64,000 bases of DNA from an uncultured Chloroflexia bacterium (GTDB lineage Bacteria > Chloroflexota > Anaerolineae > CG2-30-64-16): assembly GCA_963774265.1 (NCBI GenBank), contig CAVZDU010000003.1:128001-192000 (forward strand). Direction: 5' to 3'. The notes under the pieces were generated by a model that saw nothing but the letters and a program-made list of their open reading frames with translations, searched no databases and had not been told where the DNA came from. Shown in pieces: positions 1 through 64,000 of this stretch; the stretch's first letter is position 1, and every line of letters starts with the position of its first letter. Made by a program: the position numbers and the translations under genes.

Positions 1-286
1 TCGTGGGGGTCTGAATTTCCCCGTCTTTCACCCAGACCTTGATATGGTAGAGTTCGCCTTCGAATAGCCCCAGTTGAAAGTTACCGGTCGGCACGATCCG
101 GCCCGCCAGCGCGTAGATCAAACGGCACAGCGCGTCCTGATCCAATTGTGCCTGCAGGATCGACCGGCCGATCTCGGCGAGCGTGTTCAGCTCGGTGAGG
201 CGTCGCGCGAGACGCCGGCCGGATGGGCTTCTGCTGGTCGCGCGCCGCCCCGCGCTCGCGCGGCCGGCGACCCTGGCCTGGGTCAC
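1..286 (-). CDS. GAF-domain protein N-terminus, probably RsbU/SpoIIE-type PP2C phosphatase (runs off window start)
   Basis: Manual translation from GTG at 286, which overlaps the rsbW stop (GTGA): MTQARV...RRLTELNTLAEIGRSILQAQLDQDALCRLIYALAGRIV. This is a typical coiled-coil/GAF entry. It follows anti-sigma and anti-anti-sigma genes. Confidence 0.6.
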   Translation of the reverse strand, partial: MTQARVAGRASAGRRATSRSPSGRRLARRLTELNTLAEIGRSILQAQLDQDALCRLIYALAGRIVPTGNFQLGLFEGELYHIKVWVKDGEIQTPT

Positions 287-735
287 TTCACTCCCCGCTT
301 AACCATCGTCAGGAGATTGCCGTCGGGCAGGGTTTCGTAGTGCACCTCGTCCATCAACCGGTGCATCAGAAGCAGCCCCAGCCCTCCGACAGGGCGCTCC
401 TCAAGGGGCGTTTCCAGGTCGGGCGGATCGATCTTGCCGGGCTTGAACGGTTTGGCCCGATCGCGCACGCCGATTGTCACATCATCGCCCGAGACTTCAA
501 TGCGCACGGCCAGAGGACCCCCGCGGCCCTTGTAGCCGTGTGCGATGACATTGCTTGTTGCCTCCTCGACCGCCAGGGTCAGGTCGAAGCACAAACCGGG
601 GCTGATCCCCGCGTCCGCGCACGCGGCCTCAACGAACTCCAGCATGCCCGGCACATCGCTCATTGCCCCCCCGCAGCTCATCTCCCGCACAAACTCTTCC
701 GTCACAGCCCCATCGCCCCCCAAGATCTGTGGCAA
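283..735 (-). CDS. rsbW: Anti-sigma factor Ser/Thr kinase (RsbW/SpoIIAB-like, HATPase_c_2)
   Basis: Motifs LAVEEATSNVIAHGY, VRDRAKPF and RPVGGLGLLLMHRLMDEVHY. True start is probably GTG near 702. Confidence 0.85.
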   Translation of the reverse strand: MPQILGGDGAVTEEFVREMSCGGAMSDVPGMLEFVEAACADAGISPGLCFDLTLAVEEATSNVIAHGYKGRGGPLAVRIEVSGDDVTIGVRDRAKPFKPGKIDPPDLETPLEERPVGGLGLLLMHRLMDEVHYETLPDGNLLTMVKRGVK

Positions 736-804
736 AACAGAAAAAAAGCTGGAAACCAGCTCACATCGCGCCGGTTTCCAGCCTCAGCATTCGACTCAAT
801 CGAC

Positions 805-1140
805 CTAGAAGCTGCCGACCGCTTCCGCTTCGGTCTCATACACGATGAACTGACTGCTCAGGCCGGTCAGGTCCAGAACCTTCTTGATGTTCGGATTGAC
901 CTCGGCCAGCCGCATATCGCCCCGGTTCCAGCGCCGGCAGCTCTTCCATGTACTGATCAACTCGCGCAAGGCCGCACTGGACGTATAGGTCACGTCCTTC
1001 ATATTGACCACCAGCTTGAAATGGCCCGTGTCAGTCAGGCTGCGTAATTGGGTTCCGAGCTCAGGCGCCACACTGCCGTCGATGCGTCCGCCCAGGCGGA
1101 CCAGCGTACAGCGCTTCAGGTCGACGTTCGAGAACTCCAT
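805..1140 (-). CDS. rsbV: STAS-domain anti-sigma factor antagonist (RsbV-like)
   Basis: LGGRIDGSVAPEL...VNMKDVTYTSSAALREL...KVLDLTGL. GGAGG RBS before ATG 1140. Confidence 0.85.
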   Translation of the reverse strand: MEFSNVDLKRCTLVRLGGRIDGSVAPELGTQLRSLTDTGHFKLVVNMKDVTYTSSAALRELISTWKSCRRWNRGDMRLAEVNPNIKKVLDLTGLSSQFIVYETEAEAVGSF

Positions 1141-1244
1141 GTGATTACCTCCGTGGGTTGCCAGCGTCGCAAGGAAAAGGCGAGACAAGTCACCTAGTTT
1201 AGGTCAAACAATATACCACAAACAAGCAGGTGGCACAACTCCAG

Positions 1245-2756
1245 TTAGCCCTTGACTGTCGAGGCGGCATCGCGACGGACGAGCCCGACCACGGCCATCC
1301 CTAACCCCAGGTAGCTCCACAGCAGCACGCTCATGTGCGGATACACCAGGTTGAACAGGTAATGGTCGAAGATGCCGCCGACCAGCGCGCCGACCACGGC
1401 CGCGGCCAGCCCCAGCAGCAGCGCCTCCTGGCGGGCACACACCGACTCCCCGTCTTCGTGCCCTCTGGGTCCTTTGCGTCTTTGTGGTGAACTAACCGTC
1501 CGCCGCCACGCACGCCACAGGCTGACCAGGTAACCGACGATTACGAGGAGGAACGCCAGCACCCCCAACACGCCCATGATCTCGGCCATGAGCAGATACA
1601 GGTTGGACACGCCGACGTAGAGGTCCGCATCGGGCGAGCCCGCAAAGCCCACGCCGAACCAGGGATACCGGCTGATGAGCGCGAGCGCGTCCTTGTACTC
1701 CCCCAGCCGCATCAGCGTGGCGCGGTCCTGCAGCTGGATGCCTTCGATGAAGCGCGCGACGTACGCCTGCGTCTGGGGCAACAAGAGGAGCAGCAGCCCA
1801 CCCCCCAGCGCCAGGAGCAGGAGCTTCCGGTAGCGCAGCACGCCGATGAGGAGCAGCCCCACGGCCAGCCCGACCAGCGAGCCGCGGCTGTAGGTGAGGT
1901 AGAGCGCCAGCAGCTCGACCAGCAGGAACAGCGCCACCAGGCTGCGGTGGAACAGGGGCGCAGGGCTGACCAGCTGCGGTGTGGTCAGGCCGATGATCAG
2001 GATCAGGAACCCGCCCAACACGTTCGGGTCGACCATTGTCCCGATCGCGCGCATGGGGTTCGCGGTGTCGTCCTCGATGTAGCGCAGTGCGCCCGCGCCG
2101 CCCGGATACCCGAACCGGCCCAGTGCGTTGAGGATGCGAATGGTCATGGTGTCGGGGATGACATAAAAAACGACCGCGATGGCCGCGGCCGCCGCGCCCG
2201 CGAGCATGATGAGCCGCGCCAGGAGCTCGGTGTCCCTGTTTGTCCGCAGGGCGTTGACGAGGACGAAGAAGAGCCCGATGGCCATCACCAGCTCCGCGAA
2301 ATTGCGGATGGTCGTCACCGTAGGCCGGCTGAACCGGAGGCCGTTGGCGAACGCGAAGAACGCGACGAGCATGAAAAGGAGCACGGCCGCGCCGATGGGA
2401 GTGCCGATCAACTCGCGGTCGCGCCGCGTGGCCACGCGCATGATCCAGACGAAGTACACGGCCAGCAGGCCCAGGTTGAGGAACGTTGGCGTGAAGCCGA
2501 TCTTGAAAGGCAGCGTGGCGAACGGCAGGAATCCGATCACCGCGAACAACGCCACCAGGCCCCAGCGAATATCCCGCAGCATCAGGACGCCGAAGACCAG
2601 CACGAGGAACGCCGCCGTGCCATAGAGCGGCCCGCCGATGGCCACCAACAACGCGGCCGCCAGGCTGCCCATCCCGATCAGCAGACCGCGGGCCAACCCG
2701 GCCGTCCGCGCATGGGGGCTGAACAAGGCCGATTCGAAGCGATCCAAAATCCGCAT
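1245..2756 (-). CDS. O-antigen ligase (Wzy_C/WaaL-like) family membrane protein
   Basis: Multi-TM protein with RAIGTMVDPNVLGGF, LTYSRGSLVG, YPWFGVGFAG, SNLYLLMAE and GGIFDHYLF. Confidence 0.8.
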   Translation of the reverse strand: MRILDRFESALFSPHARTAGLARGLLIGMGSLAAALLVAIGGPLYGTAAFLVLVFGVLMLRDIRWGLVALFAVIGFLPFATLPFKIGFTPTFLNLGLLAVYFVWIMRVATRRDRELIGTPIGAAVLLFMLVAFFAFANGLRFSRPTVTTIRNFAELVMAIGLFFVLVNALRTNRDTELLARLIMLAGAAAAAIAVVFYVIPDTMTIRILNALGRFGYPGGAGALRYIEDDTANPMRAIGTMVDPNVLGGFLILIIGLTTPQLVSPAPLFHRSLVALFLLVELLALYLTYSRGSLVGLAVGLLLIGVLRYRKLLLLALGGGLLLLLLPQTQAYVARFIEGIQLQDRATLMRLGEYKDALALISRYPWFGVGFAGSPDADLYVGVSNLYLLMAEIMGVLGVLAFLLVIVGYLVSLWRAWRRTVSSPQRRKGPRGHEDGESVCARQEALLLGLAAAVVGALVGGIFDHYLFNLVYPHMSVLLWSYLGLGMAVVGLVRRDAASTVKG

Positions 2757-2775
2757 AATCCTCAATCTTGAATCT

Positions 2776-5700
2776 TCAATCTTCAATCTCGTAGCTCGCC
2801 AGCACCACGTGATCGTTCCCGTCAAGGGTTTGCAGCCGCGGCGAGCCCTCCACGGTGGGGTCGTAGAGCGCAGCGATCAGGCGATAGGATCCGGCAGGCA
2901 GGGTGCGCGCCAGGGGCAGCGAATAGGTCGCCGGCGCCGCCTCCAAATCCGCCTGACCGAAGGGTTGGTCGATCTGCGCGATCACTTTGCTCCCTGCGTC
3001 GAGCAACTGCAGGGTAAGCTTTTCGTTCCCGCTGAGACTCTGCTGCCCATCCTGCCATTGCATAGTGATCGACACCACGTCTCCCGGAGAGAGTCGCTCG
3101 CTGAGGACCGCAGCGCCCGCCAGCTGCAACCCATTTGCGAAGGAGATCGCTGCTGCCGGCAGCTCTGAGGGCGGTCGCTCGTAGACCCGCACGCGCCAGT
3201 CGCCGACCGGCGTCTCGCCGATCAGCTTGTAGGCCTCCTCAAGCGTCCTCGCTGCGATTTCGCTGTCATCCCAATTTTCGCTCGGCTGGACCGCAACAAC
3301 CACTCGTTGGACGTCCTGCGCCGCCAATTGGTTCACCAGCGCACGCGCTCTGGACTCATCGTTGGCAGCCGGCGGCAGGACGAAATGATCCACCCCGCTC
3401 GTGACATAATACCATAGAGTGGGGTCGGGGTAAGTCTGGGCGAGGCGCACCTTTGCCTCCGGCCAGCTGCGGGAATATCGATCCAGCACCGCAGCAAGCT
3501 GGCGCCACCCGCGGGATTTGGAATAGGCCGGGTCATCGTAGTAATGTAGCAGGGATGCGAGCGTCGCCACAAGCAGGACAGCGAGCAGGGCCGCCCGAAC
3601 GTAGACGACCGGACGATCTGCCGCGCGGCCCCCCGGGCGGCCGGCCACCCCCGCGATCATCAGGAGCAATCCCGGCAACGCCGCGATGATATAGCGTTCG
3701 TTGAAGATGGGCCGGGCGAGGGCTCCGGCCCAGGTGATCAGGAGCGGTGCGAGCAGGTAGGGAACCAGCAGCCACAACGCCCGGCGGCCGGCGGCCGACC
3801 TGGCCAGCCTGAGCGCGCCGAGGAGCGCCAGGATCGCGGCAAGGACCCCGACCGCCGCTCGTTGGCCGGCCGGCATGGTTTCGCCCACCGCGAATACGCC
3901 CAGCGACCGCAGCCACAAGGAGACAAAGCCAGGCGAGTCGCCGTTGCCCACGTACCCGGTGAGGGTCGACCGGGCCGCGATCAGCCAGGGCAGGTAGAGT
4001 AAGCCCGTGGCGACCTGGCTGGCCAGCCACGGCGCCAGGAGCCGCCGCTCCTCGCGGTTCGCGATGGCCCGGCCCAGCACAAAGAGGTTCTGTGCGACGA
4101 TGATGTACGCCGCGTAGTAGTGCGTTTGCAGCGCCAGCCACGTGACGACCACATACGCCGCCCAAACTGCCGTCGCGCCCCGCGTGCGCCCGCACGTCGG
4201 GGCGACCGGGGTAGGGGCGACCGGCCGGTCGCCCCTACGGATGGCGCGCGCGCCAGCGCCTCCAGCATCAGCAGGGTGCTTGCCAGCGTCAGGGCGAGGC
4301 TGATGCTGTACATCCGCGCGTCCTGGCTGTGCCAGATCGCATACGGGCTGATCGCCAGCAGGCCCCCCGCCAGCGCCGCGGCACCCTTGCCCAGCCCTAG
4401 CCGCCGCGCCAGCCGGTAGATCAGGGCGACCGCCAGCACGCCGAACCACGCGGACACGAAACGCAGCGCAAATTCGGTGTGGCCGGCCAGCTTGAGCCAC
4501 TCCCCCTGGACCACGTAACTCGCCACCGGGTGCGGCTCAGCCAGCTCGATCGTCTGCCGGACGAGCTTCGGCAGCGACTCCAGGCTGAACAGCCGCCCCA
4601 GCGCCTCATCGCCGCGCAGCTCCTGGTACCCCAGGCGGAAGGCCCGCAGGCCGAACGCCACCAGGACGACCGCGGGGGCGACCAAACCTCCCAGGGCTCG
4701 AAGACCTGGCAGGTTTACACCCCGGCGCCTCACGACCATCGCGCCTGCAAGCAGGACGATCGTCAGCCCGCTGATCAGCAGCCCCCAGCGCACGCTTGCC
4801 GGTCGGTAGCTCAGCTCTAGGGTCTTTTCGCCCGCGGCCACGGGCAGGCCGAGGAACGTAAGGTTGGTCCGCAGGACCGGCGCCTCCACTGACGAAGCGT
4901 CCTGAGCGGGCGACGCTTGCATCGCGCGCAGCGGAGTCGAAGGATCGCCGTCCTGAATCGTCGCATGCCAGTCCGGCAGCCAGTTTTCGCTGACCACCAG
5001 GTAGCCCCCGTATTCACTCTTGAGATGGATGCGCAGGTGACCAGGGGCAATCTGCTCCACCTGCACCTCACTCGCGCCCGCGTTGGCCAGGATGCCGTCT
5101 TCCAGCCCGATTGGGCGGCCTGACCCGTTGACGGCCGGCGGCAGCAGCGCGGTCTGCGCCAGGTTCAACCCCCCGTCGCTGAGCCGCGGGAGCGCGGCTG
5201 CGTCATCCGCAGTAGCCAGCGAGTTGACGACCCAGGCCCGCGGATGGTTTTCCGCCAGGCGATGGACCAGCGAAGCAGTCTCGGAGGCGGGTGCGGCAGA
5301 CCCGCCGGGGGCGCCCGTCTGCTCGGCGCCGGGCAGCTCCGCAACCACCTGGCTGGCCGTGTAGAGGTCATCCCGGGACGTTAGCACGTATTGCGTGCCC
5401 GTCAGCTGCCAGAGCCGCATCTTGGGAAAGTCGCCCAGCAATGCCTCATAACGCGCAAGACGAAGGGGGCTGGTGCCCGCCACGTCCTCGACGCCGACCA
5501 GCATGCCATAGTCCGCGGGCAGGATGTTCTCGTTCTGTACGCGGGGGGCCGCACCCTCGCTGTTCGTGGCAAGGATCGTCCGCAGCGCAAGGGCCTCCCC
5601 CTGAGGGAGGACAGGCCGGTCGCCTAGATTCGTGCCCACGTTCGCCACGAACAGCTCGAGCAGGACCGCGGCTGTGACCAGGACTGCGGCCGTCTTTCGG

Positions 5701-7109
5701 GGCAGCGGCGGCAGCGTCACGACGAGCATCACCGCGATCACGGCCCCGCCGACAATACGGCCGCGCAGCAGTGCCGCCTGGCCCATTGCGTCCAGCGTCG
5801 GGCCCAGCACCAGGCCGATCGCGATCAGGGCTGCGGCGGCGATGGCCACCCAAACCAACCCGGCCAAGCGGCGCTTTCGATGTGATAAGGCGAAGAGCGC
5901 GGACGCCCCGTACGCGGCGGCGATGCTCAAGGCGAAGGCACAGAGGTAAGCCGCACGCTCCTGCCCCCGGAACATGCTCCAGCCGGGCGCCCACCGGTAG
6001 AGCAGCGGATACAGAAAGCTGTGGCTCCCATAGCTGGCGAGCAGCGCCGCCACTGCAACCGTCACGAAGAAAAGCAGGGGCGCGTTCGCGTGCGCGTCCA
6101 CAGGCAGGCTCGCACCAGCCTGGCCATCCGCAGGCACCGGCCTGCGCCGGAACAAAGACGCGATGCCTGAAACCGCAGCCAGCAGTGCCAGTCCCAACCC
6201 CACGATTCCAACGAAAAGCGGCGAGAATTGGCTCACCACGCCGGGTGCGAACATCTGCCACGTGTCTTTGAGCGGAAACCCACCGCTGACGAACGCGTAA
6301 TCCACATTGGCCCGCACGCTGAGGGACGTGAACTCCAGGCTGGGCCACAACTGCGCCGCGCTCAGCCCCAGGAACAGCGCATAGAACGCCGCCACCTTCG
6401 GCAGCTGCGCCCACCTGACTCCCGCCCCCGTCACAAACAGCAGCGCGATCCAGCCCGCCACACAGTAACTCAGGAATAGGAAGGTCTGCGGATGGCCCCC
6501 GAGGAAGGCGACCGTGTAGGCTCCCGCGGCCGCGACCCACCACCGCCAGCGCGTCCCCCCAACGAACGCGCGTCGCAAGCACCACAGGACCATGGGCAGC
6601 CAGATCGCAGTGCGGAGGACGGCCGTCTGCAGGGGTGGATAGCCGGTTAGATACCCCGACAAGGCAAACAGGCAGCCGGCAAGAAAGGCCGCGGCCCGGT
6701 TTTGCACGAGGTCTCGGGCGAGCAGGTAGGTGAAGAAGCCGGCCAGGGCAATCTGCAGGGCCGCTTCGACCTGCAGCCAATACAGCCGGGACATGGCCTC
6801 GCCCCAGGGCAATGTCAGCCCGAGCACCAGGTTGCTGATGGGGTAGAAGACGGCGGCCTGGATATCCGCCAGGAACGGGTGCCCTGAGAAGGTGTACGGG
6901 TTCCAGATCGGCAGCCGCCCCGCCAGGATTTCGGCGCGCTGGAACAGACTGAACGGCAGGAAGTGATCCGTGAAGTCGCCGGTCGGAAACCAGCGCAGGC
7001 CGAGCAGGATGGGAGCATAAAAGGCCGCGGTGAGGGCCAGATAACCAAGCAGAGCGATCAGATCGTGGCGCCGGCTTGAGGTAATCGCCCGTAGCCGCCT
7101 AGACATCAT
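2776..7109 (-). CDS. YfhO-like GT-C domain fused to a second GT39/PMT-like domain and a C-terminal beta-sandwich module (one frameshift near 4170-4250)
   Basis: N-terminal GRLPIWNPYTFSGHPFLADIQAAVFYP (YfhO-type) and LVVSENWLPDWHA. Then LRAFRLGYQELRGDEA and WHSQDARMYS (PMT_2). It continues in ORF 2776..4500 (WAAYVVVTWLALQTHYY...PAGSYRLIAALYDP). Confidence 0.75.
4211..4238. repeat. GTAG-family REP, perfect 28-bp palindrome inside a CDS
   Basis: GTAGGGGCGACCGGCCGGTCGCCCCTAC, translated as VGATGRSPL. Confidence 0.8.
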
Positions 7110-7147
7110 TCGAATATCATACCACGGAATTGCGCCGGGCGCTTGCT

Positions 7148-7176
7148 TTGACAGATGCCGTGAAATGGGCTACAAG
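7148..7176 (+). promoter_or_regulatory. Sigma70-type promoter for the DUF2079 gene
   Basis: TTGACA (7148-7153), 17-nt spacer, TACAAG (7171-7176). This implies the start is ATG 7204 rather than 7165. Confidence 0.5.
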
Positions 7177-7203
7177 GTGAGCACTCTGACGCACGGGTCG
7201 TCT

Positions 7204-9698
7204 ATGCCGCGAGCTAATCACAAAGCCACAGAGGGCAGAGAGAGCACAAAGAGACCGGGCTGGATCGCACAGACGCTGCTCCAACCCGATCAGTGGGGCA
7301 ATGCCGCGCTGGCTGCCATCGGCGGATATTCCGCCGCCCTGGCCATCTGGGAGATCAGCCATCTGGCGATCCTCTCGGACTTTATCTTCCACAACGATCT
7401 TCCCCTCCCTGCGCGGCGTGACCTCGCGGTGTTGCTGCTGGCAGGGATCGGACTCGGGCTGATCGCTTGGCTGGGACTGGGCCTGATTCTTGCGCGGCCA
7501 CGAGGCCTGTCCCTGGGACGGGCGTTTTCGCGTGCGGCCAGGCTGCTGTTCCTTGCCGCCCCGCTGTGCTTCTTGCCCGTGCTCGCGATCCCGACCCCGC
7601 AGGATACGGCCCCGTTCTTCGCGTTGGCCTGCCTGGCCGGCGCGATCGTGACCGCCGCACTGGCCCTGAAGCTGCTGCTGCAGCCGCTGCCGGCCAACCC
7701 GGCGGACGGCCTGGCGGCCGGTCCGGCGCCATCCGAGCCGGATCCGGAGCGTGGCGACGCCGGCAGCGAGGCAAGGCCGCGAACTCCCTCCACCCGACCG
7801 CCGGCCTCCCGCAGTGGATGGGCCTTGGCGCTGGGGCTCGCCCTCGCTTACGCGCTCTTCATGAGCGTGCTCACGGTTGCCCGCCACAACAGCTTTCTGA
7901 CCAACGCTTTCGATCTTGGCATCCATGACCAGGCAATCTATAACATCCTGCATAGCGGCTATATGCGCTCGACCCTCTATGGCACGTATGCAATCGACTA
8001 CATCGGCGACCATTTTTCACCGATCCTGTATCTGCTCGCTCCACTCTATGCCCTTTTTCAGGATGCGCGGACGCTGTTGATCCTCCAGAGCCTGTTCCTG
8101 GCCGCCGGCGCACTGCCGCTTTACCTGCTCGCGCATCTCAAGACCCGGAGCACCTGCCTCGCCCTGACACTGGTGATCGCCTACCTGTTCCATCCCGCCC
8201 TGCACGGGGTCAACCTGGACGACTTCCACCAGATTGCACTGGTGGTTGTCTTCCTGCTGGCAGCCCTGTACTTCCTGGAGACCGATCGTGACGCACCATT
8301 CCTCATCACGCTGGCGCTGGCGTTGATCGTTAAAGAGGAAGTCGCGCTCACGGTCGCGGCGATTGGCGCCTATGCATTTCTGGGCAAGCGCCGTTATCGG
8401 TTGGGCGCCGCGGTGGCGTTAGCCGGACTGGTCTATTTTGCCGTTGTGGTCGGCTGGGTGATGCCCCACCTGGGCGGCACGCCCCAGATCGATACGCGTT
8501 TCGGCGACTACATGGCGCCTGGGACCGACGGCGCGAGCGGCGTTGCGTGGACGTTGTTCACCAATCCCTGGTTCACGGCCGTGCATGTCTTCGGCAACCA
8601 GGCCAAGCTCCTCTATCTTCTGCAGGTCTTCTTGCCGGTCTTGTTTCTGCCCTTGCTTGCCCCGGGCGCCGCATGGCTGGTGGCGCTGCCTGCGCTGGCC
8701 GTGCTCCTGCTCACGAATGCACACACCCAGTACGACATCACCTACCACTACTCAGCGCATCTGCTGCCGTCGGTGTTTTTCCTCGCCGCCCTGGCCCTGG
8801 GCCGTGTCGCACGGAAAGGTCCGGCGCTGAAACGCGCCCTTGCGGCGGCCTTGCTCGTCTCTGGCCTCGGCATGAGCTATCTTTACGGCCAGATCCTGCC
8901 CAGGGCTGGACTGCAAATTCCCCAACCGAACTCCCACGATAGGGTTGCCGCGAGTTTCTTCAACGAGATCCTCGCGACGCGGTGGTGAGCACCATGAGCG
9001 CCTTTGCACCGCATCTGACGACGCGCAGGGACATCTACCTGTTCCCCGATGTGGCCGATTCCGAGTATCTGCTGCTGGACACCGACCTGCACGCCAACTA
9101 CTGGCCGCATGAGGGCCTCAAGGCGCGCGATCGATCCCTGCGGGACATGCTCCCTCATTTGACCAGCGGCCAGTTCGGAGTGGTGCGGGAAGAAGATGGG
9201 GTGATCCTCTTGAAGCGGGGTTATGACCTGGCGGGCAACGCAGACGCCCTGCGCGTGATGTTCTCACCCAGCCTGGAGGCCGAGGAGCTGCGTTCAGACT
9301 TCGACGGTTCCCTTGTCACCGATGTGGCTGCGAGCGGTGGGCAGGCTCGAGCTGTCACGCCTGCACAGCGCCGGGAGGATGGCAGGAACGGACTCGTCTA
9401 CGGTCCCTACCTGGACCTCCAACCCGGCGTCTATCGGGCGACGTTCATCATGAAGGTGGGAAGCCGGCCGCCGGAACGGGTCGTCATGATAGACGTCTTC
9501 ACGCATAAGGACGGCTACCCGCGCGTTGAGCGAGAAGTTCGAGGAACAGATTTCGCCCAGGCCGGCGCCTACCAGGCATTCACAGTCGACTTCAACACGA
9601 GCGGCCAGATCCTTGAGGACGTCGAGGTTCGCGCACTCTATGACTTCAACGCCGATCTCTCCGTGGATCGGGTGGACATCGAATACCTCGGGCCGTGA
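7204..9698 (+). CDS. DUF2079 family GT-C membrane protein with extracellular C-terminal domain (frameshift near 8975)
   Basis: AFDLGIHDQAIYN, GDHFSPILYLLAPLY, DFHQIAL, KEEVALTV and YHYSA. It continues in ORF 8982..9698 (VSTMSAFAPHL...GLVYGPYLDLQPGVYRATF). Confidence 0.75.
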
Positions 9699-9711
9699 AG
9701 GATCGGAAGCA

Positions 9712-12239
9712 CTACGGGAGCGTCACTGTGCCCAGCGGAACCCTTTGGTCTGGGGACGCGGGGTCGACTGACAAGTTCCTGAAGCCCGGCGTTTCCCCGG
9801 GGCGCACTTCATACATGCCGGCGCGAAGCTCGAATTGCCCGGCCGATCCTGAGGGCAGAGTCAAGCGATGGGTGTCCGCGATCAGCTCGCCCTGCTTCCA
9901 GCGCGTCGTGGGCGTGTACCCGCCCACCGGATCCCCGTCGTGCTGGCCGATCACAGTCCCATTCGCGTCCAGCAAGTGCACGAAGACTTTGTAGTTCTGA
10001 TTGGTCTCCCGCAAGGCAAACCAGTATAGCGTGACGTCGAGCGCACGCTCGCCCTTCGCCGGGACGACATCGTAGGCGATCAGCTGCGCCACATCTTCCA
10101 CCGTGCTCTGAACGGGCGTTGGGGTCCACGTTTTGACGCCCAGCCCTGCGCCGTTGGCGATGATGATCGCAATTAGCCCGACCAACAGGGGCGCGACAAT
10201 CGTGACGCCGGCTCGATCGCGGCGGCGCATCTGCCAGCGATGAGTCCAACCTCTGAGCGCCCAGCCTAGCGCGCTCAGCGCCACGATGAAGCTCGCGGCC
10301 ATCGCAGCGCGCGTTGGGCCGAAGCGAAAAGCGAGCTGTGCGGTATCGGGAAGCACATCAACGGTCACCAGGCCCATCTCCCCGGAGGCGTAGGTGACCG
10401 TTCGCTTGCCGTCGACGAAGCTCTGCCACCCCGGCAGGTGGAACTGGTGGAGCCGCACCGTCGGGGGCGCGGCCGATTCGAACTTCAGATCGAGGCGGTC
10501 ATAGCCGGCCGACGCCAGGTGCAGCCGCGGCAGCGGCGAGAGCACCGGCCCGCTTTGCGCTCCCTCCAATGGGCGCCCCAGCGCCCATCTTTGCTCCTTC
10601 ACCGTTCGCGGCAGGAACTCACCCGTCCACGTCGCGCCCACCTGTCCCGCGTCCGCATCCTCTTGCCACATGGCCGCGGTCCCCCACGCCTCAGCCGCGG
10701 TCAATGCGAGCGGCTTAGCCGGCGTGCACGCTAACCCACTGAGCATGTAGACGGCGGCCAGTAGCGCAATCAGCGCGATTTGCACGTTGTGAGGGCTGGC
10801 GCCGAAGAGGCCGGCCTGTGACGCCGTAGGCGCCCCGTCCCCCTGCACGAACGGGTCGGCCACAGGACTGCCTGCGGTCGTGTGGCCTGCTTCAGCAGGC
10901 GTGGCATCGTAGCCTGGGGTTTCAACCCCAGGCGGGTCTCAGGGTGCGACCCCCCGCGCACCCCCATGAGCGGACCCACGCGCGCCCTCACGCACCGCTC
11001 CACGTGCGACCCCCGGCGCAGCCACAACCACGCCTACCGCGATCGTCAGCCCCAGAGCAACCAGCGCCATAAACCGCCAGGGGTACTGGAGCTGCGCCAG
11101 GACCGGCTGGAACAGCTGCCAGACCGGAAGCGACGGCGTACTCGTCATCAGGGCCGCGGCGCCGGCCAGTGCGAGCCCGTAAGCCGCGGATACAGCACCG
11201 GTCATCGGCTTTCGCGTCGCCCAGCGCCACACCAGCCACCCGGCGATTCCCACGAGCAGCAGACGCGGCCGGCCACCCCAGCGGATGTTCCGCCGCGCCG
11301 GTTCCGTGCGACAAGCGATACCGGTACAGCGGCAGCGTCTGGATCAACTGTCCCAGGGGCGCAAGGTGGCGCACATACCCGTCGGACGGCCCCAGCCCGA
11401 TGCCCACATAGCGGCTTTCAGCCAGGAACGGCAGCCACACCCACGCGCTCAGGCCTACCGCCAGGACTACGCCTGCGGCCGCGCCCCAAAACCGCCGCCA
11501 ATTACCGGTGGCGGCCGCCAGGGTGAGGACCAGGGCAACCCAGGCGGGCGCCATCAACAGCGCAGTGAGGTTGTGCGTGTAAACCAACCCGGCCCATGCC
11601 AGGCCGCCCCATAGATAGGCCGGCACGGGGTGTGCTTCCCGAAATGCCTCGACGGTGGACCAGACGATGAGCGGCAGGAAGATGAACGCCAGATGCTCCG
11701 GCAGCGCGCCGCGCAGGTAGGCGTCGGCCAGGTGATACGGAAAATAAGTGTAGACAATGGCTGCCAGGACCCCGCCCGTTTTTCCCCACAGGTACTTGCC
11801 CATGCCGTAGGCGGCCAGTGCGGCCAGCACAAAACCGAGGGCGATGGTCCACTCAGCGGCGGCCGCCGGCGACATGCCAAGGACAGCCAGCAGCGCGCCC
11901 GGCACGTAGCTCAACGGCGCGTAGAAGTTGAGGACCGCCTGGCCGTACCCAAAGCCGAACTGTGGAAATAGCCGGGGGTAGAGGACCCCATGCTCCCAGG
12001 CATCGGCGAGGGCCGCAATACGGTACACGTGGAAGAGCCCGTCGTCGGAGACGAAGAAACCGTGAGGGAGCAGGGGGACGAGCGCGGGCAGCACCAGCAG
12101 CAGCGGCAACAGCCACCCCGCGCGCGGATTGCGAGTGACCCGCAGGGCGGCTTCGCCAGCTGCGCGAAGAACGCCAGGCCACGTTCGCGTTGTTCGCGCC
12201 TTCGCGTGCGTCCTGCTGGGCAGGGTCTTTGTGGTTCAC
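9712..12239 (-). CDS. PTPS-related (GT-C) membrane glycosyltransferase with C-terminal beta-sandwich module; several frameshifts
   Basis: SDDGLFHVYRI, GVLYPRL, GFGYGQAVLNFYAPL, YLRGALPEHLA, LQYPWRF and NYKVFVHLLD...PTTRWKQGE are spread over ORFs 11853..12239, 10988..12109, 10939..11253 and 9712..10863. Confidence 0.7.
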
Positions 12240-12242
12240 TTC

Positions 12243-14740
12243 TTACGGCTCCACCACAACCGCGGCTAACTCGACATAATCCCCACCGGGGCCGGTCAGC
12301 CGCGGCGCGCCCTCTGCGTCGCCCCGGTACATCCCCGCGATCAACCGATACGCGCCCGGCGGCGCGTCGAGCGCCAGTGCAACATTGTCCGTTACGGTCT
12401 GCCCCGGTTCGAGCGCAGCGGTTGGGTGCAGCCCATCCCCCGGCCAGCGATCCGACTGTGCTTTGACCTGGCCGTCCGCGCCGAGCAGTTGCAGGAATAC
12501 GGTGTAATTTGCCTGCGGCTTCCGGTCCGCGCGCCAGTCGAGCGAGATTTGCAGCACATCACCGCTCCGCACCCGCACCTCCCCGTCGCGTGTCGGCTGT
12601 GAGGATCCTGGCTGCCTTCGACGCCGAGCCGTGCCTCCACCAGCGTAAGCTCGCCCAACGTCTGCGCAGCCTCCAGCCGCTCCGCAATCTGGCCCGCCGC
12701 CGAGAAACGGATCAACCGGGCCCACTCCTCGAATTTCTGCTCGCTCAGCTTATACGCATGGTCGGTGAGCCAAAGTTCCCAGGACCGGCGCTCCTCCTGG
12801 TCATCCGCCTGGGCGTTCCGGTCGCGGCCCAGGTAGATGGCATCGTAGCGCGACATGAGCCGGCCCGCCAGCGCCTCGTCAACCGGTTTGGCCTGCAGCG
12901 AGTACCAGGGCAGCGGCGCGGCCAGGTAGTTGAGGAAATAGTCGGTCAGCGCCGGATCGGGCACCAGAAACACGTCTTGACACTGGACTCGCAGACCCTG
13001 GCGTTCGCAGCGCGCGTTCTCCAACTCGGCCATCATCGGCTTCAAGAACCGGTCGACGTCGTATTTGTCGTAGCGCGCATCACCCTGCCGGTAGATCATC
13101 AACAACCCCGAAGCGCCCGCGAGCATCACGGCTGCCGTCCCCCAACCGATCACGCGCGCCGCGGCGGGCCGCCGCCAGATCGCCACGAGCGCACTCGCAC
13201 CCACAAGAGCGAGCGCCAGCGACAGGATCAGCCCCCCGGGGAGGACGGCCACCGCACCCTGCGGCCGCTGCTGCACCCAGGCGAAATCGAGCGGCTGCCC
13301 TCCCAACAGCAGACGCAGATGCCCCAGCACCGGCGAATGTTCGGGCCGCAGCATCAACCCCTCGATGGCTTGGCCCAGCCCACCCCAGATCGGGATGTTG
13401 TCGAGCAGCCACCGGATCTCCCATGTGACGAGGTCGATCGACACCCCCAAAACCTGGATCAGCACGCTCAAGACGATCAAGAACCAGGACGCCACCACCT
13501 TCCAGATCGCGACCGAACGGCGCTCGACTCTTTCCTCGTTTGCGGAGCGTCGTTGTGGGACACCCGTTTCAGAGTTCTCTGTGCTCTTTGTGGCTAGAAT
13601 TCGCCAAACCGGCGCGGCGAGCAGCACCAGGAAAGGCACGATCGGCAGGAGGTAGCGCATCCCCCACGCGACGCCGCCCGACCAGTAGTTGTAGCGGCTG
13701 TATCCCACCACGTGGGCCGCGACGATCAACAGGCTGGTCCACCCTTCCCAGCGGTGCTGTCGCGTGAAACGCCACGCGCCGATCAGGCCGAGCAGCAGCA
13801 CCGGGCAGTACCAGAACAACCCCTTGTACGGGCTGACCGTGATCCCCACGAACGCGCGCAGCATTCGCATGGGCACGGTCTGCGAGAGTTGCGGATTGGT
13901 CGTATACTCGACGATGTTGCGGCCGAACGTTTCAACCCCGCTGAGGGTCATCCAGTTGTAGGCCTGGTACAGGAGCAGCAAGATCGCGAGGGGGATGGCT
14001 GCAGCCACCAGCATGGCCAGGCGGCTGCGCCACAACGCCTTGCCGGGATCCGCCGGCCGCCGCCATTCGCACCCGAATGCCAGCAGCGCCAACCCGGGGA
14101 TCACGCCGACGCTGATCAGCTTGGTGACGATGGCCAGCCCGAGTCCAAATCCTGCCAGGCTGGGCCAGACCCAGCGCCGGAGGGAGGGTTGCCGGTCCAC
14201 AGGACTGCCTGCCGGCCTGTAGCGCAGCAGGGCATAGAACGCGAGCAGGTACGCGAATGTCGTCAGCGGCTCGCGGAAGAAGGTGCGGCTGTACGGCCAC
14301 GCCAGCGTCGCGAAGGCAAACACGAGCGTCCCCAGCAGGCCGGTCCGACGACCGTAACCCAGCTCGATAAAGATCAGGTAGAGAAGCGAAGCCGCCGCGG
14401 CCAGCACGATGGCATTGAAGAAGAGCGCGCCCTGCACCCCTGCATCGAGCGCCCGGCCCCACAGGTATAGGGGGATCGGCGCCACCATCTGACCGGGTTC
14501 GTAGTTCGGGACCATGTCGCCCGCAATGGTGAGCATGCCCACCGCCGTGTAGTCCCAGTAGATCTGGTTGGCCGTGAACTCCGCGCGCTTGACGAAGCTG
14601 TCCATGCCGGAGAAATAAGCGCGCTCATCGTTGCTCTTGAACGCGCCGACGTAGGTGAAGAGGTAGACCCCCAACACCAGGAAGAAGATGCCGACAGCAC
14701 GCGAGCGCTCTCGCAAGAGCGGTGGCGGAACGCTTCTCAT
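12243..14740 (-). CDS. GT-C (PMT/ArnT-like) membrane glycosyltransferase with C-terminal beta-sandwich module (frameshift near 12600)
   Basis: KSNDERAY acidic motif, WPYSRTFFREP, SPYKGLFWYCP and WSGGVAWGMRYLLP. The C-terminus is in ORF 12243..12725 (NYTVFLQLL...PPGAYRLIAGMY). Confidence 0.75.
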
Positions 14741-14753
14741 GACAAGATGGTTC

Positions 14754-16901
14754 TCACTCCACTTGCAAGGATGGCAGCAAGATCGAGCGCCAGAGAATGC
14801 TCAGCGGCGGCTGAACCGTCTCGGGCCTTGGCTCGAGTTGTTCGCCCGTCTCGGGATTGAACCAGCCGACCTCCAGCAGATACTCGCCGGGTGGAATTCC
14901 TGCAGACATCTGCAACAGCACCTGGTCGACGTATACCTGGTCGCGCCAGAACTCGACATTCTCCCGGCCGCCCGGGTTGAAGTGTTCGTCCTGCGCCCAA
15001 TGGCCTCCCGGGTTGTCCGGATTGGCAGTCTGCCCGGGTCCGGGGCGGACATGCACGAAGGTTGCCAACTTGACGCCTTCAGAGGCATTGCCCTGCCAGT
15101 AGAGCGTCAACAGGATCTGCCCGCCGGGAGCGACCTTTTGCTGCGAAATCGTGTATCCCCGCAGGTGCGGGCCACCGGCGAAATCGACGTCCACGATTGC
15201 GGCTGCATTGCATAGCAGCTCGCTATCGGGCAGCGGTTCACCTCCCGGCATTCGGTATTGTGCCAGAAGATCGTCGTATTGTCCCGTATTCATGGCCCAG
15301 CTGGTGCGCAGTCGCTCCCCGGTGAACAGCGGCCCCTGGGTAATCACCCGCAGCCGATCGTAGTACTGGGCCAGCCCCTGGTTGCAGAGCTTATTCTCAC
15401 CCGAAGCCAGGGTCTCAAGATAGCCGGCCGGGATGAGACGCTCGAAATGGCCGATGCGCCAGGGTTTGTCTTTTGGCAAGGGCAGCCGCGCGAGCAGCGG
15501 ATCGGCCAGCGTGTTGAGATCGACAAGATGCTTTTGCGGGCCGGCATAGTAGCCGAAAATGCCGGCGACCCCGAATATGTGCACGGGAAACGGATTCTCG
15601 CGCGCCTCCAGTCCCAACGCGACGAGGCCCTGGTTGGGATACGGCGGCTGCTTCTGGTTGAGGAGTCCCGTGCCCTCATAGAAACAACTGCGTTCGTCCG
15701 ACACGCCCGACGGTCCGATCCCCGCCGCGTCGCACTTCATGAAGCGCGTCCCAGGAATCGGCGCGTACGGCCCGGCCAATCCGACGACGATGATGAGGAT
15801 GGTCGCGATAAGCGAAAGTGCCCCAGGTGCCCGGCACTTCGAAAGTGCCGGGCACTTAGCAGTAGCCACCCCAAGTGCCCGGCACCTGCCAGGTGCCGGG
15901 CGCTTACCCGCAATCAGCATCGCACCCAGCACGGGGGCAGCCAGGAAGCGCCCGCTCATGAAGTCGCCGCCGATCCAAACCACATAGCCAAGGTAAAGGA
16001 CGATGCCCGCCGCCCAGAACAGAAGGCCTGGCCGTCGTGACCAGACCGCGGTCGCCAGGCCGAAGACGATGAGCAGCGAGCTCAGCGGATCGATAGCCGT
16101 CGAACGGACAAGATACGTCAGCCCTTGCCGCACCAGCGCGACCTGGTCGATGCCGTGGCTCAATTTGGCGAAATAGGTGTTTGGCGCAAGGAACCCGTAA
16201 TACAGGAGTGAGAAGGCCTCCCATGCCAGGAGGGGCAGGAAACCCAGCAGGATCATCCCGATCGCTCTGGGCGCCTGCCGGCGAATTTCGGCCCGGCCCT
16301 GCCAGAGCACGTACGCGAAAGCAGGTGCGACGAAGAGGACGATGTCGGGCCGGTTCAAGGCGAGGAGCGCGGTGATCAGCGACAGAAGAAAGAGGCGGCG
16401 CAGCTCGCCGCCATTTTGCATCAGGACGATGAAGAAGAGCACCAGAAGCAGGTGTGTCAGCGGGTTCTCCAGGCCCGAGGTGGAATAATCCGTGAAGGCC
16501 TTGGACAGCGTGAGACCGGTCACTGCGAGAAGCGATGCCTGCCATGAGGCCCCAACACGGGTCACGACTAACCCAACCACCGCCAGCGAGATCGCCGCGG
16601 ATACCAGGAGCGTTGTGAAGTACGCGTCGCGCGTAACGAAGTAGAAGGCCGACAGGACCAACATCCACAGCGGGTGGGTGTAGGCCTGGACCCGCTCCGC
16701 GACGTTCCACGTGAGGCCGTAGCCGTGCACGAAATTGTCTATCGTGCGTAACGTGATATAGGCGTCGTCGCTCATCCATGCCGTGCGCAGCAGAACCCCC
16801 GCAAAGACCGCGACGAGGGCGGCCGCGGCCCAGTGGGTGGTTGGCCACTCCCGGACTGGGCCGATGACGCCTCGCGTTCCTCGATCCTTCATGCGTGTCA
16901 C
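14754..16901 (-). CDS. GT-C glycosyltransferase, arabinofuranosyltransferase (AftB-like) type
   Basis: SDDAYITLRTIDNFVHGYGLTWNVAERVQAYTHPLW, TSGLENPL, APNTYFAK, GGDFMSGRF, RIGHFER, plus the shared C-terminal module. Confidence 0.75.
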   Translation of the reverse strand: MTRMKDRGTRGVIGPVREWPTTHWAAAALVAVFAGVLLRTAWMSDDAYITLRTIDNFVHGYGLTWNVAERVQAYTHPLWMLVLSAFYFVTRDAYFTTLLVSAAISLAVVGLVVTRVGASWQASLLAVTGLTLSKAFTDYSTSGLENPLTHLLLVLFFIVLMQNGGELRRLFLLSLITALLALNRPDIVLFVAPAFAYVLWQGRAEIRRQAPRAIGMILLGFLPLLAWEAFSLLYYGFLAPNTYFAKLSHGIDQVALVRQGLTYLVRSTAIDPLSSLLIVFGLATAVWSRRPGLLFWAAGIVLYLGYVVWIGGDFMSGRFLAAPVLGAMLIAGKRPAPGRCRALGVATAKCPALSKCRAPGALSLIATILIIVVGLAGPYAPIPGTRFMKCDAAGIGPSGVSDERSCFYEGTGLLNQKQPPYPNQGLVALGLEARENPFPVHIFGVAGIFGYYAGPQKHLVDLNTLADPLLARLPLPKDKPWRIGHFERLIPAGYLETLASGENKLCNQGLAQYYDRLRVITQGPLFTGERLRTSWAMNTGQYDDLLAQYRMPGGEPLPDSELLCNAAAIVDVDFAGGPHLRGYTISQQKVAPGGQILLTLYWQGNASEGVKLATFVHVRPGPGQTANPDNPGGHWAQDEHFNPGGRENVEFWRDQVYVDQVLLQMSAGIPPGEYLLEVGWFNPETGEQLEPRPETVQPPLSILWRSILLPSLQVE
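15825..15905. repeat. Two tandem GTGCC..GGCAC REP-like hairpins inside a CDS
   Basis: AGGTGCCCGGCACTT-CGA-AAGTGCCGGGCACTT and AAGTGCCCGGCACCT-GCC-AGGTGCCGGGCGCTT. The same family occurs at 19967-20024 and 51247-51297. Confidence 0.8.
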
Positions 16902-19315
16902 CGCGTTGCCGTCGATCCGACGCGCAGGTTGGGCAGGAGCACCGACCGCCAGAGGATGCGCAGCGGCGCCTGGACTGACTCCGGAGGCACATCCGCCTGC
17001 TCCCCGGTTTCGGGATTAAACCAGCCCACCTCGAGGAAATACTCCCCGGCCGGCATGTCCTCGGGCAAGCGCAGCCGGTACACGTCGCGGTACAGCTTGC
17101 CAGGTAGATGATCCCGGGTCAGCAGCCCACCGGGCGAAACGTGCTCATCCTGCGCCCACATGCCGTTCGCAGCCCGGGGATTGCCGGGTTGCCCCTCGGC
17201 TGAGGGACGCACGTGCGCAAAACTCCACAGCGTCTCTGTCATACCGTCAACGGCCTGCCAATACAGTTCGAGTCTCACCTGGTCCCCAGGCTTCAAATCG
17301 TATGACTCGACAGAGTAGCCACGCAGGCGGGGCCCATCGACAAACGGCACATCCGTCGTCACCTGCGCACCGCAGACGCGCTCTGGGGTCGACGCACACC
17401 GGAACCATGTGGTGTGCGGATCAATAACAGCGATCTTGAGTATCAGCAGCGCCGTGAGGCCCACAAGTGACCAGACGGGGAGAGTGGCTGACACCCCTTG
17501 GACCACGGACTCCGGCGCCTCCATGCGTTCATCGGCGCCGGGAACGGAAGTATTTCTCATTTGCCGGCGCCATAGCGCCCATCCACTCGCAAGAACCAAC
17601 ACGAGCACACTGAGCCCGCTCACCCAGAAGCCCAGCCGTTCGACCGCGGTGGTGCGGTAGCGCAGCGCCACCGCGTGGTCGCCGGCCGGCACGGCCAGTT
17701 GCACGTAGCCCGTGCCTTCTTGTGGGGCCAGCGCCGCGGGCGCGCCGTCCACGGTGGCGTCCCAGCGGGGGTAATACAGAAGGTGCAGTGTCGCGGTGGT
17801 CGCCGCGGCCGCACTGACCTCAAGATTCCATGCCTGGTTTTTGACGTGCGCCGACCGCACTTGTAGATCACCAGACGCGAGCGGCTTCCGGGCGGCGTCG
17901 AAATCGTCACCCAACTCTGCCAGCAACTTGTCGTCAAAGGGCGCGGTGCGCGCGAGCGGCGTGAATTCTCCGAAGGCGGTCAGGGCGGAGCCGCCTGATG
18001 CGATTTCTGATGCCCTGACCTGCCTGAGGTCGACCGGCAGCTGGAACTCCGTGTACCGATGTTGGAGCTCCACATAGAGCGATGGCAGTGCGATGAGCAC
18101 GAAGACTCCCGCCAGCGCCATCCCCAGCGTGCGCTGCCAGCGGGGCGACAAGATTGCCACGACGAGTCCGACGACGGTCGCGGCCGCCAGCGCCTGAACC
18201 CCCATCAAGCGGGTCCGGTACAGCAGCCTTGCCAGCAGGGACCCTCCAAGACGCCAAAACCAATCTGCGAACGGGGTGAGGATCCAGAGCAAGAACAATC
18301 CGGCCACCGTTGCAGCAATGAGTGCGTAGGCGATTGGCCGGTTCCGGCGCCAGGCAACAAGGGTCGCTGGAATACCCAACAACAGTAAGACCGTATGGGC
18401 CAGCCCTACGCGGTCGCCAACATTGTTATTATCGCGCGCCACGTCGTACACCACCGGCGGGGCCAGCAACTGGTCCAGAGGGATTGGGTTATTTGCCGGA
18501 ATGGCCTCTACCTGTGTGAAGTCGCGCTGGACATGCACCCAGTTCTGTTCCTGGGCCATAGGCAGCCAAATAAATGCCGTCAGCAGTCCGCCAGCCACCA
18601 GCGCCAACAGGGGTGCAGCAGTGCGATGGCGCCACCAGAGGCATACCGCCAGAAGTCCGGCGAAGGGCGCCAGCATCAGCGGTCCAAGCACATGCGACCC
18701 GATACACGCCGCCCACACGAGCGCCGCCACCAGGAAACGCCCCATCCCCGGCTGCTTGGCAAGCCAAAGCAGGCTCCACAGCACCAGCGGATACAGGAAC
18801 ATGCTGTACGCCTCGTTCGATCCTCGTTCGAGCGCGTTGCGCAGGACATAGGGCGCGTACAGATACGCTACTGCCGCGACCAGCGCAGGCCAACGTCGTC
18901 CGGTGATCTCACGCACAAGCAAGTAGGCGCCGAGGAACGCCAGGCCAAACCCGGCTGCCACCAGGCAACGCCAGCCGAGCGGATGCGACAGCCCCAGGCG
19001 ATACAGCAGGTCCATGCCGTAGTACGGGAGTGGCGGCTGGAACGTAAAGAGCGGACTTCCCAATCCCCAATGGAGGGACTGTGTCCAGCGCGGATACAAT
19101 ACGCCGTCATCAATCACATCGGAGAAGCTCACGCCGCGTAGAACATGTTCTGTTGCTGCATCGTATGCGACCGCACCGATGTCCTGGGTCAATGATACAA
19201 GGAGGACAGGCGCGGCCAACAGAATCAGAAGCCAGATCCAGCGGAGTGAAGTGCCGTGTGATCGCTCGGTCATTCTTTTCTCACGAGGCGCGGTCAATGA
19301 TGAGTGCATGGTCAT
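16898..19315 (-). CDS. PTPS-related (GT-C) membrane glycosyltransferase
   Basis: GVLYPRW, GLGSPLFTFQPPLPYY, ERGSNEAY, LYYPRWDATVDG, plus the C-terminal module. ATG 19315 overlaps the upstream stop (ATGA); 19273 is an alternative start. Confidence 0.75.
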   Translation of the reverse strand: MTMHSSLTAPREKRMTERSHGTSLRWIWLLILLAAPVLLVSLTQDIGAVAYDAATEHVLRGVSFSDVIDDGVLYPRWTQSLHWGLGSPLFTFQPPLPYYGMDLLYRLGLSHPLGWRCLVAAGFGLAFLGAYLLVREITGRRWPALVAAVAYLYAPYVLRNALERGSNEAYSMFLYPLVLWSLLWLAKQPGMGRFLVAALVWAACIGSHVLGPLMLAPFAGLLAVCLWWRHRTAAPLLALVAGGLLTAFIWLPMAQEQNWVHVQRDFTQVEAIPANNPIPLDQLLAPPVVYDVARDNNNVGDRVGLAHTVLLLLGIPATLVAWRRNRPIAYALIAATVAGLFLLWILTPFADWFWRLGGSLLARLLYRTRLMGVQALAAATVVGLVVAILSPRWQRTLGMALAGVFVLIALPSLYVELQHRYTEFQLPVDLRQVRASEIASGGSALTAFGEFTPLARTAPFDDKLLAELGDDFDAARKPLASGDLQVRSAHVKNQAWNLEVSAAAATTATLHLLYYPRWDATVDGAPAALAPQEGTGYVQLAVPAGDHAVALRYRTTAVERLGFWVSGLSVLVLVLASGWALWRRQMRNTSVPGADERMEAPESVVQGVSATLPVWSLVGLTALLILKIAVIDPHTTWFRCASTPERVCGAQVTTDVPFVDGPRLRGYSVESYDLKPGDQVRLELYWQAVDGMTETLWSFAHVRPSAEGQPGNPRAANGMWAQDEHVSPGGLLTRDHLPGKLYRDVYRLRLPEDMPAGEYFLEVGWFNPETGEQADVPPESVQAPLRILWRSVLLPNLRVGSTATR

Positions 19316-21347
19316 TTGGGTATCGATAGGAGCTGATCCGCCGCGTGGCCGGACACGGGAACCCAAGGCCCTTCCGGGAAAGGCCGCAAGCCGACTTCCG
19401 CTCTCACTGCCTGGTTTGTCACCTCTTGCGGCGGCAGGTATGTGTCGGCCACGACGCGCCCCACCGGCCACTTATCTGTGCTGAATCGGCCCGCGCCCGG
19501 CGATCGCTTCCACTCCCACAGGAGGTTGCCGTTCGCGTCGAGCAGCCGCAATGCCGTGCGCAGGTCATCGGGCGTCTTTTGCGCGGCGCGCCAGAACAGC
19601 GTCAATTGGCCCGGCGCCGGATCATCCCACGCAGCCGCCACCAATTCCAGGGGACCGAAGGCCACATTCATCGCCTGTGCTGCGGCGATTCGCTCCGGAT
19701 TGGGCTCGGGCGGAGGCGCGAAGGGCAGCACCAGGCCTGTGATCAGGCTGGCGATGGCGACGGCGGCCATGCCGCCGGCAAACAGGCCGCTCGTCACGCG
19801 TGTGGCGCGTCTTGGAAGCCAGGCGCCAAGCCCTCCTGCGACAAGCAGCGCAATGGGCGCTAGGGCCGGAAACAACAGGCGCCCCTGGTCGGTGCCGAGC
19901 GCCACACTGCTGTAGGAGAAAATGCCTGCCGCGGTCACCAGCGGCGCACCGAGGAGGATGATCCAGAGGTGCCCGGCACTTGCCAAGTGCCGTGCACCTG
20001 ATCCTCGCCAGTGCCGTGCACCTTCTTCGTCAGCCACAAGACCCATCCTGCGAGGGCGGCTGCGCCGATCGCTGCCCAGATGACATAAAGCGCAGCCGGC
20101 AAGGGGATGTGGCCCGCGCCGCCGAACTTCCCCCAGAAACTGAGCCACCATCCGGTCAACAACTGCACCACGTCCGCCAGCCCCAGCGGTCCCTGGCGTC
20201 GATCGATGGTCGCGAGCACCAGCGGCCACCCGAACGGATCGCCGTACAAACGCCAGTTGCGCCAGAGCCACGGCGCCGCGATCAGGAAGGCCGCAGCACC
20301 CGCCAGCGCCACCCGGATCAGGCCCGGCATCAGCGTACGCCAATCCAGGCGGCGCAACCCTTTCGGCCATGTTGAGATGATGAAGACTGCCGCCACGATC
20401 AGGGCCAGCGACCCCGTGCTCGCCTTCGTGACAAACGCCAGCCCAAGACAGACACCGGCCAGCACCGCACCGGCGACCGCCTTGTGGTTACTCACGGCAT
20501 TCGCCCTGTCGTTGTGAACATTAACGAGCTCGCCACCGGCGACCGCCTGCCCGTCAACGGGCAGGCTACGAAGCGACGCCCGCTGAAGCGGGCTAAGCGA
20601 GGCCGTCAATGCTGCGTTAGCCCCATTAATGGGGCGTTGTTGGGTAGCCCGGCGATTGATCGCCGGGCGGTCTTGCTGGTTTGGTGCGATTGCCTGGGGC
20701 TGAAGCCTAAGGCCGCGCAGCGCCAACCACATCGCCAGTGTCGCCCACATCGCGGCCAGCATGTCGTTGCTCATTGCGCCACCGACGAACAACGACTCCG
20801 GCAGGAACGCAGCGAACACAGCGCCCGCAAGTGCGAGCCCAGGCCGCTCGGGCCAGATCGCGCGGCCCAGCAAATACGTCGCCAGGACGAGCACCAACCC
20901 GGCCAGGATTGACACGAAGCGCCCCGCACGCATGGTGAGCACGCCATCGCGCCATGGCCAATCTTCCGCCGTCGTGTGAATGAAGAAATTGGTCGCCTGG
21001 CTCTGGGGACCGAAGGCCATGTCGGGATTGGCGCGCAGGAAGCTGCAGTCGGGCGAACCGCCGGCAAGCTTGCCGGCGGCGGCCGCGAGGATGTGATACA
21101 GCGGGGGGTGCTTGCCCTGCGTCATCTCCGGCCCGACGGGCAGCTTGCCTTCCTCCAGGATGTAGGCCGCGTACGCGTAGTGATCCGCCTCATCCGGCGC
21201 TTCGCCCAGCGGGGTGGCCAGGCTGAAGACGATCGCGAGGATCAATCGCAGTGCCAGCAGAACGATCAGCGCGCCCCGTGTGCGCCCTGCCTCTGCTGAG
21301 ACCGGGGATGGCATCAGGGCCTCGTGATCGTGATGCTTTTCGGCCAT
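19312..21347 (-). CDS. DUF2142/GT39-like GT-C glycosyltransferase (frameshift near 19960-20020)
   Basis: TPLGEAPDEADHYAY, KHPPLYH, MSNDMLA, RNWRLYGDPFG and SFWGKFG. It continues in ORF 19312..20370 (QGRLLFPAL...LTLFWRA). Confidence 0.75.
20544..20669. repeat. Inverted pair of GTAGCC double-hairpin REPs (REPIN-like) inside a CDS
   Basis: CGCCTGCCCGTCAACGGGCAGGCTAC...GCCCGCTGAAGCGGGCT and AGCCCCATTAATGGGGC...GTAGCCCGGCGATTGATCGCCGGGCG. A related copy is at 10885-10934. Confidence 0.75.
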
Positions 21348-24079
21348 ATGAAGGTGTCCACACCCGGGCTCAGCGGGAGCCGTTCGTTCGTCTCTTCATT
21401 ATAGAAGCCGATCCTGAGCTGGTACGTGCCCTCAGGAAGGTCGCTGGGCAGGCTGATCTGATGGGTGTCAACAATCACCTCCCCGGCCTGCCAGGTCGGT
21501 GTCAGGGCTGCGCCGCCCTGCGGATACCCGTCGCCCTGCGCCTGCATCGTCCCCATCGCATCGGCGAGATGGATGAAGATTTTCCAATTGCCCGCGGTCG
21601 GCCGGTCAGCGCGCCAGATGAGCGTCACCGGAATGGTCTCCCCCGCCTTCGCTGTCTGGGGCGCTGCGACGCGCGCCAGCTGGATGCCCTCCTGCCATTC
21701 AACCTCCGCCGCCTCACCGATGTTTGGCATCGCGAACAGCCGCTCTCGATCCTTGACGACGAGCAGGCCCAGCGCCAGGCTCAGCATGCTTTCCGGCGCG
21801 CCGGCGCGCTTCAGCGTCAAGGACGCAGCGTATTCGCCCGGCGCCAGCGTGCCGGGCAACCTGAATTCCGGCTGTACCCGCACGATCCTGCCCGGCATCC
21901 ACTGATCGCTCGGGTGCCAGGCCGGTCCCAACGGCTGCGTCAACGACCATACTTGCCCATCGCGTGCGAGCTCGAGGCGTGCCTCCAGCAACGGCTGCGG
22001 CGTGTGCACCTGCCACTGCATCGGAAGAGAAACCGGACTTCCTACGGGCGCCGGCCCCTGGGGTGGGGTAAAGCTGATCAGCGTCAAGCCGCCATCCGTC
22101 GTCTGCATGCCTGACTGCTGGGCGAGAGGCGCCTCGGGCCCGGTCTCATCAGTAGGTGGCGTCACGCGGACACCCATTAGCCGATAGGTGCTCTGCTGCA
22201 CCTCATCCGTTCCCGTGCGTGCCAGCATCGACTGACCATGGGGCGTCAGCCAGGCCAACTGCAATTCGTACCGGCCGGGGGGGGTATCGAGCGGTATGTA
22301 GAAACCCTGCCGCTCCTGACCCGGCTTTGTGTACCAGTCCGCCGGACTACAAGCGCCGTTGCACGGAGCAGCGACTCGGGCGGCCCAGGTCTCGCCATCT
22401 TCACCCACCAACGTCAAGCTGATCAACGAGGAAGGTTTTTCCGCTGCGGCCTGCTCGGTTTGGTCCGGCGGAGTCAACTTCTGCCATTCGAACTGCAGCC
22501 TGAGCGCGTCGCCAGCAGCAACTTCCGCGCCGGAAGTCCACCAACGCACCAACCGGATATCGTCGCCCCACGTTACGCCGCTGCTGTGCTCGACCATGGG
22601 ACGAGCTGCGAAGTAGCGCCCCACTCCCCGGCTACCGGTGAACCATACCCTCTCGCCCGGGAATCCTGCCCGGTCGAACCCTGCTACCACGGTCTCAGGC
22701 TTCAGCTTGGACGGATACACAACAAGCCAGACGGACCTTGTGCTGCCGAGGATCCTTCGCGCGTGCTCCTCAGCAGCTGCTTCGGTGATCGGTTCATCGC
22801 CCGTGGGGATGAACTCCGTCGCTAGTTGTCTTGAATCGTAGTACAGGTCCAGGTACTTATCCCAGGGATCGGTATAGATAACCGGCTCACCCTCGCGCGC
22901 CCGTGCCATGATGTATCCCATCGGAGGGCTGAAAGGCCGATACCCGCCCTGGCCTTGTGCGATGGATGCCTGACCATCCATGAGTACCAGCAAGACCGCC
23001 AGCACTGCGCCAAGTACGCGGGAACGGCGCCAGCATGCGGCAAGGCCCAATACCACGGCCAAAACAAAAAAGCCCAGTAACGCCGAGAAGTACCGCTGCT
23101 TGACGATGATAAACACGAACGAGGCTGCCAGTGGGGGGATAAATACCAGCAACGCCAGGAGCCGCTGAAGCGTACGCCGCTGCCACAACCGAGGCTGACC
23201 CATCGCCAGGATTCCGACAATCACCAGCAGCCAGCGCAAGCCAGCTAATGTGACCAGCAGCGGCGTCGCGCCGTCATCCGCGGCGCCGGACAGTGGCCAA
23301 CCGAAATAAAGACCTACCAGGCGGCCGGGTGACCATGGCACACGCAGATCGGCAAGCAACTGCAGAACGCTGCCTCGCGGTCCGGGCGTTGTCACGATCC
23401 ATAACAGCGGCAATCCCAGCAACACCAGCAGCACCAGGGCGAAAGGCGCCACCCGGCGGCCCATGGCTCTCCGTTGCACCACAGCGAAGACCGCCAAGGC
23501 CAGCAGCACAAAGGCAGCGAGATAGTTGAAAGTGAGCGCGGTCAAGGCGGCAGCCCCAAAGAGCAACCAGCGAAGCGCGCGGCCATCCTGAAGCGCCCGA
23601 TCGAACAAGTACACCATTAGCAGAACCGCTGCGCCATACCAGGTGTACATACGGGCGTCGCGACTGAGTGTCACCGCGAGCGGCTGTATACAGAACAGCA
23701 GCCCAACCAGCGCGCTCATGCGGTGGCCAAACCACCGCCGCACCAACATGATGACCAGCGCCACGCAGAGCGTGCCACCGATCGCACTGAAGAGTCGCAG
23801 TGCCGTCTCGCCTGAACCTGCGAGCTGCATCCAGAAGTGGAGGAGCAAGTAATAGCCGGGGGGATGCTCCAGTATGTTCTGCGCACTGTATGCGATGACT
23901 TCTAGCGGAGGGCGGTTTGCGACAAAGAAGCTGATTGCCTCGTCCAGCCACAAATCATAGGTTCCCAGGCGCCAGACGCGCAGCCAGAATGCCACCAAGA
24001 GGGTAGCGACCATGGCGGCCATGAAGCCGAGGCGCGTGTCCAACAAGGTGAGTGGGCGTGTCAACGGGTTACCGGTCAT
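21314..24079 (-). CDS. GT39/PMT-like GT-C glycosyltransferase with tandem C-terminal beta-sandwich modules
   Basis: LWLDEAIS, HPPGYYLLLHFW, SRDARMY, and about three repeats of the C-terminal module. The start is uncertain because the ORF is open to 24397. Confidence 0.8.
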   Translation of the reverse strand: MTGNPLTRPLTLLDTRLGFMAAMVATLLVAFWLRVWRLGTYDLWLDEAISFFVANRPPLEVIAYSAQNILEHPPGYYLLLHFWMQLAGSGETALRLFSAIGGTLCVALVIMLVRRWFGHRMSALVGLLFCIQPLAVTLSRDARMYTWYGAAVLLMVYLFDRALQDGRALRWLLFGAAALTALTFNYLAAFVLLALAVFAVVQRRAMGRRVAPFALVLLVLLGLPLLWIVTTPGPRGSVLQLLADLRVPWSPGRLVGLYFGWPLSGAADDGATPLLVTLAGLRWLLVIVGILAMGQPRLWQRRTLQRLLALLVFIPPLAASFVFIIVKQRYFSALLGFFVLAVVLGLAACWRRSRVLGAVLAVLLVLMDGQASIAQGQGGYRPFSPPMGYIMARAREGEPVIYTDPWDKYLDLYYDSRQLATEFIPTGDEPITEAAAEEHARRILGSTRSVWLVVYPSKLKPETVVAGFDRAGFPGERVWFTGSRGVGRYFAARPMVEHSSGVTWGDDIRLVRWWTSGAEVAAGDALRLQFEWQKLTPPDQTEQAAAEKPSSLISLTLVGEDGETWAARVAAPCNGACSPADWYTKPGQERQGFYIPLDTPPGRYELQLAWLTPHGQSMLARTGTDEVQQSTYRLMGVRVTPPTDETGPEAPLAQQSGMQTTDGGLTLISFTPPQGPAPVGSPVSLPMQWQVHTPQPLLEARLELARDGQVWSLTQPLGPAWHPSDQWMPGRIVRVQPEFRLPGTLAPGEYAASLTLKRAGAPESMLSLALGLLVVKDRERLFAMPNIGEAAEVEWQEGIQLARVAAPQTAKAGETIPVTLIWRADRPTAGNWKIFIHLADAMGTMQAQGDGYPQGGAALTPTWQAGEVIVDTHQISLPSDLPEGTYQLRIGFYNEETNERLPLSPGVDTFIWPKSITITRP

Positions 24080-24293
24080 GGACCGCACGTCTGGAAAGTT
24101 GGCGGATCCGTTGGTGACTTTCAGAGGACCGCCTTGCGGAATGATGGCCATCTCAGCGCCTGGGTGAGTCATTACATACGATATCATTTTAGCGCCGCGC
24201 GGCGAAATGCGCGAATTGTCGCGACCTCTCAGCGTCAGGGCAAGGGCGTTCAGGCGCAAGGCGGAGAATCTGGCGGCAACGTTCATGGCCGTT

Positions 24294-27218
24294 TCATTCT
24301 CCCACCGCGAGCTCGACGGGCAAGCGCAACAGGTCATCGGTCGCAGGTTCACCCCGTGCATCACGCGCGGGGATCCGCTGCAGGGTGAGCGGATCATACC
24401 AGCCCGTCGCGAGGGGATAGCGTCCCGCCGGCAGGTCTGCAGGCATCATAAGCTCGACCCGATCGATCAGCACCTCGCCTGAAATCCAAGAGGCCGCGGG
24501 GCAGGCTGCGTCGGGCTGGGGAGCCTCCTGTCCGGCGCAAGGCACGCCAGCGCGCTGGGTCACAGGCCTGCCATCAGGACCGAGCACATGCACAAAACGG
24601 GCCAAATCGGTCACCGGCGGATGAACCACAGTCCATGCGAGCGTCACCGTGACAACCTGTCCAGGCTTGACGACAACTGAAGGCGGAGCGTCGATGCCTT
24701 GCAGCTCGACAGCCTCACCAAAGGAAGCTCGCACGGACTGGGTCAACGAAGGCAGTTGGAATGTGTGGCGCCGGCCGCTCACCTGTACCGGACCAAGCTC
24801 GACCTGATCTCCTTGCTGCAAGTCTTTCAGCCACAACACGTGTTTACCCGTCGGGGTGTCCGGCGGAATGCGTACGTCGGCGTAGGTATGAACTACGCTG
24901 GCGGGCGCGAGATCTGCCGGAACCTGCGTTTCTGCACCGGCAGCCGTTTCACCCAGGGTGAGACGGAACGGACGCGCAGTCGCAGACGGCTCCTCCACCC
25001 TCCAATAAAGCCGAGTGGAGAATACCTGACCCGGCGCCAGGAGGGCAGGCGGCTCATCCGCACCGAGCAAGGTGACGCCTGAAGAGAATGTGAAGTTGAG
25101 CGGATATGGGATCTCCGGCACCGGTTGCGTCAGTGCGGAGCTAATGGTCGGCTGCGCAACGCGTGTCATGAAGGGGGTGCAGCCAACGCAGGTGGTATCC
25201 GGCGGATCCGCAGGCCGGCCCGCGAGCAGAATCGGTGCTTGGGTCTGCATGTCATACACGCGGGCAGCCAGCGTGACGGGACCGGGTGGCTGCGTGGCAG
25301 AAACGGGTAGTAAATAGTAGGTTTGCAGGGCGTCGCCAGGCTGCCAGGGTTTGCGGCGGTCAGCCAGGTCCATCAGCGGCGTTTCGGCGCTTGCCAGACG
25401 ATGACCCGCCGCGTCGAGCAGATCGACGGCGGTGCGCCACTCGGGCTGAGTTGCCTCGAGACGCCAGGTGAGGACTATCCACAGCGACGTGCCGGCTGCA
25501 ACGGACGGGCTGCTGCGGTCGGCGTTTGGATGGGCCGCGCCCCAATGAGCCGCCACCAGGGTCAGGCCGGGCTCGAAGGACGCGCTCAGCGCCTCGGTCT
25601 GTCCTGGCGCGTTGAATTGCGGCGTTTCGCCCAGGCGGTAGGATTGGAGATCGAAACCCCGGAACGAACGCGTATCCAGCAAGCTCCCCTCACGGGCGAG
25701 GTAGTACGGGACGAGCTGCTTCGGATCGGCGTCCTGGTTCGCCCCTTCCCCCCATACGACAGCGATCACCTGCTGGTGCGCAGCCTGGCCGAAACGGGCG
25801 TCAAGCCACGACGTGACGTTCGGCTCACCGGCAGGAAGCTGGAATATGGGCGCGCCGGCGAAAGCGTAGTCCAGTTGCTTGCCGTATTCCGGATTCAGCG
25901 GGACAACGCCCACGACATCGGGCGTCCTGCTGATTTCTTGTCCAATTGCCCACAGATCCTGCTGGTAGAAAGTGTACAGGTCGGTCTCGCGCGCCCAGCG
26001 GATGAAATATGCCTGGGCAGTGTGCGCCGTTTCGAAAACGAGCAGCCCCGCCAGGAGCACAGCCAGCAGCGGGGTCACCCACGTCCGGCGACGGCGGTGC
26101 AGAACCTGGACGAGAAATCCGATGGGGAGGGCGGCGATGAGCATAACCGCGGGCAACGCGCCGAACAAGCGCGGATAGTGAGGGGTGCTGCTGCGCGATA
26201 ACGCGGCTGGAATGCACAGCAGCACCCACCACGCGAGGGCGGTCATCGCGCCCTGGTCGCGCCGGCGGAAAATCGCCAGGAATCCTGTCACGAGTCCCAA
26301 CGCGAAAAGCGCGACCGCGACCGGTGTGAACGATGGTTGATCGGGCAGGTTGTGGCGGGCGATGGGGTCGCCGATGATCCCAAAGAAGGCTTTGAGGGTT
26401 CCCTCAACCGACCAGGTCCACGGATCCGGCTGTGCGGCGACGCCCTGGACCGCATCGAATGTGTTGATGCGGCTGAAGAAGTCGGCGGGATGCAGCGCGA
26501 AATGGGCGCCCAAGGGGAGGCCGACCGCGAGGAAGGCAACCAGGACGATCCACAGGGTTGGGCGGAGCGCGGCCCGCTTCATCCGGGGCAGCAGCAGGTA
26601 CAGCACCAACCAGAGCAGAGGCGTGATACGGGCTGCCAGGTACGTGTAAAGCGTCAATCCTGCAACGATGCCGAAGGTGAGCGCGCGGCCTCTGGCGGGC
26701 CGGCGCGTGTAGTTGAGCCAGGTGAGCACCGCGACGGTGAGCAGCAGGGGGAATGCGTTGACCTGGAAACCGATCCGGCTGATGCTCTGCGCCCAGAAGT
26801 TCGTGCCCCAGAGGATTGCCGCGGTGAGGCCTGCCCACGCACCGGCTTTGGCGTCGGGCGCAAACAGGGCGCGGCCAGTCGCGTAGAGCACCGGAATCAT
26901 CAGTGTGCTGAGTAATGCGCCTGTCAGCCGTACGGCGAAAGGTGAGCCGAACCACGCCGCAACGAAGGGTGCAGCCAAATAGATGTACAGGGGCTCCTTG
27001 CCGAGGGCGCTGGGATAGAAGATACGAAGCCGGCCGGCGAGCAGTTCAGCCGCATCAAGCCCTTGCGTCGCCTCATCCCACCAGAGGCCGGGGGGAATCG
27101 TGTTCAGGCGCCAAACACGAAAACCCAGCACCATGGCGGTCAGCAAGAGCACAAGGATGGGGAGAATGGTGCGCCGGACAAAAGGTGGCCGAGATTGGGA
27201 CGCATGAATCAGGTGCAT
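24294..27218 (-). CDS. ArnT/GT39-like GT-C glycosyltransferase with tandem C-terminal modules
   Basis: IPPGLWWDEATQG, GKEPLYIY, LTLYTYLAAR, RHNLPDQP, and repeated C-terminal modules. TATAAT lies 7 nt before ATG 27218. Confidence 0.8.
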   Translation of the reverse strand: MHLIHASQSRPPFVRRTILPILVLLLTAMVLGFRVWRLNTIPPGLWWDEATQGLDAAELLAGRLRIFYPSALGKEPLYIYLAAPFVAAWFGSPFAVRLTGALLSTLMIPVLYATGRALFAPDAKAGAWAGLTAAILWGTNFWAQSISRIGFQVNAFPLLLTVAVLTWLNYTRRPARGRALTFGIVAGLTLYTYLAARITPLLWLVLYLLLPRMKRAALRPTLWIVLVAFLAVGLPLGAHFALHPADFFSRINTFDAVQGVAAQPDPWTWSVEGTLKAFFGIIGDPIARHNLPDQPSFTPVAVALFALGLVTGFLAIFRRRDQGAMTALAWWVLLCIPAALSRSSTPHYPRLFGALPAVMLIAALPIGFLVQVLHRRRRTWVTPLLAVLLAGLLVFETAHTAQAYFIRWARETDLYTFYQQDLWAIGQEISRTPDVVGVVPLNPEYGKQLDYAFAGAPIFQLPAGEPNVTSWLDARFGQAAHQQVIAVVWGEGANQDADPKQLVPYYLAREGSLLDTRSFRGFDLQSYRLGETPQFNAPGQTEALSASFEPGLTLVAAHWGAAHPNADRSSPSVAAGTSLWIVLTWRLEATQPEWRTAVDLLDAAGHRLASAETPLMDLADRRKPWQPGDALQTYYLLPVSATQPPGPVTLAARVYDMQTQAPILLAGRPADPPDTTCVGCTPFMTRVAQPTISSALTQPVPEIPYPLNFTFSSGVTLLGADEPPALLAPGQVFSTRLYWRVEEPSATARPFRLTLGETAAGAETQVPADLAPASVVHTYADVRIPPDTPTGKHVLWLKDLQQGDQVELGPVQVSGRRHTFQLPSLTQSVRASFGEAVELQGIDAPPSVVVKPGQVVTVTLAWTVVHPPVTDLARFVHVLGPDGRPVTQRAGVPCAGQEAPQPDAACPAASWISGEVLIDRVELMMPADLPAGRYPLATGWYDPLTLQRIPARDARGEPATDDLLRLPVELAVGE

Positions 27219-27279
27219 CCAATTTATTATAACCGAACTGGCCGAGGCAGCCAAGACATCGAAATCGTTCCGAATTGTG

Positions 27280-29424
27280 CTACGGTGGGGTGTTGAAGAC
27301 AGGCTGAACGTCGATATCACCGAGCTGAATGGTGTCTCCTTTCAAGCGTTTGTCCGCCAGTCGCAGCGCGAGTCGTTGCCCTGTGGTCGCATCATACATC
27401 CCGGTGAAAAGGTGATAGGTCCCGGGCGGGATGTCTTCCCCCAACTCCAGCGTAATCCAGTCAAGCACCACCTCACCAGGCTGCCACTCGGTCATAGGAT
27501 ATGCTCCGTACATTGGAGCGCTATCATATTGCTCCATCAAGTTTCCGCTGTCATCCAGGAGATGGACGAAGACTTTGTAGGTGCGGGCCTGTGGAAGCAG
27601 TGCCTTCCAGTAGAGTCGTATCTCGAGATCTGTGCCCGGCTGGAGGTCGCCCTGTTGTACTTCTCGGCCGATCAAGGCCAGGTCATCACCCAACCGGACA
27701 TCGAGCGGATGGGCGGTCGCGGGTAATGCAAAGACCCGCGGAGTGGGTTCCAGAGCGTAGGCCAGGCTGACGGGCCTGCCGTCCCGTTGGAAATAGGTTT
27801 GTCTTAGAACCGGCGTCAGGCGTTGACGATACGCCACCCGGCTGAACTTCTCCCAGTGACCCAGGAACGCTGTATACTCCGGTGCGTGGAACAGATAGAG
27901 TGCTGGCCCTTGTTCAATCACTTGGCCGATAGTCCTCTCGAACCCCTCGTCGGGTTGCGAGGTATAGGTGAACCACTCTGCCGGGTTGACGCGGCCATCT
28001 GTGAGCAGCTGGATATTTCGGGCGAAACCCCAGTCCAGCGCGACAACAGGTGGTGTGCCCTCCTGATCCAGATCGCGCGCCAGGTCGTAAATCGCATCGG
28101 AAAACGCGCCATTCCCCCCGCTCTGCCACAGTGTCCGATGATAGCTGGCGGTCGTCCATGCTTCCGCGCCAACCAGGATGATCGCAAGTAGCCCAACCAG
28201 GCCATAAGACAACCGGCGGCCAACTGGCAGCGCCCATGCTTCGCGAACCAGGTCGGACAGGCCAAACACCGTCACCGCCACGATCGCTTGCGGGATTGGC
28301 CAGGTGATCAGCAGGTGATCGGCTCCCTGTCCCATCGTCGTCAAAGCGCTTTCAACCACGATGCTGATCAGCAGAATCGCCAGTAAAGCCACCCGCTTGG
28401 TGCTGTAGGTGAATCGTCGGCGCGCCACGAGAATCAGGATCGTACCGGCCGCCAGGACGAAGGCAGGCACGGCAATTGGGTTTGCGTGAGGCGCACCCAG
28501 GCGGGACGCGAACCAGGTGCCTCTGAGAAGGTTGCCGAAATCGCGGATGATGACCGCGGGCAGGCGGACCAGAAAATCCAGTTGGCCGAATTGGGATGCC
28601 TCGCCCGGCAATACATCCCCCAGCACAAAACTGAACGTGCTCCACCCGCGCAGATTGTATAGTATTAGTGGCGCGGTTGAAACCAGCAGAGCGATCCCAC
28701 CAAGCAGCCAGGTGCGGGGTCTCTGGCCCCCGGGCGGCAACAGCCATCCCTGCCAACCAGGGGGCGGGCGCAACCGAGACCTGAGGATCAAAAAGCCCAG
28801 ACCTAGTCCGATCCAGAACCACAAGAACAGCAGCTTGGTCGTTAGACCAAGCCCCAGGCAGAGGATGGCCAGGATCAACGGCGCCGTGGACCCGCGCCGA
28901 TACCAGCGGTACAGCGCCCACAAGGCCGCGATTGCCAATGGCAGCATGGGGAGGGAGACGAACGCACCCATGCGCGTCCAGAAAATGAATGTTGGGTTGA
29001 CGGCCAGGAGCAACGCAGTTATCGCTGCAGCGCGCTCGTCAAGGTACTCGCGGAGGAAGCCCCAGCTTAGCAGCAGCGCGGCCAGCCCGAGGGTCCAGTT
29101 GACCAATCGCAGCACGCTGACGCTCACCCCGAAAACCGCGAACGCGGCCATCGAGAGATATGTTGTGGTGCTGCCAACGTAACGCATCAGCATCAATGGC
29201 CAGTCGCGACCGAGCAAACGCAGTGTGGCTTCTGTGTTGAGCGGCAGCCCGCGCAGAAATTGCATCGCGGGAACCGCGTCCAATGCTTCATCGTAATAGA
29301 GGCCTGGAAGATTGAGATTGGAGAGACCCGCGATCGCGTAGAGCCCAAGAGCCAGGCAAAACACTCCCAACCATGGCCCGGATTTGAGCCCTGGGGATTT
29401 CGGTGGATGCGAATCTAGCGTCAC
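27280..29424 (-). CDS. ArnT-like GT-C glycosyltransferase
   Basis: LPGLYYDEALD, PLMLMRYVGS, ALDWGFARNI and YKVFVHLLD...YPMTEWQPGEVV. Probable GTG start at 29424 with a GAGGT RBS; the ORF is open to 29634. Confidence 0.8.
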   Translation of the reverse strand: MTLDSHPPKSPGLKSGPWLGVFCLALGLYAIAGLSNLNLPGLYYDEALDAVPAMQFLRGLPLNTEATLRLLGRDWPLMLMRYVGSTTTYLSMAAFAVFGVSVSVLRLVNWTLGLAALLLSWGFLREYLDERAAAITALLLAVNPTFIFWTRMGAFVSLPMLPLAIAALWALYRWYRRGSTAPLILAILCLGLGLTTKLLFLWFWIGLGLGFLILRSRLRPPPGWQGWLLPPGGQRPRTWLLGGIALLVSTAPLILYNLRGWSTFSFVLGDVLPGEASQFGQLDFLVRLPAVIIRDFGNLLRGTWFASRLGAPHANPIAVPAFVLAAGTILILVARRRFTYSTKRVALLAILLISIVVESALTTMGQGADHLLITWPIPQAIVAVTVFGLSDLVREAWALPVGRRLSYGLVGLLAIILVGAEAWTTASYHRTLWQSGGNGAFSDAIYDLARDLDQEGTPPVVALDWGFARNIQLLTDGRVNPAEWFTYTSQPDEGFERTIGQVIEQGPALYLFHAPEYTAFLGHWEKFSRVAYRQRLTPVLRQTYFQRDGRPVSLAYALEPTPRVFALPATAHPLDVRLGDDLALIGREVQQGDLQPGTDLEIRLYWKALLPQARTYKVFVHLLDDSGNLMEQYDSAPMYGAYPMTEWQPGEVVLDWITLELGEDIPPGTYHLFTGMYDATTGQRLALRLADKRLKGDTIQLGDIDVQPVFNTPP

Positions 29425-29709
29425 GGGATCAACCTCGCAAACATCTACTTCCGAAATCGCAAGGGGAGCCGCGCGGATTATAGCATCCCAGAAATGCTCG
29501 GACAAACGCTGGATTCGTTGCTCTCCGATTGACCGTTTTGACGCTCCCCTTGCATTATGAGGAACGGCCATGACGGTATACAATTTGCTTTCGGCGCATT
29601 CGAGCGCCAGCCCAGACGCGGACTTCACCATCACGGTTGAGCCGTTGGAACCACTCGTGGCAATTCGCTATGGAGTGATCTGGAGTACCGCTGAAGTAAG
29701 GGCCGAACC

Positions 29710-30453
29710 ATGACCCCACCACCTGATAGCCCGTTAACCGAGAAACTCGCTCTGACCGTCATTCTGCCTACTTATAATGAGCGAGAGAATGCACCCGTAC
29801 TGATTGGCGATATCTTGCGGTCCGTACGCAGTCCGGTCCAGATGCTGGTTGTTGACGACAACTCTCCTGACGGCACATGGCAGGTCGTGGAGCAGCTTGC
29901 TGCCGAGGATGGGCGGGTCCGTCTGCTGCGCCGCACGGACGAGCGCGGATTGACCTCGGCAATCTGGGCCGGCATTTGCGCGGCCGACACGGGGGCGGTA
30001 TCCTGGATGGATGTTGATCTGGCGATGCCCGCAGATGTCATCCCGCGGCTACTTGAGCGACTGGAGGCGGGGGCGGATATCGCGGTTGGGTCTCGCTACG
30101 TTCCAGGCGGCAGCGACCCGGGGCACAGCGCCATGGCGCGCGCGTTCTCACGGGTGATCAACGCGTTCGCTGCCGTGATGTTGAGGGCTGGAGTGCGCGA
30201 TTATACGAGCGGCTTCATCGCTGCCCGGCGAACAGTCTTCGATCGCATCAAGCTGCAAGGGGACTACGGGGAATACTGCATCGATTTGCTCGCCCGCGCG
30301 GCACGGGCGGGCATGCGTATCGAGGAAGTGCCCTATACCTGCGGGGCGCGTTTCAGCGGCGAGTCCAAAACAGGTGCAAGTTTCACCGATTATCTGCGCC
30401 GGGGCATGGGATATGTGATGACCGTACTCCGGCTGGCTGCAAGAAGGAGTTGA
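29710..30453 (+). CDS. Polyprenol-phosphate sugar synthase (Dol-P-Man synthase-like GT2)
   Basis: ILPTYNEREN, VVDDNSPDGT, MDVDL, GSRYVPGG, DYTSGF and GESK motifs. Confidence 0.9.
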   Translation: MTPPPDSPLTEKLALTVILPTYNERENAPVLIGDILRSVRSPVQMLVVDDNSPDGTWQVVEQLAAEDGRVRLLRRTDERGLTSAIWAGICAADTGAVSWMDVDLAMPADVIPRLLERLEAGADIAVGSRYVPGGSDPGHSAMARAFSRVINAFAAVMLRAGVRDYTSGFIAARRTVFDRIKLQGDYGEYCIDLLARAARAGMRIEEVPYTCGARFSGESKTGASFTDYLRRGMGYVMTVLRLAARRS

Positions 30454-30459
30454 TTGAGA

Positions 30460-31695
30460 ATGCTCAAGCCACGTGAACTGACGCTGGAGGAACTCGGCGA
30501 TCTGGCCGAGATCATTCCGGGTCCCGAGCCTATCCTGGAGGTTGCGCTCTATCCCATCCCTCAATTCGAGCCTACCCCGCGACGCGAGATCATACGAGTG
30601 TGCGAGCCCACCTTGCGCGGCAACGAGCTGGCCTACATCACCGATGCCGTCCAGACGAACTGGATCTCTTCCGGGGGCAAATACATCCCTCGCTTTGAGG
30701 CGCTCTTTGCCGAAAAGATGGGCACGCGCTTCGGCATCGCCTGCATGAACGGCACGGTCGCGCTGCACTTGGCGTTGGCCACCCTGGGCCTGGAGCCGGG
30801 CGATGAAGTGATCATTCCGACCTTCACGATGATCGCAACCGCCAACGCTGTCACCTATCTGAACGCGGTGCCGGTGCTCGTGGACAGCGAGATGGCCACC
30901 TGGAACATGGACCCGGAGCAGATCGAGGCCAAGATCACCCCGCGCACGCGGGCGATCTCCGTGGTTCACACCTACGGCCACCCGGTGGACATGGATGCCG
31001 TGAATGAAATTGCGGCCCGGCACGGCCTTTTTGTCCTGGAAGATGCAGCCGAAGCGCACGGCGCAGTCTACAAGGACCGGCCTGTCGGCAGCCTGGGGGA
31101 TGCGGCCTGTTTCAGTTTCTATGGCAACAAGATCATCACCACCGGTGAGGGCGGCATGATCACCACCAACCGGGAAGATGTCGCGCGGCTCGCCTGGAAC
31201 TTGCGGGATCATGCATTCAGCACTGACCGCCACTTCTGGCATAAGTTCGTCGGTTTCAACTATCGTATGACGAACCTGCAGGCTGCCATCGGCCTGGCTC
31301 AGACCGAGCAGCTGGAGACGTTCGTTGCTGCCCGGCGCGCGCACGCTGCGCAGTATACGCGGCTGCTCAAGCAAATCCCGGGAATCGTCACACCGCCTGA
31401 GGCATCCTGGGCGCGCAACGTTTACTGGATGTATGGCATTTTGCTGGACAAAGAATTCGGCCTGTCACGCGATGAGCTCCGGGCCCGGCTGGCGCGGCGG
31501 GGCATCGAGACACGCACCTTCTTCATTCCCATGCATTGCCAGCCGGTTTACTTTGACCAGTATCGCGGCCAACGCTATCCCGTGGCAGAGGATCTTTGCC
31601 GCCGGGGTCTCTATCTCCCGTCGGCATCGAGCCTGACCTCGGATGACATCGAAGTGGTGGTTGAGTCGATTAACGAAAGCCTGACTCAGTCGTAA
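30460..31695 (+). CDS. per: DegT/DnrJ/EryC1/StrS aminotransferase, perosamine synthetase-like
   Basis: WISSGGKYI, NGTVALHLAL, EDAAEAHGA, FSFYGNKIITTGEGG, GFNYRMTNLQAAIG and GIETRTFF. gmd is in the same locus. Confidence 0.8.
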   Translation: MLKPRELTLEELGDLAEIIPGPEPILEVALYPIPQFEPTPRREIIRVCEPTLRGNELAYITDAVQTNWISSGGKYIPRFEALFAEKMGTRFGIACMNGTVALHLALATLGLEPGDEVIIPTFTMIATANAVTYLNAVPVLVDSEMATWNMDPEQIEAKITPRTRAISVVHTYGHPVDMDAVNEIAARHGLFVLEDAAEAHGAVYKDRPVGSLGDAACFSFYGNKIITTGEGGMITTNREDVARLAWNLRDHAFSTDRHFWHKFVGFNYRMTNLQAAIGLAQTEQLETFVAARRAHAAQYTRLLKQIPGIVTPPEASWARNVYWMYGILLDKEFGLSRDELRARLARRGIETRTFFIPMHCQPVYFDQYRGQRYPVAEDLCRRGLYLPSASSLTSDDIEVVVESINESLTQS

Positions 31696-31856
31696 GGGAC
31701 ACAGAGGGCACGGAGACGCACAAAGGAAAGGCCAGGAACCTTGTAAGCCTTCGTGCCCTGGATCCTTTGCGGTGGACAAACGCGTCTTTAGCCCGGGACG
31801 CGGCCGTTTGAGGCTCGGCGCTTGTCCGGCTCCCGGTAAGTCGCTATAATCTCCTC

Positions 31857-34715
31857 ATGCGCACCCACACCCGGCTCGTGGTCGTCCTCTTCTGTACGGC
31901 GTGGCTTCTCCTGTTGTTCCGATTGGACAGCATCCCGCCTGGCTTTCAGCACGATCAAACGTTCGACTCTCTGAACGCGCTGCAAGTGGTTGGCGGTCAT
32001 TTCCCCATCTATTTTCCCGTGAATTTCGGCCTCGATCCGGCATTCATGTATGCCGCGGCTGGGATCTTCCGCCTGATCGGAGGGCACTACGTCTGGGGCA
32101 TCCGTTTTACGGCGGCCATCTTCGCCATGCTCGGCCTGGCCTTCACGCTCATTCTTGCCCGCCAGTATCTCGGGCGCTGCGCGGCGCTCTTCGCCACTGC
32201 ACTGACCGCAGGTTCCTTCTGGTTCCTGTTCGCTGGCCGGCTCGGCCTCGAACCCATCGCACTTCTGCCGGCTGCACTGGCCTGCTTCTATTTCTCGCGC
32301 GCACCGAACCACGGCCGTCCTTCTCGGCTTACCTCCTTGCGGGGGTGATGGCGGGCGCCGCCAATTACACCTACCTCGCCGCGCTGGACGCTCTACGCAT
32401 TGCCGTTGATCCTGCTCGGCTACGAAATAGCGCTTGTCCTCCTGGCCCGGCTGCGGGGTCGTGCACAGCCGCCGCAGGTGCGGCCGCGCATGGCAGGATT
32501 GCTGGGGATGCTCCTCGCGATGCTATTGGTGAGCGGCCCACTGCTGGTCTATCTGTTGACCCATTCCTTTCAGGCCGACGGTCGCATCGGGGAGTTGGCC
32601 GGTCCGCTCAACGCGGCCTTTGCGGATGGCAATCTGTTGCCTTTGCTCAACAATTTCATCGACCTTGCGCGCACCCTCCTGTGGGATGGTTCGCCGTGGC
32701 TGCCTTTTCACTACGCCGTGCCGGGACGCGCCGTGCTCCAGCCCATATGGGCGGTCTTTTTTGTCGTGGGGCTGGTGATTACGTTGGCTCGTCTAGGCCG
32801 GCGTCGCGATTTCTTGCTGCTCGTGGCGTTGCTGCTGGGCCTCGGGCTGACCCTGTTGACCAGCACGGACGCGATCCACATGCGCAGCATCTACGCGCTG
32901 CCTATCCTGTTTATCATCGCGGTGCGCGGCGCCTTGGCCGTAGCGGCGTTCGGCCAACGTCAGCTCGGGAGGTTGCGCCCTGCTCGGGGCGCCAGGCATC
33001 GTCCGCTGCCAGCCTGGTTGTCGGCTGCTGTGCTGGTGGGGCTGCTTTCCTGGCACTTCGTCGACAACGCCATCGCTTACTTTCATGATTGGTCCACGGC
33101 AGAGCCCGCGCAGCGTATCTACAACGCCGATTTCCGCTTGGCCGCACGCTACCTGGATCAAAACGCCGGGCAGGACGCGATCTTCATCGGCACGGATCGG
33201 CTCATCGACCTGGATAGCGAAACATATGCCCTCTATGAGCCGTCGCGGAAGGATGTCAACTGGTTTCGCCTGCCGGGCAACCCACCCTTGCCTGCACGCG
33301 GTGGGGCAATCTACCTCGGTCCCACCACCGCAGACATCCCGCCGATGCTCCAATTGCTGCTCGACGCCGGTGCGCAACAGGACTACCTGCGTGATGCCCA
33401 GGGGAGGGCGCTCGTGTGGGCGATTCGGGCGGCGCCCGACGTCCTGCAGCGGGCCGCGGCCAATACGAATCTGCGACCGCTTGATCTGCCCGTGACTTAT
33501 GAATCCGCTCTGCGCCTCGACGCCGTAGGGTGGCAGGATCACGGCTCCGAAGCAATGCTGGCAACGCAGTGGACCGCGCTGGGCCCCTGGCCGCACTCCG
33601 CGGATCCCGGTAATCCGCTGCTCCAACCGAAGGTCGGCCTATCTATCACCGATCGCTCGGGCTATCGCTGGCTCACCGTGGATGCGCCCCTGATGCTGCC
33701 GGTGCACAATGTTCGCACGGGCCTGCCCATGCTGGAGACGATAAGCCTCTCGCTCCCATCTGACATGCCGGCCGGATCGTATCAGTTGTACCTGGTGCTC
33801 TACGACGACAAGGCGGGTCCGCTTGCGATGGCACGGGGAACCGGCCCGCTCAAATCCACACCCATCTCTGTCGCGACGCTCGACGTGGCTATGCGGCCCC
33901 TCGCCGACGCCCCAACCCCGCCCTACGACGCGGGTGACGCCCCAGCCGGTGCGCTGTTGCGTGCGACCGGCAGGTGGGAGCCCTGGGAGAAACTGGTCGC
34001 CGGCGTATCGACGAACCTGCACGTCTCCTGGCAAGCCCAACAGCAGCTGGAAACCGAGGGCCTGGCTTTCCGCATCAGCGCTTATGACGAGAATCTAGCT
34101 TTGCTTTGGCAGCAGGTCGCGACCCCACAGATCGCCTTGCCGCGCGTGTGGGAGGCCGGTCGAACCCTTCGATTATCCCATACGGTGAAGCCCCAGGAGG
34201 GTGCACGGGGAGCAACCAGGGTCCGCCTGACGGTGTGCGCCGAGCAGGCGGCCGGTACCCTGGGTTGTGCGATGGCGGATGGGGTTCAGGTTATCAGCCA
34301 ACCGCCCGTTATGGCGCTTGCGCAGCCCCCCCAGCATGCTGTCGGTGCGCGTTGGGGCGATTCACTCACCCTGGTTGGCTACGATCTGAGTCAGGACGGC
34401 GCGGATCTGGCATTGACCCTCTACTGGAAAGCCGGCGCGGCGTCCACCGGCCCGCTCAAGCGTTTCGTCCACCTGCTCGGCGCAGATGGTCGCATCCTGG
34501 CCCAATCGGACGAGCCCCTGGAAAACAACGGCATACCGGTCACGTACTGGCGGAACGGGGAATACGTGGTAGATCACCCCCGATACGCATCGCAGCAGGT
34601 CCCAGGTGTGCAGGCAGTATGCGTGGGGCTCTATGACGCGGCAACCGAGGAGCGCCTCGCGGTGGTCACGGCATCGGGCGAGGCGGTGCCCGATGCACGG
34701 CTTTGCTTCCGCTAA
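31857..34715 (+). CDS. ArnT/GT39-like GT-C glycosyltransferase with tandem C-terminal modules (two frameshifts near 32290 and 32385)
   Basis: IPPGFQHDQTFD, GHFPIYFPVNFGLDP and NYTYLAA. ORF 32400..34715 ends with LTLYWKA...KRFVHLL...VGLYDAATEERL. Confidence 0.7.
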
Positions 34716-34722
34716 AGAAGCT

Positions 34723-35931
34723 TCAGATCGGGATCCCCAACCCGCGATATGCCAACAGATGCCCCTGTGCGATCGTTTCCCACTCGAACTGGCGGGACAG
34801 CACTGCGGCTTTTGCGGCGAGCCGCGATCGCAACGCGGGACCGGTCATCAGGCGGATCACCGCCTCGGCCATGCGGGCTGGATCCTCTGGCGGGGTGAGC
34901 AAGGCGCTCTCGCCATCCTCGAGCATGGGGAACTTCTTCATGGCCTCAGCGGTCATGCCCGTCAGCGCGGTGCTGACGATGGGCACCCCGTGCGCCAGCG
35001 CAGCCATGAGGCTCCCGTGCCGCAATGATGCACCCTCGCGATACGGCAGCACCGCACAATCCACCGCAAGCAGGTTCGCCGACACTTCTTCGGAAGACGT
35101 GAAACCGGTCCACTGAACCCGGTCGGCCACGTGCAAATCGTCGATGAGCCGTTCCACCTTTGCCAGGTAGGCCGTGTTCGTTGGGTCGCTGGAACCCACT
35201 TTGCCGCCCACCATGAGGAGGCGCGCGGGCGCGTTGCGCCGAACGAGCTCAGCCAGGCAGCGCACCAGCGTCTCGCCGCCTTTGTTGGCGTTCAGGAATC
35301 CGAAGTAGGCCAGCAGCCACGTGTCGGGCCCCGCACCCCACTTCGCGCGCTGTCTTGACCGATCATATCCCTTGGGCGTCTCGCAGCGGATGTTGCTGCC
35401 GATGGGGATGGGCCTGAGCTTTTCGCCCAGCCCGGCCCGATTGAGGCGCAGCCAGTCCGTGGGATTAGTGACCACCGACGCGTCGCTCCCGCGCGCCAGC
35501 GCCAGTACGGCCTGCCAGCGGAGCGGTCCAGCCTTGGGGAACAAGTACGGGAATTTGAGATCGTGAAACGTGGTGAGCACCAGCGGCCGCCTGCGCAGCA
35601 AATGCAACCGTTTGGGCAGCAAGTTCACGGCCGGGTGCAGCCCATAGGCCGCCGATTGGTATTGGATCTGCACCACCTGGGGTTGCACTTCCTGGATCGC
35701 GGCCAATACGTGCCCCCACAGGTTCCAGCCGTGTTGTCTTAGCACGGGATACACAGTGGGTTCGTAGGGTGTGGCAGGTGTGCGCAGGTGATCGCCGCCG
35801 GCATCGACATGGGTGAGCACGTGTACATCCGCGCCCAGTTCGCCGAGCGCTTCACTGAGTCGCCGGGTGTAGTCGCCCACACCACCCTGCATCGACGGAT
35901 ATTCCCCGGTCACAAACAGAATCCGCATCAA
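34723..35931 (-). CDS. Glycosyltransferase family 4
   Basis: TGEYPSMQGGVGDY, FGFLNANKG, VLPYREGASLRHGSLMAALAHG and FEWETIA. Confidence 0.9.
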   Translation of the reverse strand: MMRILFVTGEYPSMQGGVGDYTRRLSEALGELGADVHVLTHVDAGGDHLRTPATPYEPTVYPVLRQHGWNLWGHVLAAIQEVQPQVVQIQYQSAAYGLHPAVNLLPKRLHLLRRRPLVLTTFHDLKFPYLFPKAGPLRWQAVLALARGSDASVVTNPTDWLRLNRAGLGEKLRPIPIGSNIRCETPKGYDRSRQRAKWGAGPDTWLLAYFGFLNANKGGETLVRCLAELVRRNAPARLLMVGGKVGSSDPTNTAYLAKVERLIDDLHVADRVQWTGFTSSEEVSANLLAVDCAVLPYREGASLRHGSLMAALAHGVPIVSTALTGMTAEAMKKFPMLEDGESALLTPPEDPARMAEAVIRLMTGPALRSRLAAKAAVLSRQFEWETIAQGHLLAYRGLGIPI

Positions 35932-36851
35932 GTTAACCCCGATTTCAGCAACTGACCATACGCCTGCATCCGCTCTGCGCGTAATGGGCGGCTAGAACCA
36001 AGCGCGTATTTGGCCGCCTCAATGACCCATTCTATGGCGAACATGACCAGCAGGGCAAGCCGCAACGTCTGGGCCTGGACCGGCCCGTGATGTTTGCGAA
36101 AATAGCGCACTTTGCTTGTGTTGAAGCGGATGTGCCGCGCGGCAGTCACCTGCTCCGATGACCTGCCCTCGTAATGCGTGATCACCGCCTCAGGCAGGTA
36201 GACGATTTTCCATCCTGCATCCTTAACCCGCTTCTGCCAGTCGAGTTCCTCCGAGTACATGAAGTACCCTTCGTCGAACCCGCCGACCTTGTCTAGCACC
36301 GCGCGCCGGGTGAGGAGCGCTGCGCCGACCAGCCAGTCGACCTCCTGCTCCACATCACCAGGCCGATCCGCCAGGTGATAGCGTCGCGCCCACCGATTTC
36401 GCTCGGGAGGCCAATGCCAGGCCAGGGGGGTGCTTTCGAGCAGGGCTGTGGCCAGGGTGGGGAAGCGTCGCCGCGACGATTGGGGCGAGCCGTCGCCGTA
36501 GCGCAATTGCGGTCCGACGACGCCGGCCGCCGGATGGCTCTCCAGGTATTCCACCAGGGTCGCCAAGGCGTCGCCCTGTACGAGGGTATCCGGGTTGAGC
36601 AGGAGGATGTACTGCCCATGCGCCAGCGCCAGCCCCTGGTTGTTCCCGCCTGTGAACCCGCGGTTCTCGCTATTGGCCACCAGCTTGACGGCCGGAAACT
36701 CTGCGGACACCATCGCTGCGCTGCCGTCCGACGACGCATTATCGACGACGATCACCTCTGCATCACACGGCAGTGCCGCGAGGCACGTACGCAGCAGATC
36801 ACGTACATTCCAGCTCACGATGATAATCGACAGATCAGCTAAGTTAGCCAT
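35928..36851 (-). CDS. Glycosyltransferase family 2 (WbbL/rhamnosyltransferase-like)
   Basis: IIIVSWN, VVDNASSDG, GNNQG, LLLNPD and GGFDEGYFMYSEELDW. Confidence 0.9.
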   Translation of the reverse strand: MANLADLSIIIVSWNVRDLLRTCLAALPCDAEVIVVDNASSDGSAAMVSAEFPAVKLVANSENRGFTGGNNQGLALAHGQYILLLNPDTLVQGDALATLVEYLESHPAAGVVGPQLRYGDGSPQSSRRRFPTLATALLESTPLAWHWPPERNRWARRYHLADRPGDVEQEVDWLVGAALLTRRAVLDKVGGFDEGYFMYSEELDWQKRVKDAGWKIVYLPEAVITHYEGRSSEQVTAARHIRFNTSKVRYFRKHHGPVQAQTLRLALLVMFAIEWVIEAAKYALGSSRPLRAERMQAYGQLLKSGLT

Positions 36852-36866
36852 GCGAGGGAAATTCAG

Positions 36867-37853
36867 CTAAACATGGCGTGACACTACAAAATCGGCCAGA
36901 TCTTCCAGCGCCTGCCGGTACGACCCCTGGGGGAAGCATGCGAGGCGAGCCTTTGCGCTGGCCGCGAACTCCGCCGCCTTGGCCGCTGCCAGCTTTATCG
37001 CATCCGAGTGGCGCACCTGGCTGATGATCGCGCCGATCACGTCGCCATCGCCGTGGTCGTCGCCGTCGTTCAACGCGGCGATCACCTGCTCCGGATGAGG
37101 ATGACCCTGCAGAAAATAGAAGAATGGCAGCGTCACGATGCCCTGCCGCAGATCACCGCCGACCGGCTTGCCCAGCGCCGCTTCTTCACCGCTGTAGTCC
37201 AGAATATCATCCACGATCTGGAACGCCATGCCCAGGTCTTTGCCATAGTTGAACAGCGCTTGCTCTTGTTCCGCGGTCGCGCCGCCCAGGATCGCGCCGC
37301 TCTTCGTGGCTGCTGCAAATAGCGACGCCGTCTTGGCAAAGATGCGGGGATAGTAGGCCTCCTGCGGCTGGTCCCACTGCCTGCTGGAGAAGAGCTGGAC
37401 TAACTCGCCCTCGACGATGATCCGCAGGGTATCGGCGAAGAGCTGGACCACCGGCACGTTTTCGGTCTCGGCAGCAAAGCTGGCGGCGCGCGCAAAGAGG
37501 TAATCGCCTGCCAGCACGGTCGCACCCTTAGTCCACTGCGCGTTGAGGGTGATGATGCCCCGCCGCACCAGCGCGTTATCGATAAGGTCGTCGTGCACGA
37601 GGGTCGCGTTGTGCAACATCTCGATGGCGGCAGCCACTGCTACGGCCTTGTCGGACGCTGGCTCGCGAAACAGATTGAACGCCGCCAGCGCCAACGCGGG
37701 ACGCAGCCGTTTCCCGCCACTGCCCAGGAGCTGCAGAAAGGCCTCTGCCAGCGGCGAGTATGCGCCGGACGCGATGCCGCGCATTTTTGCTTCGACCCTT
37801 TGGAGGTCGGCCTGCACCAAACTAAGTAATGCGACGTCTTTAATCATAATCAT
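36867..37853 (-). CDS. Polyprenyl diphosphate synthase (HepT/IspB family)
   Basis: GGKRLRP, VHDDLID..RRG, KTASLF and FQIVDDILD...GKPVGGDL. Confidence 0.9.
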   Translation of the reverse strand: MIMIKDVALLSLVQADLQRVEAKMRGIASGAYSPLAEAFLQLLGSGGKRLRPALALAAFNLFREPASDKAVAVAAAIEMLHNATLVHDDLIDNALVRRGIITLNAQWTKGATVLAGDYLFARAASFAAETENVPVVQLFADTLRIIVEGELVQLFSSRQWDQPQEAYYPRIFAKTASLFAAATKSGAILGGATAEQEQALFNYGKDLGMAFQIVDDILDYSGEEAALGKPVGGDLRQGIVTLPFFYFLQGHPHPEQVIAALNDGDDHGDGDVIGAIISQVRHSDAIKLAAAKAAEFAASAKARLACFPQGSYRQALEDLADFVVSRHV

Positions 37854-38710
37854 TCCAACGTAAAACAGCGCCGGGCAGTCACCGTTGTTTGCGCTGCGAT
37901 TTGCTTTGCCGTCATCCCATTCAATTCGGCCAGGGCGCCCGCGACCAGCGGCAGATATGCCGGCTCGTTGCGTTGTCCCCGATAGGGGTGTGGCGCGAGA
38001 TACGGGGCGTCGGTCTCAAGAAGCAGCCGATCGGCCCGCAACCGGGGCGCCAGGCTGTGAAGCCGACGGGCGTTCTGAAACGTCACCGGTCCACCCATCC
38101 CCAAAACTAACCCAAGCTCATACGCGCGAAAAGCATGGTCCAGCGTCCCGCTGAACGCATGCCACACCCCAAAGATAGCATCCTCGCCCCGCGATGTCCG
38201 TATCTCAGGCCACCATCGTGCTATTTCGCACAGAAGATCCTCGATACAACGCTCGTTTCCGTCCCTGGCGTTTCTCGTGTGCAGGATCACGGGCAAGCCC
38301 AATTCGCTTGCCAGCGCCAACTCCGCGGTCAGCGCAGCCTTCTGTTGGTCGTGATCCACCTTCTCCCAGTAATAGTCCAGCCCAATCTCGCCGATGGCGA
38401 CCACCTTTGGGTGCTGCGCCAGGTCGCGTAACGCTGCCATCGTTTCGCTGCCAAAATCAGCGCAGTCGTTCGGGTGGACCCCCACGGCGCCATAGATGGC
38501 CGCATAGCGGTCTGCCAGGGCCAGCACCCGATGGCACGAGTCCACGTCGATCGCCGGATTGACGAAGTTGTTGACCCCCGCGGCCGTTGCCCGCTCGATG
38601 ACCTGCTCCCGGTCCCCGTCGAACTGCCGCAGGTCCAGGTGGCAGTGCGTGTCAATGCACAGGGCGCCTTCGACGGTCAACGAGGATTGGGTCTCGGCGA
38701 TCTCAGCCAA
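37850..38710 (-). CDS. tatD: TatD family DNase
   Basis: [35 protein letters not shown] and RNEPA. Confidence 0.9.
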
Positions 38711-40137
38711 GCCCTGCGGCTTTCAGACCGTCCGCCAGGATGGCCTGCATCTTGTCGCCGTGCATGGTCTCGCCGTAGACCCGGATCAACGGCTCCGTCC
38801 CCGAGAATCGCACGAGCAGCCAGCCACCATCTTCCAGGTTGAATTTGTACCCGTCGGTCGTGTCCTTGCCGGTTACCTTGAGTCCACCAATGGTCTCGGG
38901 CATCGGCCCATCCAGCCGGGCCTGTGCGGCCTTCTTCATGTCATTATCGCGCAACCGGGTGTCGATGCGATCGTAGTAATGCGGCCCCCCCACCAGGTCG
39001 AACAGCCGGGTCAGCAACTCCGTCGGCTTCTTGCCGGTCCTGCACATCATGTCCAGAAGGTACAGGTTGGCCAGGATGCCATCGCGCTCCGGCACGTGGC
39101 CTCGGAAGGCAAAGCCTCCGCTCTCCTCGCCACCGATCAGCCCGTTGTGCTTCATCATGGCCGGCGCGACGTACTTGAACCCGACGCCTGTGTTGATCAC
39201 CGGCACGCCGAATCTTTGGCCGAGCTTCTCCAGCATCGACGTCGTGCTCAGAGTCTTGATGATCGCGCCACGCTCCCCGCGGATATCGAGCAGATACATG
39301 GCCAGCAGGCCGTACACGCGTAATTGGTTGACGAACTGCCCGTTCTCATCGCCCAGCCCGCAGCGGTCTGCGTCACCGTCCATGATACACACGACGTCTG
39401 CACCCAACTCGCGCGCCTTGGCCAGCCCCGCGTCCACGTTCGGCGGGATCGGCTCTGGCCGCTTCATTTCGGGGAATATGGGGTTGCGGTCCGCGTGATA
39501 CTCGATGACCCGCGTTTTGCCGCCCGCGATGTAGCGCGAGAGGTACCCGGACCCGTTGCCCCACATGTTGTCGACCAATACCTTGAAACCGGCGTCTTTG
39601 ATGCGCTCGACGTCAACCAGTGACCGGATGCGGGCATCATACGCCGGCAGAGGATCGTAACGCATGATCAGGCCGGCCGTTTCCGCATCATCGAACCGCA
39701 TCCGCTTGACGCCGCTCATGGTCGGGGGAATTTTGGACTCGATGGCTTTCAGCCCCGCCGGATCGATGGCTCCGCCGTTGGGATCGCGGACCTTGAAACC
39801 ATTGTCTCCGGGCGGGTTATGGCTGGCCGTGATGTTGATCGCACCTAATGCCTTCGCATGGGTCACGCCAAAGGAGATGATCGGGGTTGGCACGCCGCCG
39901 CCGCAGAAATGGACGGGCACGCCGTTTGCTGCCAGCACCTCGGCCGCAGCCGCAGCGAAATTCTCGGACAGGAACCGTTTATCTCCGCCGATCACCACGC
40001 CTCGGCTCACCTCGCCGGGATAAGTTTCGCGGATGTACTCCGCAAACCCCTGGCTGCAGCGCCGGACGTTGTCAAACGTATAGTCTTCCGCGATGCCCAC
40101 CGCGCCACCCATCGGTTCCAAAGACGATATCGCTCAT
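38703..40137 (-). CDS. manB: Phosphomannomutase/phosphoglucomutase (frameshift near 40100)
   Basis: The N-terminus [13 protein letters not shown] from ATG 40137 is in another frame. Also TASHNPP, DGDADR, GGEESGG and RFSGTEP. Confidence 0.85.
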
Positions 40138-40162
40138 GCGTCCCCCATCTTGAATCTTCAAT

Positions 40163-41158
<996 letters not shown>

Positions 41159-41182
41159 TCACTCACCTATTTTTGAGATGGC

Positions 41183-42130
41183 CTAAACCCGTGTGCGCCA
41201 ATAGTCGAGCACTTCGGTCAGCGTCTGTTCGAACGGGATGAGCGCCTGCCATCCGGTCCGGCGGCGCAGTTTTGAGCAATCGGCTACGATCACCGGCGCA
41301 TCCACCGGTCGCAGCCGTTCCGGGTCTTGCCGGACTTCGATCGGTGTGGACACGCGTGCTAACAGGGCGCCGAGCAACTCACGCACGGTGTACGCCTTGC
41401 ATGCGCCCAGGTTATACACCTCTCCCGGCACACCCTGCAGCAAGGCCAGCACATAGCCCCGGACGATGTCGCGCACGTCAGAAAAGTCGCGTGCCACATC
41501 GAGATTCCCCACGGTCATCAGGGGCGGCCGCAACCCTGCTTCGATCTCCGCGATCTGGCTGGCAAAGTCCGGCGCGACAAATCCGCGACGCTGCCGCGGC
41601 CCGATGTGATTGAACGGCCTGACGCGCACGGTCCGCAGGCCATGGCTCAGATGATACTGCAACCCCAGGAAGTCCTGGGCGATTTTGCTCACCCCGTAAG
41701 GTGACGTCGGTCGCAGCGGCACGTCCTCGCGCAGCGGCAGGTCTGCCGCTGCCACCTGGCCATACTCTTCGCTTGTCCCTACCACCAGTACGGCCGCTCT
41801 CGGTGCAATCTGGCTGACGGCCTCGAGGACGTTCACTTGCAGCCGGATATTGTTTTCAAGGGTGAACCACGGGTCGATGCGGCTGAGCGATGGGATCGGC
41901 TGCGCGGCCAGATGGAAGATGGCATCGGGGCGGCTGTCCTCGATGATGTTGCGTACCGTTTGGAGCTCGGACAACTCCGCTTCATAGAGCGTCAGGCGTT
42001 CACGGAGATGCGCGATATTTTCATTTCCGCCGTAGACCGTGCCTGCAACAGTCCACGCACCCAAATCCAGCAGATGCTCGGCCAGGTGACTGCCCACAAA
42101 ACCGGAAATCCCTGTGATCAACGCGCGCAA
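41183..42130 (-). CDS. rmd: GDP-4-keto-6-deoxy-D-mannose reductase (GDP-D-rhamnose synthesis)
   Basis: TGISGFVG, SSEEYG-like, SPYGVSK, RPFNHIGP, GNLDVARDFSDVRD and RLRPVD. Adjacent to gmd. Confidence 0.75.
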   Translation of the reverse strand: MRALITGISGFVGSHLAEHLLDLGAWTVAGTVYGGNENIAHLRERLTLYEAELSELQTVRNIIEDSRPDAIFHLAAQPIPSLSRIDPWFTLENNIRLQVNVLEAVSQIAPRAAVLVVGTSEEYGQVAAADLPLREDVPLRPTSPYGVSKIAQDFLGLQYHLSHGLRTVRVRPFNHIGPRQRRGFVAPDFASQIAEIEAGLRPPLMTVGNLDVARDFSDVRDIVRGYVLALLQGVPGEVYNLGACKAYTVRELLGALLARVSTPIEVRQDPERLRPVDAPVIVADCSKLRRRTGWQALIPFEQTLTEVLDYWRTRV

Positions 42131-42239
42131 AAGCAGCCCCCTCCAGTCCGGCGACGTTTGTTACGGTCTCAGCGATTATACCGCATCACAGGGTGAAACA
42201 AAAGAAACCGGCTTCCCTTAGCTGATCAGATGACTTGTT

Positions 42240-43778
42240 TCACACCCGCGGGCCGATCATGTTGATCGAGAACTCCGCATGGCCCCAATGCTCAGTTGCA
42301 GTCACCTTGCCCGAGGCCACGGCGATCACCTCGGCGAAGATGCGTTCTCCCACGCCGGCAAGGGTTTCCCCCTCGGAGATGATCGTGCCTGCATTCAGGT
42401 CCATATCGTCTCCCATCCGGCGGGCCATGGCGGTGTTAGTCGCCAGCTTGATGACGGGCGCGATGGGACAGCCCACCGGGGTGCCGCGCCCGGTAGTGAA
42501 GGCCACCACCTGTGCGCCCCCGGCAACCATGCCCGTGATCGATTCGGGATCATTCCCCGGCGTATCCATGAGCACCAGGCCAGGTCTTGAGGGGCGGCAG
42601 GCGTAACCCACCATCTCTTGTACGGGAAAGTGTCCTCCCTTGGTGATCGCGCCGAGCGACTTCTCTTCGATGGTGGTCAGCCCGCCCGCGATGTTGCCCG
42701 GGGACGGCTGCGCGCCCCGCATGTCCACCCCCATCCGTCGCGCGGCGTCCTCTGCTCGATAGACGGCCGCCAGGATGGCCTCTGCCTGGACCGGCTGGGC
42801 GCGACCCGCAAGCAGGTGCTCTGCGCCGATGAACTCCGAGGTCTCCGACAGGATCACGCTGCCCCCTGCGGCCACGAGCAGGTCGCTGGCGATCCCCAGC
42901 GCCGGGTTGGCGGTGACTCCCGACCAGGCATCGGACCCGCCGCACTCCAGCCCCAAAATCAGTTCAGCAATCGGGATCGGCGTGCGCTGCGCATGCTGGG
43001 CATCTGTCAGCAACTCGGCCGCGATCGCTGCGCCGCGCTGTGCAGTTGCGGCCGCGCCGCCCTCATCCTGGATGTTGAGCAGCCGCACTGTCACGCCAGC
43101 CGCCGCGAGGCGCTCCGCCAGTCCCGCCGCATCCAGCGACTCACAGCCCAGCCCGATCAGGAGCACGGCCGCCACGTTCGGATGGGAAGCGAAGCCTTCG
43201 AGGGTGCGCGTCGTCTGCGCCAGGTCTGCACCGAGCTGGCTGCAGCCATAGACATGGGGCAGCGGGACGACGCCCGGGACAAGCTGGCCGATGCGCCGCA
43301 CTGCGCCGTTCGCACACTGCACCGAGGGGAGGATCAGCACGTGATTGCGGGTCCCGGCGCGGCCATCCGCGCGGCGGTAGCCCAGAAAGGTCAGATCGCT
43401 CGCAGCGACCGCTGCTTCTGCATGAACGGGTAAGGGGCGGTCGGTCGTCGTCCCGCTTCCTCGCAGAATCGGCAGGGGCGCGTCCAGGTCACCCCGTCCG
43501 CGCAAGCTTTCGATATTGTGGACGTGAACGTGTTCCCCTGGCGCGATGGCCGCGGTTGCCCGGCCGATTGGCTGTCCGTATTTCACAAGGATCTCGCCAG
43601 CGGGGATGGCCTGTCGCGCCAGCTTGTGACCGGATGGAATCGGGGCGGGGAGCGTGATCGGCTTGCCACCTGCGAAGGTGATATGTCCGGCCGGCAGGTC
43701 GGTGACGGCGAGCAACGCATTGTCATCGGGGTGCATCAACAGGGCGTCGGTGGCTGGGTTGATCAGATCGGCGGGCAT
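42240..43778 (-). CDS. uxaA: UxaA/GarD family sugar-acid dehydratase (SAF + GD_AH_C)
   Basis: HPDDNA, GHKLA, KYGQPIG, HVHVHNI, GLGCE, ECGGSD, IEEKSLG and FTTGRG. Confidence 0.85.
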   Translation of the reverse strand: MPADLINPATDALLMHPDDNALLAVTDLPAGHITFAGGKPITLPAPIPSGHKLARQAIPAGEILVKYGQPIGRATAAIAPGEHVHVHNIESLRGRGDLDAPLPILRGSGTTTDRPLPVHAEAAVAASDLTFLGYRRADGRAGTRNHVLILPSVQCANGAVRRIGQLVPGVVPLPHVYGCSQLGADLAQTTRTLEGFASHPNVAAVLLIGLGCESLDAAGLAERLAAAGVTVRLLNIQDEGGAAATAQRGAAIAAELLTDAQHAQRTPIPIAELILGLECGGSDAWSGVTANPALGIASDLLVAAGGSVILSETSEFIGAEHLLAGRAQPVQAEAILAAVYRAEDAARRMGVDMRGAQPSPGNIAGGLTTIEEKSLGAITKGGHFPVQEMVGYACRPSRPGLVLMDTPGNDPESITGMVAGGAQVVAFTTGRGTPVGCPIAPVIKLATNTAMARRMGDDMDLNAGTIISEGETLAGVGERIFAEVIAVASGKVTATEHWGHAEFSINMIGPRV

Positions 43779-43928
43779 GGGCTCCCTTTCGTTCGCTCAG
43801 GTTGGGGTGCAGTATAGCGGGACGCTTCCCATGGGGCAGCCCGGCGGCGCGGTGGCAAGTGAGGGGCGGATGGACGATTTCACCCGCCCTTTCTTTTGCT
43901 GCGTTCTTCTCTTGGACTTTGGGCATTA

Positions 43929-44013
43929 GTGGGGGGATGAACACAAACACCTTCCCGCAGTTGGAACCGTTTCGGTTGGCAGTGTACCACAGTTTCGACC
44001 GCCGTGCGGATGC
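43929..44013 (+). pseudogene. Truncated 5' end of an IS701-like/NF041680-type transposase (copy 1)
   Basis: Encodes MNTNTFPQLEPFRLAVYHSFDRRADA, which resembles the 'FR..vY..F..RADA..EL' N-terminus of these transposases. It is an inverted copy of 47984-48068. Confidence 0.55.
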
Positions 44014-44192
44014 TCGACGACGAGATGGGTCAAGAAGGCTTCCAGCTCGGGCTTGCCCATGTCGAGCGGATGGCGCGTGTCGTGAAAGAGGATGTAGCGC
44101 CTGGCCCAACTGATGTAGGTCTTCTCCGTCTCGTAGGAGTAGTTTCGCAGACGGGGTTTATCGCGCATCTGGCTATTTCGGAGATAACTCAC
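44010..44192 (-). pseudogene. intI: Integron integrase N-terminal (SAM-like) domain, truncated
   Basis: RLRNYSYETEKTYISWARRYILFHDTRHPLDMGKPELEAFLTHLVVE is a classic IntI N-terminus. It is cut off by the IS remnant and is divergent from the cassettes. Confidence 0.85.
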
Positions 44193-44238
44193 GCGCTATG
44201 CGGGATATGTATCTGGATTCGTCTACTTCTCCTACAAC

Positions 44239-44302
44239 TTGCATATCTTTATGCCTCATGATATGCTTAATGTGCAAGTAGCGGGAGAATGAGTTGTTAG
44301 CC
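44239..44302 (+). promoter_or_regulatory. Integron Pc-like promoter and attI crossover site
   Basis: TTGCAT-17-TATGCT (44239-44267) with an extended TG. GTTAGCC core at 44296-44302 is complementary to the GGCTAAC of the first attC. Confidence 0.65.
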
Positions 44303-44379
44303 AGACGCACGAATAAGCCCACGCTGGTCGCCACTCGAACGAACGCCAAGCGCCGCCGGACCGCACAAGGAGCTAACCG

Positions 44380-44911
44380 ATGGCATCCAACGATGATCTG
44401 AACAGCGGCGGGGTGGTCGCCAACCCAGGCCCGTTCGTCGTGTCCCATCCGTGTCCCGCGTGCCACGGGCGGGGTGACATCAACGGGCAGGCTTGTCCCA
44501 CGTGCCATGGCGTCGGTGTGGAGCGGTTCTACCACGGCACGACGGCCGACCTGAACACGGGCGATTTGATCGCAGCCTGGTCATGCTGCCAACTACGGCA
44601 AACTGGACCGGACCACGACCTACGTCTACCTGACCGGCACGTTGGATGCAGCCACCTGGGGGGCGGAATTGGCGCTCGGCGAGGGGCGCGGCAGGATCTA
44701 CCTAGTGGAACCGACCGGCGCAATCGAGGATGACCCGAATCTGACGGACAAGAAGTTCCCAGGCAATCCGACAAAGTCGTTTCGCTCTCGGGAGCCCCTG
44801 CGGGTCATAGGCGAGGTCGTGGGCTGGCAGGGGCACTCCCCCGAGCGGCTCAAGATCATGAAGGATGGCCTCGAGAGGCTCAGGGAACAGGGTGTTGAGC
44901 CAATCGACTGA
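44380..44911 (+). CDS. arr: Rifampin ADP-ribosyltransferase (Arr) gene cassette with N-terminal CxxCxGxG zinc finger; frameshift near 44573
   Basis: FYHGTTADL..GDLI, YVYLTGTLDAATWGAELA, GRIYLVEPTGAIEDDPNLTDKKFPGNPTKSFRSREPLRVIGEV and WQGHSPE. Confidence 0.85.
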
Positions 44912-44928
44912 CCGCTAGTAGACATGCT

Positions 44929-45026
44929 GGCTAACAAGCGCATCCAGCAGAAAGCGCGCCCCGTCAGGTATGCGCGGTAGGATAGCGCGACAGGGCGCGC
45001 TTCAGCTGATGCGCAACACGTTCGAC
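44929..45026 (+). other. attC site of the arr cassette
   Basis: R'' GGCTAAC, AAGCGCATCCAGC, an imperfect central palindrome (GCGCGCCCCGTC...GACAGGGCGCGC), GCTGATGCG, then R' GTTCGAC. Confidence 0.85.
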
Positions 45027-45062
45027 CGGCACCTTCACCGTCAAACACAGAAAGGAGACAGT

Positions 45063-45470
45063 ATGGTTACCCTGGATCGTACAAAAGAGAATCCATGGAG
45101 ACTCAAGACACCTCCCGGTACAGCCGAGTATACGATGCACATGGATGAGAAAGATGGGAAGGCCGTATTGGTCTGTACGGTTGGTTCTACAGTCCTTCTC
45201 TATGATGCGCGGTGTATCGAAGACCTTCATACTATGCTCAAGGCAGCGGGAAACTGGGTGGAACTTGGCGGCACCGATGAGCAGAAGCCGGCAAAGGAGG
45301 GAACGGTGGAAGCCTGGGGCCGTTCACCAGACAACCCAGTCGGCGGCTGGTATGGTTTGAAGAAGGGCCTCCGCGGTAGATTCGGCGTGTACCTTCCTCC
45401 GCTTATGGAAGAGTTGGGCCTGTGCGAGTTGGAGCACAACCCAAGGAACAATCATATGCGGGCAAAGTGA
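45063..45470 (+). CDS. DUF6855-like protein, second gene cassette
   Basis: GAAAGGAG RBS. PWRLKTPPGTAEYTMH, TVEAWGRSPDNPVGGWYGLKKGLRGRFGVYLPP and EHNPRNNHMRA. Lies directly after attC. Confidence 0.7.
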   Translation: MVTLDRTKENPWRLKTPPGTAEYTMHMDEKDGKAVLVCTVGSTVLLYDARCIEDLHTMLKAAGNWVELGGTDEQKPAKEGTVEAWGRSPDNPVGGWYGLKKGLRGRFGVYLPPLMEELGLCELEHNPRNNHMRAK

Positions 45471-45481
45471 CGCCTCTACCT

Positions 45482-45598
45482 CTGGCCCTGACACCAGAAA
45501 CCCTTGTCATCACACCAGAAGTGTTAACCCTGGCCGATGCCTATCAAGCGCAATGGCATTCTGACGCCCAAGTTCTACGCTGATAGGATGCACGTCAA
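45482..45598 (+). pseudogene. Fragment of a PIN-domain (VapC-like) gene
   Basis: Manual translation ETLVITPEVLTLADAYQA / GILTPKFYADRMHV (one frameshift) resembles the PIN region 'ITEEAL.LA..Y...GIL..K...DALHIA'. Confidence 0.4.
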
Positions 45599-45680
45599 GG
45601 GGCAGCACGGTTCGCCGTTGTGGGTGGTGCTCGCGTGGGGCGGGGCTGGTCATCGGGGCGGGGCCTAACCTTCGGTTCCA

Positions 45681-47468
45681 AGATTCTGCTGGCAAACACT
45701 AAGCCGCTAACTGTATGGCAGCCAGACAAGCCAGGCTGGGCGGCCGCGTGGTACCAGGGCGATAGCCCATGAGCCACAGGGCCGCGCGTCTGACGTTGAC
45801 GGCGATGGCAATCAGCAGGTTTTGGACGTGTGTTTTGGTGGCGCCCTTGTAGCGCGAGCGGCGAGCGCCATGGGCGCGGATCAGGGCGGAGATGGTGCCT
45901 TCGACGCCCGCCCGCAGGGTGTACTCGGCGTGAAAGTCAGCGGTCTGCTGATGCTGGCGACCGGTCTGCAGGGTCTCGTAGTAGGCCTTGAGTTTGAGTG
46001 TGCGACCCCCCGTCTCACTCCGCGTGCAGCGCTCCCGCACAGGACAGGCGCGGCAGGTGGCTTGTGGAAACTCGATCTGGATTTCGCGCGGCTCAGCGCG
46101 GGCACTGGCCCGCCAGCGATAGGATGTTTGGCCTTGCGGACAGATGGCGTGTTGCTGCTGGTGATCGATGTGGAACTGATCCAGGGTGATGCCACCCTGC
46201 GTATGGGCTTGCCAACTGACATCGGCGGGCAGGGGGCCGATCAGGCGCACCCCGTAGTCGGCGGCGCTGTCAACGACGTTGCGTCCCGAGGTGTAACCGC
46301 CATCGACCCAATGGGCGCTGGGCAGCAGAGCGCGTCGCTGCAGGTCGGCATGAATCTTGGGGAGCAGTTCGACATCGCGCTCGGCGGTGGAGGTCGTTGC
46401 CACATGGGTGATCAGGTGCGGCTGGTCGTGGTCGCAGGTCTCGGTCCAATGCACGGCGTAGCCGGTCCACGCCTGGGCATCATGCGCCGTGAAACGCGCC
46501 TCTGGATCATGCGGAGTGACAATGACCTGCCCAGCTGGAGGCTTATCAGCCTTGGCGCGCCAGCGCGGCCCATCCGCAGGGCGTTCGAATTGCTGCGTCC
46601 AGACCTCGGCCAAGACAACCACCGCCGGCAAGGTCGCCGCCTGGCTGGGCACGTCCGCTCGCTGCAGGGCGTCCAGCAGATGATAACCGTCCCGCCCGAT
46701 GTCCAGGGCCAGCGCCGCCTGCTTCTCCTTGGTGCGCGGCAGCCGAAAGCCGGTCAGCACCAGACCATAGCGCGCGGACCAATGTGGCAGGGCAATCGTC
46801 CGCAACCAGGCCGGCCGGTACTCGGACAGCGCTTCCAGCGCCAGCCGGACCGTCTCGGCCACCAACTGCAGCCGGTTCAGCAACTGCGTCGCCGCCAGCA
46901 CGGCCGCCGAATCGGTGCGTTGCCGGCCCCCCTTCTTGAGCAGGTTCAAAGCCACCAAGCGCTTCAGCACGTGTTCAAACATATCTTGGGCGCGCTCGTG
47001 TGCGGCCAGTCGTTGCCGAAACTCGCTCAGCACCGAGCTATCGAAGCCCGTGTCCTCCAAGGCCAGATGCAGAGCATATTTCCAGTCAATGCGCGAGCGC
47101 ACGGCGTCAGCCGCTTCGCTATCGGGCAGGTTCTCCATGAACTGGAAGATCGTGACCAAAGCCAGCAGATTGGGCGACAGTGCCGGCGCACCGTCGGCGG
47201 CGTACAGGGCTGCAAAATCCAGGCCCTCGAAGAGGTTGCCCAGATGGTCGCCAATCGTCACGTAGATGTTGCCCTTACGTCTGAATGCCGCCTTCGCAAC
47301 ACGCGCGGTCGCCTCCGGCAGGATGGGAAATGATGCGGCGGGTAGTGACATGCAGAACCTCCGGCTGAACATAGGCTTGCTAGCGTGCGGCCCACACTAC
47401 CCGCCCCGCTCTGTTTTGTCAACGCCGTCGCACGCCACTTCAGCCCTAGCTGTTTGCCAGCAGAATCT
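45681..47468 (-). mobile_element. IS1182-family insertion sequence
   Basis: Perfect 18-bp terminal IR AGATTCTGCTGGCAAACA / TGTTTGCCAGCAGAATCT. Target duplication TCCA, or TTCCAA if the IR is read as 17 bp. Confidence 0.9.
45699..47372 (-). CDS. IS1182-family DDE transposase
   Basis: RIDWKYALHL, FDSSVLSEFRQRL, QRTDS, GYAVHWTETCD, VDGGY, CPQG, CRACPVRERC and YTLRAGVEGTIS. Confidence 0.9.
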   Translation of the reverse strand: MFSRRFCMSLPAASFPILPEATARVAKAAFRRKGNIYVTIGDHLGNLFEGLDFAALYAADGAPALSPNLLALVTIFQFMENLPDSEAADAVRSRIDWKYALHLALEDTGFDSSVLSEFRQRLAAHERAQDMFEHVLKRLVALNLLKKGGRQRTDSAAVLAATQLLNRLQLVAETVRLALEALSEYRPAWLRTIALPHWSARYGLVLTGFRLPRTKEKQAALALDIGRDGYHLLDALQRADVPSQAATLPAVVVLAEVWTQQFERPADGPRWRAKADKPPAGQVIVTPHDPEARFTAHDAQAWTGYAVHWTETCDHDQPHLITHVATTSTAERDVELLPKIHADLQRRALLPSAHWVDGGYTSGRNVVDSAADYGVRLIGPLPADVSWQAHTQGGITLDQFHIDHQQQHAICPQGQTSYRWRASARAEPREIQIEFPQATCRACPVRERCTRSETGGRTLKLKAYYETLQTGRQHQQTADFHAEYTLRAGVEGTISALIRAHGARRSRYKGATKTHVQNLLIAIAVNVRRAALWLMGYRPGTTRPPSLACLAAIQLAA

Positions 47469-47479
47469 TCCAACTGACG

Positions 47480-47723
47480 GCTGGCCGAAGAAGGGCAACT
47501 GGCTGAGGCGGAAGCGGTCGCGTCAAAGCGAGTGCTGGCGTTTCAGATCGCCAAGCTGATGGCAGAACAGCAGTTGACGAAGGCGGAGATGGCGCGCCGC
47601 ATGAACACAAGCCGTGCGGCGGTAGATGGGTTGCTGGATTCTGACACTGAATCGGCCACGCTGGCAACTCTGGAAAAGGCAGCGGCCGCGCTTGGACGCA
47701 GGCTGCACATTGCTTTGGTGTAG
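47480..47723 (+). pseudogene. XRE/Fis-like HTH antitoxin, 5'-truncated cassette
   Basis: LAEEGQLAEAEAVASKRVLAFQIAKLMAEQQLTKAEMARRMNTSRAAVDGLLD..SATLATLEKAA. The N-terminus is missing and it is fused to a left half-attC. Confidence 0.7.
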
Positions 47724-47864
47724 TGGTTGGGTTCGAGGCCACGGGCCTAACGGCCACCGCTCCAGCCGCCGCCAAAGCCACGATAACTGTTCAAATACCG
47801 GGCAAGGGCGATCAAGAGGAATCACGCGGACCTGATTTCGAGGAGCAAAGAACGGGGCAGAAAA

Positions 47865-47983
47865 ATAAGCAGAAGAAGACTATTGCATCAGACGTTTGGG
47901 TTGACGCTAATTGTGTTATTGCTAGCTGGGTGCGGCGGAGCGCCAGCCGAGCCGACTGCTACGCCGCCCCCCATTCCATCGTC
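47865..47983 (+). pseudogene. Truncated lipoprotein gene (cassette remnant)
   Basis: RRRLLHQTFGLTLIVLLLAGCGGAPAEPTATP has a LAGC lipobox and a PT linker. It is cut by the IS remnant and preceded by a degenerate attC R'' GCCTAAC at 47745. Confidence 0.5.
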
Positions 47984-48140
47984 GCATCCGCACGGTGTTC
48001 AAAATTGTGGTACACTGCCAACTGAAACTGTTCCAACTGCGGGAAGGTGTTTGTGTTCATCCCCCCACCGTGGAGCAGTTTCGTGAATCACGTCAATTCT
48101 GGCGATGCACCCGTCACAGCAACGATTGTCCAAAGTCCAG
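47972..48140 (-). pseudogene. IS left end with truncated IS701-like/NF041680-type transposase 5' end (copy 2)
   Basis: The minus strand reads CTGGACTTTGGACA ... ATG MNTNTFPQLEQFQLAVYHNFEHRADATME. Confidence 0.55.
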
Positions 48141-48161
48141 TCTTCTCCCACGTGGCTCGTT

Positions 48162-48189
48162 TTGTATTTCACAAGGCCGGTGTTACACT
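48162..48189 (+). promoter_or_regulatory. Putative promoter of the cysteine desulfurase/YedF operon
   Basis: TTGTAT-16-TACACT with an extended TG (TGTTACACT). Confidence 0.5.
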
Positions 48190-48253
48190 CATTGCATCGG
48201 ACCTTCCGGGTTCTGTGGCCCGATTTCCGCACCAAACCATCAGGAGCGCAGTC

Positions 48254-48358
48254 GTGTCCTTGCATCACCGCCAAACCTGACCCACCACCCGGATCGCCGG
48301 CCGGCGATCACGGGGTGATCCACATACGTGGGCCGGCGGCGGTGACGCCCCGCCCTGA
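48254..48358 (+). CDS. Putative selenocysteine-containing leader peptide MSLHHRQT-U-PTTRIAGRRSRGDPHTWAGGGDAPP
   Basis: AGGAG RBS 7 nt before GTG 48254. In-frame TGA at 48278-48280 is followed 11 nt later by hairpin GATCGCC-GGCC-GGCGATC. The next TGA is at 48356. Confidence 0.55.
48281..48317 (+). promoter_or_regulatory. Bacterial SECIS-like hairpin
   Basis: Upper stem 48292-48298/48303-48309 with a G-first loop 18 nt after the UGA. Bulged lower stem CACCC/GGGTG. Confidence 0.55.
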
Positions 48359-48420
48359 TCTGGCCTGGCATCTCCCGCCTGAGCCGTCGCCCGCGTATGT
48401 GAGCGACGGTTTTTTGTTGT
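48321..48420 (+). terminator. Attenuator: intrinsic terminator with mutually exclusive antiterminator
   Basis: Terminator CCGTCGC(48384-90)/GCGACGG(48403-09) followed by TTTTTTGTTGT. 48321-48340 pairs with 48383-48401 (19 bp, 1 bulge, 2 G-U). Confidence 0.75.
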
Positions 48421-48437
48421 CCACTTCAGGAGCGGGA

Positions 48438-49634
48438 ATGATCTACTTCGACAACGCAGCCACGTCCTGGCCCAAGCCGCCCTGCGTGGCCGAGGCGATG
48501 ACACACTACCTGGCCGAAATCGGCGCCAACCCGGGCCGGTCCGGCCACCGCCTGGCTGTCGATGCGGCACGCGTGATTTACAGCGCACGCGAGGCCGTGG
48601 CCGAATTGTTCGGCGCGCCCGACCCCCTGCGGGTGGTCTTTGGCGCGAACGCGACTGAGGCGCTCAACCTGGCGCTGAACGGGCTCCTGACGCCGGGCGA
48701 CCATGTGATCACGGCCAGCATGGAGCACAACTCCGTGATGCGGCCACTGCGCAACCTGGAGCGCCAGGGCGTGGCGCTGACAGTGGTGCGCTGCTCGCCC
48801 CAGGGTGAGCTCAATCCGGAGGAGCTTGAGGCGGCTATCCGGCCGGACACCCGGCTGATCGTCCTCAACCACGCATCCAACGTCACCGGCACGCTCCTGC
48901 CGGTGGCGGAGGTGGGGCATATCGCTCGATCCCGTGGGATCCCACGATCTCGTGGGATCCCACGATCCCACGGCATCCTGCTGCTGGTCGACGCGGCGCA
49001 GACCGCGGGCGCTTACCCCATCGACGTGCAGGCCGACGCCATCGACCTGCTCGCGTTCAGCGGCCACAAGTCGCTGTACGGGCCGATGGGCACGGGTGGA
49101 CTGGTCATCGGCGAGCGGGTTGATGAGTCGCAGCTTGCGCCACTGAAGCGCGGGGGCACGGGCAGCCGCTCGGAGTACGAAGAGCAGCCCGAGTTTCTGC
49201 CCGACCTGTGCGAGAGCGGGACGCCCAACGCGGTCGGGCTGGCCGGCCTGGCCGCCGGCACGCGCTGGGTCCTGGCGCAGGGGATGGACCACATCCGATC
49301 GCACGAGGTGGCCCTGACCGGGCGGTTGCTGGCCGGGCTCGATGCCATCCCCGGCGTCACTGTCTATGGCACGGGCGATGCTCAGCGCCAGACCGCCACG
49401 GTGTCCTTCAACATCGCCGGCATCGAACCGTCTGAGGTCGGGTTGCGCCTGGACGATGAGTACGGGATCATGTGCCGCGTTGGGCTGCACTGTTCGCCGG
49501 CCGCGCACCGCACCTTGGGCACCTTCCCCTCTGGGACGGTGCGCTTCGGGCTGGGTGTGTTCAACACGGCTGAGGAAGTGGGGGCCGCGCTGGACGCAGT
49601 GGCCTCCCTGGCGCAGGAGGCGCGCTTCGCGTGA
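48438..49634 (+). CDS. Cysteine desulfurase/selenocysteine lyase family PLP enzyme (class V aminotransferase)
   Basis: AGGAG RBS. MIYFDNAATSWPKP, NPGRSGH, EHNSVMRP, VDAAQTAG, FSGHKSLYGPMGTGG, ESGTPN and RVGLHCSP. Confidence 0.9.
   Translation: MIYFDNAATSWPKPPCVAEAMTHYLAEIGANPGRSGHRLAVDAARVIYSAREAVAELFGAPDPLRVVFGANATEALNLALNGLLTPGDHVITASMEHNSVMRPLRNLERQGVALTVVRCSPQGELNPEELEAAIRPDTRLIVLNHASNVTGTLLPVAEVGHIARSRGIPRSRGIPRSHGILLLVDAAQTAGAYPIDVQADAIDLLAFSGHKSLYGPMGTGGLVIGERVDESQLAPLKRGGTGSRSEYEEQPEFLPDLCESGTPNAVGLAGLAAGTRWVLAQGMDHIRSHEVALTGRLLAGLDAIPGVTVYGTGDAQRQTATVSFNIAGIEPSEVGLRLDDEYGIMCRVGLHCSPAAHRTLGTFPSGTVRFGLGVFNTAEEVGAALDAVASLAQEARFA
48927..48980 (+). repeat. In-frame 18-bp tandem triplication (RSRGIP RSRGIP RSHGIL)
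   Basis: CGATCCCGTGGGATCCCA / CGATCTCGTGGGATCCCA / CGATCCCACGGCATCCTG. Confidence 0.85.
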
Positions 49635-49858
49635 GCGGGGAAGGCTACGCAGTCATCCTGGTTTATTCCACCAGCCATGCCATGCGCATCGAAAAGCTGC
49701 TGGCGGAGCGGGGGATCACCTGCAAGATGATCCCCGTCCCGCGGCGGATCAGTTCCGATTGCGGGGTCTGCGTCCGCATCCTGCGCTCTCAGGTCGAGGC
49801 TGCCCGCATGACCGTACAGGATGCCAGGATCGAAATCCAGGACATCGTCGATGTTTGA
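49631..49858 (+). CDS. DUF3343 family protein (putative Se/S carrier)
   Basis: STSHAMRIEKLL...IPVPRRISSDCGVCVR. GTGA overlap with the upstream stop. Confidence 0.8.
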   Translation: MSGEGYAVILVYSTSHAMRIEKLLAERGITCKMIPVPRRISSDCGVCVRILRSQVEAARMTVQDARIEIQDIVDV

Positions 49859-49876
49859 ACATAACGGAGGTGAACA

Positions 49877-50275
49877 GTGAAGTCTGACGCGCAAGTTCAG
49901 CAGGCGGCTGGCCATGCTGTCGATATCGGGTCTGCCGGCGGATCGTCGGTGCTGCTCGTCGCCAGCGAAATCGTTGGCCGCGGCGATGAAGAACTGGGGC
50001 ATATCCTGGTTCGGAGTTTCTTCCATGCCCTGGGTGAAGTGCAGCCGCTGCCCGACACGATTATCTTTCTCAACAGCGGAGTCAAGCTCGTCGCGGCCGG
50101 TTCGCCTGTGGTGGCTGACCTTTCTGGCCTGAGCGATCGAGGGGTCGCCATTCTCGCGTGCGGCACCTGCCTGGGTTACTATGAGTTGAAGGACAAGGTC
50201 GCGGTCGGGGAGATCTCCAACATGTACGCGATTGCTGAGACCTTGCTGAGCGCCAGGAAAGTGATCAGCCTGTGA
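49877..50275 (+). CDS. yedF: Selenium-metabolism sulfurtransferase YedF (DsrE-like domain)
   Basis: GRGDEELGHILVRSFF, IIFLNSGVKL, ILACGTCLGYY and VGEISNMY. Confidence 0.8.
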   Translation: MKSDAQVQQAAGHAVDIGSAGGSSVLLVASEIVGRGDEELGHILVRSFFHALGEVQPLPDTIIFLNSGVKLVAAGSPVVADLSGLSDRGVAILACGTCLGYYELKDKVAVGEISNMYAIAETLLSARKVISL

Positions 50276-50345
50276 CCAAGGGGTGAGTCTGCATTGCCCT
50301 TGCGCCCTGGGCCGAGCGCCCTATAATGGGTCGTGAGGAGCGTAC

Positions 50346-51245
50346 ATGACCTTCGTCCGCGAGATCGAGGCCAGGACTTTGCTGAGCGCCGCGAAGACGC
50401 CGGACCCCTGGTTCGGCATCAAGTACACGATGAACCTCTACCGCGGCTGCCAGCATCGCTGCATCTATTGTGACAGCCGCAGCGAGTGTTACGGGATCGC
50501 GGATTTCGATGGCGAGCTGCTGGTCAAGACCAACGCGCTGGACCTGCTGGGCAAGGAGCTCAAGCGCAAGCGCGTGAAGGGCTACGTGGGTACGGGCTCG
50601 ATGAACGACCCCTACATGCCTGCGGAGTGCGAGTTGCGGCTCACGCGCGGCGCACTGGAGATCCTTGCCGAGCACGCCTTCCCGGTTCATGTGCTGACCA
50701 AGAGCGACCTGGTGCTGCGAGATGCGGATCTGCTGGCTGAGCTGGAACGCCGCGCCGCGTCCCCCGAGTCTCCCGGTGCAGTGATCAGCTTCACGATCAC
50801 CACGGCGGACGACGACCTTGCACGCCAGTTGGAGCCGGGTGCACCCTCGCCCTCGCGCCGGTTTGCGGCGCTGGAAGCGCTATCGAAACGGGGACTGTGC
50901 ACCGGTGTCATGCTCATGCCGGTGTTGCCCTTTCTGGAGGATGCGCCGGAGAGCGTGGCGGAGGTTGTGCGGCGGGCTGCCGGGTGCGGCGCGCACCATG
51001 TCGTGCCCGCCTTCGGAGTCACCTTGCGCGACCGCCAGCGCGACCACTTTTACCGGGAGTTGGAGGCCCGATTCCCCGGCGTTCGTGAACGCTACGAGCG
51101 GAGCTTCGGAACCCGTTATCAGGCCTCTGCGCGCAATACCGCGAGGCTGGAGGCCGTCTTCGCCGAGCTGGCCGCGCGTCATGGCCTGGCCCGCCGCGTC
51201 GCCCCGTGGGTCCCACCGGGTCCGGAGCAGCTGGCGCTGCTCTAG
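50346..51245 (+). CDS. Radical SAM protein (SplB/Rv2578c-like)
   Basis: MNLYRGCQHRCIYCDSRS (CxxxCxxC), GSMNDPY, LTKSDLVLRD and LEPGAPSP. Confidence 0.85.
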   Translation: MTFVREIEARTLLSAAKTPDPWFGIKYTMNLYRGCQHRCIYCDSRSECYGIADFDGELLVKTNALDLLGKELKRKRVKGYVGTGSMNDPYMPAECELRLTRGALEILAEHAFPVHVLTKSDLVLRDADLLAELERRAASPESPGAVISFTITTADDDLARQLEPGAPSPSRRFAALEALSKRGLCTGVMLMPVLPFLEDAPESVAEVVRRAAGCGAHHVVPAFGVTLRDRQRDHFYRELEARFPGVRERYERSFGTRYQASARNTARLEAVFAELAARHGLARRVAPWVPPGPEQLALL

Positions 51246-51246
51246 G

Positions 51247-51297
51247 AAGGTGCCCGGCACCGCGATCCTGCGGATCGTTGAAGTGCCGGGCACCTCC
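51247..51297. repeat. Intergenic REP-like hairpin between convergent genes (possible bidirectional terminator)
   Basis: AGGTGCCCGGCAC...GTGCCGGGCACCT. Confidence 0.7.
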
Positions 51298-51301
51298 TTA
51301 A

Positions 51302-52515
51302 CTACAGCCCCGCAGCCTTCTTCAGCGCGGCCACCTTGTCCAGCTTCTCCCACGGCGCGTCGATGTCGGTGCGGCCGAAGTGGCCGTACGCCGCAGTCGC
51401 CTGGTAGATCGGCCGGCGCAGGTCCAGGTCGCGGATGATCGCGGCCGGGCGCAGGTCAAAGTTGATCGTGGATCAGCTGGACGATGCACTCGTCGCTGAC
51501 CTTGCCGGTCCCGAACGTTTCGACGGCGATGCTCACGGGGCGGGCCACGCCGATCGCGTAGCTGACCTGGATCTCCAGGCGGTCGGCGACGCCCGCGGCG
51601 ACCAGGTTCTTGGCGACGTAGCGCATCATATAGGATGCGGAGCGGTCAACCTTCGTCGGGTCCTTGCCCGAGAAGCAGCCGCCACCGTGGCGGGCTACGC
51701 CGCCGTAGGTGTCCACGATGATCTTGCGACCGGTCAGGCCGGTGTCGCCGGCAGGACCACCGATCACGAATCGGCCGGTCGGGTTGATGTAGATCTTGGT
51801 GTGCCTTATCGAGATAGCCGTTGGGCACGACGTACTTGATCACCCGGTCGTACATGTCCTTCTCGATCTTGGCATGGTCGACGTCGGGGCTGTGCTGCGT
51901 CGAGATGACGATCGTGTCCACGCGGACCGGCTTGCCGTTGTGGTACTCGACCGTGACCTGGCTCTTGCCGTCGGGCCGCAGGTACGGCAGGGTGCCGTCC
52001 TTGCGCACGGCTGCGAGGCGCCGGCAGAGCTTGTGCGCGAGGTCGATCGACAGCGGCATGTAGCTCTCGGTCTCGTTGCACGCAAACCCGAACATCATGC
52101 CCTGGTCGCCCGCGCCGGTCGCCTCGATCAGCGCATCGGCCGCCTCGCCGTGCTTGGTCTCCCAGTTCTGGTCCACGCCGAGCGCGATGTCGGGGCTCTG
52201 CTCTTTGATGCTCACCATCACGCCGCAGGTGTCGGCATCGAAACCGTACTTGGCGCGGGTGTAGCCGATCTCGCGCACGGTGTCGCGTACGACGGCCGGG
52301 ATGTCCACGTATGTCTTGGTCGTGATCTCGCCCATCACGACGACCATGCCGGTCGTCGCGAAGGTCTCGCACGCCACGCGGGCGTTCGGGTCGTCTTTGA
52401 TGATCGAATCCAGGACGGCATCCGAGATCTGGTCGCACATCTTGTCCGGGTGACCCTCGGTCACCGATTCCGAGGTGAAGAAGAACTTCGGCGAACTTGC
52501 GAAGGTGGTTGTCAT
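51302..52515 (-). CDS. metK: S-adenosylmethionine synthetase (frameshifts near 51800 and 51460)
   Basis: [64 protein letters not shown] and PWEKLDK. Confidence 0.95.
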
Positions 52516-52621
52516 GGACTAGCTCCTCTTGGAGATGTATTGCACGATCGAAGATTGAAGATCGACGAAGTACTGGAAGGTGAGCGGCAAATCTTCCATC
52601 TTCCATCTGTTCTTCTTCAAC

Positions 52622-54944
<2,323 letters not shown>

Positions 54945-55860
54945 GTTACTCCCCAGGCTGTTCGTCTGCAGAAGCCTCTGCTCCGCCAATCGACAATACT
55001 CTTCCGACACGTCATACCCCACATATCGCCGCCCGGTCATCACCGCGGCCACCGCCGTCGACCCCGAACCCATGAACGGGTCCAGCACGACGTCGCCCGG
55101 CTTCGTGTAGAGCAGCATCAGCCGGCGGGGCAGCTCCTCAGGGAAGGGCGCAGGATGCTCCACGCTCGTTTCCGTGGTCATCTCCCAGACGGTCTCGCCC
55201 TGCTCCGGCAGACTGGCCCCACACCGACCGGGCGATGGATTCGGCAATCCAGGCGTCATCCTTGTCGCGGCGCCGGGCATCGGCCAGCTTGGCAAGGATC
55301 TTGCGCTCCAGTTCCTTGAGCTTCTCCTCTGGCCGCCAGATGCTGCGTGTCCACGCCACAAACTCGTTGCCCGTGATGCCGGTGAGTCCGCGGCTATCCA
55401 GCCGGAGTTGATCCTTACTCCAAATCGTGATGTATTCGTGAACGTCGCGCAGAGTGGGGTTGCTCGACTGCCGGAAGCTACCCCAGGCTGTGCTGATCCC
55501 CGCGGAGGCCCCTTTGTGCCAGATGATGTGCCCCCGGTGCAGCCATGTGCACTCGCTCGTGCGCAACTGCTCGTCGATCAGGCTCACCAGCGACAGGTAC
55601 GGCTTGCGGTCCGTGTTCGCGACGTTGACGCACAGCCGCCCGCCCGGCGCCAGCACCCGATGGCATTCCCGCCACACCGCATCGAGCATAGCCAGGTACT
55701 CGTCCAGGCTCAGGCTGTCGTTGTGGTCGGTGTAGTCCTTGGCGACATTGTACGGCGGCGAAGTAACCACAAGTTGCACGGCGCGGTCGGGCACGGCACG
55801 CATGTCACGTGCATCCGCACAGAAAATCCGATCCAACCAGGGCTGCTCTTCCGAATTCAC
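54945..55860 (-). CDS. Beta-class N4-C/N6-A site-specific DNA methyltransferase (frameshift near 55200)
   Basis: Motif [42 protein letters not shown] and motif [16 protein letters not shown]. Confidence 0.85.
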
Positions 55861-55878
55861 GTGTTCTCCGACAAGACC

Positions 55879-56971
55879 CTAAACCCCCGAGGTCTCAGAG
55901 ACCTCGGAGATTTGTGTGCGCCGCCGCGCTTCGGCCGCCTCAACTGCCCGTCGCAAACTCATCTCAAATGGCGGGTAGCAGACGCCCTCTTCCGTGATGA
56001 TCCCGGTGAGATAGCGGTGGGGCGTCACGTCGAAGGCCGGGTTGTAGACCGGCACGTTGTCCGGTGCGATCTGCTCGCTGCCCACCTTCGCCACTTCCTC
56101 CCAGCCCCGCTCCTCGATGGGGATCAGGTCGCCGTGCGCCAGGCTGAGGTCGATCGTCGGCGTGGGCACGACGGAGTAGCATGGGATGCCGTTCTCCTTC
56201 GCCAAGACCGCCAACTTGTACGAGCCGATCTTATTTGCCACGTCGCCGTTGGCCGCTACCCGGTCCGCGCCGTACAGCACCACCTGCACCCGGCCCAACC
56301 GCATCAACATGCCCGCGGCATTGTCTGCAATCAGGGTTATGGGGATGTTGTCCTGCATGAGCTCCCACGCGGTCAGCCGCGCGCCTTGCAGCCGGGGCCG
56401 CGTCTCGTCGGCCCACACGTGTATGTTTTTGCCCTGGGCGTGGGCCGACCGCACCACGCCGAGCGTCGTGCCATAGTCTACGGTTGCCAGCGAGCCTGCG
56501 TTGCAGTGGGTGAGGATATTCGCCGCCCTGCGGGATGATCTCCGCACCGAACGCGCCCATGCGCCGGTTGATCTCCACATCCTCGTCCGCGATGCGCTGC
56601 GCCTCGGCCACGATGGCGGAGCGGATGTCGTCGACGTTGGGCAGCACGAGATGGCCCGCATAGTCCATGACCCGGCTCGTCGCCCAGCTCAGGTTCACCG
56701 CGGTCGGCCGAGCCGCGTCAAGCGCCTGCTTCGCGTGCCTCAGGTCGCTGAGCAATCCGTCGCGGTCCATCGCCGGGCTGCGGAGGGCTGCCAGCGCCAT
56801 CCCGAAACCGCCGGCTGCGCCGATCGCCGGCGCGCCGCGCACGACCATGTCGGTGATGGCGGCAGCCACATCACGGTGGTCGTCGTAGGTCAGGATTTTG
56901 TATTCCAGCGGCAGGATCCGCTGGTCGATCATCTTGAGCTGATTATCTTCCCACCACAGGGTGCGAGGCAT
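55879..56971 (-). CDS. mtnA: S-methyl-5-thioribose-1-phosphate isomerase (frameshift near 56525)
   Basis: [64 protein letters not shown] and NPAFDVTP. Confidence 0.9.
55881..55913. repeat. CCGAGGTCT/AGACCTCGG REP-like hairpin forming the last codons of mtnA
   Basis: AAACCCCCGAGGTCTCAGAGACCTCGGAGATTT, translated as [11 protein letters not shown]. Confidence 0.65.
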
Positions 56972-56986
56972 AAGGCGCGCTCTCCG

Positions 56987-57018
56987 GAAAATAAAAATGC
57001 CCTCCGAGAGGAGGGCAC
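56987..57018 (-). terminator. Riboswitch expression-platform terminator
   Basis: Minus strand TGCCCTCC-TCTC-GGAGGGCA followed by TTTTTATTTT, just upstream of mtnA. Confidence 0.75.
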
Positions 57019-57044
57019 ATAAGCATGGCAGAGCTGAGGCCGAC

Positions 57045-57245
57045 CTCTCATCTTCCAGACGCTTCACGGCGGTCGCAGACCGGCGGAATACGCTGACGGA
57101 ATTGGCACCTGCCGGGACGTCCCGACCGAGGCTCCGCCGCCCTCACACAGCTTTCGCTGTGCGCGTGCGTCGCAACCGGTCTCCGGGGCTCCAGGTGGTT
57201 GCCGGGGGTTCACAGGGCCGATCCCTCCCCCCCTCTGGATGAGTT
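57045..57245 (-). promoter_or_regulatory. SAM-I (S-box) riboswitch with expanded P3
   Basis: Minus strand CTCATCCAGAG-GGGGGAGGGA-TCGGCCCTGTGAACCCCCGGCAACC...AGGTGCCAATTCC...GGAAGATGAG, upstream of mtnA-ahcY-metK. Confidence 0.9.
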
Positions 57246-57473
57246 GTCCAGGTTTAGTTTGTCAAATGGACCACTAGCGGGTCACACGAAATGCAACTTT
57301 AGCACAGAAGGGGCGGAGTGTCAAAGTTGCCGGGTAGATTTCTTGTCACGGTCATCGTGCCGCTTAGATAAGTTGACGAATTGTGATTGTGCGTACATGG
57401 TGACTTGTAATACTTCATGAAATGCCTATTCGCAGTATGTTGGTTCCACGTTAATCTTCAAGGAGGTATTCCT

Positions 57474-58085
57474 GTGGCTGACATGAGTCGCGTTCAACAA
57501 CGAAACCGCGCGCAGTTCGATGACCCACCATTTGCGAAGGCACTTTTCAACGACACGAGATGGTCCTGGCTCTGGTTGCTCTTGCGCCTGTACCTGGGCT
57601 ACACCTGGCTGACCTCGGGCCTGGGCAAACTGCGCAATCCGGCCTGGGTGCAGACCGGCGACGCGCTGAAGGGATTCTGGACAAATGCTGTGGCCGTTCC
57701 AGCGCCGCCCGCGTGGCCTGCGATCGTTTTTGAATGGTACCGGTCCTTCCTTCAGGCGCTGCTCAACGGCGGCACCTACATGTGGTTCGCCAAATTGGTG
57801 ACCGCGGCAGAGCTCTTGATCGGTGTTGCACTGATCCTGGGTATTTTCACGGGCATTGCGGCTTTCTTCGGAGGCTTCATGAACTGGAACTTTATGCTGG
57901 CCGGCTCAGCCAGCACCAATCCACTGTTGTTCCTCTTCGCGGTGTTGCTCATTCTGGCTTGGAAGACGGCTGGATGGTGGGGCCTGGATCGCTGGGTGCT
58001 GCCTCTGGTGGGCACCCCCTGGAGTCCAGGCACGATCTTCGATCGGGAGTCGGCGGCAGAGGCTCACCAACGGGTCTCCAGCTAG
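57474..58085 (+). CDS. DoxX family membrane protein (thiosulfate:quinone oxidoreductase DoxD-like)
   Basis: AGGAGG RBS then GTG. LRLYLGYTWLTSGLGKL, ELLIGVALILG, MNWNFMLAGSASTNP and AGWWGLDRW. Confidence 0.85.
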   Translation: MADMSRVQQRNRAQFDDPPFAKALFNDTRWSWLWLLLRLYLGYTWLTSGLGKLRNPAWVQTGDALKGFWTNAVAVPAPPAWPAIVFEWYRSFLQALLNGGTYMWFAKLVTAAELLIGVALILGIFTGIAAFFGGFMNWNFMLAGSASTNPLLFLFAVLLILAWKTAGWWGLDRWVLPLVGTPWSPGTIFDRESAAEAHQRVSS

Positions 58086-58108
58086 CCGCTACAGGTTCCA
58101 GCATCGTA

Positions 58109-58140
58109 GAGGAGCTGTCTGGCTAACCAGGCAGCTCCTC
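58109..58140 (+). terminator. Hairpin terminator after the DoxX gene
   Basis: GAGGAGCTGTCTGG-CTAA-CCAGGCAGCTCCTC. Confidence 0.5.
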
Positions 58141-58268
58141 CCGCGTCAACCTCTTCCGGGACGTCGTTTGCCGTCCAGCTCCTCTTTCGTATACCGACAG
58201 AATCAAATCTCATAGACTAAGTCGACATTATCTTACAGTTCTTTTGGATATGGTCAGTATACTATGTC

Positions 58269-58297
58269 TTGACATTTCCTCGAAATGGTGATAACAT
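58269..58297 (+). promoter_or_regulatory. Sigma70 promoter upstream of the cytochrome c peroxidase
   Basis: TTGACA-17-TAACAT with an extended TG. Confidence 0.6.
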
Positions 58298-58519
58298 GTA
58301 CTAACATGCCTTGAAGTAGAAACTGCACTTGCGACTGTCGAAAGGGCCTGGAACGACCTCGAACGGCCCGGCGCCCGGCAAAGCGAAGATGGCTGGCTCG
58401 AGTTCGTGTTGGCGGTAGGCCGACACTGGCAGAAAGGAGGTGACGCCGAAAACGGAATTCCTGAAGCTTGGCGTTGAAGTTGTCCCCTATTCGCCTGGCA
58501 TTCCGAAGGAGGAACCACC

Positions 58520-59691
58520 ATGCGCAGACGAAGCATCCTCGCACTGGCGCTCACGGCGGCAGCTGTCTTGCTGTTGATTGTCGCGGGCGCTTCCGCTCAA
58601 GGCGGCCTGACTGACCAGGAAAGGTTGGGCGAGGCCCTGTTCTTCGACGAGAACCTATCCCTCAACGGCAACCAATCGTGCGCCACCTGTCACGCGCCGG
58701 AGGTGGGCTGGACCGGCCCCCATGCCGACATCAACGCTCATGGGGCGGTCTACGAAGGCTCCATCCCGGGCGCCTTCGGCAACCGCAAGCCGCCTGCTTC
58801 CGCCTATGCCGGCGACAGCCCGGTGCTTCATCAAGACGCTGACGGGCTTTGGGTGGGCGGCATGTTCTGGGACGGCCGGGCCACAGGCTGGACTCTCGGC
58901 GATCCGCTGGCCGAACAGGCCCAGGGCCCCTTCCTGAATCCGAAGGAGCAAGCGCTTTCGGGCCGCCGCAAGCCGTGATCGAGATCGCCAAGGCATCGGA
59001 CGTGTATGCGGATCTGTTTGACGCTCAGTGCGACCCCGAGGACACAGCCACCACCGAAGCAATCTACAACTGCATCGGCTACTCAATCGCCGCCTACGAG
59101 CGCTCTTCCGAGGTCAGCCCGTTCACGTCCAAGTACGACTACTGGCTGAAGGGCCAGGCCAAGCTGACTGACCAGGAGTTGTGGGGCCTCGAGCTGTTCA
59201 ACGGCAAGGCCATGTGCTCCGCCTGCCACCTCAGCGAGGGCCCGCGCCCGCTGTTCACCGACTTCACCTACGACAACCTGGGCATCCCGAAGAACCCGGA
59301 GAACCCAGCCACCATCGCAAACCCACTCTGGGCGGATCCGGGACTGGGAGGTTTTCTCAAGAGCCTGAACGACTCGGAGATAGATTGGGAGGCAGAGTTG
59401 GGCAAGCACAAGGTGCCGACTCTGCGCAACGTGGATCTGCGCCCCTACAAGAAGTTTGTGAAGGCGTACGGTCACAACGGCTACTTCAAGAGCCTGTTGG
59501 AGATCGTCCACTTCTACAACACGAGGGATGTTCCCCGTGAGGGCTGGCCGGCTCCCGAAGTGCCGCAGACCATTAATACCGATGAGCTTGGCAACCTGGG
59601 CCTCACCCGCGGCGAGGAGAACGCCATCGTGGCGTTCATGAAGACCCTCTCCGACGGCTACATGCCTCCGGGCAGGTGGGGCCAGAAGTAA
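58520..59691 (+). CDS. Di-heme cytochrome c peroxidase/MauG family exported protein (frameshift near 58960)
   Basis: Signal peptide, LGEALFFDENLS, CATCH, FWDGRA, QAQGPFLNP, CSACH, KVPTLRNV and YGHNGYF. Confidence 0.85.
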
Positions 59692-59959
59692 AATGGCGAT
59701 CCACTGACGGGTTTCGGTGGCCGCGCCTCAGGGAACGAGGCGCTGCCACCCTAACCGCTAAGTTGGGCAGCCTCCAAAAGTAGAGGCCCGGTTTCCGCAA
59801 GGGAATCGGACCTCTCGTCGTGTGTCTCGGCGCCGTCAGTAGTCAGTATTCTGCCTACTCCTTATCAGCGGCGTGTAACCGGGATTTAACGATGGGGGTG
59901 AAAAGCAGCTAACGCCCCGAAGTCGAAATGTGCGCACCCGGCGACGACTTGGGCTTAAG

Positions 59960-61262
59960 CAGGGTGATTTCATAGTGCGGGTGCGCCGAATAAATGCAGG
60001 GCGCGTTGCGGATGGGCTGCGTAGCAACGGGTGGCGGCTGCGAGATTGCTCCAGCCGTGAAAGCGCAATGTGGACACGACGGCGTTACGGATGGCCGCCA
60101 GGGCTTGGGCTGCGGCGCCGGAATGCACTTGACAGCGGTCTTCACCGAACGTTTCGTCGCGGACATAGTGTAAGCGATTCTCGATGGTCCAGTGGCCCCG
60201 CCAGATCTGCTCCAACTGAGGCGGGCCCGCCAAAGTGGCCGGCAAACTGGTCAACCCATAAGTGACCTCGGTTTCGTATTTGCCGGTGCGCTCGTGAATG
60301 CGCCGGCACGTGCGCCGCATCACTTGTGCCACGCCAGGCCACGTGAGGTATTCATTCAGGGCCGTGGTCGTGACCAGTGTCCGCCGTTCCCAGCGCCCAT
60401 GCGCCTTGTCGGTCGTACGGTTGGACGCACGCTCACCCGGCTGGCGTGGTAGGGGTGGTTCGTCGAAGACCAACTGGGCGGCCCAGTAGAGCGTCGGCTG
60501 ATTCTTCTTGAGGATCATCAGGTAGTGGCCCCCCTGATCCAGGATTTGTTGGGCGAGGTGGCGCTGCGTCAGCAGGGCATCCATCGTGGTGATGGTGCCG
60601 GTCAGATCGCGACCGGCCAACAAGATCGGAACGGCCGTGATCTCATTGGTTTTGACATCCACGGCCGCTTGGCCCAGGACATAGGCGCTCTCATGGCGCA
60701 CGAGACTGACCAGAAAGGTATGCTGCCCGTGGGCGCTGGCCCCGCGCGACATCCTTGCCGTCGACCGCCTGGGCGCGCAGCACCTGACCCTGGCGTAGCC
60801 GAATGGCGCCGCAGGAGACATCCGCCTGATCGAGCGCCTGATGGTACGCCGCCACTTGCTGCTCCAGGGTGCGCATGTCGATGTAGGCCACCAACCGCCG
60901 CCAGGTCGCCGCACTGGGAATGCGGGGACAGGCCGGCTGCAGGGTGGTCAGCAGCTCGCTGCGATGGTCGTGCGCCCAACAAACCATCGCCAGCACGCTC
61001 GTTTGGCCGGCGGCCACTGCCGCCGCCAGCAACGCCAACAGATACGCCCAGGCAAAGCGGCGGCCGCGGGTACCGCGAAAGTCCGGAACTTGGCTCAGGT
61101 AGGCCAGCAAGGTAGACTGCAGTGGATCCATCGGGACGAACCTCCTTGTGATTGCTGTCACTGAGATTCTAACCGCTGGATCCTTGCCTGGCCCACGTGT
61201 GGATGCCGAATTGCCACAAGCGCTGCTACCTGCCGCCTCGGCCGCAACATGACTTCGCCCTG
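59960..61262 (-). mobile_element. ISAs1-family insertion sequence
   Basis: Imperfect IRs CAGGGTGATTTCAT / ATGACTTCGCCCTG. 9-bp target duplication GGGCTTAAG (59951-59959, 61263-61271). Confidence 0.9.
59970..61161 (-). CDS. ISAs1 transposase (frameshift near 60750)
   Basis: VPDFRGTRGRRF, AVDGK, KTNEITAVP, TMDALLTQ, LKKNQPTL, HGRWERR and RGHWTIENRLHYVRDETFGED. Confidence 0.9.
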
Positions 61263-61280
61263 GGGCTTAAGTGCGACCCA

Positions 61281-61309
61281 TTGACGCCTCCCTCCACCGG
61301 CGCGATAAT
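61281..61309 (+). promoter_or_regulatory. Promoter for the GEVED protein gene
   Basis: TTGACG-17-GATAAT. Confidence 0.5.
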
Positions 61310-61390
61310 GTGCGCACCTGATCCACCCGCCGCATATCGCTGCCGGCATCGTCTCCCTCGCGGCCACGTTCATCCCGAAGGAGGCGCTCC

Positions 61391-63592
61391 ATGGGACGCA
61401 AGTGCACCTTCATCGTGTTGATGGTTCTGGTGCTGACCGCTGCCGTCATGCTCAGCGGAGCAGGCGCCAGCGCACCTTTCCGAGCCGACCCGGCCGGACC
61501 GGTGCAGGACTATGTTTCCGCACTATCGGCAGGTGATCCTCAACTTCTCGACCTGGATTTCGGCGACGCTCCCGACTCGCCGGCGAGTCCCCGCTACCCC
61601 ACGCTAAACGCCAACATCGGCGCGCGTCACGGGATCGTTCAAGGCTTTATGCTGGGCGCGGCGATCGATGCGGATCCCGACGGCCAGCCGGATGCCAACG
61701 CGGCGGGGGACGATAGCGACCTGGAAGGCGACGACGAGGACGGCGTGACGATCCTCAACCTGCTCATGCCGGGCCAGCAGGCGTGCGTGGATGTCTACCT
61801 CACCAACACGACCTCGCCACCGCTCACCGCGCTTCTCTATGCCTGGGTCGACTTCGACAACGACGGCGCCTGGGATGATTCGACGACCTCTGCGGAACGG
61901 ATCTTCAGCGGCAACGTTCTGAGCGCGGGCAGCAACAACCTCTGCTTCGCGGTGTCCACAGCCGCCACACCAGGCCCCACCTACGCCCGCTTCCGCCTGG
62001 GCAGCTCGGGCGGTATTCCGCCCCAGGGTTGGTTGGGCGACGGCGAGGTCGAGGACTATGAGGTGCGCATCGAGGCGGTCAAGTGGGCGCAGCCGCCAGT
62101 CCTGAACCCCGAGTCTCAACATCCTGGCTGCTACTGGGGCTGGGACGAGCAGTCGGTCTACGGCGTCAAGCCGATCGTCGCGGACGACTGGCCGTGCACG
62201 GACGACCGGCCCGTGACCGACATTCACTGGTGGGGCTCGTATATCGGGTGGGAAAAAGGAATCCCGCCGTCGGACCAGGCGCCTGACAAGTTCCACATCG
62301 GCATCTGGACCGACCAGCCGGTGGACGAGCAACACCCCTTCAGCCACCCCTTGGCAATGGTCTGGCAATACGTTGTCACGCGCGCGGAGCTGGGCGAGCG
62401 CCTGGCCGGGTGTGACTATCACCCGGGGATGATGCAGGAGCCCGACAGCTGCTTCGAGTATCACCTGAGCCTGCCCCAGGAAGCGTGGTTCCACCAGAAG
62501 CCGGGCGAGAACAAGGCCTATTGGCTCAGCATTGCGGCTCAGTACCCCCAGGGGATGCAGCCGGAGAACCCTTGGGGCTGGAAGACACGGCCGCATTACT
62601 TCAACGACGATGCGGTCCGCATCGTCGCGCCGCTCAGGCCGGAGCCCGGCTCAACATGGGAGGATGGCGGGCCGATCACGCTCGACCTGGTGAGTTGGGA
62701 CCTGGCGTTCGTGCTGACGACCGAGCCATACGATTTCGGCGACGCGCCGGATCCGAGTTACCCCACGCTGCTGGCCAGCAACGGCGCGCGCCACGTCCGG
62801 ACAGCGGGCGGGCCGTTTATGGGTCGCTTTGTCGACGCGGAGCCGGACGGCCAGCCCGACGCGGCAGCGACCGGCGACGACAGCAACGGGCTTCCCGACG
62901 AGGATGGCGTGTTCTTCTACTCGCGGCTCGTGCCCGGCCAGGATGCGAACATTGCAGTTTCCCTGGCGCACTCACCCGTCGGCTGCTACTTGACTGCCTG
63001 GATTGACTATAACCGCGACGGTGGCTGGGACAACTCGGCCACATCCGTGGAGCGGATCGTCACCGATGTCCCCGTCAGCGCCGGTCCCGCTCCCCAGATA
63101 TTGCCGACCTTCAAGGTTCCCCCTTATCCGACCAGCGCGATTGGGCTGAGCACCGCCCGCTTCCGCTGCAGCAGTGTAAAGGGCCTGGGCCCGGTCGGCC
63201 CCGCGCCCGACGGCGAGGTGGAGGATTACCGCGTGCAGATCATGGCGCCGCCCGCGGGGCCCGACGTGTCGATCGCCATCGTGAATACCGATGATATCCG
63301 GTTGTCCTGGCCTCAGGTGACAGACATTTACGGAACGAGCATCATCGTGAAGCGCTATTGGATCTACCGCGCAACCCACCCCTACGACGTCGCTCTGCCG
63401 TCCGTGGATGAAATATCGTGGCCGGCCGGCGACGTCACCTGGGATGACGCGAACAAGGTGGGGAATCCGGCGGAAAACTACTTCTACACGGTGGATGCGA
63501 CGCAAGCTGATCTGAATGGTTTCGAGATCTACTCCGCGCGGTCGAACGAGGTGGGGGAGTTCGACTTTGCGTTGGTGCCGGGTGGGTCGTAG
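61391..63592 (+). CDS. Secreted protein with two GEVED domains, a central Trp-rich domain and a C-terminal FN3-like domain
   Basis: Signal peptide, then twice DFGDAPD...DEDGV...WVDF/WIDY...ARFR...GEVEDY. Central VKWAQPP/ADDWPC/DIHWWGSY. Ends with YFYTV...SNEVGEFDFALVPG. Confidence 0.75.
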   Translation: MGRKCTFIVLMVLVLTAAVMLSGAGASAPFRADPAGPVQDYVSALSAGDPQLLDLDFGDAPDSPASPRYPTLNANIGARHGIVQGFMLGAAIDADPDGQPDANAAGDDSDLEGDDEDGVTILNLLMPGQQACVDVYLTNTTSPPLTALLYAWVDFDNDGAWDDSTTSAERIFSGNVLSAGSNNLCFAVSTAATPGPTYARFRLGSSGGIPPQGWLGDGEVEDYEVRIEAVKWAQPPVLNPESQHPGCYWGWDEQSVYGVKPIVADDWPCTDDRPVTDIHWWGSYIGWEKGIPPSDQAPDKFHIGIWTDQPVDEQHPFSHPLAMVWQYVVTRAELGERLAGCDYHPGMMQEPDSCFEYHLSLPQEAWFHQKPGENKAYWLSIAAQYPQGMQPENPWGWKTRPHYFNDDAVRIVAPLRPEPGSTWEDGGPITLDLVSWDLAFVLTTEPYDFGDAPDPSYPTLLASNGARHVRTAGGPFMGRFVDAEPDGQPDAAATGDDSNGLPDEDGVFFYSRLVPGQDANIAVSLAHSPVGCYLTAWIDYNRDGGWDNSATSVERIVTDVPVSAGPAPQILPTFKVPPYPTSAIGLSTARFRCSSVKGLGPVGPAPDGEVEDYRVQIMAPPAGPDVSIAIVNTDDIRLSWPQVTDIYGTSIIVKRYWIYRATHPYDVALPSVDEISWPAGDVTWDDANKVGNPAENYFYTVDATQADLNGFEIYSARSNEVGEFDFALVPGGS

Positions 63593-63726
63593 ACAGGGAG
63601 TAGTCACGCAGGGGAGCACGACGAAAGCTCCTCCTCCGTGTTCTTTTCGGGTGCGTTTCAGTTTGCCCCACACTGAGACGCACCCGCCGCGGTTGACACC
63701 GCGAAGATCGCGGAGGTCAGGGACGA

Positions 63727-64000
63727 TTATCCCGAGTTGATCCGCAGCCAGGCGTACATCAGCACGCCGCCCGCCACCGACACATTCAACGACTCAGCCT
63801 TGCCTCGCATCGGCAGGCTGACCCACCGCGCGATGTGCGGCGTGACGTCGTCGGATAGCCCGCGCGCCTCGTTGCCCAACACCAGCGCACACGGCCCGCG
63901 CAACGCGGTCTCGCCCCACGGCTCGGGGGCGTGTTCGCTCGCGCCGACGAGCGCCAGCCCCTGGCCGGCCAGGTGGCGCAGCGCGACAGGGAGGTCCGCC
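63727..64000 (-). CDS. TrmH/SpoU-family RNA 2'-O-methyltransferase C-terminus (runs off window end)
   Basis: Manual translation ...LVLGNEARGLS...SLPMRGKAESLNVSVAGGVLMY carries SPOUT motifs. Confidence 0.85.
   Translation of the reverse strand, partial: ADLPVALRHLAGQGLALVGASEHAPEPWGETALRGPCALVLGNEARGLSDDVTPHIARWVSLPMRGKAESLNVSVAGGVLMYAWLRINSG

What the first reader, a model, noticed from the sequence alone, without database searches (positions are those of the whole stretch)
48162..48440. Candidate selenocysteine leader-peptide attenuator controlling a selenium-trafficking operon
Seen in sequence: a promoter (TTGTAT-16-TACACT) gives a leader of about 240 nt before cysteine desulfurase-DUF3343-yedF. 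In the leader, AGGAG plus 7 nt precedes GTG 48254, encoding MSLHHRQT and then an in-frame UGA (48278-80). Exactly 11 nt later a hairpin GATCGCC-GGCC-GGCGATC begins, with a G-first loop 18 nt from the UGA and a bulged lower stem CACCC/GGGTG. Readthrough extends the peptide to UGA 48356, with a third in-frame UGA at 48380. That path crosses 48321-48340, which forms 19 bp with the 5' arm and loop of an intrinsic terminator (48383-48420) just before the operon RBS. Established: bacterial SECIS elements lie just 3' of Sec UGA codons (E. coli fdhF upper stem at +11). YedF, DUF3343 and this desulfurase family are associated with selenium utilisation, and trp/his-type attenuators use ribosome position on a leader peptide. 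Inference: with Sec-tRNA available, the ribosome reads through, masks the antiterminator and transcription stops. Under Se limitation it halts at UGA, the antiterminator forms and the Se-mobilising genes are expressed. I know of SelB-dependent translational control of E. coli selAB but not of a Sec-decoding transcriptional attenuator. Caveat: no selA/B/C/D lies in this window.
Basis: partly seen in the sequence, partly recalled or inferred. Interest (0 to 1): 0.95.

Follow-up and report, generated by a model that had tools for sequence, protein, structure and literature searches.

The report
Selenocysteine-sensing leader peptide attenuator
A short leader in front of selenium-handling genes seems to measure the cell's supply of selenocysteine by whether a ribosome can read through one UGA codon; if so, it is a selenium sensor of a kind not described before.

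Summary
Comparison with relatives supports the bold reading.

I collected 42 distinct copies of this leader, in 23 sequence clusters, from Anaerolineae-type genomes. They sit in front of yedE, selD, a selenocysteine-lyase-like desulfurase, yedF-like genes or a double-cubane reductase.

The conserved parts are:
- A Shine-Dalgarno site and a 7-10 codon uORF. It ends R-(R/Q)-T in 30 of 42 copies, with synonymous codon changes.
- A UGA at the regulatory position in 40 of 42 copies.
- A covarying hairpin whose apical loop starts exactly 19 nt after the UGA in 28 of 42 copies. The loops are mostly GGUU, AGUU or GGUC.

This genome's own fdhA-like selenoprotein gene has a GGUCU loop at +19. The genome also has selA, selB, a Sec-containing selD and tRNA-Sec.

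The strongest result concerns the frame behind the UGA. It stays open and then closes after 20-41 codons in 41 of 42 leaders. The other two frames do so in 12 and 14 of 42. That second stop always lies after the antiterminator strand and before the terminator. The antiterminator pairing covaries.

Best reading: a trp-type attenuator whose regulatory codon is Sec-UGA. The sign (selenium-replete gives termination) is inferred. Nothing has been tested at the bench. Four literature searches found no description of such a device.

The parts
48162..48189 (+). Promoter: -35 TTGTAT, 16-nt spacer (holds a conserved TTTCACAA), TG, -10 TACACT
   Evidence: Relatives keep the same layout with TATACT or TATAGT as the -10. 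The scanner did not report it.
48242..48246 (+). Shine-Dalgarno AGGAG of the leader uORF, 7 nt before GTG
   Evidence: An SD and a start codon are conserved in the 7 close leaders and in most of the 42.
48254..48280 (+). Leader uORF (M)SLHHRQT ending in the regulatory UGA (48278-80)
   Evidence: The close set shows an in-frame 3-nt indel and synonymous changes. The last three residues are RRT or RQT in 30 of 42 leaders, and the codon is TGA in 40 of 42.
48284..48318 (+). SECIS-like hairpin: upper stem 48292-98/48303-09, loop GGCC 48299-302 (starts at +19), bulged A 48310, lower stem
   Evidence: Folds. Covariation: 8 of 11 pairs show compensatory change, and 86.9% of cells pair against 36-46% in slid controls. 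The loop starts at +19 in 28 of 42 leaders. The genome's own fdhA-like SECIS has its loop GGUCU at +19.
48281..48358 (+). Read-through extension of the uORF: 25 codons, then a second stop UGA at 48356-58
   Evidence: Frame 0 closes after 20-41 codons in 41 of 42 leaders, against 12 and 14 of 42 for the other frames.
48321..48340 (+). Antiterminator 5' strand, inside the read-through frame
   Evidence: It forms 20 pairs with 48383-48402. It is part of the minimum-energy fold of the full leader. Compensatory changes occur at 4 pairs within this helix; one search reports 5 such pairs for the whole predicted structure.
48383..48415 (+). Intrinsic terminator: hairpin 48384-48409 and U-tract 48410-15. 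Its 5' arm and loop (48383-48402) are the antiterminator 3' strand.
   Evidence: hairpin -21.3 kcal/mol followed by TTTTTTG.
48266..48272 (+). CACCGCC inside the uORF, which can pair with GGCGGUG 48336-42 (a possible anti-antiterminator, 'region 1')
   Evidence: Seen only in the fold of the leader truncated before the terminator. This is a prediction and was not tested by covariation.
48428..49634 (+). RBS (48428-32) and first gene: a cysteine desulfurase / selenocysteine-lyase-like protein
   Evidence: Pfam Aminotran_5. TIGR01977 scores over its cut-off. SclA scores 393 bits, below its cut-off of 525.
49631..49858 (+). DUF3343 / Se_S_carrier gene
   Evidence: Pfam PF11823, E 7e-22.
49877..50275 (+). 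YedF-like gene (DsrE-like C-terminal half only)
   Evidence: TIGR03527 scores 138.6 bits over its cut-off of 110, covering profile positions 80-194. Pfam DsrE.

Best explanation
The leader is a ribosome-mediated transcription attenuator whose regulatory codon is a selenocysteine UGA.

How it would work:
1. A ribosome starts at GTG 48254 and reaches UGA 48278 after eight codons.
2. The hairpin that follows is a SECIS element. It would recruit SelB carrying Sec-tRNA(Sec).
3. If charged Sec-tRNA is available, Sec is inserted. The ribosome then translates 25 more codons across the antiterminator strand (48321-40) and stops at UGA 48356, short of the terminator. The antiterminator cannot form, the terminator (48384-48415) does, and transcription ends before the selenium genes.
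4. If selenium is scarce, the ribosome waits or is released at the first UGA. The antiterminator strand stays free and pairs with 48383-48402. Transcription then runs on into csd-DUF3343-yedF-like here, or into yedE or selD operons in relatives.

Shown by comparison: the anatomy, its conservation, selection on the peptide end, on the UGA and on the read-through frame, covariation of both helices, and the selenium regulon.

Inferred: SelB binding, Sec insertion, the response to selenium and its sign.
For: 1. The Sec machinery is present in the genome. All 14 relatives tested that carry yedE, 12 of them with the leader, have selB and a Sec-containing selD.

2. There are 42 distinct leaders in 23 clusters at 70% identity. 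The regulatory codon is TGA in 40 of 42. For comparison, TGA ends 540 of 1024 long frames in this genome.

3. The three codons before the UGA are conserved as amino acids. In the first 20 leaders they are Arg (CGC or CGT), then Arg or Gln (CGC, CGT, CGG, CGA, CAA, CAG), then Thr (ACC, ACA, ACG). There is also an in-frame 3-nt indel. The uORF is therefore translated.

4. The hairpin covaries. Its loop starts at +19 in 28 of 42 leaders. The loops are GGUU 11, AGUU 6, AGGU 3, GGCC 3, GGUC 2 and GUUC 2.

5. Genuine SECIS elements of the same genome look alike. The fdhA-like gene has a 6-bp stem and loop GGUCU at +19. A peroxiredoxin has loop AGUU. selD has loop GGUCC.

6. Frame 0 behind the UGA has an early stop in 1 of 42 leaders and closes within 20-41 codons in 41 of 42. 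Frame +1 gives 12 and 12 of 42. Frame +2 gives 11 and 14 of 42. By cluster, 23 of 23 close in the window, against 8 and 6 of 23.

7. The second stop lies 47-77 nt before the U-tract in 32 of the 35 terminator calls. It is never inside the terminator hairpin.

8. The antiterminator/terminator shows compensatory changes. The minimum-energy fold of the free leader is the antiterminated form. Masking the read-through stretch over the antiterminator strand gives the terminator in all 7 leaders folded, though 2 of them (L173, L102) give it when free as well.

9. The leader precedes a selenium regulon: yedE in most; selD in L171 and L175; yedF-like plus selD in L166; csd-DUF3343 in the window, L176 and L187; and a double-cubane reductase of the HGD-D family in L197. 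Lin et al. list HGD-type genes as neighbours of selenium genes (PMC5322559, passages).

10. Two clusters carry a second in-frame UGA one codon away from the first (L182/L183 and L096). This recalls the tandem regulatory codons of amino-acid attenuators.

11. The sign fits one known case. yedE mRNA rises 5.28 log2 on selenium starvation in Methanococcus maripaludis (PMC11097638, passages).
Against: - Nothing here shows Sec insertion, SelB binding or any response to selenium.
- The window's own loop is GGCC. It lacks the U that, as I recall, E. coli SelB needs.
- The conserved peptide end is not required by a pure Sec-sensor model. It suggests an added effect of the nascent peptide. It is also not universal: RLI, HFI and YFI endings occur.
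- A ribosome parked at the second stop would cover about 48341-48371, not the antiterminator strand. With that mask the simple fold still gives the antiterminator in G000, G037 and L182. The free and masked folds of L088, L173 and L102 do not follow one pattern. The model therefore needs kinetic coupling, which is not shown.
- L187 has UCA in place of UGA, yet has an intact terminator and intact downstream genes. That is awkward if read-through means 'off'.
- Six leaders (G015, G020, G021, L180, G028, L186) have no convincing intrinsic terminator (one search found none in five; its one call for L186 lies at +256, inside yedE). They must use another expression platform, whose sign could differ.
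- selB is in 130 of 151 genomes of the class. Finding the leader only in selB-positive genomes therefore discriminates little.
- The leaders are phylogenetically related, so the counts overstate independence.
- The alignment used was fitted to the model structure.
Confidence: 0.55

Rival explanations
1. The same Sec-decoding leader, with the opposite sign. Read-through of the UGA when selenium is available turns the operon on. Selenium would then induce its own trafficking and activation genes, including a selD that itself needs Sec.
For: L187 has a sense codon (UCA) at the regulatory position with intact downstream genes. That is easier to accept as 'always on'. Six leaders lack an intrinsic terminator. 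In G020, the one I inspected, the read-through frame covers a C-rich stretch with CCUCC, which is complementary to the downstream SD. Translating it could expose the RBS or hide a Rho entry site. The folds are not uniform: in L173 the ribosome-at-second-stop state gives the antiterminator.
Against: In the leaders with an intrinsic terminator, the second stop always lies 47-77 nt before the U-tract and never lets the ribosome enter the terminator. That is the layout of attenuators in which completed leader translation gives termination. If read-through were meant to switch on, translating into the terminator would be simpler. The free leader folds into the antiterminator. yedE is induced by selenium starvation in M. 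maripaludis (PMC11097638, passages).
Confidence: 0.17
2. A nascent-peptide or RF2-dependent stalling leader without Sec. The conserved ...R-(R/Q)-T end slows release at UGA, perhaps sensing a small selenium compound. The hairpin is only a structural or pausing element of the attenuator.
For: The last three residues are conserved at the amino-acid level, with synonymous codons. The stop is always the RF2 codon UGA. A hairpin placed 11 nt after a stop would abut a stalled ribosome in any model.
Against: This does not explain why the frame behind the UGA is open and then closed at a fixed place in 41 of 42 leaders while the other frames are not. It also does not explain why the loops resemble the genome's genuine SECIS loops at the same distance. 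The peptide end is not invariant (RLI, HFI, YFI, R-UGA-I). An 8-residue peptide barely enters the exit tunnel (general knowledge).
Confidence: 0.12
3. A SelB-binding RNA operator, like the SECIS-like element in the E. coli selAB leader (recalled). SelB with Sec-tRNA binds the hairpin and shifts the terminator/antiterminator balance without decoding the UGA.
For: The hairpin is SECIS-like. It lies directly 5' of the antiterminator strand, so stabilising it could matter.
Against: The SD, start codon, uORF length, UGA and the exact +19 spacing are all conserved. So is the downstream frame. None of these is needed for a pure protein-binding site.
Confidence: 0.07
4. An ordinary metabolite riboswitch or protein-dependent antiterminator in which the uORF is incidental.
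For: A terminator/antiterminator pair with a conserved linker is also the layout of riboswitches.
Against: No Rfam family matches the leader even at E up to 10. The codon-level conservation, the in-frame indels and the frame statistics show that the leader is translated.
Confidence: 0.04

Closest known systems
Leader-peptide transcription attenuators of amino-acid operons (trp, his, phe, thr, leu; recalled textbook knowledge)
   Same: A short SD-driven uORF. Regulatory codons read by the tRNA whose charging reports the end product. Mutually exclusive antiterminator and intrinsic terminator. A leader stop codon placed before the terminator. Regulated genes that supply the sensed amino acid.
   Different: The regulatory codon is a recoded stop (UGA) that needs a SECIS hairpin and SelB. 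The 'hungry' outcome can be release by RF2 rather than a simple stall. The operon supplies selenium rather than synthesising the amino-acid skeleton. Usually there is one regulatory codon; two clusters have two.
Bacterial SECIS elements of selenoprotein genes (E. coli fdhF recalled; this genome's fdhA-like, peroxiredoxin and selD genes)
   Same: A hairpin beginning about 11-12 nt after an in-frame UGA. A GC-rich 6-8 bp upper stem. An apical loop starting at +19 with G and usually GU. The frame continues behind the UGA.
   Different: It lies in a non-conserved 33-50 codon leader ORF, not in an enzyme gene. The window's own loop is GGCC (no U). The bulge is on the 3' side of the stem.
SECIS-like element in the E. 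coli selAB 5' leader that binds SelB and represses translation (Thanbichler and Bock 2002; recalled, not read here)
   Same: A SECIS-type hairpin in the leader of selenium-metabolism genes, used for feedback by the Sec-decoding apparatus.
   Different: As I recall it, that element is not decoded. Here a uORF, an in-frame UGA at SECIS distance, a selected read-through frame and a transcription terminator are all conserved.
Selenium control of fdhF(Sec) transcription by translational coupling in Treponema primitia (Matson et al. 2013, PMC3892789; abstract and passages read)
   Same: Failure to decode a Sec UGA uncouples translation from transcription and changes how far the transcript is elongated.
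   Different: That effect acts inside the selenoprotein gene itself and lowers its own transcript when selenium is lacking. Here a dedicated leader peptide with a terminator/antiterminator switch controls other genes, probably with the opposite sign.
LysR_Se / HrsM selenium-responsive transcription factors (Lin et al. 2015, PMC5322559; passages read)
   Same: Proposed regulators of selenium genes. One relative (G044, L058) has a LysR-type gene next to yedE in place of this leader.
   Different: That is a protein regulator acting at initiation. This is a cis-acting, translation-dependent RNA device.

Membership tests
Bacterial SECIS element | An in-frame UGA directly upstream, in a translated frame | tested here: met
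   UGA 48278-80 ends an SD-driven uORF. TGA is at that position in 40 of 42 leaders.
Bacterial SECIS element | A hairpin beginning about 11 nt after the UGA, with its apical loop about 19-22 nt after it (E. coli numbering recalled) | tested here: met
   The window's stem starts at +12 and its loop at +19. The loop starts at +19 in 28 of 42 leaders and at +17 to +22 in 40 of 42. The genome's own fdhA-like SECIS loop is at +19.
Bacterial SECIS element | [quoted passage not shown] | tested here: inconclusive
   The window's loop is GGCC: it has the G but no U. Among the relatives, 29 of the 42 loops listed contain GU: GGUU 11, AGUU 6, AGGU 3, GGUC 2, GUUC 2, GGU 2, and AGUG, GUCC and GUCG one each.
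Bacterial SECIS element | The reading frame continues behind the UGA | tested here: met
   Frame 0 is open for 20-41 codons in 41 of 42 leaders. The other frames do so in 12 and 14 of 42.
Bacterial SECIS element | The genome encodes selA, selB, selC and selD | tested here: met
   selB is present in all 22 leader-bearing genomes of the class sample.
Bacterial SECIS element | SelB binds the hairpin and Sec is inserted | not testable with these tools
   This needs 75Se labelling, mass spectrometry or a SelB binding assay.
Leader-peptide (trp/his-type) transcription attenuator | A short translated leader ORF with its own SD | tested here: met
   The SD and start codon are conserved. Codon-level conservation and in-frame indels show translation.
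Leader-peptide (trp/his-type) transcription attenuator | Mutually exclusive antiterminator and intrinsic terminator | tested here: met
   The antiterminator of 20 bp overlaps the terminator's 5' arm and shows compensatory changes. One search reported an intrinsic terminator in 35 of 42 leaders; two of those calls (L167, L186) are doubtful, and none was found in seven.
Leader-peptide (trp/his-type) transcription attenuator | The leader translation stop lies between the antiterminator strand and the terminator | tested here: met
   The second stop lies 47-77 nt before the U-tract in 32 of 35 terminator calls. In the window it is at 48356, between 48340 and 48383.
Leader-peptide (trp/his-type) transcription attenuator | The regulated genes serve the supply of the sensed aminoacyl-tRNA | tested here: met
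   yedE, selD, the SclA-like desulfurase, DUF3343 and yedF-like genes.
Leader-peptide (trp/his-type) transcription attenuator | Termination responds to the charged tRNA level | not testable with these tools
   No RNA run holds the stretch. This needs Term-seq or reporters with and without selenium.
SelB-binding leader operator of the E. coli selAB type (recalled) | A SECIS-like hairpin acting without being decoded | tested here: not met
   Here a uORF, an in-frame UGA at SECIS distance and a selected downstream frame are conserved. The hairpin is about 120 nt from the gene's RBS.
Any Rfam family (riboswitch, T-box and others) | A match to a curated covariance model | tested here: not met
   There is no match inside 48162-48440 even at E up to 10.
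Nascent-peptide arrest leader (TnaC-like; recalled) | A strictly conserved C-terminal peptide that blocks release at its stop codon | tested here: inconclusive
   R-(R/Q)-T is conserved in 30 of 42 leaders, but other endings occur (RLI 3, R-UGA-I 2, RRI, RRA, RKT, CRT, HFI, YFI, QLA). Arrest itself cannot be tested here.

The most novel reading that the evidence does not exclude
This is the first natural attenuator that senses the 21st amino acid. A family of leader peptides in Anaerolineae uses SelB/SECIS-dependent decoding of a UGA as a direct read-out of Sec-tRNA(Sec), and hence of cellular selenium status. It switches a whole selenium regulon (yedE, selD, Sec-lyase-like csd, DUF3343, yedF-like, double-cubane reductase) by transcription termination. 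A subgroup uses a second, non-terminator expression platform. The conserved R-(R/Q)-T peptide end would tune the race between RF2 and SelB.
Probability: 0.6. Interest if true: 0.93.

Novelty: new variant of a known kind. Interest (0 to 1): 0.88.

Why it matters
How bacteria sense selenium is largely unknown. The papers I read name only LysR_Se/HrsM as a candidate regulator, and state that selenium homeostasis and its regulatory network are not understood (PMC5322559, PMC11097638; passages).

A leader peptide that reads Sec-tRNA(Sec) availability at a recoded UGA would matter in four ways:
- It would be a direct, self-contained selenium sensor.
- It would extend classical attenuation to a recoding event, in which a stop codon, a SECIS, SelB and RF2 compete.
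- It would give independent functional support for assigning yedE, DUF3343, yedF and the HGD-like reductase to selenium metabolism.
- It could be tested with short reporter constructs, and it could serve as a compact selenium-responsive switch.

It also shows that SECIS-based selenoprotein searches can hit regulatory mini-ORFs.

Tried and rejected
Approaches that led nowhere or were weak:
- The Rfam scan of 46000-51000 at E up to 10 found nothing in the leader.
- The simple promoter/terminator scanner missed both elements.
- A genome-wide scan for 'TGA plus hairpin plus long open frame' gave 1140 candidates in this GC-rich genome and was useless for finding selenoproteins. I used family searches instead.
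- My first YedE translation was one base out of frame. I corrected it.
- Longest-contiguous-pairing against shuffles was a poor test of the antiterminator in GC-rich leaders. Only 3 of 35 reached p<=0.01. I rely on the covariation instead.
- Constraint folds with ribosome masks gave no uniform pattern across 7 leaders. They do not settle the sign.
- Phyletic test: all 22 validated leader genomes of the class sample are selB-positive. That is 21 with E<=1e-6 plus G086. None of the 21 selB-negative genomes has a convincing leader: G097 and G111 have weak hits only, and G097's (L195) lacks the hairpin and any selenium gene. Because selB is in 130 of 151 genomes, the test has little power.
- Outside the class, 2 of 150 other genomes of the phylum gave weak hits, and neither is a leader.
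- Weak CM hits L188-L191 and L193-L195 were dropped before the counts. They lack a start codon or the hairpin, lie inside ORFs, or are not next to a selenium gene. L191 (HHRQT-UGA plus a strong GGUU hairpin, but no start codon, next to a peptide-binding protein gene) stays unexplained.
- Sequencing runs: no run holds more than 0.12 of the sampled words. Read laying was therefore not used, and I make no statement on expression or habitat.
- Structure prediction, fold search, complex prediction and the protein database searches were not needed.

Rejected ideas:
- A functional selenopeptide. The read-through peptide is not conserved in sequence.
- The palindrome as a DNA operator. The stem covaries as RNA.

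Literature: four searches found no paper describing a Sec-decoding leader peptide or attenuator. They covered the open-access PMC and bioRxiv library only. Subscription papers and supplements were not seen, and I did not ask for supplements.


Full report
1. THE OBSERVATION

- A promoter-like TTGTAT-16-TACACT (48162-48189).
- AGGAG 48242-46, then 7 nt, then GTG 48254.
- The uORF (M)SLHHRQT, ending in UGA 48278-80.
- Eleven nt later, the hairpin GATCGCC-GGCC-GGCGATC (48292-48309), with a bulged A and a lower stem.
- A second in-frame UGA at 48356 and a third at 48380.
- A stretch 48321-48340 that pairs over 20 contiguous positions with 48383-48402.
- A terminator hairpin 48384-48409 followed by T6.
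- The RBS and the ATG 48438 of the first gene.

The simple consensus scanner found neither the promoter nor the terminator. Rfam has no family for the leader.

The genes behind the leader:
- A cysteine desulfurase family protein close to selenocysteine lyase SclA. TIGR01977 scores over its cut-off. SclA scores below its own.
- DUF3343/Se_S_carrier.
- The DsrE-like C-terminal half of YedF (TIGR03527, over its cut-off).
- A radical SAM gene follows.
- An IS transposase lies upstream on the other strand.

2. THE SEC MACHINERY

The window's genome is a 5.5-Mb assembly, 84% complete and 62-64% G+C. It encodes:
- selD with one in-frame TGA, and selB and selA over their family cut-offs;
- a tRNA-Sec.

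It also has selenoprotein genes with recognisable Sec sites. One is an fdhA-like gene with the motif HCARL-U-HSA. Two are peroxiredoxins.

Record titles of close yedE loci label these organisms as Anaerolineae, Caldilineae or Chloroflexota genomes assembled from metagenomes.

3. RELATIVES

The leader DNA is 77-87% identical in six genomes of the same family. In four of these (G002, G004, G024, G035) it lies about 1.4-1.5 kb upstream of the desulfurase. In between sit yedE (TIGR04112, 485 bits) and, in the two I inspected (G002, G004), a small TusA-like ORF. In G005 and G009 the contig ends inside yedE. No yedE is found anywhere in the window's assembly. The leader's position directly before csd is therefore a variant arrangement. 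The same arrangement occurs in two other genomes (L176 and L187).

The seven close leaders keep four features:
- the promoter;
- the SD and the GTG;
- a uORF of 8-9 codons with an in-frame 3-nt indel and synonymous changes (CAA/CAG, CAT/CAC, TAT/TAC, TTG/CTG);
- the UGA, the hairpin stem with a variable loop (GGCC, GUUC, GUCC, GUCG), and the antiterminator and terminator.

The antiterminator helix shows compensatory changes at four pairs.

4. A WIDER FAMILY

More distant yedE genes of the class carry leaders of the same design with different sequences. A covariance model of 20 of them (A3, R2) gave these results:
- It hit 47 of 151 sampled genomes of the class at E<=0.01, and 21 of them at E<=1e-6.
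- It hit further yedE loci.
- It found nothing convincing in 150 other genomes of the phylum.

After dropping weak hits without the anatomy (listed under Tried and rejected), I kept 42 distinct leaders. They fall into 23 single-linkage clusters at 70% identity.

5. WHAT IS CONSERVED

(a) The regulatory codon is TGA in 40 of 42 leaders. TGA ends 540 of 1024 long frames in this genome. There are two exceptions.
- L127 has TAA. Its uORF is also broken by an earlier stop and an Arg-to-Cys change.
- L187 has UCA. Its hairpin is weakened, but its terminator and downstream genes are intact.

(b) The peptide end is selected as protein. In the first 20 leaders:
- codon -3 is CGC 19 times and CGT once;
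- codon -2 is any of CGC, CGT, CGG, CGA, CAA or CAG;
- codon -1 is ACC, ACA or ACG.

Over all 42, the end is RRT 21 times and RQT 9 times. The rest are RLI 3, R-UGA-I 2, and RRI, RRA, RKT, CRT, HFI, YFI and QLA one each.

(c) The hairpin covaries.
- 8 of 11 pairs show compensatory changes.
- 86.9% of cells pair, against 36-46% when the partner is slid by 1-3 columns.
- 0 of 500 shuffles reach the observed covariation score.
- Caveat: this alignment was fitted to the model.

(d) The spacing is fixed. The loop starts at +19 in 28 of 42 leaders, at +17 or +18 in 5, and at +20 to +22 in 7. One is miscalled by my finder and one has no contiguous stem.

(e) The loops are GGUU 11, AGUU 6, AGGU 3, GGCC 3, GGUC 2, GUUC 2 and others.

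6. COMPARISON WITH GENUINE SECIS ELEMENTS

In this same genome:
- The fdhA-like Sec codon is followed by 12 nt, a 6-bp stem and the loop GGUCU starting at +19.
- One peroxiredoxin has a 6-bp GC stem with loop AGUU at +26.
- selD has a hairpin with loop GGUCC at +33. That hairpin is conserved across 22 selD copies with loops GGUGC, GGUUC, AGUUC or CGUGC, but it also encodes a conserved peptide motif.

As I recall the E. coli fdhF numbering, the loop G22-G23-U24-C25 occupies the same +19 to +22, and G23 and U24 contact SelB. I did not check this in a paper here. [quoted passage not shown]

The leader hairpin therefore has the place, size and loop type of this clade's real SECIS elements. The window's own loop, GGCC, lacks the U. 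The same is true in G002 and G004.

7. THE FRAME BEHIND THE UGA

This is the result that bears most on Sec decoding.

Frame | early stop (<20 codons) | closes within 20-41 codons | open beyond 41
0 | 1 of 42 | 41 of 42 | 0 of 42
+1 | 12 of 42 | 12 of 42 | 18 of 42
+2 | 11 of 42 | 14 of 42 | 17 of 42

By cluster, frame 0 closes in the window in 23 of 23. The other frames do so in 8 and 6 of 23.

The single exception is L096. It has a second UGA two codons after the first, then the usual stop at codon 25. It also lacks a clear SD.

Insertions between the UGA and the second stop keep the frame. One example is the 15-nt insertion in G004, G005 and G035.

The second stop lies 47-77 nt before the U-tract in 32 of 35 terminator calls. 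The other three are L096 and two doubtful terminator calls, L167 and L186. The second stop is therefore behind the antiterminator strand and about 20-30 nt before the terminator stem.

The extension peptides are not conserved in sequence. Selection is on being translated to a fixed point, not on a product. A model in which the ribosome always ends at the first UGA does not predict this.

8. THE REGULON

The leader precedes the following genes:
- yedE in most cases;
- selD (L171, L175/L198);
- a yedF-like gene plus selD (L166/L199);
- csd-DUF3343 (window, L176, L187);
- a double-cubane-cluster reductase of the HGD-D family (L197);
- possibly an HdrD-like Fe-S protein (L192, a weak hit).

Lin et al. 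list HGD-type genes among the neighbours of selenium genes (PMC5322559, passages).

Several yedE operons also contain a second, Sec-containing selD. One contig carries two leaders, with a selB gene just upstream.

All 14 yedE-bearing relatives tested have selB and a Sec-type selD; 12 of them carry the leader, and G044 and G046 do not.

9. MECHANISM

The layout is that of a trp-type attenuator:
- 'region 1' is the end of the uORF;
- the SECIS follows;
- 'region 2' is the antiterminator 5' strand;
- 'regions 3 and 4' are the terminator.

What the folds show:
- The free full-length leader folds into the antiterminator.
- A truncated leader pairs CACCGCC of the uORF with GGCGGUG at the 3' end of region 2 (prediction only).
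- With a ribosome mask over region 2, the terminator is the minimum-energy fold in all 7 leaders tried. Two of them (L173, L102) fold into the terminator when free as well.
- With masks at the first UGA or at the second stop, the outcome differs between leaders.

I therefore take the sign from the architecture. The read-through ribosome is stopped before it can enter the terminator, as in classical attenuators where completed leader translation gives termination. That makes selenium sufficiency the 'off' state and limitation the 'on' state. This fits negative feedback on uptake and activation genes. It also fits the induction of yedE mRNA by selenium starvation in M. maripaludis (PMC11097638, passages).

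Weak points of this account:
- It needs kinetic coupling and probably an RNA polymerase pause. Neither is shown.
- The L187 UCA variant is awkward for it.
- Six leaders (G015, G020, G021, L180, G028, L186; loops CGGCG/CGGGA at +21/22) lack a convincing intrinsic terminator (one search found none in five, and its call for L186 lies inside yedE). In G020, the one I inspected, the read-through frame covers a C-rich, CCUCC-containing stretch. That suggests a translational or Rho-dependent platform whose sign I cannot infer.

The conserved R-(R/Q)-T end probably tunes release by RF2 against SelB delivery. This is inference.

10. RIVALS

The rivals are weighed in their own section. None of the last three explains the frame statistics.
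- The same device with the opposite sign.
- RF2 or nascent-peptide stalling without Sec.
- A SelB-binding operator that is not decoded.
- A riboswitch.

11. NOVELTY

Four full-text searches found no description of a Sec-decoding leader peptide or attenuator.

The nearest item in the library is Matson et al. 2013 (PMC3892789, abstract and passages). There, selenium controls elongation of the fdhF(Sec) transcript from within the gene. [quoted passage not shown]

The E. coli selAB SECIS-like operator is recalled, not read. The 2015, 2022 and 2026 overviews of prokaryotic selenium genes mention no such leader in the passages I saw (PMC5322559, PMC9312934, PMC13188914). The library is open-access only, and supplements were not consulted.

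12. VERDICT

- I give about 0.7 that Sec decoding of the leader UGA is part of the mechanism.
- I give about 0.55 to the full statement including the sign.
- It is a new variant of a known kind: leader-peptide attenuation built on a recoding signal.
- It would be of high interest to people working on selenium biology, recoding and RNA regulation.

Noticed in passing
window 48927-48978 (inside csd): The desulfurase carries a 12-residue in-frame insertion (SRGIPRSRGIPR) that is absent from the G002 orthologue. It is made of two copies of a palindromic unit containing GTGGGATCCCAC. This motif occurs only twice in the whole assembly, both times here. It is also the spurious weak 'mir-3151' Rfam hit.
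   Followed up: partly
window 45699-47372 (- strand): A DDE transposase ORF (DDE_Tnp_1_6, DUF772) lies about 800 nt upstream of the leader's promoter. Whether it is connected with the loss of yedE here is unknown.
   Followed up: no
window 47883-48086 (+): A 67-codon ORF whose start looks like a lipoprotein signal (LLLAGC). It has no Pfam match and ends about 75 nt before the promoter.
   Followed up: no
L044 1650-1714, L047 1620-1690 and other close relatives: Between the terminator and the yedE RBS, relatives have a second long conserved hairpin (CGUGGCGC...GCGCCGCGUGG). It is missing in the window, where the terminator abuts the csd RBS.
   Followed up: no
L058 (G044), about 230 nt upstream of yedE: This yedE has no R-R-T leader. 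Instead it has an SD-driven uORF MRSWWWPPVRYS ending in UGA, and a divergently oriented LysR-type gene start. That may be another way of regulating yedE.
   Followed up: no
L196 (G078 contig C76) 324-9632: Two copies of the leader lie on one contig. The order is: selB; leader 1; nucleotidyltransferase (Polbeta); chorismate mutase; DAHP synthase; HepT-like gene; leader 2; yedE-csd-DUF3343-yedF-like-selD. It looks like an insertion that duplicated the leader.
   Followed up: partly
L182, L183/L107 and L096: These leaders have a second in-frame UGA one codon away from the regulatory UGA (HHR-UGA-I-UGA, and UGA-A-UGA). This may be an analogue of tandem regulatory codons, or decay of the leader.
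   Followed up: partly
L191 (G168) around 1501-1603 (- strand): HHRQT-UGA followed by a 16-bp hairpin with a GGUU loop at +19. There is no start codon in frame, and it lies between a 483-aa ORF and a peptide-binding protein gene (SBP_bac_5). Unexplained.
   Followed up: partly
window 48168-48183 and relatives: The promoter spacer holds an almost invariant TTTCACAA in 6 of the 7 close leaders. G024 has TTTTCACAA. In G004 the motif lies upstream of the stretch aligned and is seen. It may be a binding site for a transcription factor acting on top of the attenuator.
   Followed up: no
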